In this document: positions 1-64,000 of the stretch, piece by piece
Numbering within the stretch: the first letter of the stretch is position 1
How the letters are laid out: each line of letters begins with the position of its first letter
NCBI GenBank assembly: GCA_001643675.2
Contig: LSRY02000016.1
Location: 1 to 64,000, forward strand
DNA length: 64,000 bases
Reading direction: 5' to 3'
Origin: Monocercomonoides exilis PA203
Lineage: Eukaryota > Protista > Preaxostyla
The notes under the pieces: generated by a model
Database searches by the model: none
Told to the model about the DNA's origin: nothing
The model's input: the letters and a program-made list of their open reading frames with translations, nothing else
Translations under genes and position numbers: made by a program

Positions 1-394
1 AATGAATCTCTGGAAGAACCTGTTTCAAACATAATATCAAATTCACGAGTTCCGATGAACTGCTGTTCGATTAGCTCTGTGTGTCTTTGGTTTTGGATCT
101 ATCTCAAGCAGCTCCATCTTCCGCTCATCTCCTGTTGAGAAGATGAAAACTCTTATGCAACAAATGAAGCTCATATAAAAAAGACATTATAACAGCCATG
201 ACGAAAATTGTTGGGAAAATTAAAAATAACAAATCGAAAGGAAAAGGAAGAATACGAAGATGATGCTTGCGAAGATTATTGGCAATTCAATTGTAATACT
301 TTCATATTAAATTACAAAGGCAATTATCATCAACTGAACGAAATATTTGAAAATTGATTTATCTTATATTTTTTCAAAAAATTTATTAATTGAA

Positions 395-3300
395 AAGATC
401 ATGGCGTTTTGGCATTTCAAATTTTTGCTCAAAACATCATTATATTAAACTATCAGCTCATTAAGCATAGAATATGCGACTTTCAATGTTGACCAAAATG
501 CACAAATAATTTGGTTTTTTAAGATCATTAATTTTGAATATTCTATTTAATTTTTTTTTTTTGTTTTTTTTTTTTTTTTTTATTTATTTTTAATTATTTA
601 ATAATTAACTTTTTGTTATTTTTATCGAATGATTCAAATGAATTTCTCTTTTTTCTATTTCTTTTTTTTTTTTATTAATTTTTGTTACAAAAACTGAAGT
701 GAGAAAAACAAGCATTAGCAATAAATTTGAAGTGTGAAATATGTCACATGACTTTTTATAAAAAGAAAGTGAAGGTTTCCAATTTTCTTGTGACATTAAA
801 ATCCAGTATTCCTCCCATTTGTCTGGAATTATTTCTGACACGCTATTATCATTGCACTCCAAAAAATTGAAGAATATGACGGTCTATTCACATCCTTTTT
901 GACAATCGCAATAAAATGACCTTGCTCGTATATAGCTGTTGGAGTGAATTATGCAACCAACCAAATCATAAACGATAGATCGCTCAATATCCTTCAAAAT
1001 CAGATCCCTTTCTTCCTTGAACTTAAATGGGTTTTTATTTCCATGTCATTCGGTCCCGGTCCCTTTACAACAAACACAATCGATTTTGGAGGTGCGACAA
1101 CCCTGAAAGATTCATTGACATTATGATTAATTGTAAGAATATCTGGAAATGATACAAAACGCACGAAAGGAATACAGGGTTTGTCCGTTTCACACCTATT
1201 ACACCTTCGATTTCGTTGTTCTGTGATAAGATTAATGTTTGTTAGTAATTTTAACAGGCCTCCGATAATGTCAGATCCATTTATTGTGAAATAATACCTC
1301 GTTTCACGATTCGAGACTAAGAAATTTTCACAATGAGTGCATTCACGAACGTTTTGGCTGTTGATTGAAAACATATGATAGATTTTATTCTTTTTATCCG
1401 ACAACATATCCAACATTTTGTCAAAAACATCAGTCAGTTTTTGTGCCACATTTCTTGGTCCAATTTTCAATTCGTAAAAGTTCCATATAACTGTTCCATT
1501 CCAAACTTTGCTGTTCTTTTTTGACTTCCGGAGCATTTCGAATAATTGAATGAACTCTGCTTGTTCATCGTTCATCATTGCAACTTGATTGCTGTTAATG
1601 TCAAGTGCAGCGAAACATTGACAAACAGAAGATAATGAACAGACACTTCCTGTGTTCACAAGCCCTCTTTTCGACTCCAATTGTTGCAACACACATGAAC
1701 GTGATTTCTCTTCGTTTTCATCATCCCGTTTGAGTGTATATGAAAAAGGTTTTAATAGTTCGTTTGAATCTTTCTTTCTTTTTTCAATATTTTCTTCAGC
1801 TTCAAAATGAAAATTATTAAGATAATCAACTATTCTATCAATTGAAGAAGATGGAGAAATTGTCTTTTCTATTGGGACAGTTGGTGGTTGTGAGAAAGAT
1901 GATTGTTCTGGAGCAAATGATGGAGAATTCTGCAGAGAGGACAAAGAAAAATTATGATATGCGTAAGATGTTGAATTTTTCGCGTTTAAAAACAGCAGTG
2001 ATGATTGTGGTGAGTTTCCTGAAGGTGATGAAGAATTTGAATCAAAAGGAGAAGATGCTGTGAATGCTTCTGAAGTTGGGGAAGAAGAGAACGCAAAAAG
2101 CGATTCTTGAATAACTGTTTGAGAGGTTCTTGTGGATTTTTCATTTTGGAATGGAGTCTTCATAGAACATTCTGATGAAATGAACCGTCTTCAGTTGCTG
2201 AAAAGGGAGAGGAGGGAGGGGGAGGGAGGGAGGGAGATGAGGGAGATGAGGGAGATGAGGAAGAGGAAGAGGAAGAGGAAGAGGAAGAGAGGAAGAGGAA
2301 GAGGAAGAGGAAGAGGAAGAGGAAGAGGAAGAAGATGAGAAGAAGTGAGGCGGTTCAGAAGAAGAAGAGAAAAAGATGAAGAAATAAGATCTTTTGTGTG
2401 GATGGTAAAGTTTGGTGAAGTTGCAATGAAGAAGAGGAAGGTGAAGGGGAACAAGAAGAGGAGGAGGAGGATACAGAAGAAGATGATGAAGGAATAAATG
2501 AATAATTAGGAATAGAATTAAAAGAAGGAGGAGGAGAAGAAGAAGAAGAGGAAGAAAAGGATAATGAGGAAGAGGAAGAGGAAGATGATGATAACAGAGG
2601 CAAAGGAGGAAGTGCAGAAGTTGATGATGCTTGGATAGAAGTTGAAGTTGAAACATCTTCTGCAGCGGGGTGATGAGGAAGGAGACAGAGAAGAAGGCTG
2701 AGCTGAAGTTGTTGTTGCTGAGGAAGCTGATGCAAAAGGAGAGGATGAGGAGGAAGTAGAATTGATCTCATTTTTCAATGAAGAAGTGTTCGCATGAGAA
2801 TGATATGATACATTGGAAAGATCACTTTCAGAGTTGATATTGCTCACGTTAGGCGGAGGAAATGAGCGATCAACTGAAGCAGATAATGATGAGGAGAAGA
2901 TAAGTGGTGTTCCAAGTGAAGAAGAAGAGGAAGAAGATAAAAAGGACAAGATGAAGAGGAAGTGGAAGAAGATGAATTGCGTTCAAGGGATGCATTGAAA
3001 GGGGATGAAGATGGGGAGAAGAGACATCGGGTACGGAAATGATGGGGAAAGAGGAGATGTTGGTGAAGGAGTTGGGTGAGGAAGAAGAAGAGGAGCAATG
3101 CAATGAAGAAGATAACAATGGCTGAGAAGGATTTGAAGCCGAAGAGTTATTATCATTTGATGATGACGGAAACTTTGACATCATTGATTGATCAGTATTA
3201 TTCTTCAATTGTGGCAATGTTGAATGAATGAATGAAGAACTCGAAGTGAATGAAGAAAATGAGCTTGTTGATGTATTTCCCAGTGGAGATGCAACTGATG

Positions 3301-4532
3301 AGACTGGAACAGAAAAAGAAGGAATCGAAATATTTTTGGAAGCAATATTTTCAGGCAATTTGTTGCGTTTTTTCTCTGTTAGAGAAGGCTCATGAAAAAG
3401 TGATGAAGTGGATGGTAAAGGAAGAGAAGCACTTGATGAAGAATGAGCTAAAGATGAAGAAATTTTTCTGAAGAAAAAGGAACGAATGAGGATAAAGGAA
3501 ATGTGTTGAAAGGAGAGTCAGGTGAGATGGAAGGCGGAGATGAGAAAGGAGAAGGAAATGAAGTCAACGATGAAGAAGAAGACTGAACATGAAGAGGGTT
3601 AAATGAAAATGCTTCTTTTCTTTTATCTTCTTCGTCATATCTCCTGCTCGATGATGTGTCGCTTTCTTCATCAAAACTGAGCAAGAATTCCTTACTGAAA
3701 TTTTCATTTATTTCACTTCTTCTGAATGTATTTTCTTTCGGAAGCAGTTTTTCTTTGTTGAATCCAATTAGCATCATCATATAAGGATATTTCTATATTG
3801 TATCCGTATTCATTTCGTAATTCCTTTTGTGTATAATTTTCTGTTAATGCAATAATCATCTTATTCTTGATGGGAGCAGAAGCATCATTGAACGCAAACT
3901 TCAATTCTTTCACAAGACACGTGAGAGGTGCTTCAAAGAAGGTTTCGAAAGAAAGATAAATTTATAAATTAGGAAAAAATGTTAGCACAAAGAAAAATGA
4001 TGAAAAAAATTTAGAATGATTACAATAAAAAAAACAAACAAAGAGGTGATTTCATGTAATCAAAACAAAGCAATTTGCCTAAATCGTTTTCATTCACGAA
4101 CTTCGTAAACACAAGCAAGGCTCTATCGTATGGCATATTACGAAGCAATTCTTCGATGCTGTCAACGTCTGCTTTAATTGACTTCCTGCTCATTCCATGA
4201 TGTTTTCTTCCAGAATTGAACATAGAAAAATATCTTTTCTTCAATTTTATCAGCAAGAAATAAATATTGATTGAAGATAGTTAAAAATAATGAAAACACA
4301 AAATTATAAAATTTCAAATAATGAATTCAGTGCTGTTCTTAACCTCTTTCACAAAGATGAATAGAAAATGAAAACAGGAAAAATGTTTTTAAGTGATTTT
4401 TGATCAGAAATATACAAATAACTTGTGCATTTTGCGCGATCCAAAAACTTTATTTTCCTATTCTAATTTGTATTTTTGATCAAGTTGTGCTGAACAAAAC
4501 AAAACAATTCATGCCCAAATTGCCATGATCTT
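395..4532 (-). mobile_element. Non-autonomous TIR DNA transposon of the AAGATCATGG family, carrying an N-terminal transposase-like domain plus USP gene
   Basis: Left end AAGATCATGGCGTTTTGGCAT at 395. Right end ATGCCCAAATTGCCATGATCTT at 4532 (revcomp AAGATCATGGCAATTTGGGCAT). Both ends also carry AAAATGCACAA-T-ATTTG ~105 nt inside. Identical 4-bp flanks TGAA (391-394 and 4533-4536) form a TSD. Confidence 0.85.
605..4223 (-). pseudogene. Frameshifted gene: transposase-like N-terminus, long Ser-rich linker and USP (peptidase C19) domain, with no DDD domain
   Basis: Segment 3913-3713 (LVKELKFAFNDASAPIKNKMIIALTENYTQKELRNEYGYNIE) aligns with exon 2 of the gene at 11243. Cys box GLVNTGSVC, Zn pairs CTHC/CNRC and FPDIL lie in ORF 2163-1000. 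The His box (YDLVGCIIHS..GHFIAIVKKD..ECND) is split over frames at ~1000-780. Some frameshifts may be assembly errors. Confidence 0.75.
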
Positions 4533-4754
4533 TGAAAATAACAAAAAATTTCCAAACATGAATATTCGTTATTTATTCTTTATTATTAATGAAAAAAAAA
4601 TAAAACTTGCACACTCAGACTAAAATTTGAAGTTCAAACTGATTTAAACATTCATATCTTGAAATTGTGTCATTTTGGAAACTTTCATTCGGAAAAGTTC
4701 TTGAAGAAGTTGATAAAGAACTGACTGAAAGAATCGCAAACATTTGAACAAGAA

Positions 4755-7696
4755 TTGGGGCTTGAAACTGCTGAGCAAATCAATGCAAAATTCGAAGACG
4801 ATATTGTGAATATTTTTTTGTCAGAACTGATAAACAAGAAATGTCATTATTCAAGGTTAAAAAACAGGAGAACAGAAGAAGTTCAAATCAGAATAAACGA
4901 TACAAATATTTCTCTCATCAGTGATCCTCATTCGGATGCGTTGAACAGAATATTTTCAATGATATCTGGAGAAACAACACTTGAGACATTGGAAATGGAA
5001 GGATTCCGCCTTGCAGAAAAGGAAAATGCATCATCAGCCACAACACTTCCTGGAAAGACAAACCTGTTTGCTCCGCTGTAGTATTCAACAAACAACATAC
5101 TGCAAAACGACAAGATGGGGGCTGATGCAGACAACTCTGAACATTCCGAGAAAATTGGCAATGCCGAACATGAAAAAATGCCTCCACATATCTGGAATTA
5201 GTTATCAAGAAGCCGTGCTTTTCTGAAGAAAACGATATAAGTTGTGGATTCGCGGAGCGTCACATAATTTGTGGAAGAGCTCAACCGACGTTTTATTTTT
5301 TCGATCTTCTGTTCAAATCCAATCCTGTTTAAGTGTGTGACGAGCAGAGTTGGCGGTGCGCTCATCCACTCATCATCGTTACCTGCCCAATTTGCACGTT
5401 TCACACAACTGCGTCGCTATTTCTTAAACAGGGAGAAGGAAGTGATGGTAAGCTACATTCACACCATTCATCTGGGTTTAATGGTGGGGCAGGATGGAAT
5501 GATGAAAGAAGGGAAATATCAGTATTTGTAAAGCAGTCACGTCAAAGATTATCAATTCGGCTGGGAGGCTCAAAACTCCTGCAATTCTTTCCTTTTAAAA
5601 ATCATTTTATATTCAGTGGATGAGACATGCCTCATCAACGCAAACAACAGAAAAGCTTTCTTTGATTGGCTCTCCTCCGAACAGCACATCTCTGTCGCTG
5701 AGTACACCACCAAATCCATTGGAGCATATTTCCCATCATCAGATTTCGCACAAGAACCAGTTTTCCTTCTCTCAAAACAGACAATCAACGTTTGCCTCGC
5801 TCTTTTCTGACCAATACGTCATCGAAACAGGCTATGCACCATCAACTTGAGCATTTTCGTTTACGACTTTTGCTTTTTACACTGTCATTCAGTCTGCAGC
5901 TCCAATGTTTTTTCAGTCGACTGGACAGCAGATACCATTTCACCGATCGGCTTCTCTTTCTGTGTTTTTTTCATTAACAACATCACGAAGCACAACAGCC
6001 TCGTTTTTCGCCAGTCCTTTGGGCATTCTCGAAACGGCTCCTTCTCTATCCGTGCATGTGGCAGGTTCAACCACAGATCGTTTTCATCTGTCAGCTCGCA
6101 TCAGCCTGTTCGTGCATTGACACACGAGCAGAATACTATTTTCTTTTAAAGAACAAGCAGCTCAAGTTTGACGTGGTGGAGTTACGAGTAACACCCGATC
6201 CAACATCTCCTCTTCAGTCCGTTCCAGATGACCAGCCATATGTGTGCAGCTTTTGCGAAATGCGGTTTGTGTTAGTTGTGTCGCTTCCAACACACATCCA
6301 CCAGGCATACTCGAAGATGGACATGACGGAGCTGATAAAGCAGCTTTTCGAAGCGGAGAGAGAGTATCTGCTCAGAGGAATAAAGAAGATAACAATGTTG
6401 GAGAAGTTGCTGCACATTGTTTTGCACATCTTCAGTTCGTATGAACTGTCTACGCTGAAGTCAACAGAAAACATCCATTCTCAACAAGTGATCTAACAAC
6501 AGCAAAGACAACAACAACAATTCAGTTCATTTGGAGCAAGCGCATCTGCGTCACAGCCTTATTCCCTCGATTTGCTGACTGAGAAGAAGATTCCATTTTG
6601 TTTCAGAGGAGATGCGAAGAAGCGTTAAGGAGATGAAATTAGCCTAATCGAATTCAACAGAATGGGCGGTGGTCTTTCACATTCTGGTGGCTCAACGTCT
6701 TCAATTGCAACAGTCTCATCAGGGTCAATAACAGTTTTTTCAACCAACACGTACACCTCTGCCTTTGTTGACTCTGTTTCCTCATCTTCAACTTCTGAGC
6801 TCTAAAACTATAGATATTCTCCATTATCTACTGAATCTTCTCTGCCTTCCTCAATTATGACATTCATGCAACCTTCTTCTTTATCATATTCAACTTCTTC
6901 TATGAGTGAATATGGACCAGTGTCACACAACAGCATTTTCCGCTCAATCGGAGCAATTTCGCGGAAAGTGCTTTCACTCGACAAGATTTCAATGGGAATT
7001 GCGCGATCAGGTTCTGTTCTGATCCAACCGCCACCCGAGCCGCTGATTGCAAACCTTGTCACTTTATTTTATACGTCGTTAGTCAGCTCGTCAGTTGTGC
7101 TTTCGTTCACCTCTGTCATTCTTGAGTTCTTTGTTCAGCTTTTGTAGTGGCGGACCGCCTTTGCGAATCGACTTGATGCTGAACTTTGTTATCTGATAAT
7201 AATAATTGTTGAATCGCTGACTTAGACGATTCAAAGCGTGGATGTTTCATCGGAAAAAATCGATAAAATGCGTAGACTTTCATCTGAGTTTTCAGACTTT
7301 CTCGGCAGAAGAATCGATTTTCAGATAAAGTTTAATGATGTGAACGAAGAGATCACTCAGCTTGTGAAATATCGACCAGAAGGCAACGAGAAGATTTTGT
7401 CACTTCTGAATGAGTCGACGGAATCGGACAGCGCTTTGGAGAAGACTCATGCAGAATTTTTGGTAGAGCTGGAAACGAAGAAGAGTCAGCTTGTGGAATA
7501 TCTCTTGCACAACCAAGAGGAATTTGTGTCCGGTCTATCAGTTTTGGTGGAAGGTGCGTCTTCGGCTCTTGCTCTGCTGAATGATCCAGAGAGAGACACA
7601 GATATGCAGACAGAGACTGCCCAGCGTTATTTTGACCATGTGAAGGAGAAGAAAGCAAAGCAGCGGGAGCTCAACAGGGATGAGGTGCTTTTGTGA
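4755..7696. other. Cluster of short or broken, apparently intronless ORFs of unknown origin (best: 7238-7696 +, 152 aa, helical; 6808-7062 -)
   Basis: Coding-like composition with frequent stops and frameshifts. No recognisable motif. Confidence 0.25.
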
Positions 7697-9049
7697 TGAA
7701 ATTGAAAACTTTTCGACAATTGAACGATTTGGATGGGGAATCACATTATGAACGAAACCTGTTTGTTCTCATTGATGATAAATGAAGGTTTGCAACGAAA
7801 AAATGAGATGATCCTGTTGTGAAAAAAAAAACTTGTCAGAGGAGAAAGAGCCTAAAAACAATCTTCTCATCATCAAGCAATAATTAAATGCAAACTATTA
7901 ATGTCCATCACAGTGTGCTCTTTTTGAAAAGTTATTTATTCTCGATGAGCCTGAATTATCAAATTGATTCTCAAGACTCTTTTGTCGTAAATATTTCTCT
8001 CTCCACCCCTCCTTCCTATTAAAAAAAAATTTAAAAACAAAAAAAATTTTTTTGAGTGATATTAAAATATCTGTTTTTAATAATATAATTGAACTTTTTG
8101 AAAGAAAATTCCAATACCATCATCATTTTACCAAATCTTTCTTCAGATATTAAGATATTGGTAATAATTTTTTTTAGATTATTTGTTTTATTTTGTCATA
8201 AAGTTTTCAATAAGAAAGGCTAGCTTTCATTTTTTTAAGATGCAATGGTAAATACCACATTAATCAAGAAATTTCATTTCATTTCCAATAAAAATGCAAG
8301 TGGAATCTATTTCAAAATAGGAGTGAAGTGAAGAAAATGTGAACAAAAATTGTCATATAAAAATATCGTTTTTAATCGAAAAATATTTTTGCACGATATT
8401 ATGCCAATTAAGAGACCAATATCAATAAACTGAATATATTTTCATAATTGTACTTGTTAAAGAAACGATTGTCACAATATGTTTTAGAATTATTCTCAAA
8501 AACAAAAACACATCATTTAACATATTCTAACAAATAACATTTTAATGAATATTATCAATAAAAATCTCTATTAACAAAATCAAAATTTGAAGATATGAAA
8601 ACAAAGTTTTTTTAGAAATTCTTCAACAACCCATTTTTGATTATTCTCAATGTGAGTTGTTCATAAGTTTAAGATTTTGGAATGAAGTTCACAACTGAAG
8701 AGTTATTTTGATATTTCGTTTACACAATTATAAAAGTTTTCAAATGCTAATGCGAAAAAATGCTATCCGGATTTTTATTAACAACTTTTTTAAATTACAT
8801 TGTTTAACAAAATTTTCTGCAAGATTTTTCGAAAGAATAATTTTGAAAACGTGTGGATTGATTTTTTTATTGTCATGATTAACATTGATTTTTTGTGAAT
8901 AAAGAAAGATTATCCAAAAGTTTTCTTTATTTACATCATCTTTTTCAGATTTGTTTCAATATTTCATAGTGAACAAACTGTCATTTGTTGTGCTATCCTA
9001 CACAACTTCAACAGTCCTGACACTTCTCTTTATGCATTCAACGCTTCTT

Positions 9050-10195
9050 TTAACTATCAAACACGATTTTTATCAAATTGTCTTGTAAAATATAATGGAT
9101 CTGAATCTCACAGAGAGAAATTAAGTAGATTATCCTTTTCTGATTTGAATAGAAATCTCTTCGAATGGTGCGAATGGAACGATTCAACTGGTGGTAGTGA
9201 TCATAGTGGTGCACTTTATGTTTCTTGTACAAATGCCAATCTCACAATCATTTCTTTTAATTCAATAATTGGTTAACCGAAGATCATGGAGGAGCGTTGT
9301 GCTGAAATTGTTTGTTGAATATTGATATGATAAAATCCAATATTTCAAATTATTTGCTGCTCATGGAGGAGCAGTCCATACTACAAATCCACAGCAAAAT
9401 TCTGCTTATTACCATTCAGAAAACAAAGTCGAAAATTGTTCTATCACAAATTGGTGTGGAACTGGTTTGTATTTTTATATTGGTGCTTTTCCATCAAACA
9501 GTCAATTCCTGTTAACAAAATGCCAGTATATTTCAAATTCTGGTGGTAATTCTGCTGGTTCTCTCACATTTCCAAGTCCACCAGGAAACGATCCAAATCA
9601 ATTTTTTGTTTATGAGTACAAATTCATAAACAACAAATTGACAAGTTCAACATCAACTCTTGGTGGGGCAGGTATTTATTTGTACGTCACTTATTCCTGG
9701 ATGAGCGGAAATAAATTCATCACATTCTGTTTCTTTGATGGCAACGCTGCAGCCAATGGCAGAGGGAATGATGTGTTCTTCAGTGGCAGCAGCATTACTC
9801 AATCTCCATTCGAGAATTGTGGTTCAACAACACCAACTAAAAGAGTGTGGAATGCAGGAACTGCAGATAGCGATGTGTACAATGGCTGGCTCCCCCTCAT
9901 CTCCCAGAACAAAATAGTCTCAAATGGTGGAAGTGATGTCGATGCCTGTGGCAGACACCAACATGCCCCATGTGCCACCATCGAGCATGCCCTCACCAGC
10001 TTCATTTCCCTCCTGCATGACGCCTTCCTCACATTTCTCACCTCAACGTTTGTTCCTCTTCAAACACCAACCTTCCGTTCCACAAATGCGAAAATCACAG
10101 TAAACGGAAAAATTACTCAATTGCAACCAGTGCAACAAAATGACAACATTTTCAATCATCATGTTAATTTATTTCTTATCCATCATCGCACATAA
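9050..10195 (+). pseudogene. Fragment of an expanded beta-helix/pectin-lyase-like (GGG-repeat) surface-protein family
   Basis: ORF 9467-10195 has GGAGIY, FCFFDGNAAANGRGNDVFF and VSNGGSDVDACG..PCATIEHAL. Broken GGA-type repeats lie upstream. Same family as 36266-37309. Confidence 0.55.
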
Positions 10196-10648
10196 CCTCT
10201 TCACTCAAACGAAAAAAATGTATTATATGTTCAGTATTTAATTATTAAAGATATTTTCATAAATATTTTATGTTATATTTAAATGATTGAACAATTTTAC
10301 ACATGAAATACAACAGACATTTTTTTCATAACTTAAAAAACCAAATTCAATGCATTTGTTATTCATCAATAAAACGACAACCTGCAGACGCTAGCATTTT
10401 TATGTTGTTTTTGTTTTTTATCAATTCGTTTCCAGCTGTTATATTAATTCGTTTGATAAAGATAAAAAAACCTTTTTCACAAATAACTTTTCTCTCAAAT
10501 AATTAATTTATTACCAAACAGAATTTTTGAGAATAAAATTAACATCAACATATGCTAATAATTTTTTTCATGTGCAATTAATTAACATTATAAATTGAAA
10601 ATTAAAATTGAATAAAATTTAATATTTTCTTAATTTCAAATATGTCGA

Positions 10649-11037
10649 AAGATCATGGCGTTGTGGGCATTTCATTTTTTTTGCTCGAAACAACATAAAA
10701 TGATATTTAACAACTATCTGGTGTTGAAAAGTCCTCCTCCACTTTTGCCCAAAACGCACAAATAATTTGGTTAACTTATGATCAAGAATTTTGAATGTTT
10801 TAAAATATATTAATAAGATCATGGGCGTTTTGGTCATTTTATTTTTTTGCTTAAAACAGCATAAAATGATATTTTCAGCTTGTAAAGTACAGAAAAAGTG
10901 ACTTTCAATGTTGACCAAAATGCACAAATAATTTGGTTTTATTATGATCATTAATTTTGGGAATGTGATATTTGTTTGAATATTATTCATTTAATTTGTG
11001 AATATTATTGCTTTAATAATGCTTACAAGTCATCAGA
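10649..11037 (+). repeat. Left TIR, built of two ~166-bp tandem subunits
   Basis: AAGATCATGG starts at 10649 and again at 10815. Each subunit contains CAAAA(C/T)GCACAAATAATTTGGTT. Reverse complement of 16192-16580. Confidence 0.9.
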
Positions 11038-11242
11038 TAATAGTTTTGTAATTTTTATCGTTCAATATGAGGTTAAAAAAAATTCTGAAACATATATTTC
11101 TTATTTGAGCAAAAATATTGATATTTGGTTTTGTTTATCGAAATTTCTATGTTGAAAATACAATTAAAACAATAAATGCAGAGCTGTGAAATTTTTATTA
11201 ATTGATAATAATTCCATAATAAATTTGAAAAAAATCACAAAT

Positions 11243-14200
11243 ATGTCATTTTCTAAACAAGAGTCAACTCTAAATTCACGGTGCAACGTTCTATGGAAAG
11301 AAATACAACGCATCGGTGGAGATGACGTTGATTCATTGCTCGTCTATTTGTTTTACAACTACAGAAAATCATCTGCAGTTATCAATGATTTACTGAAATC
11401 CTTGAATGGTTTCGACTTCAAAATTTTTTGATTGATAATAACTTATATTTTTCTCTTGCAATATTGATTTTTAATCTATATTTGTTTTTTTGTTATTTAA
11501 AAAAAACTCAGAATACTACGAAATACTTCTTAAAGATCTCTCAGTTGTGTACAAGCACGCACAATTGCACACGCAAACGATGATCCTTCAAGCACTAACG
11601 CGCAATGCATCATTATCTGAACTTCTGGACTATGGATTTGACATCACTGAAGGAAAGTATAATTATGCAAAACAAACTCTCACAAAAAACCAAGGATTTT
11701 TAATACCGGCACAATTGCCTCACACACCATCGTGTAAAAGTGGTTTGTATTGTATTTTTCTATAATTTCATTTTTAACTGTCTTTTTGTTTATTCATTTA
11801 TTTAACTTTTTTGAGGTCTTAATGAACAAGATTGGGAAAAGGGCAACAATTGGATGTTGGCCCATTCCACAGAGGCATCAACTTCACTGCAATCAGCCAA
11901 GAAAAAACCAAAAAAAGTTCCTGATTACGCACAGTTCATTGAGGAATCTGCATGGGATAATATTATCATTACAGAAAAAAATAATTCTCACAATATACAA
12001 TCTTCTCCATCAGAAAAATTATGCCAACAAAATAAAAAATCAAATATTATATCAGGAAAAAAATCTTCTCCATCTCATGCAGTTAACGATCCTATTAACA
12101 CTCCACTTCGAGCTGAAAGATGGACTACAAAAATCAAACAAAATAATACACTTCATTACCGTCGAACTTCTCCATCACCAATACCATTACATAAACTAGT
12201 TAAACAAAAATCACCCTTTTCATCATCTTCTTCTTCCTCTCCTTCTTCTTCTTCTTCTTCTTCTTCCTCCTCCTCCTCCTCATCATCATCATCATCATCA
12301 TCATCATCTTCTTCTTCTTCTTCTTCTTCTTCTTCTTCTTCTTCTTCTTCTTCTTCTTCTTCTTCTTCTTCTTCTTCTTCTTCTTCTTCTTCTTCTTCTT
12401 CTTCTTCTTCTTCTTCTTCTTCTTCTTCTTCATCTTCATCATCATCATCTTCATCATCATCTTCATCTTCATCTTCTTCCTCTTCCTCTTCTTCCTTTTC
12501 GATCAAAGTGAAAAGAAAAGATACAATCAATACTTCTCCAGAAGACAAAGCAACTTCATCTTTTTGCAACGAAAATATGTGGGTTAGCGGCCAACTTATG
12601 GAATATGTCACCTCACCCACTCTTATTCCTCCTCATACATTCCAAAATCTAGTCTCATCTTTCACAAAAGAGAGCAACATTTCAACACAACAACAAAAGT
12701 CACAGTTTATCACAAGAGATAATTCAACAAATATTGATTCATTTATTTCTTCTTCATCCAAATCAACGGCTAATGTTTTAAAATTCACACCAAATACTCC
12801 AATAAAAACAGTAAAAGGGTTAGCAAATCTTGGAAACACATGTTACTTGGCATCTCTTCTGCAATGCTGGTCCTCGATCTGCAGTTCAAAACCAACGATC
12901 TTCACAAAAACACATTCAAATAAGACATTATCTTCTCGAATGATGAGTATTTGCAATCAAATCCTCAAAGATGGAACAAAAGTGCATTCATGGATCCCAT
13001 CAGTTGTTAGCAAATGGGAAGACTTTTGCGGATATGGAAGCAAACAGCAGCAGAATGTTTCAGAAGCTTTCGAAAATCTTCATAAATTGTTTGAAAAAGA
13101 CGGATTATTAAAACAAGATAGTTTCAATCCAGTTATAATTTCACATATGAAATGCGTGAAATGTCAAAAACTCACATCACATATCGACAACATCAACAAT
13201 AGCATAATCATCAATTCTTCATCTACTCACAATGGTTTATCTTCTTTGTTTTCAACTGAAATACTGGATGGAAAAAATAGTGTATATTGTGAAGAGTGCA
13301 AAGAAAAATGCTGTACTGCTTGTTGGGAGGAAATGATTTCATTTCCAGAAGTACTAGCCCTCTCCCATGAATGTGCTGATTCTGCTAGTTCTCCACCTTC
13401 TCGAACACTTCTTATCGAGACTGATATGTCGAATAAACGTTCATTTTGCAAAGGATTTGCAAATGAAAATAAAACTTCATTTCACAACAAAAATAAAGAA
13501 ACAACATTCTATCACTTAATTGGACAAATCCTTCATAAACAGTTTGATAATAGCAACGGTCATTACATAGCCGTTGTGGAAAGAAATAAAGGAATGAAAA
13601 AGATGTGGATCACCTGTAACGATGATGATATTGATGCATTTGACAGTGATAAATGGTCAAAGTCATGGAAAGATCTCTTTTCTCAGGGCTATATTCCTTC
13701 TTTATCATTCTACATGAAAGAGAAATCACAATCAACTCAACCAAGTGTCCAATTTGGTGGTTCCTCTTCTTCATCTTCCTCTTCACAATCCAAAAATATC
13801 AACAATTCGTCCACAGAAACAACTCCCCCGTCATCGTTCATCACACCACTGCATTGTTCAACTTCCATTCCTCAATTAACTTCATCAATCAGAACTGACT
13901 ATGGATTAGAAGCACTTAAAGAAAAAAGAAAGAAAACGGGCATCTTTTCTCCCAACGAAAAGAGATTAATCTTCAAGCCAAAGACGAAATTATGGAAAGA
14001 GTTTTCTGAAGAAACAAACATCAAAGTTTCTCTTTCTCACTTCTACAAACTCACCACCAATTTCTCCAAAGCGAAAAGACGAACGGATCTCTGCGGTATG
14101 TGTGAGAAGTTGAACTATCTGGAAAACAAATTGAAGTCATCGCAAAACAAAAATGGACTGTCTGAAGCAGAGTTTCATACACTTAAATTACTTCGACAAC

Positions 14201-15201
14201 ATCGTCTTGTTGCAGAAATGCAACGAAAACATTATCAATCAACTGTTGATAATCTGAAAGAGGGAGAAGCAGTCTTCGTCTTCGACTTCAAAGAGAAATG
14301 GAAACTCCCTATCAGAAAAAATCAACTTCAACAAGAATTCTTTAATTACCAACAAGTTTCTCAATTCACAATCATCTCTCTTCAAAAAATTAATAATCAA
14401 CAAATAAAAAGAACTTTCAACTTCTTCTCCGACTGCCTCTCAAATGATCACAGATTTGTTATTGAGTGTCTAGAATCTGTGATCAAAAGACACTTCTTCT
14501 CAGACACTCACACTTTTAAGTTCTTCTGCGATTCGGGTCCACACAACCGAAATCGCTTCCTCCTTCACTTCATTCTCTCCAAACAATCCAAACTTCTCAA
14601 AAAGAAAAACACCCAACTCAATTTCTTCGCTGAACACCATGGAAAAAATATTTGTGATAGTGAATTTGGTGCGTTAGTGAATGCAATCGACAACAATCTT
14701 TCGACTGAACACATCACCACACTTCATGACTTAATCAACTTCTTCGAAAGCAATATGAATGTTTCGACATCTGTTTCATCATCATCACAATTTAATGTTT
14801 TTGAATCATCCTCATCAAACAACTCCCCATCGTCATCATCTATCAAGGAGTGTGTGCATGAGAGGTACTTTGAAGAGTATGTACCATCTCAGCAAATTTC
14901 ATGGCCTTCACTGTCAGTCCCTCACATGAAGGACTACTTATACTTTGAGCGCAAGGGCTCATTTGTCTGCGCATCTGCTGTTGGATATCTTCCTCAACGC
15001 TCTCTGGTTGCACTCGAATCTTCAACAATGAAAGAAAAGGTTCAACGGACAAGGAAGTCATTTCACTCTGATATCACATCATCTAACTCTTCTCTTCTTT
15101 CTCAATCTTCTCAAGATCTTCTTTCAAGAAGATTTGATCTTCTTCTTGACTCTTCATCTTTAAATGAATCTCAAAATTGTATTAATGGTGTTCCTTTTTA
15201 A
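11243..15201 (+). CDS. USP (C19) deubiquitinase / Sola2-like DDD transposase fusion, ~1260 aa; exons 11243-11408, 11512-11742, 11816-15201
   Basis: GT-AG introns join the exons in frame. USP motifs: GLANLGNTCY (Cys 12841), QQNVSEAF, CVKC/CEEC, GHYIAV (His 13561), CNDD. Transposase motifs: DLCGMCE, FDFKEK (D 14284), FSD, FCDSGPHNRN (D 14530), FFAEHHGKNICDSEFG (D 14656). Confidence 0.88.
12220..12497 (+). repeat. (TCT/TCA/TCC)n tract encoding a ~90-residue poly-Ser linker
   Basis: Directly visible trinucleotide run in frame within exon 3. Confidence 0.95.
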
Positions 15202-15205
15202 GAAA

Positions 15206-15357
15206 CTAGTTGTTGTGTATGCTCAGCTGGCACTCTATCGGAAGGGTGCTGGACATGACTGTTCGTATTAGATATTGCAGCCTTCGGGCTGCTTTATCCG
15301 GACCTGGATACGACGAACAGCCTCCCAGGTGCACAACAGTTAGAATCCGATTGTTTT
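15206..15357 (+). ncRNA. Structured RNA (multi-stem, UUCG loop, possible pseudoknot) directly after the transposase stop codon
   Basis: P1 15206-15220/15329-15343; P2 15227-15236/15243-15252; P3 15259-15266/15313-15320; GCAGCC-TTCG-GGCTGC at 15277-15292; TATCCG-GACC-TGGATA at 15295-15310. Loop ATCGGA (15237-15242) is complementary to TCCGAT (15346-15351). G-U pairs indicate the + strand. Confidence 0.72.
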
Positions 15358-16191
15358 CTTGTGCTTTTTGTCCCGATAATGTCCCTATTTTCACTTTATT
15401 ATAGTCCCGAATGCAAATTATAAACCTGAATAAATAGAGATTCATTTTTTGATGGGTGTTGTGAAGAGTTTCAATGATTTTTGAATTTGATTTTAGGAAA
15501 GGAGAATAGCTGAGAGTGTGAAGTGATGTTTAATCACTGTGTCTGCCTTTTTTCTCTGTTGAATTGATCTTTTTGAGTTTGGACAAGAGAAATATCAGAA
15601 AGTGTGGAGTGAGAAAAAAACAAAAGATAAACATTCAAGTTTGTTTTTGGACTTAAAGTATTTGTAATCTTTTTTGTATGGAATTGACTATGACACCATG
15701 TATTTGTTGAAATAGTTATGCTTTTTATTGAATCTTTTATTGTTCATGCAAATTGGTATGTAATTGACAATTGGGGAATGTTTTAATGATGATGTGGTAA
15801 AAATATTTTTTTTAGAAAGTGATGCAACAAGAAAAGAAACTTATTTGTTGTTTTCTATTTTCAAGATGATTAATATAATGAAGTGTTAATGTTATTTATG
15901 TGTTATTTTGTTTTATGATTGTTATCAAATTAGCAATGTATTTATTTTTCTGTTTTTCTTATCACTGAATATTCATCAACTGTTGTTGAAACTCAACAAT
16001 GAAGATATTGATATCAAAACAGTTATAAATTGAATAGAAGAATAATAATAAGCATTTTCATTCAAAAATAAAACATTTTTTTAAGAGACAAAAATTTCTA
16101 TGATATTTTTCTGATATGAGGTGTTAATTCAATGAAATATGAAAAAATTAATTTTCACCTCATTTGAACTAACAAAATTTAATCACGATTT

Positions 16192-16580
16192 TCTGATGAC
16201 TTGAAAGCATTATTAAAGCAATAATATTCACAAATTAAATGAATAATATTCAAACAAATATCACATTCCCAAAATTAATGATCATAATAAAACCAAATTA
16301 TTTGTGCATTTTGGTCAACATTGAAAGTCACTTTTTCTGTACTTTACAAGCTGAAAATATCATTTTATGCTGTTTTAAGCAAAAAAATAAAATGACCAAA
16401 ACGCCCATGATCTTATTAATATATTTTAAAACATTCAAAATTCTTGATCATAAGTTAACCAAATTATTTGTGCGTTTTGGGCAAAAGTGGAGGAGGACTT
16501 TTCAACACCAGATAGTTGTTAAATATCATTTTATGTTGTTTCGAGCAAAAAAAATGAAATGCCCACAACGCCATGATCTT
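16192..16580 (-). repeat. Right TIR of the USP-transposase element
   Basis: Reverse complement of 10649-11037, ending CGCCATGATCTT. Confidence 0.9.
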
Positions 16581-17499
16581 TTCAATTTATAAAATATTTT
16601 TAAGTGAAATGAAGAAAGACTATCAACTTGAAGATATTGCATGCAATTGATGAATATTTGATTTGACCGTTTAAAAAATATAATGTTAGCTTGCAAAATA
16701 TATAAGAAGTGTGCTTTTTTTCGTGTGTTCACTCCAATTATTTCTTCATTTGAACAATTCATTTTCTGATTATCTCAATTTCTTATTTTATTTGTTTTTT
16801 ATGAAAACAGTTCATCATTTATCTTTTTTTTTTGAAAAAAGGTGCGCATTATTTCAATGAGTTTAATGGAACACCTTTCTGAAAAAACTGCATTTTCTTT
16901 TTGTGTTGTTTGTTGTTCAAAGGGCTTTTCACTCTCTTTGATTATCATCATCAACAACAACAACAAACCCCAAATTATCAACAAGGGAATCGCTTTGAAA
17001 ACTTCTGTAAATGCTTCTCCATCCAATCATCATTCATCAGGCTCGAAGGAGTTGGCTGATTCAAAAATTCACTGAACCGAAAACAATGCTAAGTTTCACG
17101 GTTTATGTGAAACACAAAACATCCACAAGATCATAAAGAAGTTTCTCGAGATCACATATGAAAATGAGAAGATCATACAAGCGTGATCATGCAAATTCAA
17201 GTGAAGATCGCCAGAACACCAAAATCTACTGGATCTGATAGAATTCAAAGAGCAGTGAAATAATATTGTTCTTCATCTGTTTCATTGTCTTTTTCCTCCA
17301 CCTCCTCTTATTCTTTTTCGTTATCGTTTTTGTCATCTTTGGTATTTTTCTCTTCATCAAAGTGGGATTAGATGTGAAAGCCGCCTCCACTGTTGGAAAA
17401 AGACATGTATTACAAGCACAACTCCATCGCAACTTTCTTTTTTCAATTTTTTTTTATTCCAACATTTTTTAAGGGAGCATACTCAAAAACCGCAGAGGC

Positions 17500-20400
17500 T
17501 ATAGGCATATCTGCGTACGACAGGAGGCTCAATCCAAAGAGAAAAGCGTCAAAGGAATTTTTCTGGAAGGGCAGCTGCTGGAGACTGTGTGCTTCTTGCA
17601 GAGCGAAATAAAGCGCGTTGATTTTTCTCAGTTGGTAAAGGGGAAAGCAGAATTCGAAAGACAAACTTCAAATTTTGCACTCAAATCAAGTTTGTGTTCA
17701 TACGCGATTTCTGATCGGGTCTACAATTTCTACGATCACGAAAGAGTGTTCATGAGCCCATATGACGAAATGACTGCGATACAACGTTCTGTTTCAAATG
17801 AGCCTTGCCTGACTGACATGGAACCCTCTGTCATTTCTTCAGAGCCCCAAAAAAGGATTAGAATAAGTTGTAGATTCGAAAAGAGAAGCGTTGAGACAAC
17901 TGTACGCAAGCTCATTGCAGAATCTTCCAATCTGCAAGACGTTGAGTTGACTATGCCGTTTGCATGGCATGAAAGCCCTGAGCCGCTCGATGAGTTACTC
18001 GCTCAAACATCGAAAGAGAATGCAACAGCATAAAATGCGTTGCCTTTTGCATCATTATTATCAACAGCATCTACTGTTTCCTCGGAGCCCGGTTCTGCAT
18101 CCTCCTCCTGCCTCTATTCCTCCTCACTGTAGCAGCAGCTTGTCTCCTCTCTCTGTCTTCTTTATGATGATGATCACGCTTCTCTACTACTCTTCAAAGC
18201 AACACTAGCTGGAAGCCTGGGGTGCACTCAAAAATTGTCTGCTACACGCGCTGAAAAAAAACGAGCAATGTTCGACTGCTTTTGTCTTAAGCGAATATCC
18301 TTTATCCGTTCTTTGTGAATTCGTCAAGGCTTCAAAAAAAGAAAAAGATCTGGCCGGACCTTCTGAGATATTGGTGAAACTCTGAGCACTCACAGCGATG
18401 TGTGTTTAACAGCATTGAGCACCTCCAGTTCCTTAACAAAGTTCACGAATTTGAAGGCTGGCTGGACATTGTGACCGTTCGATGAAATTCATCATCTTTC
18501 TCTTCATCTTTTTCCTGAAACACCTTGAAGAATCAACGGCGGTTGTGTGAGGATCGTACATTTCCCTTGAGAAATCTTCTGCGTTTCTTCCTCATGCTGT
18601 TCAAGTTATTCTGACTACTTCTGCTGGATCTTATTTAAATAGGCGAAATGAGAATAATTCGGTTAACGACAGCTGCTGTGGTTCTGTGCGAAACGGCAAT
18701 GTGAGAGATATCACAAACGTGTGAAATGATCTGGTCGTTGTAAGGCGATTCAGAAGGACGGAAAAGAGTGGAAGAAAACAATCTGTTAATCACAAAGGAT
18801 TCACAATTGGAGATGGAGTACGATTGTTGATGTGGGTTGGAGGTTAAGGAGAAGAATGAAATGGAAAAAGATGCGGAAAATGTGAAGAGTGAGAAAGAGA
18901 CTTTTGAAGGAGGAATGGATGAAGTCAATAGCAGAATGAATACAGAAAAAGAGGAGGCTGAAGTTAACGTTGTTGATGGATTTGATTTTGACATAGGAAT
19001 GGAGAATAACGAGATTGAGAATGAGATAGAAGGAGAGATGAATGTTGAAAGCGGAAAAGTTGAAAAGAAAGGAAAAGAAGTGAAAGAAAGATACGAAAAT
19101 TTTTTTCGTCAAAAGGATAGATGAAATGAATAAAAGAAGAAGAGAAAGAAGAAGAAGAAGAAAGCACAAACCCACTGTAATAAGCCACAAAGATCTGATG
19201 CAGATTCTCAGTGCGTTGAGTAAAAATCACCTGGATGTGACAACTCAGTCGCTGAACAATAAGAAAAAGCCATATTTTTCAGCTTTTTTGTGCAATTTCA
19301 GCAAGAATTAATAAACCAAGCACATCTCAAGTGAAAGAAGGTTGTTCTTCTGGTTTGGTGAAGCTGTTGGATGAAAATTTATCCAAAATTGTGAACGCAG
19401 TCACGGAAGAAAAAGAAGAGGAGGAAGAGGAAGTTGGAAATGGTAATAAAAATTAGATGAAAGACTTCAAAGGTGTGGAAGAGAATGGAAGTTGTCTGAT
19501 GTGCAGCGCAAGAATCGCTGGTTTCATAATTGTTTATGTTTAAGATGGGAAAGAATTTGGTTCGACCTTCTCTTTTTCTTTGCTACAATATTAGAGTTCA
19601 TCATCATCATCTTCTTCAACTTCTTCCTCTTCCTCTTTCTCTTCCTCTTCTTCTTCCTCTTCTTCTTCCTCTTCCTCTTCCTCTTCCTCTTCCTCTTCCT
19701 CTTCCTCTTCCTCTTCCTCTTCCTCTTCCTCTTCCTCTTCCTCTTCCTCTTCCTCTTCCTCTTCCTCTTCCTCTTCATCTTCATCTTCCTCTTCCTCTTC
19801 CTCTTTCTCTTCTTCTCCTTCTTTTTCCCTTCTCATCTTCATTCTTCGTCCCTCCTCTTCTTTTTCTTCTTCTCCCCCAACCCCACTGACAATACACCAT
19901 CAACTCCACCTCCCTGTGTCTGGCGCTCTTTGAACATTTCAACAGTTGCCACTTCTCCTCTGGACACGCACCATCGCACAGCGCTGGCTGAATTGTGTTA
20001 TAACTTTAGCATCTGCTGCTCTGCTCCGTAGGATGCAGACGATGCAAAGGATACGTTAAGAGTGATGAAGATCTCATCTAAACCTCTGCCACCTGAGAAG
20101 AAATTGTTAACTTCTTCTGATTCTGCGTCTTCTTTGGAATTTGCTCCAGGATTTCGACAACCCTCGGTTCCTTCTTTCTCTCATTCCTCGTCCTCTTCCC
20201 GCTTTGAAATCGTTGTTTTCTGCTTTATTGTGTTCCATTCATCATCAGCTTCTTCTCCACCATCGCCTCCTCCTTTTTCTTTATTCTTATTATCATCATC
20301 ACCACCATCAATGCATTCTGTGGCTTCGCTGAATATGGATTTGAACTGTTTTCCTCTTCCACAGAAGCGCATTCCGCTCTGTTTCAGCACTTCGTACGGC

Positions 20401-22640
20401 TTCCGCGCTCCGGCTGTGCTGAACAGGGTGAATGAGGCGAATGGGCATCGAACGAGAAATGGCGGTGGAAGAGGGAAGGAGATTCAAGGCACATTGCGTT
20501 CATCAGCTCGCTTAATGATACCGCCAAGAAGCGAAGAGAGAGAAGTTCAAGTTCAAATGGAAGAGGCAAAGAAAGCTGAATTCATTAGAAAAATGAGCGC
20601 AGAGCAGAGGAAAGGGAGACAGCAGGAAGAGCCAAAGACGAAGATGAAGACAAAAGAGAAAGAAGAGTTTCACTCGTCGCAAGTTGGCACTTTCGATACA
20701 AGACTTACACAGGCATCAACAGAAAGGAGGAGGGACATGGGAATAAAAGGAGGAGGTGATATTGAAAATGAACAGCAGCAGACATTTTACTCGTTCGACA
20801 ATACACTGTCGTCTGCTAAGTTGCACATTGAAAACATCACAGCTTCATCGACATTAGCTACTCCTTCTTTAATTGTTCCCACACACACAATTGTCAGCCA
20901 CTTCTGTTCTTGTTGGAACTCCGGCGAAGCCACAAACTCCTTCATTTTCTGCAACAGACTCTTATTAGCTCTTACTGAAGTCGCTATAAGCACAGAACAT
21001 TTCTTAAACTTCTTTTTCTCTTTTTGCTCTAATATTTACATTCTTGCGGCTTTTTTTAAGTGCTGTTCTTGGGAAGAAGATATTTTTACAATCTGAAAAT
21101 GCTTTGAAGCAAGAACATCCGGACCATAGGCGATGTATTTGAGTGACAGTGAATTGTGCTGAACAACTGTGCATATGTTACAAGCGGATTCATGAAAGCG
21201 ATGTTGAGTCCACCGGCATCGGAGCAGACGAAGTTGCTGTGGGAGAAGTGGTAATTCCAAACGGCAAGGCTGTTGTTTGTTAACTCACAGTTGTCGGCAT
21301 GCGCGCAACTGCTGATCTTGGAGAGCAAGATGTTAATGAAGAAGAAATTCATCATTCTAAGGGAGCTTAATGACAAATTTGACGTTGAATAAGAAGAATA
21401 GCGCTGTCTACTTTAATGGAGAGATCTGTTGCGAGAGATTTTCAACGGAGTTGCCAAATCCAATGTCAAGCACGTGCAAGGCTGTGAAGTGCCGAAGAAG
21501 ATATTGAAGCGAGAGAGAAAAGATTGTGCTAGGAGAAGTGGATGTGCTATTCTGAGAGAGAAAAGATACAGAAAGATGTATGGAGGAATCCGTCGAAAAT
21601 GTGAAAGACTGAAAAGTTGATTGAAGCGAAGGAGGAGTGGAAAGAGGAGTGGAATGAGATGAGGATGCAGTTGTTGTTTAATGCAATATCAGCGAGCGGG
21701 AAAATACAAAGTGAACAAAAACACGATTGTTCGAGTTAGACCAAATTCGAATATTGGATAGGCAATTTTGGAGGAAGATATGGATAAAAATTGCGGAGAA
21801 GGAGAAATAGAGGCCTAGCTGTGAGTAGCATAGCTTGGTGGAGGAGTCTGTGTCTTTGCAGAGGAATATCCTGCGGGTGCGGAAGAAAAGAAATGAAGGG
21901 CAGGATGTTAAAGTCGTGATCGTGATCGGTGTGAGAGGAATCAGAGCTTCAATTGGATGTGCTCGCAGCAAGAGAAGGTTGGGTGAACTCGATGGAAAAG
22001 AGGGACTCATCGATTTAGGCTGGGATATAGGAGCTCCGGAGAAAGAGTTCCTTTCCTCGGAAGGCGTCGCTCAGATGAAGCGGATGTTGAGAACGGAGAC
22101 AAGGATTGGAGGAGCTTTAGCGGAGACGATGCAGTCTTTAAAGAGGTCGTTTTCTTCGGTCGACATATCGCTCACATAGATGGTGAACACACACGTCTCA
22201 ACAGCACATTCCATTGCACATTCGCTCTCAGCATTTCACATAAGAGCTGGCCCCTTGCATAAGAGCGTAATGTGGCCTTGTTTGCACATTCTCGTCTTAA
22301 TACTGTTCTTGATTCTGATTCAGGTTGCCTCAAAGCAGTTGAGTCGGTCAGAGCAGACGGGAAAACTGCCATGAGTGAAGAATCAATGGACAAAGTGAAA
22401 ATGAATTGAAAGGATACAAGTACTGCAAAAGTGGATATAGAAGAGATGTGGAGAAATAGTCCAGGCAAGGAGACAGCGAAGATGGAGTTGTTTAAATGAG
22501 TATACACCCTGCTTCTTCTTCAATCATCGCAAACGAAAGGAGTGTTTGCAGAGTCTGTATGGAAAATGAACAGCCAGATAAAAGATAAACTCAGCTTTCA
22601 AGCAAGTCTATGCGTAAGATGTGGATGATGGAGAATAAAA
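17500..22640 (-). pseudogene. Degraded long host-like gene, probably minus strand and intron-containing; second copy at ~25850-30870
   Basis: Coding-like fragments (21376-21086, 20993-20787, 22507-22172) interrupted by stops and frameshifts. Boundaries approximate; no family recognised. Confidence 0.35.
19620..19805 (+). repeat. (CTCTTC)n hexanucleotide microsatellite
   Basis: Long visible run, largely absent from the second copy (~27975-28020). Confidence 0.9.
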
Positions 22641-23253
22641 GAGAATTGCTGTTAAGCAAAACATTTTTAAGTGAAAAAAACAGAAATTTTCGTATTTCTT
22701 CTCATTTTCTTAATTTTTTCTTAGTTATTTTTTTAACTTTGATCAATTTATTTAGAAAACTTCTCCAAAGAATTAATTGTTTTTTAATAATAATTCATTA
22801 TAAATTGTTGTTTATCCAATAAATGTCTTGTATAACTATCATATTTTTCTATGTGAAATTTTGAAAATTGTTCAGTTTTCAACAAAAGTTTTATGATCTT
22901 CAGAATTAATTTTAAAATTTCTTTGTAATAACTCATAAAACTAATTTTCATATTAAAAAATTATTGACTTCATATAGTTATCATTGTTATCATGTTGTAT
23001 TAACGATTAAGCAAGCATCTTGTTCTTTTTATTGAATTCTTTATATTTTTGATTAATATTTTATAATTTTTATAAAATATGAAATAAAAACAATTGGAAA
23101 CAAATTGAAATCAACAAATAAATAAAAACAATAATAATTTGAGCAAAATATTTGTGAGATCATCACTTTCTTTTTTCTTATCAACACCACCCTTAATGAA
23201 AAAATTTTTTGATCAAACGTCGGAATTTTTTATGATATCAAAAAAAATCACCC

Positions 23254-23594
23254 ATTTTGTTAATTCAGGGTTAGGGCCTGAGGATTTAAGAATATTTGAT
23301 CCAACGGTTTCCTCTGAAGATTCATTCTTATCTTCTAGTTCTGTTGATGATGTTGTTGTTTATGAATTAGTTGGATGTGTTATTCATTCAAGTGTTCTTT
23401 ATAAGCAAGGGCATTTTTTGGCCATTGTGAAAGAAGATGTTTCTAAACCTAGTTCCATTTCAAAGTCTATTGAGTGTAATGATCATGTTGTTTCAGAAAT
23501 TATTCCTGAAAAATGGAATGATTATTGGAATCATCTCGCTTCAGAAAATTTTCATCCTTCTATTTATTTTTTCAAAAAAGTTGAAAAATCATAA
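23254..23594 (+). pseudogene. C-terminal (His-box) fragment of a third transposon-type USP gene
   Basis: YELVGCVIHSSVLYKQGHFLAIVKED..IECNDHVVSEIIPEKWNDYW closely matches the C-terminus of the USP at ~780-1000 (ECNDNSVSEIIPDKWEEYW). The 5' part is truncated at the CACCC junction. Confidence 0.8.
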
Positions 23595-24283
23595 TTCTTT
23601 TCATTTTTTTTTTTTTTTGATTTTAATTTTTGAGTATTTTCTCAATTAAAAAAAATTCTGTCTTTTCGATTTATTATTTTTCTTTTTTGTTTTTTTTTTT
23701 CATATCATAATAATAAATCATTGTTTGAATATTTATTCAATGACTCTTGTTTTGAAAAAATGATAATTCACAATCGAAAATTAATTCAACTCTGTGAATA
23801 ATTGTTCATTATTTATTTTTTACTTTATTATCAACAATATAAGGTCATTTGTTGTTTTCAAAAAAATATTTCATTCATCGAGAACTAATATGAAAGAAAA
23901 ATAGATTATTAATGAATAAACTTTTTTAACAAAAAATATATATATCCCTGAAAGAAGAAAGAATAAATAAATAATGTCATGTTTTTTCATTAATAAACAT
24001 AGTTCAAAAAACATTTAGTGATGAAAGAATTTGAAGACAAATTTTTTTGGAAAATACAATATTTTTTTGTAATATTTATGTTGGGTGGAAATGAATTTTT
24101 CATAAATGTTCAGGAAAATATATTTAACTTAAAAATAATGCAAAAAGGATATTTTGTTGATATTTTTGTATATTTTCGAAAAATAATTAATCCTTTCCAA
24201 AAAAATTGATTGATCACAACTGCCCATAATTATATTTTTTTTCGATTTTTGATCTTTTTTTATGATATCAAAAAAAAACACCC

Positions 24284-27200
24284 ATTTATTTTTCTGTTTT
24301 TCTTATCACTGAATATTCATCAACTGTTGTTGAAACTCAACAATGAAGATATTGATATCAAAACAGTTATATATTGAATAGAAGAATAATAATAAGCATT
24401 TTCATTCAAAAATAAAACATTTTTTAAGAGACAAAAATTTCAATGATATTTTTCTGATATGAGGTGTTAATTCAATGAAATATGAAAAAATTAATTTTCA
24501 CCTTATTTGAAACAAACAAAATTTAATCACGATTTTCTGATGACTTGAAAGCATTATTAAAGCAATAATATTCACAAATTAAATGAATAATATTCAAACA
24601 AATATCACATTCCCAAAATTAATGATCATAATAAAACCAAATTATTTGTGCATTTTGGTCAACATTGAAAGTCACTTTTTCTGTACTTTACAAGCTGAAA
24701 ATATCATTTTATGCTGTTTTAAGCAAAAAAATAAAATGACCAAAACGCCCATGATCTTATTAATAAATTTTAAAACATTCAAAATTCTTGATCATAAGTT
24801 AACCAAATTATTTGTGCGTTTTGGGCAAAAGTGGAGGAGGACTTTTCAACACCAGATAGTTGTTAAATATCATTTTATGTTGTTTCGAGCAAAAAAAATG
24901 AAATGCCCACAACGCCATGATCTTTTCAATTTATAAAATATTTTTAAGTGAAATGAAGAAAGACTATCAACTTGAAGATATTGCATGCAATTGATGAATA
25001 TTTGATTTGACCGTTTAAAAAATATAATGTTAGCTTGCAAAATATATAAGAAGTGTGCTTTTTTTCGTGTGTTCACTCCTATTATTTCTTCATTTGAACA
25101 ATTCATTTTCTGATTATCTCAATTTCTTATTTTATTTGTTTTTTATGAAAACAGTTCATCATTTATCTTTTTTTTTTGAAAAAAGGTGCGCATTATTTCA
25201 ATGAGTTTAATGGAACACCTTTCTGAAAAAACTGCTTTTTCTTTTTGTGTTGTTTGTTGTTCAAAGGGCTTTTCACTCTCTTTGATTATCATCATCAACA
25301 ACAACAACCAACCCCAAATTATCAACAAGGGAATCGCTTTAAAAACTTCTGTAAATGCTTCTCCATCCAATCATCATTCATCAGGCTCGAAGGAGTTGGC
25401 TGATTCAAAAATTCACTGAACCGAAAACAATGCTAAGTTTCACGGTTTATGTGAAACACAAAACATCCACAAGATCATAAAGAAGTTTCTCGAGATCACA
25501 TATGAAAATGAGAAGATCATACAAGCGTGATCATGCAAATTCAAGTGAAGATCGCCAGAACACCAAAATCTACTGGATCTGATAGAATTCAAAGAGCAGT
25601 GAAATAATATTGTTCTTCATCTGTTTCATTGTCTTTTTCCTCCACCTCCTCTTATTCTTTTTCGTTATCGTTTTTGTCATCTTTGGTATTTTTCTCTTCA
25701 TCAAAGTGGGATTAGATGTGAAAGCCGCCTCCACTGTTGGAAAAAGACATGTATTACAAGCACAACTCCATCGCAACTTTCTTTTTTCAATTTTTTTTTA
25801 TTCCAACATTTTTTAAGGGAGCATACTCAAAAACCGCAGAGGCTATAGGCATATCTGTGTACGACAGGAGGCTCAATCCAAAGAGAAAAGCGTCAAAGGA
25901 ATTTTACTGGAAGGGCAGCTGCTGGAGACTGTGTGCTTCTTGCAGAGCGAAATAAAGCGCGTTGATTTTTCTCAGTTGGTAAAGGGGAAAGCAGAATTCG
26001 AAAGACAAACTTCAAATTTTGCACTCAAATCAAGTTTGTGTTCATACGCGATTTCTGATCGGGTCTACAATTTCTACGATCACGAAAGAGTGTTCATGAG
26101 CCCATATGACGAAATGACTGCGATACAACGTTCTGTTTCAAATGAGCCTTGCCTGACTGACATGGAACCCTCTGTCATTTCTTCAGAGCCCCAAAAAAGG
26201 ATTAGAATAAGTTGTAGATTCGAAAAGAGAAGCGTTGAGACAACTGTACGCAAGCTCATTGCAGAATCTTCCAATCTGCAAGACGTTGAGTTGACTATGC
26301 CGTTTGCATGGCATGAAAGCCCTGAGCCGCTCGATGAGTTACTCGCTCAAACATCGAAAGAGAATGCAACAGCATAAAATGCGTTGCCTTTTGCATCATT
26401 ATTATCAACAGCATCTACTGTTTCCTCGGAGCCCGGTTCTGCATCCTCCTCCTGCCTCTATTCCTCCTCACTGTAGCAGCAGCTTGTCTCCTCTCTCTGT
26501 CTTCTTTATGATGTTGATCACGCTTATCTTCAGCTCTTTAAAGCAACACCTGCTGGAAGCCTAGGGGGCACTGAAAAAGTGTCTGCCACACGCTCTGAAA
26601 AAAACGAGCAATGTTCGACTGCTTTTGTCTTAAGCGAATATCCTTTATCCACTTTTTGTTCATTCGTCTAGGAAGTTTTTGAAGAAGAAGAAGATATGGC
26701 CGGACCTTCTGAGATATTGGTGAAGCTATGTGTACTCACAGCGATGTGTGTTTAACAACATTGAGCGCATCCAGTTCCCCAACAACGAGCACGAATTTGA
26801 AGGCTGGCTGAACGTTGTGACTGTTCGGTGTTATTCGTCATCTTCTTCTTCATCTTCTTCTTCATCTTTTTCCTGAAGCACCTTGAAGAATCAACGGTGG
26901 TTGTGCAAGGATCGTACATTTCCCTTGAGAAATCTTCTGCGTTTCTTCCTCATGCTGTTCAAGTTATTCTGACTACTTCTGCTGGATCTTATTTAAATAG
27001 GCGAAATGAGAATAATTCGGTTAACGACAGCTGCTGTGGTTCTGTGCGAAACGGCAATGTGAGAGATATCACAAACGTGTGAAATGATCTGGTCGTTGTA
27101 AGGCGATTCAGAAGGACGGAAAAGAGTGGAAGAAAACAATCTGTTAATCACAAAGGATTCACAATTGGAGATGGAGTACGATTGTTGATGTGGGTTGGAG

Positions 27201-30200
27201 GTTAAGGAGAAGAATGAAATGGAAAAAGATGCGGAAAATGTGAAGAGTGAGAAAGAGACTTTTGAAGGAGGAATGGATGAAGTCAATAGCAGAATGAATA
27301 CAGAAAAAGAGGAGGCTGAAGTTAACGTTGTTGATGGATTTGATTTTGACATAGGAATGGAGAATAACGAGATTGAGAATGAGATAGAAGGAGAGATGAA
27401 TGTTGAAAGCGGAAAAGTTGAAAAGAAAGGAAAAGAAGTGAAAGAAAGATACGAAAATTTTTTTCGTCAAAAGGATAGATGAAATGAATAAAAGAAGAAG
27501 AGAAAGAAGAAGAAGAAGAAAGCACAAACCCACTGTAATAAGCCACAAAGATCTGATGCAGATTCTCAGTGCGTTGAGTAAAAATCACCTGGATGTGACA
27601 ACTCAGTCGCTGAACAATAAGAAAAAGCCATATTTTTCAGCTTTTTTGTGCAATTTCAGCAAGAATTAATAAACCAAGCACATCTCAAGTGAAAGAAGGT
27701 TGTTCTTCTGGTTTGGTGAAGCTGTTGGATGAAAATTTATCCAAAATTGTGAACGCAGTCACGGAAGAAAAAGAAGAGGAGGAAGAGGAAGTTGGAAATG
27801 GTAATAAAAATTAGATGAAAGACTTCAAAGGTGTGGAAGAGAATGGAAGTTGTCTGATGTGCAGCGCAAGAATCGCTGGTTTCATAATTGTTTATGTTTA
27901 AGATGGGAAAGAATTTGGTTCGACCTTCTCTTTTTCTTTGCTACAATATTAGAGTTCATCATCATCATCTTCTACTACTTCTTCCTCTTCTTGCTCTTCA
28001 CAATCTTTCTCTTCTTCTCCTTCTTTTTCCCTTCTCATCTTCATTCTTCGTCCCTCCTCTTCTTTTTTTTCTTCTCCCCCAACCCCACTGACAATGCACC
28101 ATCAACTCCACCTCCCTGTGTCTTGCGCTCTTTGAACATTTCAACAGTTGCCACTTCTCCTCTGGACACGCACCATCGCACAACGCTGGCTGAATTGTGT
28201 TATAACTTTAGCATCTGCTGCTCTGCTCCGTAGGATGCAGACGATGCAAAGGATACGTTAAGAGAGATGAAGATCTCATCTAAACCTCTGCCACCTGAGA
28301 AGAAATTGTAAACTTCTTCTGATTCTGCGTCTTCTTTGGAATTTGCTCCAGGATTTCGGCAACCCTCGGTTTCTTCTTTCTCTCATTCCTCGTCCTCTTC
28401 CCGCTTTGAAATCGTTGTTTTCTGCTTTATTGTGTTCCATTCATCATCAGCTTCTTCTCCACCATCGCCTCCTCCTTTTTCTTTATTCTTATTATCATCA
28501 TCACCACCATCAATGCATTCTGTGGCTTCGCTGAATGTGCATTTGAACTGTTTTCTTATTCCCCAGAGGCGTATTCCGCTCTTCTTCAGCACTTCGTTCA
28601 AGTTCCTTGCTCTGTCTGAGCTGAATGGGCTGAGTGAGAAGAATGGACATCGAATGAGAAATGGCAGAGGAAGAGGGAAGGAGCTTCAAGGCACATTGCG
28701 TTCATCCACTCGCTTTATCACACCGCTTAGAAGCGAAGAGAGAGGAGTTCAAGTTCAAATGGAAGAGGCAAAGAACGCGGAGCGCAAAAGCAAGTTGAGC
28801 GCAGAGCAGAAGAAAGGAAGGCAGAAGGAAGAGCCAAAGGCAAAGGCGAAGACGAAGGAGAAAGACGAGTTTTGCACATCACAAATTGATGCATTCGATA
28901 CAAGGCTTCCACAGGCAGTAATAGAAAGGAGGAGGAGGGACAGGTGAAGAGAAGAAGGAGGTTATGATGAAGATGAATAGCAGCAGACATTTAACTCGTT
29001 TGACAGCGCACTCTCATCTGCCCAGCTGCACACTCAAAACATCACAGCCTCCTCAACATTAGCTACTCCTTCTTTAATTGTTCCCACACACACAATTGTC
29101 AGCCACTTCTGTTCTTGTTGGAACTCTGGCGAAGCCACAAACTCCTTCATTTTCTGCAACAGACTCTTATTAGCTCTTACTGAAGTCGCTATAAGCACAG
29201 AACATTTCTTAAACTTCTTTTTTCTCTTTTTGCTCTAATATTTACATTCTTGCGGCTTTTTTTAAGTGCTGTTCTTGGGAAGAAGATATTTTTACAATCT
29301 GAAAATGCTTTGAAGCAAGAACATTCGAATCAGGGGCAATGTATTTGAGTGACAGTGAATTGTGCTGAACAATTGTGCATATGTTACAAGCGGATTCATG
29401 AAAGCGATGTTGAGTCCACCGGCATCGGAGCAGACGAAGTTGCTGTGGGAGAAGTGGTAATTCCAAACGGCAAGGCTGTTGTTTGTTAACTCACAGTTGT
29501 CGGCATGCGCGCAACTGCTGATCTTGGAGAGCAAGATGTTAATGAAGAAGAAATTCATCATTCTAAAGGAGCTTCATGACAAATTTGACGTTGAATAAGA
29601 AGAATAGCGCTGTCTGTTTCAATGGAAAGATTAATAGCGTGAGATTTTAAACGGAGTTGCCAAATCCAACGTCAAGAATATGCAAGGCTGTGAAGTGCTG
29701 AAGAAGAAATTGAAGCGAGAGAGAAAAGATTCTGAAAGATGTCTGGAGGAATCCGTCGAAAAAGCAAAAGATTTAGAAGTTGATTGAAGCGAAGGAGGAG
29801 TGGAAGGAGAAGTGGAAAGAGGAGTGGAAAGAGGAGTGGAAAGAGGAGTGGAAAGAGGAGTGAAATGAGGAGTGGAATGAGATGCGGATGCAGTTGTTGT
29901 TTAATGCAATATCAGCGAGCGGGAAAATACAAAGTGAACAAAAACACGATTGTATAAGTTAGACCAAATTCGAATATTGGAAAGGGAATTTTGGAGGAAG
30001 ATATGGATAAAAATTGCGGAGAAGGAGAAATAGAGGCCAAGCGGGGAGTAGCATAGCTTTACAGAGGAGCCTGTGTCTTTGAAGAGGAATATCCGGTGGG
30101 TGCGGAAGAAAAGTGATGAAAGGCAGGATGTTTAAGTCGAGGTATGGATCGGTGTGAGAGGAGTCAGAGCTTCAGATGGATGTTCTCACAGCAAGAGAAG

Positions 30201-31482
30201 GTTGGGTGAACTCAATGGAAAAGAGGGACTCATCGATTTAGGCTGGGATATAGGAGCTCCGGAGAAAGAGGTACTTTCCTCGGAAGGCGTCGTTCAAGGC
30301 TATGAGGATGTTGAGAACGGAGACAAGGATTGGAGGAGCTTTAGCGGAGTGGATGCAGTCTATAAAGAGGTCGTCTCCTTCGGTCGACTTATCGCTCACA
30401 TAGATGGTGAAAGGTCATGTTTTGGTAGCACAATCCATTGCTCATTCGCTCTCAGCATTTCACATAAGAGCTGGCCCCTTGCATAAGAGCGTAATGTGGC
30501 CTTGTTTGCACATTCTCGTCTAAATACTGTTCTTGATTCTGATTCAGGTTGCCTCAAAGCAGTTGAGTCGGTCAGAGCAGACGGGAAAACTGCCATGAGT
30601 GAAGAATCAATGGACTAAGTGAAAATGAATTGAAAGGATACAAGTACTGTAAAAGTGGATATAGAAGAGATGTGGAGAAATAGTCCAGGCAAGGAGACAG
30701 CGAAGATGGAGTTGTTTAAATGAGTATACACCCTGCTTCTTCTTCAATCATCGCAAACGAAAGGAGTGTTTGCAGAGTCTGCATGGAAAATGAACAGCCA
30801 GATAAAAGATAAACTCAGCTTTCAAGGAAGGCTATGACTAAGAGGTGGATGATGGAGGATAAAAGAGAATTGCTGAAAAGAAAAACATTTTAAAGGATTT
30901 GAGGACAAAATTCTCCAATTTCTTTTTATTCATTCGCATTATTTCTTAGCAATTCTTTTTAACTTTGTTTGATCAATCCATTTAATAACTTCTTTCAAGT
31001 ATTATTTGCTTTTGTGCAAAAACAAAAAGCAAACCGTTGTTTATTTGAATAATGTCATGGGTTTCTATTATATTTTTCATCTGTGATTAGAAAATTGTTC
31101 ATTTTCAACAATTGTTTTAAGATCTTCAATATTAATAAATAAATTTCTTTTCAGTAACATCATAAATCAAATTTTTATATTAAAAAATTGATTATTTATG
31201 TATTGTTATAATAATTATCATGTTTTATTGACGTTTGAACGAGTATTTCGTTCTGTTTGCTTCAGTTTTGATATTTTTTGATTTAGAATAAAATGTTTTT
31301 TTCAAAATTTGTTTCAAAAATAATGAGAAACAAATTTTCATCAACAAACAAATAAAAAATATTATTTTTTAAGCAATCAATTATCAGGATCATCATTTTT
31401 ATTTTTCTTTTCAACCAGATTCATAATGAAAATAATTTCTGATCAAACTTCGAAGTTTTTTATTATATCAAAAAAATCACCC
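24284..31482. repeat. Copy 2 of the direct duplication, including an orphan right TIR (24536-24924)
   Basis: Near-identical to 15940-23253 with alternating divergent patches. Ends TATCAAAAAAATCACCC at 31482. Confidence 0.95.
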
Positions 31483-31514
31483 AAATACAATTCTTTTTTT
31501 CTCTTCCAATGCAA

Positions 31515-31573
<59 letters not shown>

Positions 31574-31602
31574 TAAAATGCATTAATGAATTTATAAATA
31601 TA

Positions 31603-32130
31603 TTAACACACCTCACATTGTTTAATGTTGCTCAAAGTTAGTATAGTTATTTCTCCTTCCTTCCGAACTTTTTTACTTTCCTCTTTGTTCAATGCGACTT
31701 TCACAAGGTATGGCACGCACATCTGATATGGATCCAAAGAACGCAAGCCGTTAAGTGAAAATAAGCACTCGTCAAGATCAGTTTGAAGCTTTTCATTCTT
31801 TTCTTCTTTTTTCATTTCTTCATAATCAATCATCTTCTCAAATCTTTCGTTCATCGAATATTTGTCAAAGCTTTCATTCCACTGGTTCAACTGCACATTT
31901 AAATATCCAATGCACTTCAGTGACAAAACTGCATTTCCAATTGATATTTTCTTTTCTTCAATCATTTTGAATATTTAGTCAAAAAAAAATCTTTTTTGAA
32001 AACAGATTTGAATTCTTCTTTATTCATTTCATCAATCACTCCATTCTCTTCAAGGATTATTTGCTTTTGAAATCCTCATTTCAATCTTCCAAACCAGAAA
32101 ACAAATCTGTTCAAAAACAATGAAAAAATT
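31603..32130 (-). pseudogene. Fragment of an expanded helical (ARM-like) host protein family
   Basis: ORF 31965-31603 (CVPYLVKVALNKEES..EITILTLSNI) with broken upstream frames. Family assignment is from recollection only. Confidence 0.4.
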
Positions 32131-32803
32131 CAATCATCATGAATTCACATTCAACAACAATTTCACACTTGTGATCTTTGTTGTTCTTTCACTCTGCAGT
32201 ATTTTCTCAAATTCATTTCAACGAGAAAGTATCTTTAAAATATTTTTCGAACTTCATGCAAGAAAACTTTTGAAATGAAAATAAAATAACATGAAAACAT
32301 TTATAACAAACAAAAGTATTTGCTCTCAAACTTGTTTTAACTGTATTTTTGTTTTCAACAAGCAAACGCTAAGATGTGAAGAAAATGAATTGATCATTTA
32401 CATAAATGAATATTTGTCAATGCGAAATTTTCAAAAATAGAAAAATGTTTCAATAACATTGTTAAATATTGTTTGTTGATAAAGTGTGAACCAATTGTTT
32501 TTGATTATTTCATTGTTTCACTAAAATACAGAAAGTTCAAAATACCAAAAAAGCGAAACTCAACAGATAAAAGAAAAACCTATCTTATTGATGGATGCAA
32601 ATGTTTAATGAGCATTTGCGTTTATTCTAAAATACATTATTTAACCAAAATAATTCATTTCCCCATCCGAAGATAAACGATCAAAATTTTGGTCAAACTT
32701 ACAAAAAAAAATACTTTATTTATGAAAAACATAACATAAGGCATATTCACAGAGAACGGGGCAGCTTTGATCTGACCCATTAATATAATAATATATTTCA
32801 AAT

Positions 32804-33871
32804 ATGTCAAAGGAATTGCTTATAAAATTTCTTGATGAGGATAAAACATGGGAATGGCTTCATGAAAACGGAATTATTTCAAAAGAAAGGAATTGTCCGG
32901 ATTGCCACAAGCAAATGAAATATGTCAAAAACACAACATCTCAAAGAAGATTTCGTTGCAGGCCATGCAGAAGATCAATAACAGTTCGAGAAGGAACTCC
33001 TTTTCAATGTTCACGTCTATCAATGAGCGAATTAATGCTAATTTTACTATTTTGGTGGATTCATATGGACCAACTTCAATGTTTGTTTCTTTGTGGTGCA
33101 TCTGTTAACGCAGTTGGAGATTGGTACAGAATTTGCAGAAGAGCATGTGAGTTTCATTTGCTAATGCATCAACAAATGATTGGAGGCGTTGGCAAGGTGG
33201 TCGAGATAGATGAAGCCATATGGAGACGCAGAAAATATGGAAAGGGAAGAAGGAAGGTTCAATTGTGGATATTCGGAATGATAGAAAGAAGTTCTGAAGA
33301 AGAGAAAGGAAAGGTCTTGCTTTTTCTTGTGTATCGAAGGACGAGAAATGTTTTATTACCAATCATAAAAAGGCATGTTCATGCAGGGACAGAAATCCAT
33401 TCTGATGAGTGGAAGGCATATTCCACATTGTCTGATAATGGATTTGTGCATAAAACGGTAAATCATTCAAGAAGATTCAAAGACAGATTTACAAAAGCGT
33501 GTACGAATGTTATAGAAGGAACTTGGTCACGAATGAGAAGATTTATGCCAATGCATGGTGTCAGAGAAGCTCACATAGCTGAGTATTTAGCATCATATGT
33601 TTATGTCAAACATTTGAAACCGTCTTTTATTGATTTTTGTAAGGTTGTGTGTGAATATTCTGATTCGGAGTATGTAAAGGCTGTAGAAGCAATAGATGAT
33701 GGGGAGGAAGATGATGACGATGACGAAGAAATAGAAGACGACGTGGAAAATTTCGATGAAGAAGAATCAAGTTCAACAGAAGATGAAGGATCGGAAATGG
33801 ATGCCGGAGATGGAGCAGATGCAAGTGAATGGGAAGAATTGGATATTGATCATGAGAAAAGAAAAAGATAA
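32804..33871 (+). CDS. Merlin/ISXO2-like DDE transposase, 355 aa, with acidic tail
   Basis: Zn ribbon CPDC..CRPC; VVEIDE, WIFGMIER, IHSDEWKAY, HKTVNHS and TNVIEGTW motifs; single exon. Confidence 0.95.
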   Translation: MSKELLIKFLDEDKTWEWLHENGIISKERNCPDCHKQMKYVKNTTSQRRFRCRPCRRSITVREGTPFQCSRLSMSELMLILLFWWIHMDQLQCLFLCGASVNAVGDWYRICRRACEFHLLMHQQMIGGVGKVVEIDEAIWRRRKYGKGRRKVQLWIFGMIERSSEEEKGKVLLFLVYRRTRNVLLPIIKRHVHAGTEIHSDEWKAYSTLSDNGFVHKTVNHSRRFKDRFTKACTNVIEGTWSRMRRFMPMHGVREAHIAEYLASYVYVKHLKPSFIDFCKVVCEYSDSEYVKAVEAIDDGEEDDDDDEEIEDDVENFDEEESSSTEDEGSEMDAGDGADASEWEELDIDHEKRKR

Positions 33872-34089
33872 GTTTTCATATTTTTTATTTGATCGACATT
33901 TTCAACCATTTCCCACATCGACTTACATCAGAAATGATTATTTTTGAAAGAGATAAGCATAAATATAATTGTTTTAATTTCATTTGCATTCAATTATTTT
34001 TCTTAAAATTTTTTTTATGCTGGATTTTTGGTTTTAAATATTAATTAAATCTCAGCTAGGTTTAAGTTGAGAGATAAGGAAATAAAGCT

Positions 34090-34187
34090 GGGCTTTGGCT
34101 CGAGTAGCGCAAGAGGTCGCTCCCTCGACCATTGATATTCCGTTGGTCAAAGGTCGGGGGTTCGACTCCTGCCAAAGCTCTTTTTTT
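34090..34187 (+). ncRNA. tRNA-like / Pol III type-2 small RNA (~91 nt) inside the Merlin element
   Basis: Terminal stem GGGCTTTGGC (34090-34099) / GCCAAAGCTC (34171-34180). A-box-like TAGCGCAAGAGG at 34105-34116, B box GGTTCGACTCC at 34159-34169, T7 terminator at 34181-34187, plus internal hairpins. Confidence 0.75.
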
Positions 34188-34803
34188 CTGTGTTTTTTAT
34201 TATTATTTTCTTAGAAATTTTTTTGCCCCGTTCTCTGTGAATATACCTAACATAATATTTAATGTTGATGTGTTTTTGGTTCAAATTTGTAAAAAAATCT
34301 TTCATCGATAAATGCAAAACTTTCAGGCCACAATTAAAAAAAACTGATTTTTCTCAAAAGCACTGCCTTTTATTTAAAATAACTGGGGAATCTTGAAATA
34401 ATCAATTTATTTTGAAATATCTTTTTATTTCACAATTTATCTAATGTGTTTTTCTCTGACGTGATTGGCAGAATAGGAATTTTGACATGTTATTAGATAA
34501 AATGTGAAATAAATTGATCATTTCAAATTGTTTGTGTTATTTCAAGTTTCAGACACGAATATTAAATAAACACAGTTATTTTGAAATAACCGAGAAAAAC
34601 TTACATCTACTGAACGTTTTCAAGAAATCATTGAATTGCAATGTTTCTGATAAAATTATGGATGTGACCATGCTCGAAAATGTTTTTGTTTATATAATTT
34701 TATTACTCAAATTCGAATGTTTTCATTTTAAGTTAAAAAAAAAAAATTAGTGAGAAAACTTTGTTTCTTCCTCAATTTTTTGAAATTGAATTTTTAAAAG
34801 AAG

Positions 34804-35051
34804 ATATGTCTAAATTTTTTTGAAAAGTTCCTTTTGTTAAATTTTCAAAAAAATAAAAAATTTCATATTTCTATCAAATTTCTGTTTCCACAAACGAAAC
34901 TTCACTAAAATGGAAATATAAACATTGTTAAGGATTTGTTTCAATGACAGCAAAATTTGGTTAGTGAAAACAGAAATTTGATAGAAATATGAAATTTTTT
35001 ATTTTTTTGAAAATTTAACAAAAGGAACTTTTCAAAAAAATTTTGACATAT
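34804..35051. mobile_element. MITE-like foldback (~85-bp arms)
   Basis: ATATGTCTAAATTTTTTTGAAAAGTTCC... is mirrored by ...GGAACTTTTCAAAAAAATTTTGACATAT. The terminal ATAT could be a TSD. Confidence 0.7.
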
Positions 35052-35628
35052 ATTTAATGTTTCTTTCATAACACAGTTTGATTATATTTAATCTGAAGAA
35101 AAATCTTGAATATTGACGTCTTCAAGTTTTGAAATCAATTTGGGTGATTCTTTTCGAAAACATTCTTTTTTTCGGTGTAATAAAATGATTCAAAAATTTG
35201 TTTCAAAATTTAATTTTCGAATCTGAAAAACTGTTGGGTTGAAATATTGACAATAATTCCATGCAAAAGAATCTCTGAAATTGTGATTTCATTGTTCAAT
35301 AAATCAACAAGATCATTAACACCAAAATTTAATTCTGTGTATACTTTGATAAAGTTATTGTGTTTTAAAATGTGTTGAAGGTATTAAATTCAATCTTGTT
35401 TTTTTGTTTGTAATATTTTAAATAATATATATTGAAAATAAAAATTAAATGAACTGAAAATGACACAAATCTGTGATTTCTTCTTTTGTTTTGATAATTG
35501 AATTTTTGTGATATACAGTTACTTTCACAGAGCAAATAACATCTAATTTGAATGAAGTTAACAAGATGAAGGGTTTTCTTCCGATCTATTTAATAATGAA
35601 TACTTCAAAGATATTTATTCATTTCTTT

Positions 35629-38600
35629 GGCATAGGTCTGAATCGTACCATTTTGTTTTAGCCACTAGAAACTTTGAAATTTGTTTATTATTGATTGTTA
35701 TAATTTATATAAACTGATGTCACTCGGAATGAAGCAAAAAAACAATGTTGAAAAACTTAAAAAATTCAAGTGATCAATGTTCCACAATAAAATGTTTTCT
35801 CTATTTCATAGGGAGTTTTTTAACTTCAATGCTCTTTTAATGAGTTGTTGCATGTTGAGAATGCATATTTGATTTTATTTTTATTTAAATTTATGATTTT
35901 TATTTTTTGATCTTCGGAAAAGAAGGCTGTTGCTTTTCGCAAACTTTATAACTGAAAAAATAGTCAATAAATGCAAGATGCAACAACTGTTTTAGTTATT
36001 GGACGAACTCATTTATTTCGTGTGCGCGTAATGGATCAAAAACAACAGAAACGAATGATTCGTGGGAATACAATTCTTTTTCAGATGTTCAATTTTCTTA
36101 AGTGTTCCGCCATCAATAACAGTTTCGGTTTCACAAAGTTCTCTTTATAATTGTGTTATTTATAGTCTTGAAGGAGGAGTTCATTGTTTTAATGTTAGGT
36201 CAGTTAAAATTGTTAACAATTTCTTCAATTCATATCATGCACTTTTTTAATATGGAGGAGGAGGGGTGTATGCTTGCGAAATAATTTCATGTGCCCTTGT
36301 AAGTGGGTGCAGCTTCCAGATGTGCAAGGCTCGCTACGACGGGGGAGGTTTGAGATTTTACAATATCAGTGAACCTGGATCAGGGTGCATCTATGAAGAA
36401 GATGGAGAAGGAGTGAGCTCATGTGCATTTGACTGCAGTTTCACTTCATGCTCATTGACAAACAATGGAGGTGGAGGCATGTTTTGCAAAACTGTTCCTG
36501 CGACACAATTCAAAAAGAGGAGCGTTCAGTTTATTTCATGTTCAGCATTAAGAGAGGGAGGAGGATTTTTTTTCAGGCCAGAAAAATCAGAAAAGTCAGA
36601 TGATGGGTTCTATTGTTATTTCCTGTTCTTCCACGAATGCAAATGCAGAGATGCATCCAATCCATATGGTCACGATGCGTATTATGTCGATTATTACAAT
36701 GTTTTTTTGAGTTCCAAAAATCCGTTATATGATTGTTACACTACAAACACGGATGACAAGAGAGTGTGCTTTGCATACAACTTCTCGAATGCAGGTGACT
36801 GGACATATGATCAAACATCAAAAAAGGATTGGCTGAAAGATAAGACGATTTATGTGTCAGTGAATGGGAATGACTTGAATGAACTGTGCGGAGTGAATGA
36901 ATCATATGCGTGCAGAGCCACTGATGTTGCAGTCATTCGGAGCATGATCCAGGTGAGCCTGTCAGTCACACTGATGGAAGGGGATCATCAAAGGGAAGCA
37001 ACAACAATTGATATTGGATCAAAGAAGATTTCAGTCATTGGGAAGGGAAGGATGGAGAGTTCGATTGAAATGAAATCACTTTCATCATCAGCAGCAGCTG
37101 GAGCGCTATTCGGTGTGACGACAGGCCATCTTGGTTTATTGCGCATGAAGGTTGATTGTTACTCAGAAGCAGAAACTTCGCGGAGTGTGGTTGTGGTATC
37201 AGATGGAGGTGGGTCACTCTCATTGGAGGATGTTGTGATCACCACGAGTGTTTCTTCAGGAAATGTGATTCATTTTCAGTGTTTGTGGTGCCGATGTCAC
37301 GGCTGTTGATGGTCGGCGTGGAGACAAAAAAAGTCAATTGAATTGCATCTCCTTAAAGATTGAGTTGCCAACTTAAAGGGAACCGTAGTCAAAACCTGAT
37401 CCTGGAAGAAGCTGTTTCTGAAACGAAAAGTGCTTTTTTTTAATAAATATTCTTCACTCATTTGTTGAACTTTTAATTTTTATTTTTTAAAAAAAGAAAA
37501 CTTTTAAAACGACAAAATGTTAGAATTAATGTTTTCTTTTAAAATGAATTTTCACAAATTCGAAACAAGATCCAAAACAAAAACAAAACAAAACATTTGT
37601 GTGAAAAATTCATCAAACATGGCGCAAACATCAAGTGAATAAAAGAAAAATCGAACAAAAATGGGCAGGCCCAGAATGGTTTTGAATTAAAAAAAAACCA
37701 ACAATTTGAATGAGAAAAACCCTAGAATACAGAGATTGAAATCTCTCAAAACATCACAAAACAATTCCCTATGAATTTTCAAAGACAGATCCATCCCTTC
37801 ATGCATACCACAATTCAAATGCCTCCCCTTCCCTCATCTTCCTTCTCTTGTTTCAGCAAGCTCCACACCCTCTTCTTTTCTCACCTTTCCAAAAATACAT
37901 CTGCACCTCAATCTCTCTCAACAAACACATCTGCTCCATGGGGCATATGCCCATCCAGCATCCTTTCCTCCGCTTCATCCTCACCCCCCAACAACCTGCC
38001 ACTCATCATCCTCTCTCATTTCTTCTGTCTGCTTTTCTCAACCTTTCTGCTCCAAAACACACAGCATCCATCGCCTCCTTCATCACTGCCTGCAACCTTG
38101 CCAGTGTGGAATCATCACACTGACAAACATTCCTCACCCTATTTCTTTTTCCCTCCTCAACATTTCCACTTTGCGATTCTTTTTCTTCTCTTTCTTCTTC
38201 TTTTCCAAACTTCATAAAAAACATCGTCCCAATTATAAACCTCTTGCATGCTTGGCAAACTTTTTAGAATATTCTGCTCCTTCTTCATCCCTTCCGTTTC
38301 ACTGCTCCTTCTTCCACCACATTTCCGCAGCGCATTCAAGCCCCAATCCATTTATTTTCATTCTATTCATCTTCAATAATGTCCTCTTGAAAAAAGTCTT
38401 CCAACAACGCATTTCTTCTTCTTCTCCGTTGTTTTTACTGTTTTATTTGATTCATCAACCTTTCAAAATTTTCCTCTTGTGCATTCCTCTCATTCATGTT
38501 TTTCAAATCCTTTCCGAAAATACTATCTTTTCAACACACATTCCAATCCTTCTTTCCTTTCCTCCTTTCTGAAACCGCGATTCGCCTTTTCCAACATTTC

Positions 38601-39171
38601 CATTGCATTCATAAACAAAGAATTGCAGGTTTCATTTATAATCGAAACTTTTTTCAGGAGCCAAATGCAAAATAAATGTTTCTATATTGAAACAACAAAA
38701 AAAATAATTGATTTTTTAATAATCTTTAGTATCAATAAAAATTTATATATATACCATTTGACATGCATTCATCAACTTGTGTTTTGCATTTTCACTGTTT
38801 TATAAATGCATTATAACGTAAAAGCGGACATATAAAGTATTTTCTTATTCAGAAAGAATAATGATAGATAAAAGAATATATAGGATTCAACTTTCTAACT
38901 TTAACAATAGAAATAAAACCTTTTCTTCAAATATAGCATTGAAAAATCGTCTGAAACTCCACAAAGTCGTAAAATTGAATAATAAATATCTAGCTTTAAA
39001 AATATAATATATTATGGGACAGCGATCATAAAATTTTTATGAAGTTTTTCAACATAATTATTTTGCTTCATTCAGAGTGATTTCAGTTAACATAAATTAT
39101 AACAATCAATAATAAACAAATTTCAGAGTTTCTAGTGGTTTCAACAAAATGGTACGATTCAGACCTATGCC
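35629..39171. mobile_element. Pack-type TIR element (~140-bp imperfect TIRs) enclosing host gene fragments
   Basis: GGCATAGGTCTGAATCGTACCATTTTGTT... at 35629-35766 matches the reverse complement of 39032-39171 (first 29 nt exact). No transposase recognised and no TSD seen. Confidence 0.7.
36062..37341 (+). pseudogene. Beta-helix/pectin-lyase-like surface-protein family fragment (main ORF 36266-37309)
   Basis: GGGL/GGGM repeats with FxxC spacing; YVSVNGND..CG..ESYAC. Stops and frameshifts at both ends. Confidence 0.6.
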
Positions 39172-39990
39172 GACGATAGTGTTTATAAAACGAGCACAAT
39201 AAATTACTGGTTTGTTTTTTAAATTATGTTTATTTTTCGTAGAGATACAGCAATTTTTTATTTATTTTGATGTGACTTTTTTCAGCCGAAGAGGCGTTTC
39301 ACAAATTTTTGAAATCCATTTTTAAAAACTACGAGCATTATCCTTTTTATATTCAAAATCTTAAGTTTAACAACTTGTTTTTTCTTCATTTTTTCGCATT
39401 TCATTTTTTTTTATCAACATGAGAACATAAATTTGAAAATTTCTTTGTTATTAAAATGAAGTGCTAAAAATAAAAATATGACATGAAAATGCACACTCTT
39501 ATGAAGAAGTTTGAAAAAGGTTCAACATTCAAATTTTTTATTTGCGTTCAACACATCAAATAAGAATAAGTTTGATCTCAGATCATTCAGCGTTGTGACC
39601 ATTCACTTGTTTGATGCAAATAGAAAATTTGAATGTTGAACCTTTTTCAAACTTCTTCATAAGAGTGTGCATTTTCATGTCATATTTTTATTTTTAGCAC
39701 TTCATTTTAATAACAAAGAAATTTTCAAATTTATGTTCTCATGTTGATAAAAAAAAATGAAATGCGAAAAAATGAAGAAAAAACAAGTTGTTAAACTTAA
39801 GATTTTGAATATAAAAAGGATAATGCTCGTAGTTTTTAAAAATGGATTTCAAAAATTTGTGAAACGCCTCTTCGGCTGAAAAAAGTCACATCAAAATAAA
39901 TAAAAAATTGCTGTATCTCTACGAAAAATAAACATAATTTAAAAAACAAACCAGTAATTTATTGTGCTCGTATTATAAACACCATCGTCC
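39172..39990. mobile_element. Long foldback palindrome (~380-bp near-perfect arms, ~55-bp spacer)
   Basis: GACGATAGTGTTTATAAAACGAGCACAATAAATTACTGG... is mirrored by ...CCAGTAATTTATTGTGCTCGTATTATAAACACCATCGTCC. Confidence 0.85.
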
Positions 39991-40934
39991 AATGTTGATG
40001 TACATCAAGCTTAACTGAATGATTGGCATGCAAAAACAAAAAAAGTGCCAATAAAGGAAAAAGTCCCATTAAAAAGTTGACCCTATGGAACACAATATTT
40101 GACTTCAGGCATTTTCATTGAAGAATTATTCACTTTTGATGAGCTTTTAGTGAATCAAAAATTTTATAAAAATGAATTCACTTTTTGACATTTATGGAAT
40201 ACAACAAAACATGATGTCACTATATTAATTTCGTTTGTATGCGGATATGAAATCAAATTTATATTGGAATCTAACAATGTTTAATAATGTTATAAGGAAA
40301 ACAATTTTTTCATCCTTTGTGCATTAAAAGCTTGAAAGTCTATATTTTCCCCCATATCTCATAAAAATTAAAAGCAAAAATTAAAAAACAAGCCTGTTAA
40401 AAATTGAATCAACTTTGCAAAAATTATTTGACTAAATGCTGAAAGCCATTACTCACAAGAAGGCTGTTTGCGAATGAAACAAAAAAAGTACCGATTAATA
40501 AGACCCTAATTTTTGTGTTTGTTAAAAAATTGGAAAATATAAATCATGTTATTTCAGTGAATGTTGTGAAATGGAAATGAATGAATATATATTGCTCTTC
40601 ATCTGCAACACGCAATTTCATGTTAATGAAAATTACACTTACATGAAAGAAAATAAAACTCATTTAATAAAGCTACAAAATTGAAAATACAAAAAACAAA
40701 TGCGAATCGTAGAAATCTTGTAAAGGATGTGAAAATAATAATAATAATAATAATAATAAAACAAAAGTTGAAATATAAAAACGGATGTTTTTGGAAAAAC
40801 GTCCAAATTCCTATTAAAATAAATAAATAAAAAAATAAAAAATTTCTCAAGAAAGAAATAAAATCAACCAACGTTATGCATTTGGTCAAATGCATGACAA
40901 AGATTTTCATAAAAATACACAATGAAATGTTGAT

Positions 40935-42221
40935 TCATTTGAAGTAAGAAAACGGATTTAATTTCGAAAAGACACTCATTAGTGGTTGTTTGGGTTTATC
41001 AATCTTCATCCATTCCGGTGGTTCTGTCTTCACATTTGCAATCCATATCATCGCCATTGTGTTTCCGTCTTTATTGCCTAGTGTGATGTCATGCCTCATC
41101 CATTTTGGTGGTTCTGTTTGAACAAACTGAATCCATATCATTGCCATTGTGTTTCCGTCTTTATTACCAAGTGTGACGCGATGCCTCATCCATTCTGGTG
41201 GTTCTGTCTTCACATATGAAATCCACTTCATCGCCATTGTCCATCCGTTATTGTTGCCAAATGTGATGTCATGCCTCATCCATTCTGGTGGTTCTGTCTT
41301 CACATTATAAATCCATATCATGGCCATTGTATTTCCTATCTCAGTTCGAAGTGTGATTTCATGTCTCATCCATTCTGGCGGTTCTGTCTTCACAACAGAA
41401 ATCCATATCATCGCAATCGTCCATCCGTCCTGATCGCAAAGTGTGATTTCATGTCTCATCCATTCTGGCGGTTCTGTCTTCACAACAGAAATCCACTTCA
41501 TCGCCATTGTCCATCCGTCCTGATCGCAAAGCGCATTTTCATGTCTCATCCACAGTGGCGGCTCAGTTTTCTTATCGATAATCCAGTTCATCGCCTTTGT
41601 TCTTCCTTTTTCATCACCAACTGTATTGTCATAAGTCATCCATTCTGGTGGTTCTGATTCAATAAATGTTTTCCAAAGCATGAGCATCGTCCACCCATTT
41701 TTGTCACAAACGGTTTTATCGTGCCTCATCCACAATGGCGGCTCTGTTTTAACATATCTTATCCAGTGCATTGCCATCGTCCATCCCTCGTTGTCGCAAA
41801 ATTCAGCTTCGTGTCTCATCCACAACGGCAGCTCTGTTTGCACAAAATATATCCACACCATGGCCATCGTCCATCCCATCGCATCACGCAGAGTAGTGTC
41901 ATGCCTCATCCACTCCGGCGGCTCTTTTTTCACGCTCCCAATCCAGAACATGGCCATCGTCCATTTATTCTTATTCCTAATTGTTATTCCATGCCTCATC
42001 CACAGAGGTGGTTCTGTTCTAACTTCTTGAATCCAGAGCATAGCCATTGTAGCTCCTTCTTTATCTCTAAGCGTTATATCGTGCCGCATGTGCGCTGGAG
42101 GTTCTGTTTTCTTTTTCATGATCCAGTTCATCGCCTCCGTCCTTCCATCTTTATCCTTGGCGGTTGGATCGGATTTCGCTTTGCCAGTCACTTCTTTTTC
42201 GTGTTCTCGTTTAAAACTCAT
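40935..42221 (-). CDS. Intronless protein of 13 tandem 30-aa ankyrin-like repeats, 428 aa
   Basis: ATG at 42221. Repeat consensus DxxGWTMAMxWIxxVKTEPPEWMRHxITL, with 90-bp periodicity in the DNA. Confidence 0.88.
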   Translation of the reverse strand: MSFKREHEKEVTGKAKSDPTAKDKDGRTEAMNWIMKKKTEPPAHMRHDITLRDKEGATMAMLWIQEVRTEPPLWMRHGITIRNKNKWTMAMFWIGSVKKEPPEWMRHDTTLRDAMGWTMAMVWIYFVQTELPLWMRHEAEFCDNEGWTMAMHWIRYVKTEPPLWMRHDKTVCDKNGWTMLMLWKTFIESEPPEWMTYDNTVGDEKGRTKAMNWIIDKKTEPPLWMRHENALCDQDGWTMAMKWISVVKTEPPEWMRHEITLCDQDGWTIAMIWISVVKTEPPEWMRHEITLRTEIGNTMAMIWIYNVKTEPPEWMRHDITFGNNNGWTMAMKWISYVKTEPPEWMRHRVTLGNKDGNTMAMIWIQFVQTEPPKWMRHDITLGNKDGNTMAMIWIANVKTEPPEWMKIDKPKQPLMSVFSKLNPFSYFK

Positions 42222-42669
42222 TGCCTCTATGCCCCTGCAGTTCTAACCTGTCGGTTGGATTCAGAAACAGCGTTTGCGTTCGATTCAAAAAAACAGGCAG
42301 ATCAGACTCGCTAATATGGCTTCTTGATCAGATCGATCAGAAATCAACCCACAATCGTTTGATTCATATCTTTTTATTTCGTTTTGCTGTTTTTTGTGAA
42401 CAGCTTTTTGGTTATCGAATATATTTGCTGGCGTCCATTGGCTGAAATGAGGAAATACTTTATTTATGAAAAAATAATTGTTTTGAATGATGGCAAACAA
42501 GATATATTTGAGAACTTAATGCCACTTTCTCATATTTCCCACAAAAATACTGGGAACTATTGTTTCTCTGTTCAATGCAAGCATGCGTAATCATTCAAGA
42601 AAATTGTCTTTCAAAGTTTGTTTTTGGATGTATTTTTTTCAGTTTCTGCATTTGATAATTTGAATTGCA

Positions 42670-45420
42670 CTCATGTTCCTGCAAATAGAATATTTTTTGG
42701 AGAAAACGGAATTACACCTACGGGCATGCAATCGTGATTGTTATTTGGAGGATGCCTTTTCATACGTCCTGGGGCATACTTTTCAATTTTGTTTGCATCA
42801 AAGTGGAAAAAGCGGAACGGAGCAAATAGAATTTGTAAACTCCGATTCTTCTTTTTTTTTCTATCTTGGCAAGCATTTTATTTGTCTGCGGCCTTGCTCT
42901 TTTGTATGATTTGACGCAACTGAATAATCGTGATTCGAGTATAATGGAGCCGAGTGGAACAAGGGAATGAGATATGAACATGATAAACACATCTTTTGGA
43001 AGTGGGCAGACTAAAAACGCAGCATTTTCCGCAGGGCAGATAAATGTTCAGAATGAGTCGTTACAGATGGGGAAAATATGAACCGGGCAAAGTCTATCTC
43101 TGTCACTTCTTAATTTTTGTTGTTTTCAACAAGAGCAATTTCATTGAAGCTTCAAAAATGTGCATTTGATGGAATAGAAAGAACACCCAGCAGAACAGCT
43201 GACATCTTGTTTTCCAATGATGAAGGCAAACATCGATGCGAATTCTTTCTCATTTTCTGGATGCGGAAGCACAACATCAGCCAACTGAGGGTAGGAGACG
43301 CAATGTGTTGGGAATGAAAATGAAATCAGTGTAAAAGGCGGTTATTTTGATGAGTGCTTTTGTTCAATGTTGTACGGACTGTGAAGAGGAATCCTTATTC
43401 AGCTGATGAATGAAAATCCAGATTTCATGATATCTTCAACCATTGGAGCAAACATAGTCAAATGGAGCAGAAGCATCTTTGCCATTTCAACAAATCAGGA
43501 AGTGACTGCGAAATCACGAATAATTACAAATGTTCCTATATTACCGGATTATGCTGACAAAGTGCGATGAAGTGACAACAGAAACACCAGCATCTCCATT
43601 CCTCTCTGTATCTATCTCATTCCCAGTCCAGATGAAATATTTTTGTGAGAAATTGTGAAGCATCTGTTCGTTATCATTGTGGAATAGTCAAGTCCCCATG
43701 TTTGACTTTGAAGCATCTGCTCACTTGATATGCAAGGGCAAAGACAACAGCAGCGAATGGAATGGATTTTTTTTTTGTGAGAAATGAAAGGACAGTTGCA
43801 AAAAGGGGTGGAATGAAAGTGAAGAGAGTTGCAAGAACAGCGAGAGGTCTGTGAGTGCCAAGGAGGATGTGTCGAATGGTCTGATGATCAGACGATGTGA
43901 AGAAACAGAAATAAGGAACCTGATTTATTCTGTTCTGGCTTCTGTGTCGACATGCTTTGGCTTTATTTCATCTTCGCCTTTGGTGACTCTGTCAGAATGC
44001 TCTCTTTCCCTTGCAACGTCCTTCATCGAAGTTGGCATCATTGCTCTTGTCTGCTGAAACCTGGATGGTTGTGATTGGGTTTATTTATTCTCTGGTTCTT
44101 CAATTGTTTTGGGTGGATGTCTATTGGCCTCATTGCCTGGAAGCAGCACAGAAAGCAGAATTGAAGGGGATTTTATTGAATGGATCTTGGGCAGCTAGCA
44201 CAACAGGATCAATTGAAGAGGAGGAAAGGGCCTGGATTGGAATTGATTGTTGCACTGGATTTCCTTTTGCGAAGCCTGCAAGGATGGCATCAACATGCCT
44301 TGACTCAACAGCAGCAGGAAAGATAAGAGGAACAATTCGATGTGGCATATCAAATATTTGTGTGAGAGAAGAGAGAGAGAGAGAGAGAGGTGTCAAAATG
44401 GCTGAGCTGTTGAATGCACACTTGAAAGTGGGAGGTCATTTGGATTTGGGGAATGGAAAGTTTGTTCATGAAAGTGTGAGGGAGGGACGGAGGAAAGGGG
44501 ATTGTGGGAGCAGATGAAAAGCAGTTCGACAGAAGCATCTTCAAAGGACGAATTTGTATATGAGCAGCCTTCACCACAAATGTTATTGTTGTTGTCTTCG
44601 CATCTGTTTTCAATTCCTTTGTGATTCTTTGTGTGAATGGAATTGGCTCAGCTCTGCTTGAAGTGAGCACAGAAGCGATTGGTTGACATTGAACATTCAT
44701 CGCAACAGCCTTTGGAGCAGAAGGAGCAGTCTGAGCTGGGATGACAGCAGGCTCCTCGAACACAAAAAGCCTCACGAACTGTTTGAAGAGGGATTGCGTC
44801 TGCTTTGCCAAATCGGTTGATCTGAATCAGAAGTCGAGCTTGATGCTGTTTTCCTGGCAGTTGGAAAAGAATAGGTTGCATGGCACACCCGATTGCTGTT
44901 GATGATGATGAACAATTAGATGGAGGACTGATGTGTGTGGATGAAGAAATTTAAAAGTTGATTCAAAATCAGTGTGAAAAGTCACAACAAAAGTAGAAAG
45001 AAGCAAAAGAAGAGAGAAGAAGAGAGAAGAAGAGAGAAGAAGAAGAGAAATATGAAGAGAAAGAAAGAGAAAATGAAAATTCTTAATAAGAAATATCATC
45101 TGCTTTTATGGAGTGATTCTGCTTCTTAACTTATCGGATCAATTTCTATGGATATATTTATCTCGTTTTCATCTTCAAAAACTTCTTCTCAATGCAAAAA
45201 GACAAAGAGAGCAAAGAAAAGGGAATTGGTTAATCTTTTTTCTCCTCCTCCTCTTCTTCTTCACCTTCTTCTTCTTCTTCTTCACCTACTACTACTACTA
45301 CTTCTTCTTCTTCTTTATTGCCAGATACTTCCTCCTCCTCTTCTTCTCTTGTCACTACTTCGCCATCATTAACTGCTCCATAAACAACATCGTCTGTGCG
45401 CCACAAAACCAACATATTTC
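42670..45420 (-). pseudogene. Degraded or multi-exon Ser-rich hypothetical gene
   Basis: Coding-like minus-strand fragments (44811-44350, 44396-44130, 42990-42760) in shifting frames. Model not resolved. Confidence 0.3.
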
Positions 45421-46070
45421 CACCAATGGCAGATGTATCTTATTTACATCATCTGTTACAGAAGACACATTATCAATGAGGAATTCAAAGTTCAGCCTGC
45501 AGTGAGAAAACGAAAAAGAATGGAAGAATCAAAAATCATAGAGAGAAAAATTTAAGAGAGTGCAAAATGTTTATAGAAATGGAATTATTGACTAAATTAA
45601 TCCTATTTGGGAAAGAAATAGGAGTAGCAAATCAGTGAGGACAAAACATGAAAGGAGAAAGATCAAGATCATTAAAAAAAAGAAAGTTGCGAAAGAAAAG
45701 GAAAGGGAGAAAATATTGAATGAGGTCTAATAAAATATCCTGTCTGCACAGGCATTTCATCAGAATTCGATAATTTTGTTCATCATAAAACAAATAGTGC
45801 TAAATTTGTTTGTGAATGCTATTGGTGATTTATTCAACTGTTTTATTTTATATTGTATACTTTTTTTCTTCCTGCTTTATAACAAAATGCGAATTATCAA
45901 ACTCTGATGTTTTTTTATTTTAAAATTTGAATGATTAGAAATTTTGAAAAATAACTTTCATTCATATTTTTCATCATTTTGAATGAAATATGTTTGTTAA
46001 TTAAGAAAAAGGATCATTTGAAAATCATCAAACTGATATTGAAAACCCATATTTTATCAAAAATCGTTGG

Positions 46071-49000
46071 ATGAAAAAACAACAAGCCTCGAAGCAAGCT
46101 GCACGCACGACAGAAAAAACGCAGCAGCAGATCAATCAACAAAAAATAATTAAAGCTCAAGAGGAGCCATCAACAGCTAAATTAACTGAGCACCCTGAAG
46201 CGCAGCAGAATCAAAAAATTATTAAACATGTGGCGTTAGTAATTGAGCAAAAAAGCAAACATGAAAATGCAGAGCCAAACGAAAAGCCTTCGGTTGATTT
46301 AGAAAAACAGCATCTTCAACAGCATTTGGAAGCAAAAAGTGAAAGCGACAATTTTCAGGAAATACAAGAAGAAATGAAAAACCATGAACAAAATGAAAAT
46401 TCTTCAAGCGTTGATGAAAATATAGAGGATAAAGAGTTACACCATTTTGAGAAAGACCCGTTAAAAGAGCCATCAACTATTGAAGAATATTTACAAATTT
46501 ATTTCGAAAATCAAGTATTTCATTATATCAAAAACTTCGAGAAATTGAATGTGAAAAGAGACAATTGTTATCAAACACTGCAGAAATTAAACATTTGATG
46601 GGAGAGCTTCAGCATGGTATTCGCAGAGAAAGGGAGGAAGAAAAATATTACAGGCAAAAAGACGAAATGATTTCAGCAAATGAACATATGGAGAGAGCTG
46701 AAGAATACGAAAAACTGTACAATGACGAAAAGAATCGACTATCTCAAGTAGCAGCAGAATTAGATGAAATGAACGAACAAATTAAAAGGGAAAGAACTTT
46801 TTATATGGAAAATGGAAGAGAACTGGCTCTTGGATTACGCGATCGATATGATTTGAGCGAAAATGTGAAAAGGACACGAAAGATTGGGAAGAAGGACGAA
46901 CTTGATGCTGTGCCGGTGACGCTTGTTGAAAGAGTTGTGGAAAGGATGGGCATTTCGAACTGGGACAGTTTATTGGCGATAGTTAACAAATCGATTCATG
47001 AAACAAAGCTGGATGCAACAAAAGGAGAGAAAAAGGAGAAAGAGAAAGAGGAGCATATGGACGAACGAGAGATCGAAGAGGAACTCTCAAAGAACCCGAT
47101 GAGAGTGCTGAGCGACGAAGAAATTGCGCAGCGGCTGGAGAAGAAGAAGAAGCAGATTGCGGAAGAACTGCACCGAAAGCGGAAGCAGGAGGACGAGGAG
47201 AAGCGGAAGGAGTGGGAGAAAAAGAAAAAGCAGCGCGACGAGTTCGACAAGCTGACACGCGCAATGAACGAGAGGCACCTTCTGAGCGACACACGCTCTA
47301 AGTCTGTCTCTCCGGTGCAGACAAACACAAAAAGCGCTGCTTTGCAGGCGAAGCAGCCTGCGCGCCAGCAATCTTCTGGCTCATCGTCTTCCTCTTCCTC
47401 TTCTGCTTCTGCTACAAGAGCTGCTCCTCTTCCCCCGATACAGAAGGCGCCGACTGTGTCATCAGTGTACAAGCTGAACTATTCATTTGCCCCGTCTGCT
47501 GCGTCTGCTGCTGAAAGCGGAACGAAGTCTGTCTCCACATCAACATCGACCGACGACTCGACTCCGACCTCGCCTGCTTCTCTGCCCACGTCGCCACCTC
47601 AGCCTTCTGCTTCTGCCCAGCTCAATAAAATCAGAATGCCAAAGGCACTTTCATCATCATCATCTTCTTCTTCTTCTTCGACACATCGCTCTCTTTCTGC
47701 TTCGCTGGAGACGCGGCGCACGTACCAGCAGCAGCAAGCGCGGCAGCTGGAGCTGTCAGAAGACGAGCGAAGGGAGCTGGAGAAAGTGGAGCAGCGTCTG
47801 CAGAAGATCAAAGAGATGAAGGAGGAGCAGGCGCGTATCAGACGGAAGAGGAAGGAGGAGGAGAAGGCGCGGCGGAAGAAGATTGAGGAGGAGCTGGAGA
47901 AGATGACAGCGCAGCGGGAGGAGGAGGAGAAGGAGAGGCAGGAGAGGATCAGGAAGGAGAAAGAAGAGAGGGCGGAGAGGAGGAGGAAAGAGGCAGAGGA
48001 GAGGAAAGAAAAGATGGCAAGGCTTGCTGAGGAAGAGAGGAAAAGGCGGGAAGAGAAAGGGGAGCAGAAGAACAAGCCATTGTTTGTCCAAATGGAAGAG
48101 CGGTACAAAACGAAGCTTGAGGAAGAGAAGAGGAAGAAGGAAGAAGAGGAAAAGCAGAAGCTGGAAGAGAAGAAGAGGAAAGAAGAGGAGGTGCAGCAAA
48201 AACTGGCGGAGTTTGAGGAGAAAGAGAGAGAAAGGCGAGAGAGGGAGAAGGCGCGGGAGCTGAATGCGAACGACGTGTCGCATTTCTATCGCGGGCGGGC
48301 AGCGGCAATTGTTCTGGCGGAGGAGCGGATGAACAAGACGAAGTACCAGCGAGAGCAGGAGGAGCGGAGAAGGAAGAAGGAGCGGTCGGCGCAGTTTGGG
48401 CATTATGTGAAGGAGAGTGTGCCTGTCGTGGTGGACGAGGAGAAGAGGAAGGAGAGAGAGGAGCGGGTGAGGAAGCTGCTGAAGCCGTCTGACCCGACGC
48501 AGTGGAAGAGAGAGGTGAAGAAGCAGCCGGTCTTCCACGAGTCGCTGATGAGGAAGAAGAGGAAGAAGAGACTGACGATGGAGGAGGAGCTGAACAGAGA
48601 CGAGGAAATGGAGAAGAAGAAGAGGAAGAAGAAGAAGGGAAAAAAGAAGGGGAAGGGAGGAGGCGAAGGAGAGGATGGAGAAGAAGACGGAGAATGGGAA
48701 CACAACAGCAGAGACAGCGAGAATGATGATGAGGATGAGGAGGATGAAAATGACGAAGAAGAAGAGGAAGCAGAAGAAGAACGCTCTTCGAACGAAGAAA
48801 GCGAAGAAAGGAGAAGCAACGATGATAGTGCAGATAATTACAGGGATGATTACAGCGACTTTGATGATGAAGATGCTGATAGAAGCAGACACAGCGAAGA
48901 AGATGATGAAGAAGACAAAGAAGAAGTGGAAGACAACGAAGAAGAGGAGAACAAGAGACATAAGAAAGGAAAGAGCAACAGAAGGAGGAAAGGAGACGAT

Positions 49001-49078
49001 GAAGACGATGAAGACGAGTCTGACAATGCAGACGTGGAAGAGAATAAAGACGATGACGAAGAAGAAAATGACGAGTAA
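46071..49078 (+). CDS. Large coiled-coil, charged protein (~1000 aa) with one apparent frameshift
   Basis: ORFs 46071-46598 and 46565-49078 join (YIKKLREIECEKRQLLSNTAEIK) if one A is added to the A-run at 46530-46534. E/K/R-rich helices and an acidic tail. Confidence 0.75.
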
Positions 49079-49628
49079 TTAATAGCTATTCATTTAAAAA
49101 CAATTGAAATATTTACACTTCCTTAAAAAGATGAATGGAAAAGAGATTCATTTCTTGACATTCTTTTTGATGCTGCTACCGTTCCTCTTTCTCTCTGAAA
49201 CAGTCTTTCTGTTTCAGAATAGTTATGTTAAGAGAAAGAGGCAATATGCTTTTATAAAGGCAAACATAAGTACAAAATATATACATATTTTTCCTGCATC
49301 TGAACTTTTTATTGCTTAATTATTTCGATAGAAGTGGGTTGCGTTCATTTCATTAATTTTAAAGTTTGTTTTTGTTGCAATCCTATTGCTAAAATTTTCA
49401 TCTTTTTTGATATTCTCTCCAAAATTGTTTCTCCAGACTTCTCATTTCATTCATTTCATCCAATTTAATCGGTCTTTGTTTTTTTATCAAAGTTTTAGTT
49501 ATTTCTTTACAAATATTAAATCACTTTTTTCCCCACACGAAATTTGCCCATTGTCTTCACTTGGAGCGCCTTTATTACAAATGTTAATTAATTAAATTTG
49601 GAATAATTGATCATTTCTTTTATTAATC

Positions 49629-50468
49629 ATGGGCTGTGGTGGAAGCAGGAAGCTAGAGCCTCATGATTCATTAATTGATAAACCTATAACAGTTGAATCT
49701 GTAACATTTTATAGGTATTTTAAAGTATTGGTTTTTCATTTGTGAACAATGTTTTTATTCTTCCAATTTTTATTTTTTTCATGATAATTTACAGATCAGA
49801 TGACACAGGAATGCCAAGTGAGAGTGTCGATGGATTATTTTTCACTAACGGTGTTAAAGTTTTTGGCTTTTGCATGTTAGGATTTATTTTTTGTTTTCAG
49901 ATTTGAAAATACATGCACGCTGTGTTCTTTCTCATGTGACGGTATAATTTCTTGAGATCAAATTTTTATTTATATATAATTAACTATATTTATAGGAAGG
50001 TTCATATGGAAGTGTTTCTTGGATATGCATGTTTGCAGAATTTATTTGTTTTAATAATTTATATTTTCTCTAACAATTGATATGAAGTGACTCACATGGT
50101 GCAGGTATATTTCACATATGATTCATTATGTAAACATTTTATTTATATTGATCATGACACAAATTTGTTTATTTTAAGCTGTATACTTTTATTTTCTTCT
50201 TTTTTTTGAAATCATATTAAATTTTTCCTTATTAGCCACCGGATTATGAAATTGTTTCTTGTAACTTATCTAGTCTTCTTATGAATATAATTGATACTCA
50301 TGCTGAACTTCCTCGGTACGAATATACTTATATATATTAATTTTTAATGAAAATTTTTATTTCAGGCCATGGCCAGTTGGAAAATACGAATTACGACTTT
50401 TTATTAATGACAAATTGCTTTTGAAAGCACCTTTTAAGATTGTTGAACCTCCATCTGAGATTCTTTAA
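49629..50468 (+). CDS. Small N-acylated (MGCGGS) beta-sandwich-like protein, ~139 aa; exons 49629-49714, 49795-49850, 49901-49941, 49996-50030, 50088-50104, 50179-50180, 50236-50315, 50366-50468
   Basis: Missed by the ORF track. GT-AG introns of 50-80 nt join in frame: MGCGGSRKLEP..WICIDSHGAAPPDYEI..PWPVGKYELRLFINDKLLLKAPFKIVEPPSEIL. Confidence 0.8.
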
Positions 50469-51001
50469 GGAAAGAAAGCATTTGCTTTTTTAAATTGCAG
50501 AAGATTTCAACGCTTTTATCGATAAACTTTTTAAAGCGTTAAATCTCAAGAAATTAGAAACTCATTTAAACTTGAAGTATTCATATCTATTTTATTCTTG
50601 TGTATTTTATCATTACGTTTATTTTTTTATTTTTATTGAAGACGTTTTTGTGTTTGTATGTAAATATCTGTTTCATGTTTAATGCACATCACTTTAATTT
50701 CTATCTTTGCTCTCGTAAATTTTGACCAAGATTACAAGTCAAAGACATTTTTCCTCGAAATTTCTGAAATCTTTAAAAATAATAATTTGAAACGCAAAAC
50801 TATAATACAAGATAAAATTGTGAAGTTAAAAAAAAAACTAACCCGTAAATAACAAAATGATTTCAATGAAATTTCAAAAATTCTACAAACAACAATACAA
50901 AAAAACATGCAAAAGAGCAAATTTACAGACAATAAACAACATTAACAAATAAGAAAAGCAATTTCAAAAATTCAATGTCCTCCTATTTTCATCAGCAGAT
51001 T

Positions 51002-54000
51002 CTACAAAGAAAGCTCTGAAGAATTGTATCTCTTCAGTAACAGCAATATTTCATTCAATCGTTCTTCGTAAGCCTTAGCATCTTGTTCATTTTTCGCATT
51101 TTCTGTCTCTTTTCCATTCTTCAGCGCAACCGACAATATTGTCACAGGTGCTTCATTTCTCCTCCTCATTGCTTGTGCTTTTCCTCTCAATTCATCTACA
51201 GCCGAACGACAGGCAATCTGCTCATCTTCCACAACACGCATCATGTCTGTTGTTCCCCTTCGCAGCGCTGTCTCAAAGAGAAAGGCGCTTAAAGGATAGC
51301 TCAAAGAGGAAAGAAGAGGCAATAGTGTGGAGTATAAAAGAGAAGAGAGAGTAGAAGGCTTGCAAAGATGGATAATGTGGGATGATTTAATAAATGACGA
51401 AGAAGAAAAAGAAGAGGAAGAATACGATGATGACAATGAAAAAGAAGAGGATGTAGATTGTGGATGTGGAGTCAGTGAATAAGAAAAAGAAGAAAGAATA
51501 TTCGAAGAAGGTGAAGCCGTTGGGGAAATGGATGGAGAAGCATTTGGGGAAGAAGATGGAGAAGAAGAAGGAGAAGGCATCAATGAAGGACGCTTTTGAT
51601 AAGGGAAGAAGCCATAAAGCCATTCATGCACCAGACTGAGAGAATAAGAAGAGGAGAGAAGAGAAGAAGGAAATCTGAAGCAGAACAAACGAGAAGACAA
51701 TGAAGAAGACGACTTCTGGAGCGATAACGAATGCATCACAGAATTATATTCCGTTTGGGATTGTCGAAGAAGCGTGGCAGTGTGAGGGAGCAATGCCACA
51801 ACAGAGTCAGATATTATTTGATGAATATGTGCTGCTCTTTTATCAACTTTGGATGCATTCAATAACATTTCAGTGTTTTCCTTGCTAATCCAGTTGATTT
51901 GTGGATTCTGCGCAAAAAACAACGATGCCCAACAAAGAAAACAACACTTTAACACGTTTATTGGGGAACAGTTTCGCATCTGGCTATTTTGCGACAACTG
52001 AGATGCATTCGAAATGAATGGACCGAATGAAGATGGAACTGAGATAAATGGATGCTTGCTTATCAGATTAGCGGGTGAATCAAATCGACTTAGGAAGTCG
52101 TCAAACAAATCAGCAGCAAGAAGAAACGAATCGGCGGCAGACAGAAGACAAACCACTTTCAGCTCCGATGAAACAGGACAAACTTCAACACCGGATGGAT
52201 TCAAATCAGCAGATGAACTCCTTTTGCTTTGTACGTTATGCTTTGCCAGGGACGACTGAATCTCTGTGAATAAAGAATGTTCCACGTAAGTTGGTGAAGT
52301 TGAAGACGACTGCAGTGAAGAAGATTTTTGTGGTTGGAGCACTTGCGGTTCACTTCCATTTGAAAATACATCTTCCTTGAAAACGTGAGAAATGCTGTTG
52401 GCTCTTAGTCTCTGGGTCTGATTGTTTTGAGAAGATGTCTTTTGGCTCAAATATGCTTTTGATGCAACTGATGCAGCTTTATTATTTGAGAAGAAACTCA
52501 TTTGCAGATCAGTTCTTCCGCATGCTATTTGAATAGAGGTGTATGCATTGCCCATTGAATCCAAAGCAGCGCTGAAAGAACAACCAAAATGCTGAGCCAC
52601 AAAGTGGATCAGCAGATTCAAGTGCTGAACAGCAATTGGCATTGCTATTTCGCTCAGCGAACGCATTCGTCGTTTCAGTGCGGTGCGACGAGAAGGAGAC
52701 GCCGACGGAGAAATAGGAGGAGTAGAAGACTGAGAAGACAAATCAGATGATGATTCAAATGGAGTTGATGCCTTTGAAGATGAAGAGGAAGACAAGGAAA
52801 GCTGGGCAGGGTCTCGTGGAGTTGCTGGAGGAGTAGCAAAGGAAGGGAGAGGAGACTCCACGATGAATGAAGAAGGAAGGCTCGTATTTGAAAGAGGCGG
52901 AATGTGTGTCGACGTGATGATAGGAGAAAAAGAACTGGAAAAAGAAGAAATAAACAGAGGAGAAGAACTCAGCGGAGATTGAATCGTTTGAGAGTGATTG
53001 AGACGTGATGGCTGTGGCTTTTCAATTGTTAATACATTTGAAGTGCTTTTTGCTGAGGGTTTGAGAATATTGTTTGCTTCTTGTTCTGCCACTCGCTTCA
53101 GATAGTCTTTCAACAAATATGCCTTTTTTATCTGATTCAACGAAGAAGTGATTGTTCGATAAAGAGCATGGCAGTCAGCTTCATCCTTTTTGATTTCTTC
53201 TTCGCAAATTTTGTGAAGTTCGCAATGAAACCGCTGCACTTCACTCTCCAAATCCAGTTGAGATGCCTCTGATAAAACATCTTTCATATTCCTAATTATG
53301 TCGCATATTTTCACAACCTCTTGTTTCTGCTGAAGGATTTCAGCTCCTTTTGACAAGCAATACAATTCATTCAGTTTGTTGTTGGCTTCCATCATCTGCA
53401 AAAGCAGCATAAATGATGACGAATCACCAACTGTTTGTAGAGCATCCACAAAAAGATGAGGAGAAAATGGAGCAATACCAAAAATATTCGACAGAAATAA
53501 AGAAAGAAGGTGCGGTTTGTAAAACAATTCATAACGTGAATCTGGATAAAGTGCTTGCTGATTGAATGAGCAAACAGGAGAGTCAAGAAATGTTGGTGTC
53601 AAAAACGAATTTTTTGATTGTTTTCGATTTAAAATTCCACTTGTACTTAATTTTGATACGGATGAGCGTAATCCTTGTTTATGCTTCTGAACATCGAAAG
53701 TTGTGGAAAACACAGAAAATATCAGAAAACGGAGAGTTATTGAAAGAGATACAGCTGACAATGAAGGGTCGAATTTAGAAGAACTACTTCGCTTATTTGA
53801 CAATAAAAAAGATCGAAAGGTGCGAAAAGAATTGTTTGAAGAGTCGAGAAGATGAAAAGAAAAACACAGGAAAAATACGACTGACTGCACACTCGACAGA
53901 AAGAGCTCGCATTGGCTCATGTTCAAAGATTGAAGTAACTGAAATTCAGACGGAAGGGGAAACTGAAATGGAGTTGCTGGTGCAAAGCGGACGGAGGTTG

Positions 54001-57000
54001 ATGACAAAGAAGAAATCGAAGATGCACCCGGAGAATGTGGTAAGGAAGAAGATGAGGAGGAAGAATTCGAAGAAGATGAAGAAATAGATGAAGATGAAGG
54101 TGAAAGCGAAGGAGAAAAAGAACTTGAAGAGAGAAGAGGAGAGGCAAGCAATGGCGCAATAGGAGATGAAAGTGTTGGAGTCTTTTGAGTTGGCTGAGTG
54201 AAGGCTGTGACGAGTCGAGTGCAAAAAGGGCGTCGAGCAGATGTTTGATTCGAAGAAGATGGCAACAATATGGAAGATTGAATGCTAAGTGGAAGAAAAG
54301 AGAAAAGTGAAAACATTGAAGTGAAGAAGTGAGTGATAATGGAAGATGGAAATGTTTGATGGTTTGGAAAGAGAAGAGAGAAAGCTGCTTGCTTCGGCAA
54401 AGGTGAAGACGAAGACGAAGATAAAGCTGAAGAAAAATCATTTGAAAGAAGTTCAAGACAGAGTGAGTGAAGTGGTGAAAGAGAACAAGAATCCAATTTG
54501 GGATTTGTTTGAGGATTCGAAAAGATTAAAGAGCTGTCATTTGAAGCATACAAAGAATGACCAACTTCTTCTTTGATTTCGATTTCTTCTTCCAAAATCA
54601 GCCTCTCTTGGAACGGTAGCAACGGAGATTCAGTCATTTTCTCCCACGCTCCACAGACAAACAGCCTGCGAAGCAACGAAGTCACAAATTGTTCTTGTGT
54701 GACTGAAAGAGCAGAAAGAAGTGGGCGTAAAAGAAACAGCGAGTGAGGATGTGATGTAATTAGTGATATGATTGAAGAGGTGTGGAAGCAGAACATTGGA
54801 GGAACAATTGTTGGGAATATTGATTGAGCAAAAGAATGCTCAGCTGATTGTGAAGAAGAAGAAGATGAATAAGAACTTGAGGAAGAAAACGATGAAGGGA
54901 ACGATACACTCTTTGCAGATGCTTTTTCAGAAGTGTTTTGAAGGTCAGAATTTGAGAGAATGACTTGTGTCTGAAACTGAGCGTTGTTTGTGAAAGGAAG
55001 AGAGTATGAAGAAGACGAAGTAACATTCGCTGAATAAGTTCGATTTGAAGGGAAACCTAATTCCATCGATTCGTGAAGAGGATTCAATCCTAAAGCAGCA
55101 AGTGAGAGCACAGGAGAAGGAGCATGCTCAGGAGAAATCTCATTCAGAGATGCCAAACACTGACCTCCATTACTGTTTGTTTTCACTTTTGATGAATTTT
55201 CAACATCTTTTTCATTAATGTTATTGACATTCAACTGAGACGCATCAACTTCATTTTTATCCTTTGCATCTATTTTTCTTTGGTGTTTGGAGTTTGAAAG
55301 TGATCGTGCATTGTAAACGGCATGTGAATTCAGAGAAATGAAAAGAAGATCAACAATTGTCAATGATAAGATGCTTGAAGATTCAAAAGGACGAACCAAA
55401 AGAAGAAGGCGAATCAAACAAAGACGATAAAAGAAATGTTTCAGAACATCACAAGAAATTGGATTCATTTCAGATGAAGAGTGATTCGATTCATCAGAAC
55501 CTGATGTGGATGAGTTGTCAAAAGTCATCCTTCTATCTTCATTTTCAGTTTGCTGCTCATTTGGCTCTAACTTATCTGTAGACGAAAGAGGATTGCTTGT
55601 GGTGATGTTACTTGTCAGAAGGAAGAATAGAAGCAACAACGTATCTGTATGAAAACAAATATCAAAATCAATGTGAAGAATTGTTGATATGATGCACATG
55701 ACTGTAACAAGAAGAGGAAAATGGCAGACAAAAGAGGAGGTGCATTTTTGTATCGAAGTGACAGCAGAGGCGACGGAGAAAAGACTCTCAAGGAAAGAAG
55801 AATGTGCTGATTTTGAAGAAGCACAAAGCAAACTAACAAAATTGGGGCACGAATTTGAAAAGTTTAAAATATTTGCTTTTTCCTTTTCTTTTTCTGTTAA
55901 AGATGCTTTAAGCAAAGCCAGCAATTGCTCCAACAGACGGTTTGTTGTTTTTTCCAGTTGAGCTGGCTCAAATTCTGAAGCCTCCTTCCTTTTTTTCTTG
56001 TCGAACGTTTGTTTGTCGTTTGTATTCGTTGAAGCAGTCTTGCCTTTTGCTGCAACCTCTTCCTTCCCTTCAGAATCAGCTTCGTTATTTGAAGCAAATA
56101 AAGACGTGCTCGAACGTGCAAGTGTGAAGCAAAGCTGCCCAACAAACAAAGAGGGCGAAGGGAACAGAAATGTAGAGGACGCTGAGAAAGATGCAGATCT
56201 GCCAGAAGATGTCGTTGAGGATGCAGATAGAACAGGCAAAAGAGTTGTGAAAGGAGAAAGAAATGGAGCTGTTAAATGATTTTTATTTTGAAACTGGTTT
56301 GATGTTTTATTTGATTCACTAAGTATTTCTGAGAAGATGAGCTCTTGCTTTTGCAATACAGACTGTGACAGTTGCTGCTGCTGCGTTTTAATTAGAAGTG
56401 CTCCAACTTTCCATTTTTTGACGATCTCTTCTGCTTCTGAGACTTTCCCCAAATACAAAAGCGAATGAACCCCATTCTCAAGAGAAGACTGTGGAGGAAC
56501 AGGAAGCGAAACAAGGCAAACTTCATTACCCAATCCATCACCAGATTGTGGCGAGGCAGATGAGGATGGCGAATTCGCACTTCCCTTTGTCTTTAGCTTG
56601 CTCCCCTTTCGTTTAGCAACAAACAGACGAGTCCAACACTGCGGAGGGAGATCAATTCCCACAGAAAGTGCAAGTGACCGAAGAGACATATCGCTCAGCA
56701 TCGACTCAATCAGCATTGCTCTCGCTGCAGCTGGCGAAGATGCTGCCGATTTTGATGGGCAGACTGAAGCAGAAGGAGTCGCAATTGTTGCAAGAAGATC
56801 GGCTGCTCTTTGGGTGATGTACTTTTTGCTTTCCAGAGACAAATGCGGTAGACCTCTTGTTTCGTGTGTTAGCTCAATCTTTTGAGTACATCCAGATGCT
56901 TCTATTGAACTTTTGATTAAACAATGTTTCTTTGGCTCCTCTGTTGATTCATTTGACGGCTCATTTTCATGAACATTGTTAAAAACCTGATTCGCGTTGT

Positions 57001-59707
57001 TGCTAAAAGACTCGGTCAAATAATCGGAAGAGACTTCACTGAAAGAGAGCATCAAAACAGAACTGACAAAAGGATTCTTTGTTCTTTTCTGTATCAAATC
57101 ACATAAATAATTACATAACTCCAATTCTGACACAGTATCATCTTCAACATTATCCTTGTTGCCTTGTATTTCGCATTGATTTCCTTTACAGTCTTCGGAT
57201 CTTATTTTTTCACGATAGAAAGTTGAAGTATTATAAGCATCAAAATATTCATCTTCATCCTCCATATTCATATCTACGTCACAAAATAGAGTTTTTTCGG
57301 AAAATTGCTTCAGCCATGTGCGAATAAGTGAAACGCACAAATCCACAACTCGAGAATCTGTAAGTGGAGTCGAAAGAGAAAGAAGCTTGTTTATACGTTT
57401 GATGAATGAACTACGATGAGTACACAAAACTTTTCGTTCTGTTGCATTGCCATTATCGCTGCTTTCGAGGGTCCGTTCGTCACAAAGACGAAAAATAGAA
57501 CAAACATCCTGCTCAAAAGTGCTTAAAGTTGATTTGACACCTACAGATTCTGACAGAAATTGAACGCTGTTTACATCTCCTGTTAGAACTTCACCTTTGT
57601 GTTTCTCATTGCATTTTCCATCTTTCTGCTTTTGCTGCTTTCGAAGAATTGTTAAATCTGATAGTGACAAGCAATCAGCATCATTATTCATGCTGATTTC
57701 ATCTTTTTCAAAGTCAATTTTGCGATTGCTTGATTTTTTCCGTAGTTGCTCAAGTTCAAATTCTTTCTTCTGTTTCATTTCAGCAAGCTTTCCCAACAAT
57801 CCAAAATCAACATCCCCAAACATCATATCTGACATAATGTGCTCCTTCAAATTGCATTTCTGACAGAGCTCTGAGATACTATTTTTATTTGCTGGATTGT
57901 CAATCTGCAAATTATCTGCATATTCATTTTTCTTGCTTTGACTAAATGTGGGAGATATATTCAAATTCTCATCTGAACTAATTTCCTTTTCATAAGTGTG
58001 CTCATCAATAAAAGTAAGATTAGTTCTTTCTAAAGGCGCTTCATTTGCTGTTATGAAATAAAGAAATGGAGTAAAAATGGCAGGCGCAAGGTGAATTGCA
58101 CACAGTCTAATGACGCTGCACAAAAAGGGTCGATGCTTAAAGCAAATTGGATACAATGAAAAATATAACGGAGATCGCTTATTTGAAATTTGTGAAGACA
58201 AAATTGAAGATGAAGTCGAATGAAATGATTGCAGTGTTTCGTTAATGCTTGCTTGACATTCACCTTCCCCTCCAGTTGCACAACACATCCATTCCACAAA
58301 CCATTTTGGATAACCGTAATTTGTAGGTTTCGATTCTAATGAAGCTTTGGTGTTGCACAAACTAATTTCTACTGATTTATTGCTTTCTTGAATATCATTT
58401 GTGAAAACCTTTTTGCTTGAGCTTGATTGCAGGCCAAAACTTTGGTTGTTGTTTAACGCACTTTTGGTGTCACTTGCGTCAACGGCCATTTCTGTGATGT
58501 TATTCTTTTTTTCAAATTCAAATTCTTCTTCGTCCAAAATTAGAACTTTGTGTTTCATCAGTAGTGTTTGCAAGTATCTTCTTTCTGTTTGATTCAGCGC
58601 ATCTAATATCAGTCCGCATATGAAAATAACAGATATTCTCTGAAGCCATTCTCCGCTTTCTCGAGATTTGTAAATAGGTTCTTCAGAACTCAAATCACGT
58701 AATTCTTGTTTTTGCTCCGAAACTTGAATTTTTAAATAATTTTCTTCATCTTCTTCTTTTTCTTTGCTCCGATTGCAAATCTTTGAATCATCCGATGCTC
58801 GAACAGTAGAAGCATCTGCAATGGTAGTTAGAAGTGTATTCGAACCAAATGTTTCAGTATTTTTACCATTTGTGAATTTGCTCTCTGTTTTGTGATTTTC
58901 ACTATTATTCATATCATTCCCTTCATCGCATTCATCTTCTAATTCTTCAAAGCTTTCTTCTTCTTCGTTCTCTTCATCGCTATTCTCTTCATCCTCCTCC
59001 TCTCCGCTTTCATCGCTTTCTTCATTTTCAATATTCTCATCCGCATCATCATCATCACTTTCATCATCTCCACAACGGCTAGAGACGCTAACACATTCAT
59101 CTATATCAAAAAGATTAAGTTGATACCCTTCCCAAAAAGAATTAAAGCTCTCAAAAAACGCTGCTAGATCGTTGAGGGCACGAGTTTCTTGACCAAGTCT
59201 GAGTTCTCGATGAAACTTCACAAGATGAACGAGTGGCGAAGTTGGAATAAACATCTGAAAACAACGAAGAAGCGAAAAATGTCGACAAAGAAGTGTCTGA
59301 AATATACAGTGTGTATAAAATTCAATATGAGAGATTGGAAATTTTGCTTTCAATTGAAAATTTTCATCTGTTTGAGAATGAAATGAAGATGCATAAAGCC
59401 AAGAAATCATTGCATCATAAGGGCAATATCGCAGATGAGTTGAAAAGAATCTTTCAATGATAAACGGACAGTGCGTAGTTTTAGCCCTTTGACATATGTA
59501 AGATGACAGTGCATCGCCAACGTTTTTCGATATGTTTTCGTCTTTAAATATTTGCGATGATTTTCGAAGTTGTATATAAACATGGTAAATAATAATTTAA
59601 AATAAAATAGCAAAATTAAGAATGAATCATAATTTTAATATAATGAAATATTTGAAATTAGTTAAAATGCGAGGATGATTCAAAAAAATCATACCATTAC
59701 ATATCAT
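51002..59707 (-). CDS. Very large Ser-rich hypothetical protein (>2800 aa)
   Basis: Uninterrupted ORF 59410-51002 is open upstream to 59541. Probable 13-nt first exon 59707-59695 with GT-AG intron 59694-59542 (MICNDENISK..). No family recognised. Confidence 0.8.
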
Positions 59708-59889
59708 CCTCAAACAAAAATTGGAAAAGGTATTTTTTAGCCAGCCGTGGTAACAAACAAGAAATTTGTTGTTTCTATCGTTTTTAAATAGAAGTTTTAT
59801 TATTTTGGAAATTATTAATTTATTTTGGTTTCACAATTTTGATTTTACCATAACACGTTGTTTGAATCTGATCTTTTCTAAACTCCAAA
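59708..59889. promoter_or_regulatory. Probable bidirectional promoter
   Basis: Only ~180 bp separates the two divergent predicted start codons. Confidence 0.45.
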
Positions 59890-62800
59890 ATGACATCTCC
59901 AGACCGCTATCGTTCTCGAAAAGCTGCATTGCTCTATTCTGAAGAAGACTTTAATGCAACGCCTTCTAGAGTTAGCAAAGAGACAGTTTTAAAGGTTTTG
60001 ATACATTGCATTCTAAATTAAAATTTTCAAAATAAAAAATGTTTTTTTAGCAAGTTGATGAAGAGTTTCGGCAATCTCATCCATTCACACCACAAATAGA
60101 TGAAGTTTCCAAACGCCTTGCAACGAAACACGTATGCCTTTTTGGCGTTCATTTTTGGATAATTATTTATCAATTTATAAAAATTGCTCGTATTTGTTTT
60201 CTATTATAGCCTCGAAAACAACAGGCAAAACCAAAGCAGTGGCGTTTAGAAGAAGATGAAAAAGATTTAGAATGCACATACAAGCCAAAAATCACAGTAT
60301 GTTCCTTGATTTAATTCGAAAATAATTTAATATTTAATACCATATTATTCAGCCTTACAACTTTAAGGACGATTACGTTAGCACTCCTGTTGTAGAAAGA
60401 TTGTTTGTCGATGCTGTTGCAAAGAAAGAAAGTGAGCAACAACTTTTGAAGCAAAAAATTGCAGAAGAAGAAGAAAAGGAAGTTGAAGGTTGCACGTTTC
60501 ACCCAGTTATAAATGAGCAATCACTTCAAATTGTTGCAGCGGCAACATCAAGAGCGGAAAATGGAGAAATGGGAGAAGATAGTGATGACTTTGGGATGAC
60601 TGAAAGGGCTCCTTTATTTGAACGGGCAGCGATGCTAGAACGGGAGAAAAAGGAAAAATTAAATAAAATGAGAATTGAAGCTGAAATGAATAATGAAAAT
60701 TTGACATATGCACCGAAGATATCTTCGCAAACGAAAAAAATAATTTTAAAATCATCGAGAATGGGGCCAGGTTTTATTCAAGAAGATGTTGTCAAAAGGA
60801 TGGCAAAAGAAGATGTTTGCAACATGCTGTTTATGAATATATAAAAGTTATTTTCCCCTTCTGTTTTGGGCAATTTGTAAATTTTATATTTCTTTTTTTT
60901 TAAAAATAATCAATTCTTTATAAATTTGAAATCATTCAACATTTCAGCAAGAAGCTGCACAAGAGAAAGAGCGTATTCGGCAAATGGAAAAGAGGAAGGA
61001 GAAAGAGACCAAATACACATTCACTCCACGCATCAATCCTCTTTCATCGAAGCTTGTACAGCGCTCAAGTTCATTTATGGGGTCACATGCAGATTTCTTA
61101 CGTCGACAAGAAGCGAAAGAGGAAGAAAAAAAGTTGAAATTGTCAGTCGCCACTCAAAGAGCTCTGGGGGGACAGTGCACGTTCAAGCCACAAACACACT
61201 CAGCAGAATATTTAAAGCAGAGGGAAAGAGAATTGGCAAGAGAGAAAGAGAGAAGAAAAAGAATAGAAGAGCTGGAGAAGTCGCAAAAGATGAGCATGAT
61301 TGAAGGGCTGGTTGAAGAAAGCGAAGAAGACGAGGAATCCAACGAGCAAGATAAGCAAAAGGACGACCAGTCATCAGAAGAAGACAGCACGTCTTCAGAC
61401 GACAGCGAGAGCAGCAAGAGTTCTGGAGAGAGGGGGAATGAGCAGACATCTTCTTCACAGAAGCGGATGCAGGAGAAGCAAGTGCCGCGCTACGGGAGGT
61501 CGCAGTCAACACCTCGTTATGGCGCAGACGGGGCAATGTCATCGCGCAGCAGAGCGGCTTCTGCCAGGCAGTCGACAGAAAGAGGGATGGACGAGGAGAA
61601 AGAGAAGGAGGAGGAGGAGAGAATACAGGCACTGGCTGGTATTCTGAACGAGACGCCGCAGCAGCGTTTGGAGCGGCTGGCGAAATACGACGTGGAAAGG
61701 CGGAAGAACGAGGAAGAAAAGCGGAAGCAGGAAGCGCTGCAGAAAGCGAAGGAAACCGCGAAGCCTCGCATCAACCCGCGCAGCAAGCAAATGACGCAGA
61801 ACAGGACTTTGAATGAGCTTGTTTCGGGTGCATCGACACAGCGTGCGAGGGAAGAGGCAGAAGAGGCGAGGGAAAGAGAGTTCGCCAGGCAGTACACGTT
61901 CCGCCCTACGCTTTCAGCAACATCGCAAATGGCAGCGTCGTCGGAAGGGGTGAAGAAGAAGCGTATGCTGTCGTCGCTGTCTGCCCTCGATGCGCACATC
62001 AACGAGATGAACAGGCAGAAGCAGCTTCTGCTGGAAAAGGAGCGAGGCGAGCGAGAACTGAAAGAGATGGCAGAGTGCACATTCAAGCCAGCCATCAAAG
62101 AGTCGAGGCGCAGTCTCTCTGCGACGAAGAAGGGGCCTGTGTACATCCGCGGCCTGATGCACCATCTGGAGATGCAGGACATTGCGAGGCGGATCGAAGC
62201 AGAGAAGAAGGAGATGCTGGAGCGCATATCCATACACGGCTCGACGATCTCTCCGGCCCGCTCGTCAGGCTCGCTCTCAAGCACAACCAGCTCAGACGGC
62301 AGAAAGAGCGGAGCGTCGGCTGGCGGCGAGAAAAGGAATGGGAAAAAGGGAGGTGCTGCTGCAGCACGGCCATTTTCCGCATCAACCGCGTCGCAGCAGA
62401 GAACACCACAGCGCCGGCCTCAGACAGCACTGGGGCTGGGCAATTCTTCTTCTTCTTCTTCTTCACAAAACACATCATCACCTTCATTCACAGCAACCTC
62501 GACATTCTCCCCTACGATCTATTCCTCACCTCGCAGCAGTCTGAATCTGCGAGGCTCGTCGCAGCAGACGTCGTCTTCTCCTCTGCCGGCGTCGCATTTG
62601 GAGGCGAAGCAAAGAAGGCAGGAGCAGATGCGGATGAGCGGGAGGAGCAGAAGCACAGAGCTTAGCAGAACAGGAAGAAGTCGCAGCAGAAGCGGCAGCA
62701 GAACAAGAGGAGGAGGGAGGAAAGGAGAAGGATACGGCGCAAAGGGAAGGAGAGCATCAGCGCGGAGAAGAAAGAATGGAGGAGGCAGAAGCAGAGGCAG

Positions 62801-63926
62801 AGGCTCCGAGGACGATGGCAACGACGAGGACAGCTCAAGCGGAGATTCAGAGTATGGATTGAGCGACAGCTATTATGACGACTCGGACAGCGACGATTCG
62901 ATCGAAGAGCTTATTTTGCGTGCGACGATGACTCCGCGCGAGAGAAAGCTGTTTGACTCGAAGAAGAGAGAAAGAGAACTGATAGCGTCGAAAGACAAGT
63001 GGAAGAGCGGCGATGGGACGATGAAGCGGAAGGGGGACGAGCAGATAAAGCCGACGCGCCCGACCATCTTCAGCGAGATAGTCGATGCGCCTGCGAAGGA
63101 GAAGGAGAAGAGGCAGAGGCTGCTTAACTCCACGCGGGCGCAGCAGACAGCGGCAGCGTCATCAGCACAGCAAGGCCGCGGTGGAAGAGGATTCCGCGAC
63201 GGAGAATCGAGTCCGTCTGGGCTGAGCTACTCGCCGTATGCGGGTGGCAGCAGCGGGGCAGACGACGAGTGGGGCAAAGAGGGACGCGGGGGCAAGAAGA
63301 AGCAGAGCGTGAAGAGGAGCAGGGGAAGGCAGCTGCAGACGGTTGATCAGAAGCTGCTTTTGTCGACTCTGATGGACGACGAGTCGAGCGACATGCTTTC
63401 GTCGTCGAGCGAAGAGGATGTGCGATGGAAGGAGCGGACCATCAAGCGGAAGGAGAAGCTGCAGAGGGAGAAGGAAAGGCACGCAGAGTTCGAGAAAAGG
63501 CTGGCGGAGGAAGAGAGGAAGGCGAAGGAGGAGGAGGAGGAGCGCAAGAGACAGGAAGAAAGAGAGGAAAAGGAGATGAGGGAGAAGGCGATGGCTGCTG
63601 CGCTGAGGGAGCAGGAGAAGCAGAAGGAGAAAGAGGAGAGGAGGAAAGCGGAGGCGCAGCGGAGAGAAGAGGCAGCCCTGCGGAACAGCCGAAAATACGG
63701 ATACGGTGCGGGGGTGAGAGGCAGGGCCAGAGGGAAAGAGAACTCCACACCCACAGGCAGAAGGAACTTGTCTGCATCTTCGCTATCTCCGTCCCTTTCG
63801 CCGTCGATGTCGACTTCTCGTTCTCTGTCGGCCTCGTCTTCGTCTTATTCGCCCTCTCCGTCACCTTCCATCGCTCGCACTCCTCCTCGCCCTGTCTCTT
63901 CACGAACAACAGCTGTTCGAGCTTAG
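59890..63926 (+). CDS. Coiled-coil protein with repeated (C/Y)TFxPxI motifs, probably cytoskeletal or flagellar; exons 59890-59994, 60051-60131, 60210-60296, 60353-60814, 60948-63926
   Basis: In-frame GT-AG introns. Repeats HPFTPQI, CTYKPKI, CTFHPVI, LTYAPKI, YTFTPRI, CTFKPQT, YTFRPTL, CTFKPAI. Confidence 0.82.
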
Positions 63927-64000
63927 CTCACACTTCTTTTTTCTTTTCTTTCTTTCTTCTTCTTCTTCTTTTTTTGGATGGACTTCATACGTCTTTTTGC

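Follow-up and report, generated by a model that had tools for sequence, protein, structure and literature searches.

A tRNA-derived unit with Pol III gene anatomy inside the 3′ end of a Merlin transposon lineage of Monocercomonoides exilis

Introduction

DNA transposons are normally described as a pair of terminal inverted repeats (TIRs) and a transposase gene. Why, then, does a Merlin element in the genome of the protist Monocercomonoides exilis PA203 carry, between its transposase gene and its 3′ TIR, a short sequence with the look of a tRNA gene, and what could such a sequence do for a mobile element? We examined this question in a stretch of 64,000 nucleotides (contig LSRY02000016.1, positions 1 to 64,000, assembly GCA_001643675.2; hereafter the window), and extended the searches to the whole genome, comprising 82,301,135 bases in 101 contigs. 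Monocercomonoides sp. PA203 has already been described as harboring more than 100 Merlin copies of at least seven families with 8-bp target site duplications (TSDs) (PMC8101967). The tRNA-like unit is absent from that description, in the main text of which "tRNA" occurs 0 times.

Results

The carrier transposon

The Merlin element occupies positions 32740-34247 of the window and is bounded by 24-bp TIRs. The 5′ TIR (32740-32763, forward strand) is at the same time part of the 5′ end common to the short non-autonomous copies (MITEs) of 407-410 bp presented below, and the 3′ TIR (34224-34247, reverse strand) is its inverted repeat. On each side lies the same 8-bp TSD, TAACATAA, at 32732-32739 on the left and at 34248-34255 on the right. 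An ORF of 355 aa on the forward strand (32804-33871) encodes a transposase of the IS1595/Merlin type with a zinc ribbon and an acidic tail, which matched PF12762 (DDE_Tnp_IS1595) in Pfam with E = 1.6e-23, and PF12760 weakly. The carrier therefore has the domain, the TIRs and a TSD within the 8-9 bp by which Merlin/IS1595 elements are recognized. At least 115 transposase matches were found genome-wide, and the window copy is the sole intact member of its own subfamily, being followed in the genome search by a pseudogene at 84-90% identity and then by elements at 46%. Elsewhere in the window, an ORF of 347 aa (36266-37309) has many GGG and Cys motifs and no Pfam match.

Anatomy and folding of the unit

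A preliminary description of this DNA, made from the letters alone, had reported a 91-nt unit about 220 bp after the transposase stop within the element defined by TIRs and TSDs. We verified its boundaries: the unit, which from its sequence, its 19 genomic copies and its fold we annotate as a tRNA-derived Pol III gene mimic, lies at 34090-34180 on the forward strand, in sense orientation, and starts 218 nt past the transposase stop codon. The parts that the description had listed, namely paired ends, a B box, an A-box-like hairpin, a GACCA/TGGTC hairpin and a run of seven T, were all recovered at their reported positions on the forward strand. The 5′ strand of the 10-bp closing stem (34090-34099) pairs with 34171-34180, with one G-U pair, in both the minimum free energy (MFE) fold and the centroid fold. 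The A-box-like segment TAGCGCAAGAGG (34105-34116) lies in a small D-arm-like hairpin with TCGAG/CTCGA flanks; it reads TAGCGCAAGCGG in most copies, and is near the D-arm of a host tRNA gene, TAGCGCAGCCGG. Since the GACCA/TGGTC hairpin shares 2 nt with CTCGA, both hairpins cannot fully form together. The B box or T-loop, GGTTCGACTCC (34159-34169), is a perfect match to GGTTCRANNCC and the only one in the 64-kb window, and this consensus is retained in 12 of the 19 loci carrying the unit (unit A). The T7 run (34181-34187), which resembles a Pol III terminator, comes directly after the closing stem in the window copy, and a T-rich run is present in all 18 aligned copies, with one interrupting base in five. 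A type 2 Pol III gene is recognized by an A box and a B box, spaced as in tRNA genes, and by a T-run after them; the unit has this anatomy, and most copies have all of these parts.

The unit folds with -44.1 kcal/mol (z = -5.5), and 0 of 200 shuffled sequences was as stable. The MFE fold consists of the closing stem and a long central hairpin, which uses up the G-run of the T-stem. The geometry of a 7-bp acceptor stem plus T-arm, as first proposed, thus stands as one possible fold, whereas the MFE fold leaves no T-stem for it. With the T-stem buried in this way, the promoter boxes may count more as DNA than as the T-loop of an RNA.

Origin of the unit

Neither the window nor any of the unit loci contains a tRNA according to ARAGORN, and Rfam gave no match to the unit at the gathering threshold and no tRNA-family match even at E <= 10. 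A 5-bp anticodon stem with a 7-nt loop was not found in the unit, the available hairpins of which have 9- or 12-nt loops; together with the negative ARAGORN and Rfam searches, this bears out the earlier remark that the unit has no canonical anticodon arm and is not a normal tRNA. Resemblance to host tRNA genes is partial, and involves the D-arm-like and the variable-loop/T-arm segments, which are closely similar to them. For example, the D-arm and T-arm resemble those of an intron-containing tRNA gene with the anticodon CAT by manual reading, which ARAGORN called Tyr with the anticodon ata. When a covariance model of the unit was used for searching, the next-best matches after the units were real tRNA genes, the top ones being tRNA-Arg and tRNA-Trp at 31-34 bits. 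Judged by these comparisons, the unit is derived from a tRNA and is not itself a tRNA, and the tRNA parts needed for decoding are lost from it.

Two readings as an actual tRNA had been considered as candidates. A functional, decoding tRNA was rejected on the negative results of ARAGORN and Rfam for the unit, and a tRNA-Sec on the same results.

Copies within the family

The unit has 19 genomic copies with 79-100% identity. The Merlin 3′ TIR follows about 43 nt past the unit, at the same spacing, in 17 of 18 distinct copies, the TIR of L018 being degenerate. Eight copies are complete MITEs of 407-410 bp with both TIRs and 8-bp TSDs, the latter perfect in seven. No copy was located away from a Merlin 3′ end, and none looked retroposed, which answers the question, raised in the preliminary description, of whether the unit also occurs outside Merlin. 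The same description had envisaged a dispersed SINE or a tRNA pseudogene present in one Merlin copy only; what we found were 19 copies, family-wide. As this distribution shows, the unit moves only within Merlin elements and their MITEs, and on the same grounds it belongs to this Merlin lineage as an integral and conserved component, and is no stray SINE or pseudogene.

Among the candidate origins, a tRNA-derived SINE was rejected because of the Merlin 3′ TIR at fixed spacing and the complete copies with both TIRs and 8-bp TSDs, and a one-off capture because the unit recurs across copies of the Merlin family. Separately, L002 and L003 (C30:604062 and 610299) are identical MITEs in inverted orientation, 6 kb apart and with the same flanks; judged by its flanks, this pair arose by local inverted duplication and not by two transpositions.

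Conservation within the family gave little sign of constraint on the unit. In the eight complete MITEs pi was 0.065 in the unit versus 0.064 elsewhere, indicating no extra conservation of the unit. Covariation, analyzed for two candidate folds in 18 copies, was not significant, neither fold being convincingly above shuffles, and weak covariation is what would be expected for dead copies. A few changes are compensatory: the closing-stem pair C16-G93 has become A-U in two copies of alignment A1, L015 among them, and the D-like hairpin holds 4 bp in two different registers across the unit-A copies. Thus, with neither extra conservation among MITEs nor significant covariation, selection is visible only between families.

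Sister families and Merlin elements without the unit

A sister family, B (L021 and L022; 11 copies in the genome), whose transposase has 46% aa identity, carries its own unit at the matching place, with a T-run and, about 55 nt further on, a related TIR. The 220 bp at the 3′ end of family B are colinear with the end of the family-A MITEs (MITE-A), in the order of TTAGGG boxes (L021:1225-1290), an A-rich stretch with AATAAA, unit, T-run, spacer and TIR. Five to six telomere-type boxes, TTAGGG(TT), are present in the internal 200 bp of MITE-A (L003-L008, L015, L017) and in this 3′ region of family B, and no TTAGGG box was found in the autonomous window copy. The unit of family B has the B box GGTTCAATTCC and a perfect 10-bp terminal stem, the 5′ strand of which is the A-box-like segment GGTCTAGTGG, another partner than in family A. 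This difference in stem partner means that pairing by the T-loop has apparently been maintained or re-established, and not inherited.

To extend the comparison across the genome, we used a pattern of GGGTTAGGGTT (two TTAGGG-type boxes), a gap of 80-110 nt and a B box, which gave 17 matches versus 0 in the reversed control. Four architectures, A to D, are represented among these 17 matches, and the 5′ sequences of their units are unrelated; families C and D are known only as 80-nt pattern matches, as are most copies of the elements X, W and Z introduced below. As far as these sequences reach, the sister families are shown to share one layout, and their unit sequences are very different.

Most Merlin elements do without the unit. 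In 26 further Merlin loci of the genome no B box or GC island was found downstream of the ORF, and the nearest outside relatives of the transposase (41% and 34% identity) had no unit. A metagenome scan for the motif common to units A and B yielded only chance or bacterial matches, with a best model score of 22.7 bits. Since most Merlin families of this genome and the outside relatives lack it, the unit is dispensable for Merlin transposition.

This dispensability, the uniform divergence and insignificant covariation in family A, and the fact that the unit is unusable as a tRNA are what one would expect of a neutral passenger, that is, a tRNA gene captured once by an ancestral Merlin, which is still tRNA-gene-like and is useless to the element. 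We regard such a passenger as rather unlikely. The A box, the B box, the terminal stem and the T-run have been kept despite transposases of 46% identity and widely different units; the perfect 10-bp stem of family B, with its new partner, points to pairing that was re-established; and the unit has been kept despite costly insertions at its edge, described below, in 9 of 27 copies.

A cis-acting transposition site is another possible role for this region. The autonomous copy and the MITEs have 43 bp in common at the 5′ end but about 196 bp at the 3′ end, the latter with 91-95% identity in closely related copies, and nothing between, as though the transposase bound a conserved 3′ subterminal region of about 195 bp, the tRNA look of which would be historical. 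This explanation appears very improbable to us, given that the unit sequences of A to D differ strongly while the TIRs are related, that the 5′ end has no counterpart to any part of the unit, and that retention of the promoter boxes and the terminator is left unexplained.

The 3′ end of the transposase gene

Immediately before the unit, on the forward strand, is a canonical poly(A) signal, AAATAAA (34080-34086), which overlaps both host poly(A) motifs, AAAUAA and AAUAAA; these are located 20-30 nt before cleavage sites, and the mean 3′ UTR of this organism is 312 nt (PMC8767320). With this motif and this offset, cleavage is predicted at or inside the 5′ edge of the unit. These data raise the question of whether the unit is an mRNA 3′-end signal, lying within the Pol II transcript of the transposase gene and either cut by RNase P/RNase Z, in the manner of mascRNA, or defining the poly(A) site. 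The position of the unit would suit such a role, as it lies in sense 218 nt after the stop codon, the mean 3′ UTR being 312 nt, with AAATAAA 4-10 nt before it in the window and AATAAA about 30 nt before the units of families B and C. Yet a canonical poly(A) signal just upstream makes a tRNA-like processing signal unnecessary, and MITE-A copies, which mostly have no poly(A) motif, keep the unit all the same. Moreover, the conserved A box, B box and terminator, along with the insertion footprints described in the next section, indicate an independent Pol III unit, and we consider an mRNA 3′-end signal improbable.

Insertions at the edge of the unit

In six unit-A copies, family homology breaks off at most a few nucleotides from where the unit begins. 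Two of the loci, L010 and L013, contain an inserted element of about 1 kb, termed X, with TIRs AGAACTT...AAGTTCT and a 3-bp TSD, 6-9 nt before the unit. Because sister copies supply the empty sites, the footprints of X, and likewise those of two further elements, W and Z, are insertions. X is non-autonomous, with TIRs of about 21 bp (AGAACTTG...) and an A/T-rich 3-bp TSD, and copies of it are located at L086:160-1135 (C5), L013:1607-2596 and L010:1607-2616.

A copy of X with 21-bp TIRs and the TSD AAT also precedes a genuine tRNA-Thr gene by 7 nt. We therefore searched for its terminus AAGTTCT followed, after 48-78 nt, by a B box, and obtained 24 matches versus 0 in the reversed control. At most of them a tRNA gene (for Thr, Gly, Pro, Gln, Arg or Leu, for example) starts no more than about 10 nt past the terminus, and the matches included unit A in L010 and L013 and unit B in L082; X is inserted at unit B of L084, too. 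The corresponding pattern for W (GTATTTGACACGC) gave 4 matches versus 0 in the reversed control, at three tRNA genes and at unit A in L014, and that for Z (CCCCGACTA) gave 12 versus 0, at tRNA genes and at unit B in L079. Z, which has GGAAACCCGRGCC subterminal repeats beside its terminus, adjoins unit A in L016 as well, and a further element, Y, a candidate member of this tRNA-targeting group, adjoins the units of L011 and L012. Altogether, 7 of 27 distinct units have an X, W or Z insertion at the 5′ edge, or 9 of 27 when Y is included, and X, W or Z termini are present at 12 of the 63 best Rfam tRNA matches.

The spacing of these insertions was then compared with that at tRNA genes. Termini of W and Z lie 4-10 nt upstream of genuine tRNA genes, and their A-box-based spacers at the units, 8 nt for W and 4-8 nt for Z, are within the range of real tRNA genes. 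X at unit A lies 14-17 nt from the +1 position defined by the A box, versus 5-10 nt at real tRNA genes. X termini elsewhere mostly adjoin other termini of the X/W/Z guild, and such abutting termini suggest pile-ups upstream of Pol III genes. From its targets, X appears to be a DNA transposon directed to the start regions of Pol III transcription.

Since X, W and Z land at the units as they do at real tRNA genes, the units behave as tRNA genes as far as the DNA is concerned, and binding of TFIIIC/TFIIIB is the most plausible cause. Of the three functions put forward in the preliminary description, a decoy RNA, a TFIIIC-bound chromatin barrier and a mascRNA-like processing signal, the insertions speak indirectly for the TFIIIC-bound state. 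The insertion targets have only tRNA-gene architecture in common, so tethering to the Pol III machinery is the simplest reading, and we infer, by analogy with Ty3 and TRE5-A, that X, W and Z are tethered in this way. Alternatively, the three elements could recognize tRNA genes by features of the DNA itself and need no Pol III factors.

Several X termini precede non-canonical tRNA-like sequences with a good B box (C37:392292, C42:663835/682804, C91:1075290/1077284/1239806, C23:429440 and C62:191300), and such a sequence at L072:1501-1600 was not called by ARAGORN. There may thus be further unusual Pol III genes in this genome. In L041 (2700-2840; C1:771135-774986), a broken old relative of the family-A transposase has kept the sequence that precedes the unit, and diverges exactly at the expected start of the unit; the break may stem from a deletion or from one more insertion at this place.

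Discussion

What, then, does this Merlin lineage carry? The explanation that we favor, and consider probable, is a remodelled tRNA gene that a Merlin sub-clade carries as a constant part, about 43 nt inward of the 3′ TIR, and that serves as a platform for Pol III factors or as a boundary. The unit keeps an A box, a perfect B box, tRNA-like spacing, an immediate T-run and a long terminal stem, from which it would be expected to assemble TFIIIC/TFIIIB and, probably, to give rise to a Pol III transcript of about 90 nt. The benefit to the Merlin element would most likely be at the level of DNA and chromatin, in that a platform of Pol III factors could hold the 3′ end and the TIR open, or block incoming transcription or silencing. 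In MITEs and in sister families, the TTAGGG boxes beside the unit would contribute to this effect. That tRNA-targeting transposons are attracted would be incidental.

A bolder version, which we put forward tentatively and hold to be possible though doubtful, is that of a portable Pol III/TFIIIC boundary, paired with telomere repeats in most members, which would protect both transposase gene and TIR against silencing or convergent transcription in a gene-dense genome, with the insertion scars recording its occupancy. As the autonomous window copy is without TTAGGG boxes, a picture of two insulators side by side fails for that copy.

Conservation of a Pol III gene mimic in several diverged families suggests that a mobile element can bring along a device of its own for setting chromatin or transcription boundaries. 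The second implication concerns the insertions: a guild of transposons in an amitochondriate protist targets the starts of tRNA genes, and at least one of its members has TIRs and a 3-bp TSD. To our knowledge, targeting of tRNA gene starts has so far been documented mainly for retrotransposons of yeast and Dictyostelium. Insertions of X, W and Z naturally report what counts as a Pol III gene, and, if the boundary reading is true, the scars left by at least three transposon families would amount to a genome-encoded record of Pol III occupancy.

The nearest parallels to the favored platform are found among Pol III-related insulators. MIR and B2 insulators, yeast ETC sites and tDNA barriers are TFIIIC sites derived from SINEs or B boxes, or tDNA boundaries. 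Like the heads of tRNA-derived SINEs and such TFIIIC sites, the Merlin unit has a tRNA-derived A box and B box on a mobile element, and an action through TFIIIC/TFIIIB is what we propose for it. Unlike SINE heads, it travels in a cut-and-paste carrier with TIRs and 8-bp TSDs, is placed at the 3′ side with its own terminator, and has never been retrocopied. The mascRNA of MALAT1 is a tRNA-like element at the 3′ end of a Pol II transcript. The Merlin unit is likewise a tRNA-like sequence in sense orientation downstream of a Pol II gene, although position alone matches: its Pol III promoter boxes are complete and followed by a T-run, and just upstream of it lies a canonical poly(A) signal.

The carrier itself agrees with canonical Merlin/IS1595 elements (PMC8101967) in its DDE_Tnp_IS1595 domain, in TIRs of 23-29 bp and in 8-bp TSDs, and differs from them by the unit that it carries, as it does from most Merlin families of its own genome, which are without one. 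As for the insertions, Ty3, TRE5-A and DGLT-A are reported to insert within a short interval upstream of tRNA genes (PMC5911963, PMC6101501, PMC5391098), and integration of Ty3 is reported to take place at TFIIIB (10.1101/2021.07.27.453949). Pol III-targeted integration has reportedly also been used to reveal sites of Pol III complexes elsewhere in a genome (PMC5391098). In contrast to Ty3, TRE5-A and DGLT-A, which are retrotransposons, element X, with its TIRs and 3-bp TSD, is a DNA transposon. Dada elements, which are reported to insert into tRNA or snRNA genes (PMC3706591), resemble the Merlin lineage in being DNA transposons with a specific relation to small-RNA genes; unlike Dada, this Merlin carries a tRNA-like gene within itself and inserts elsewhere.
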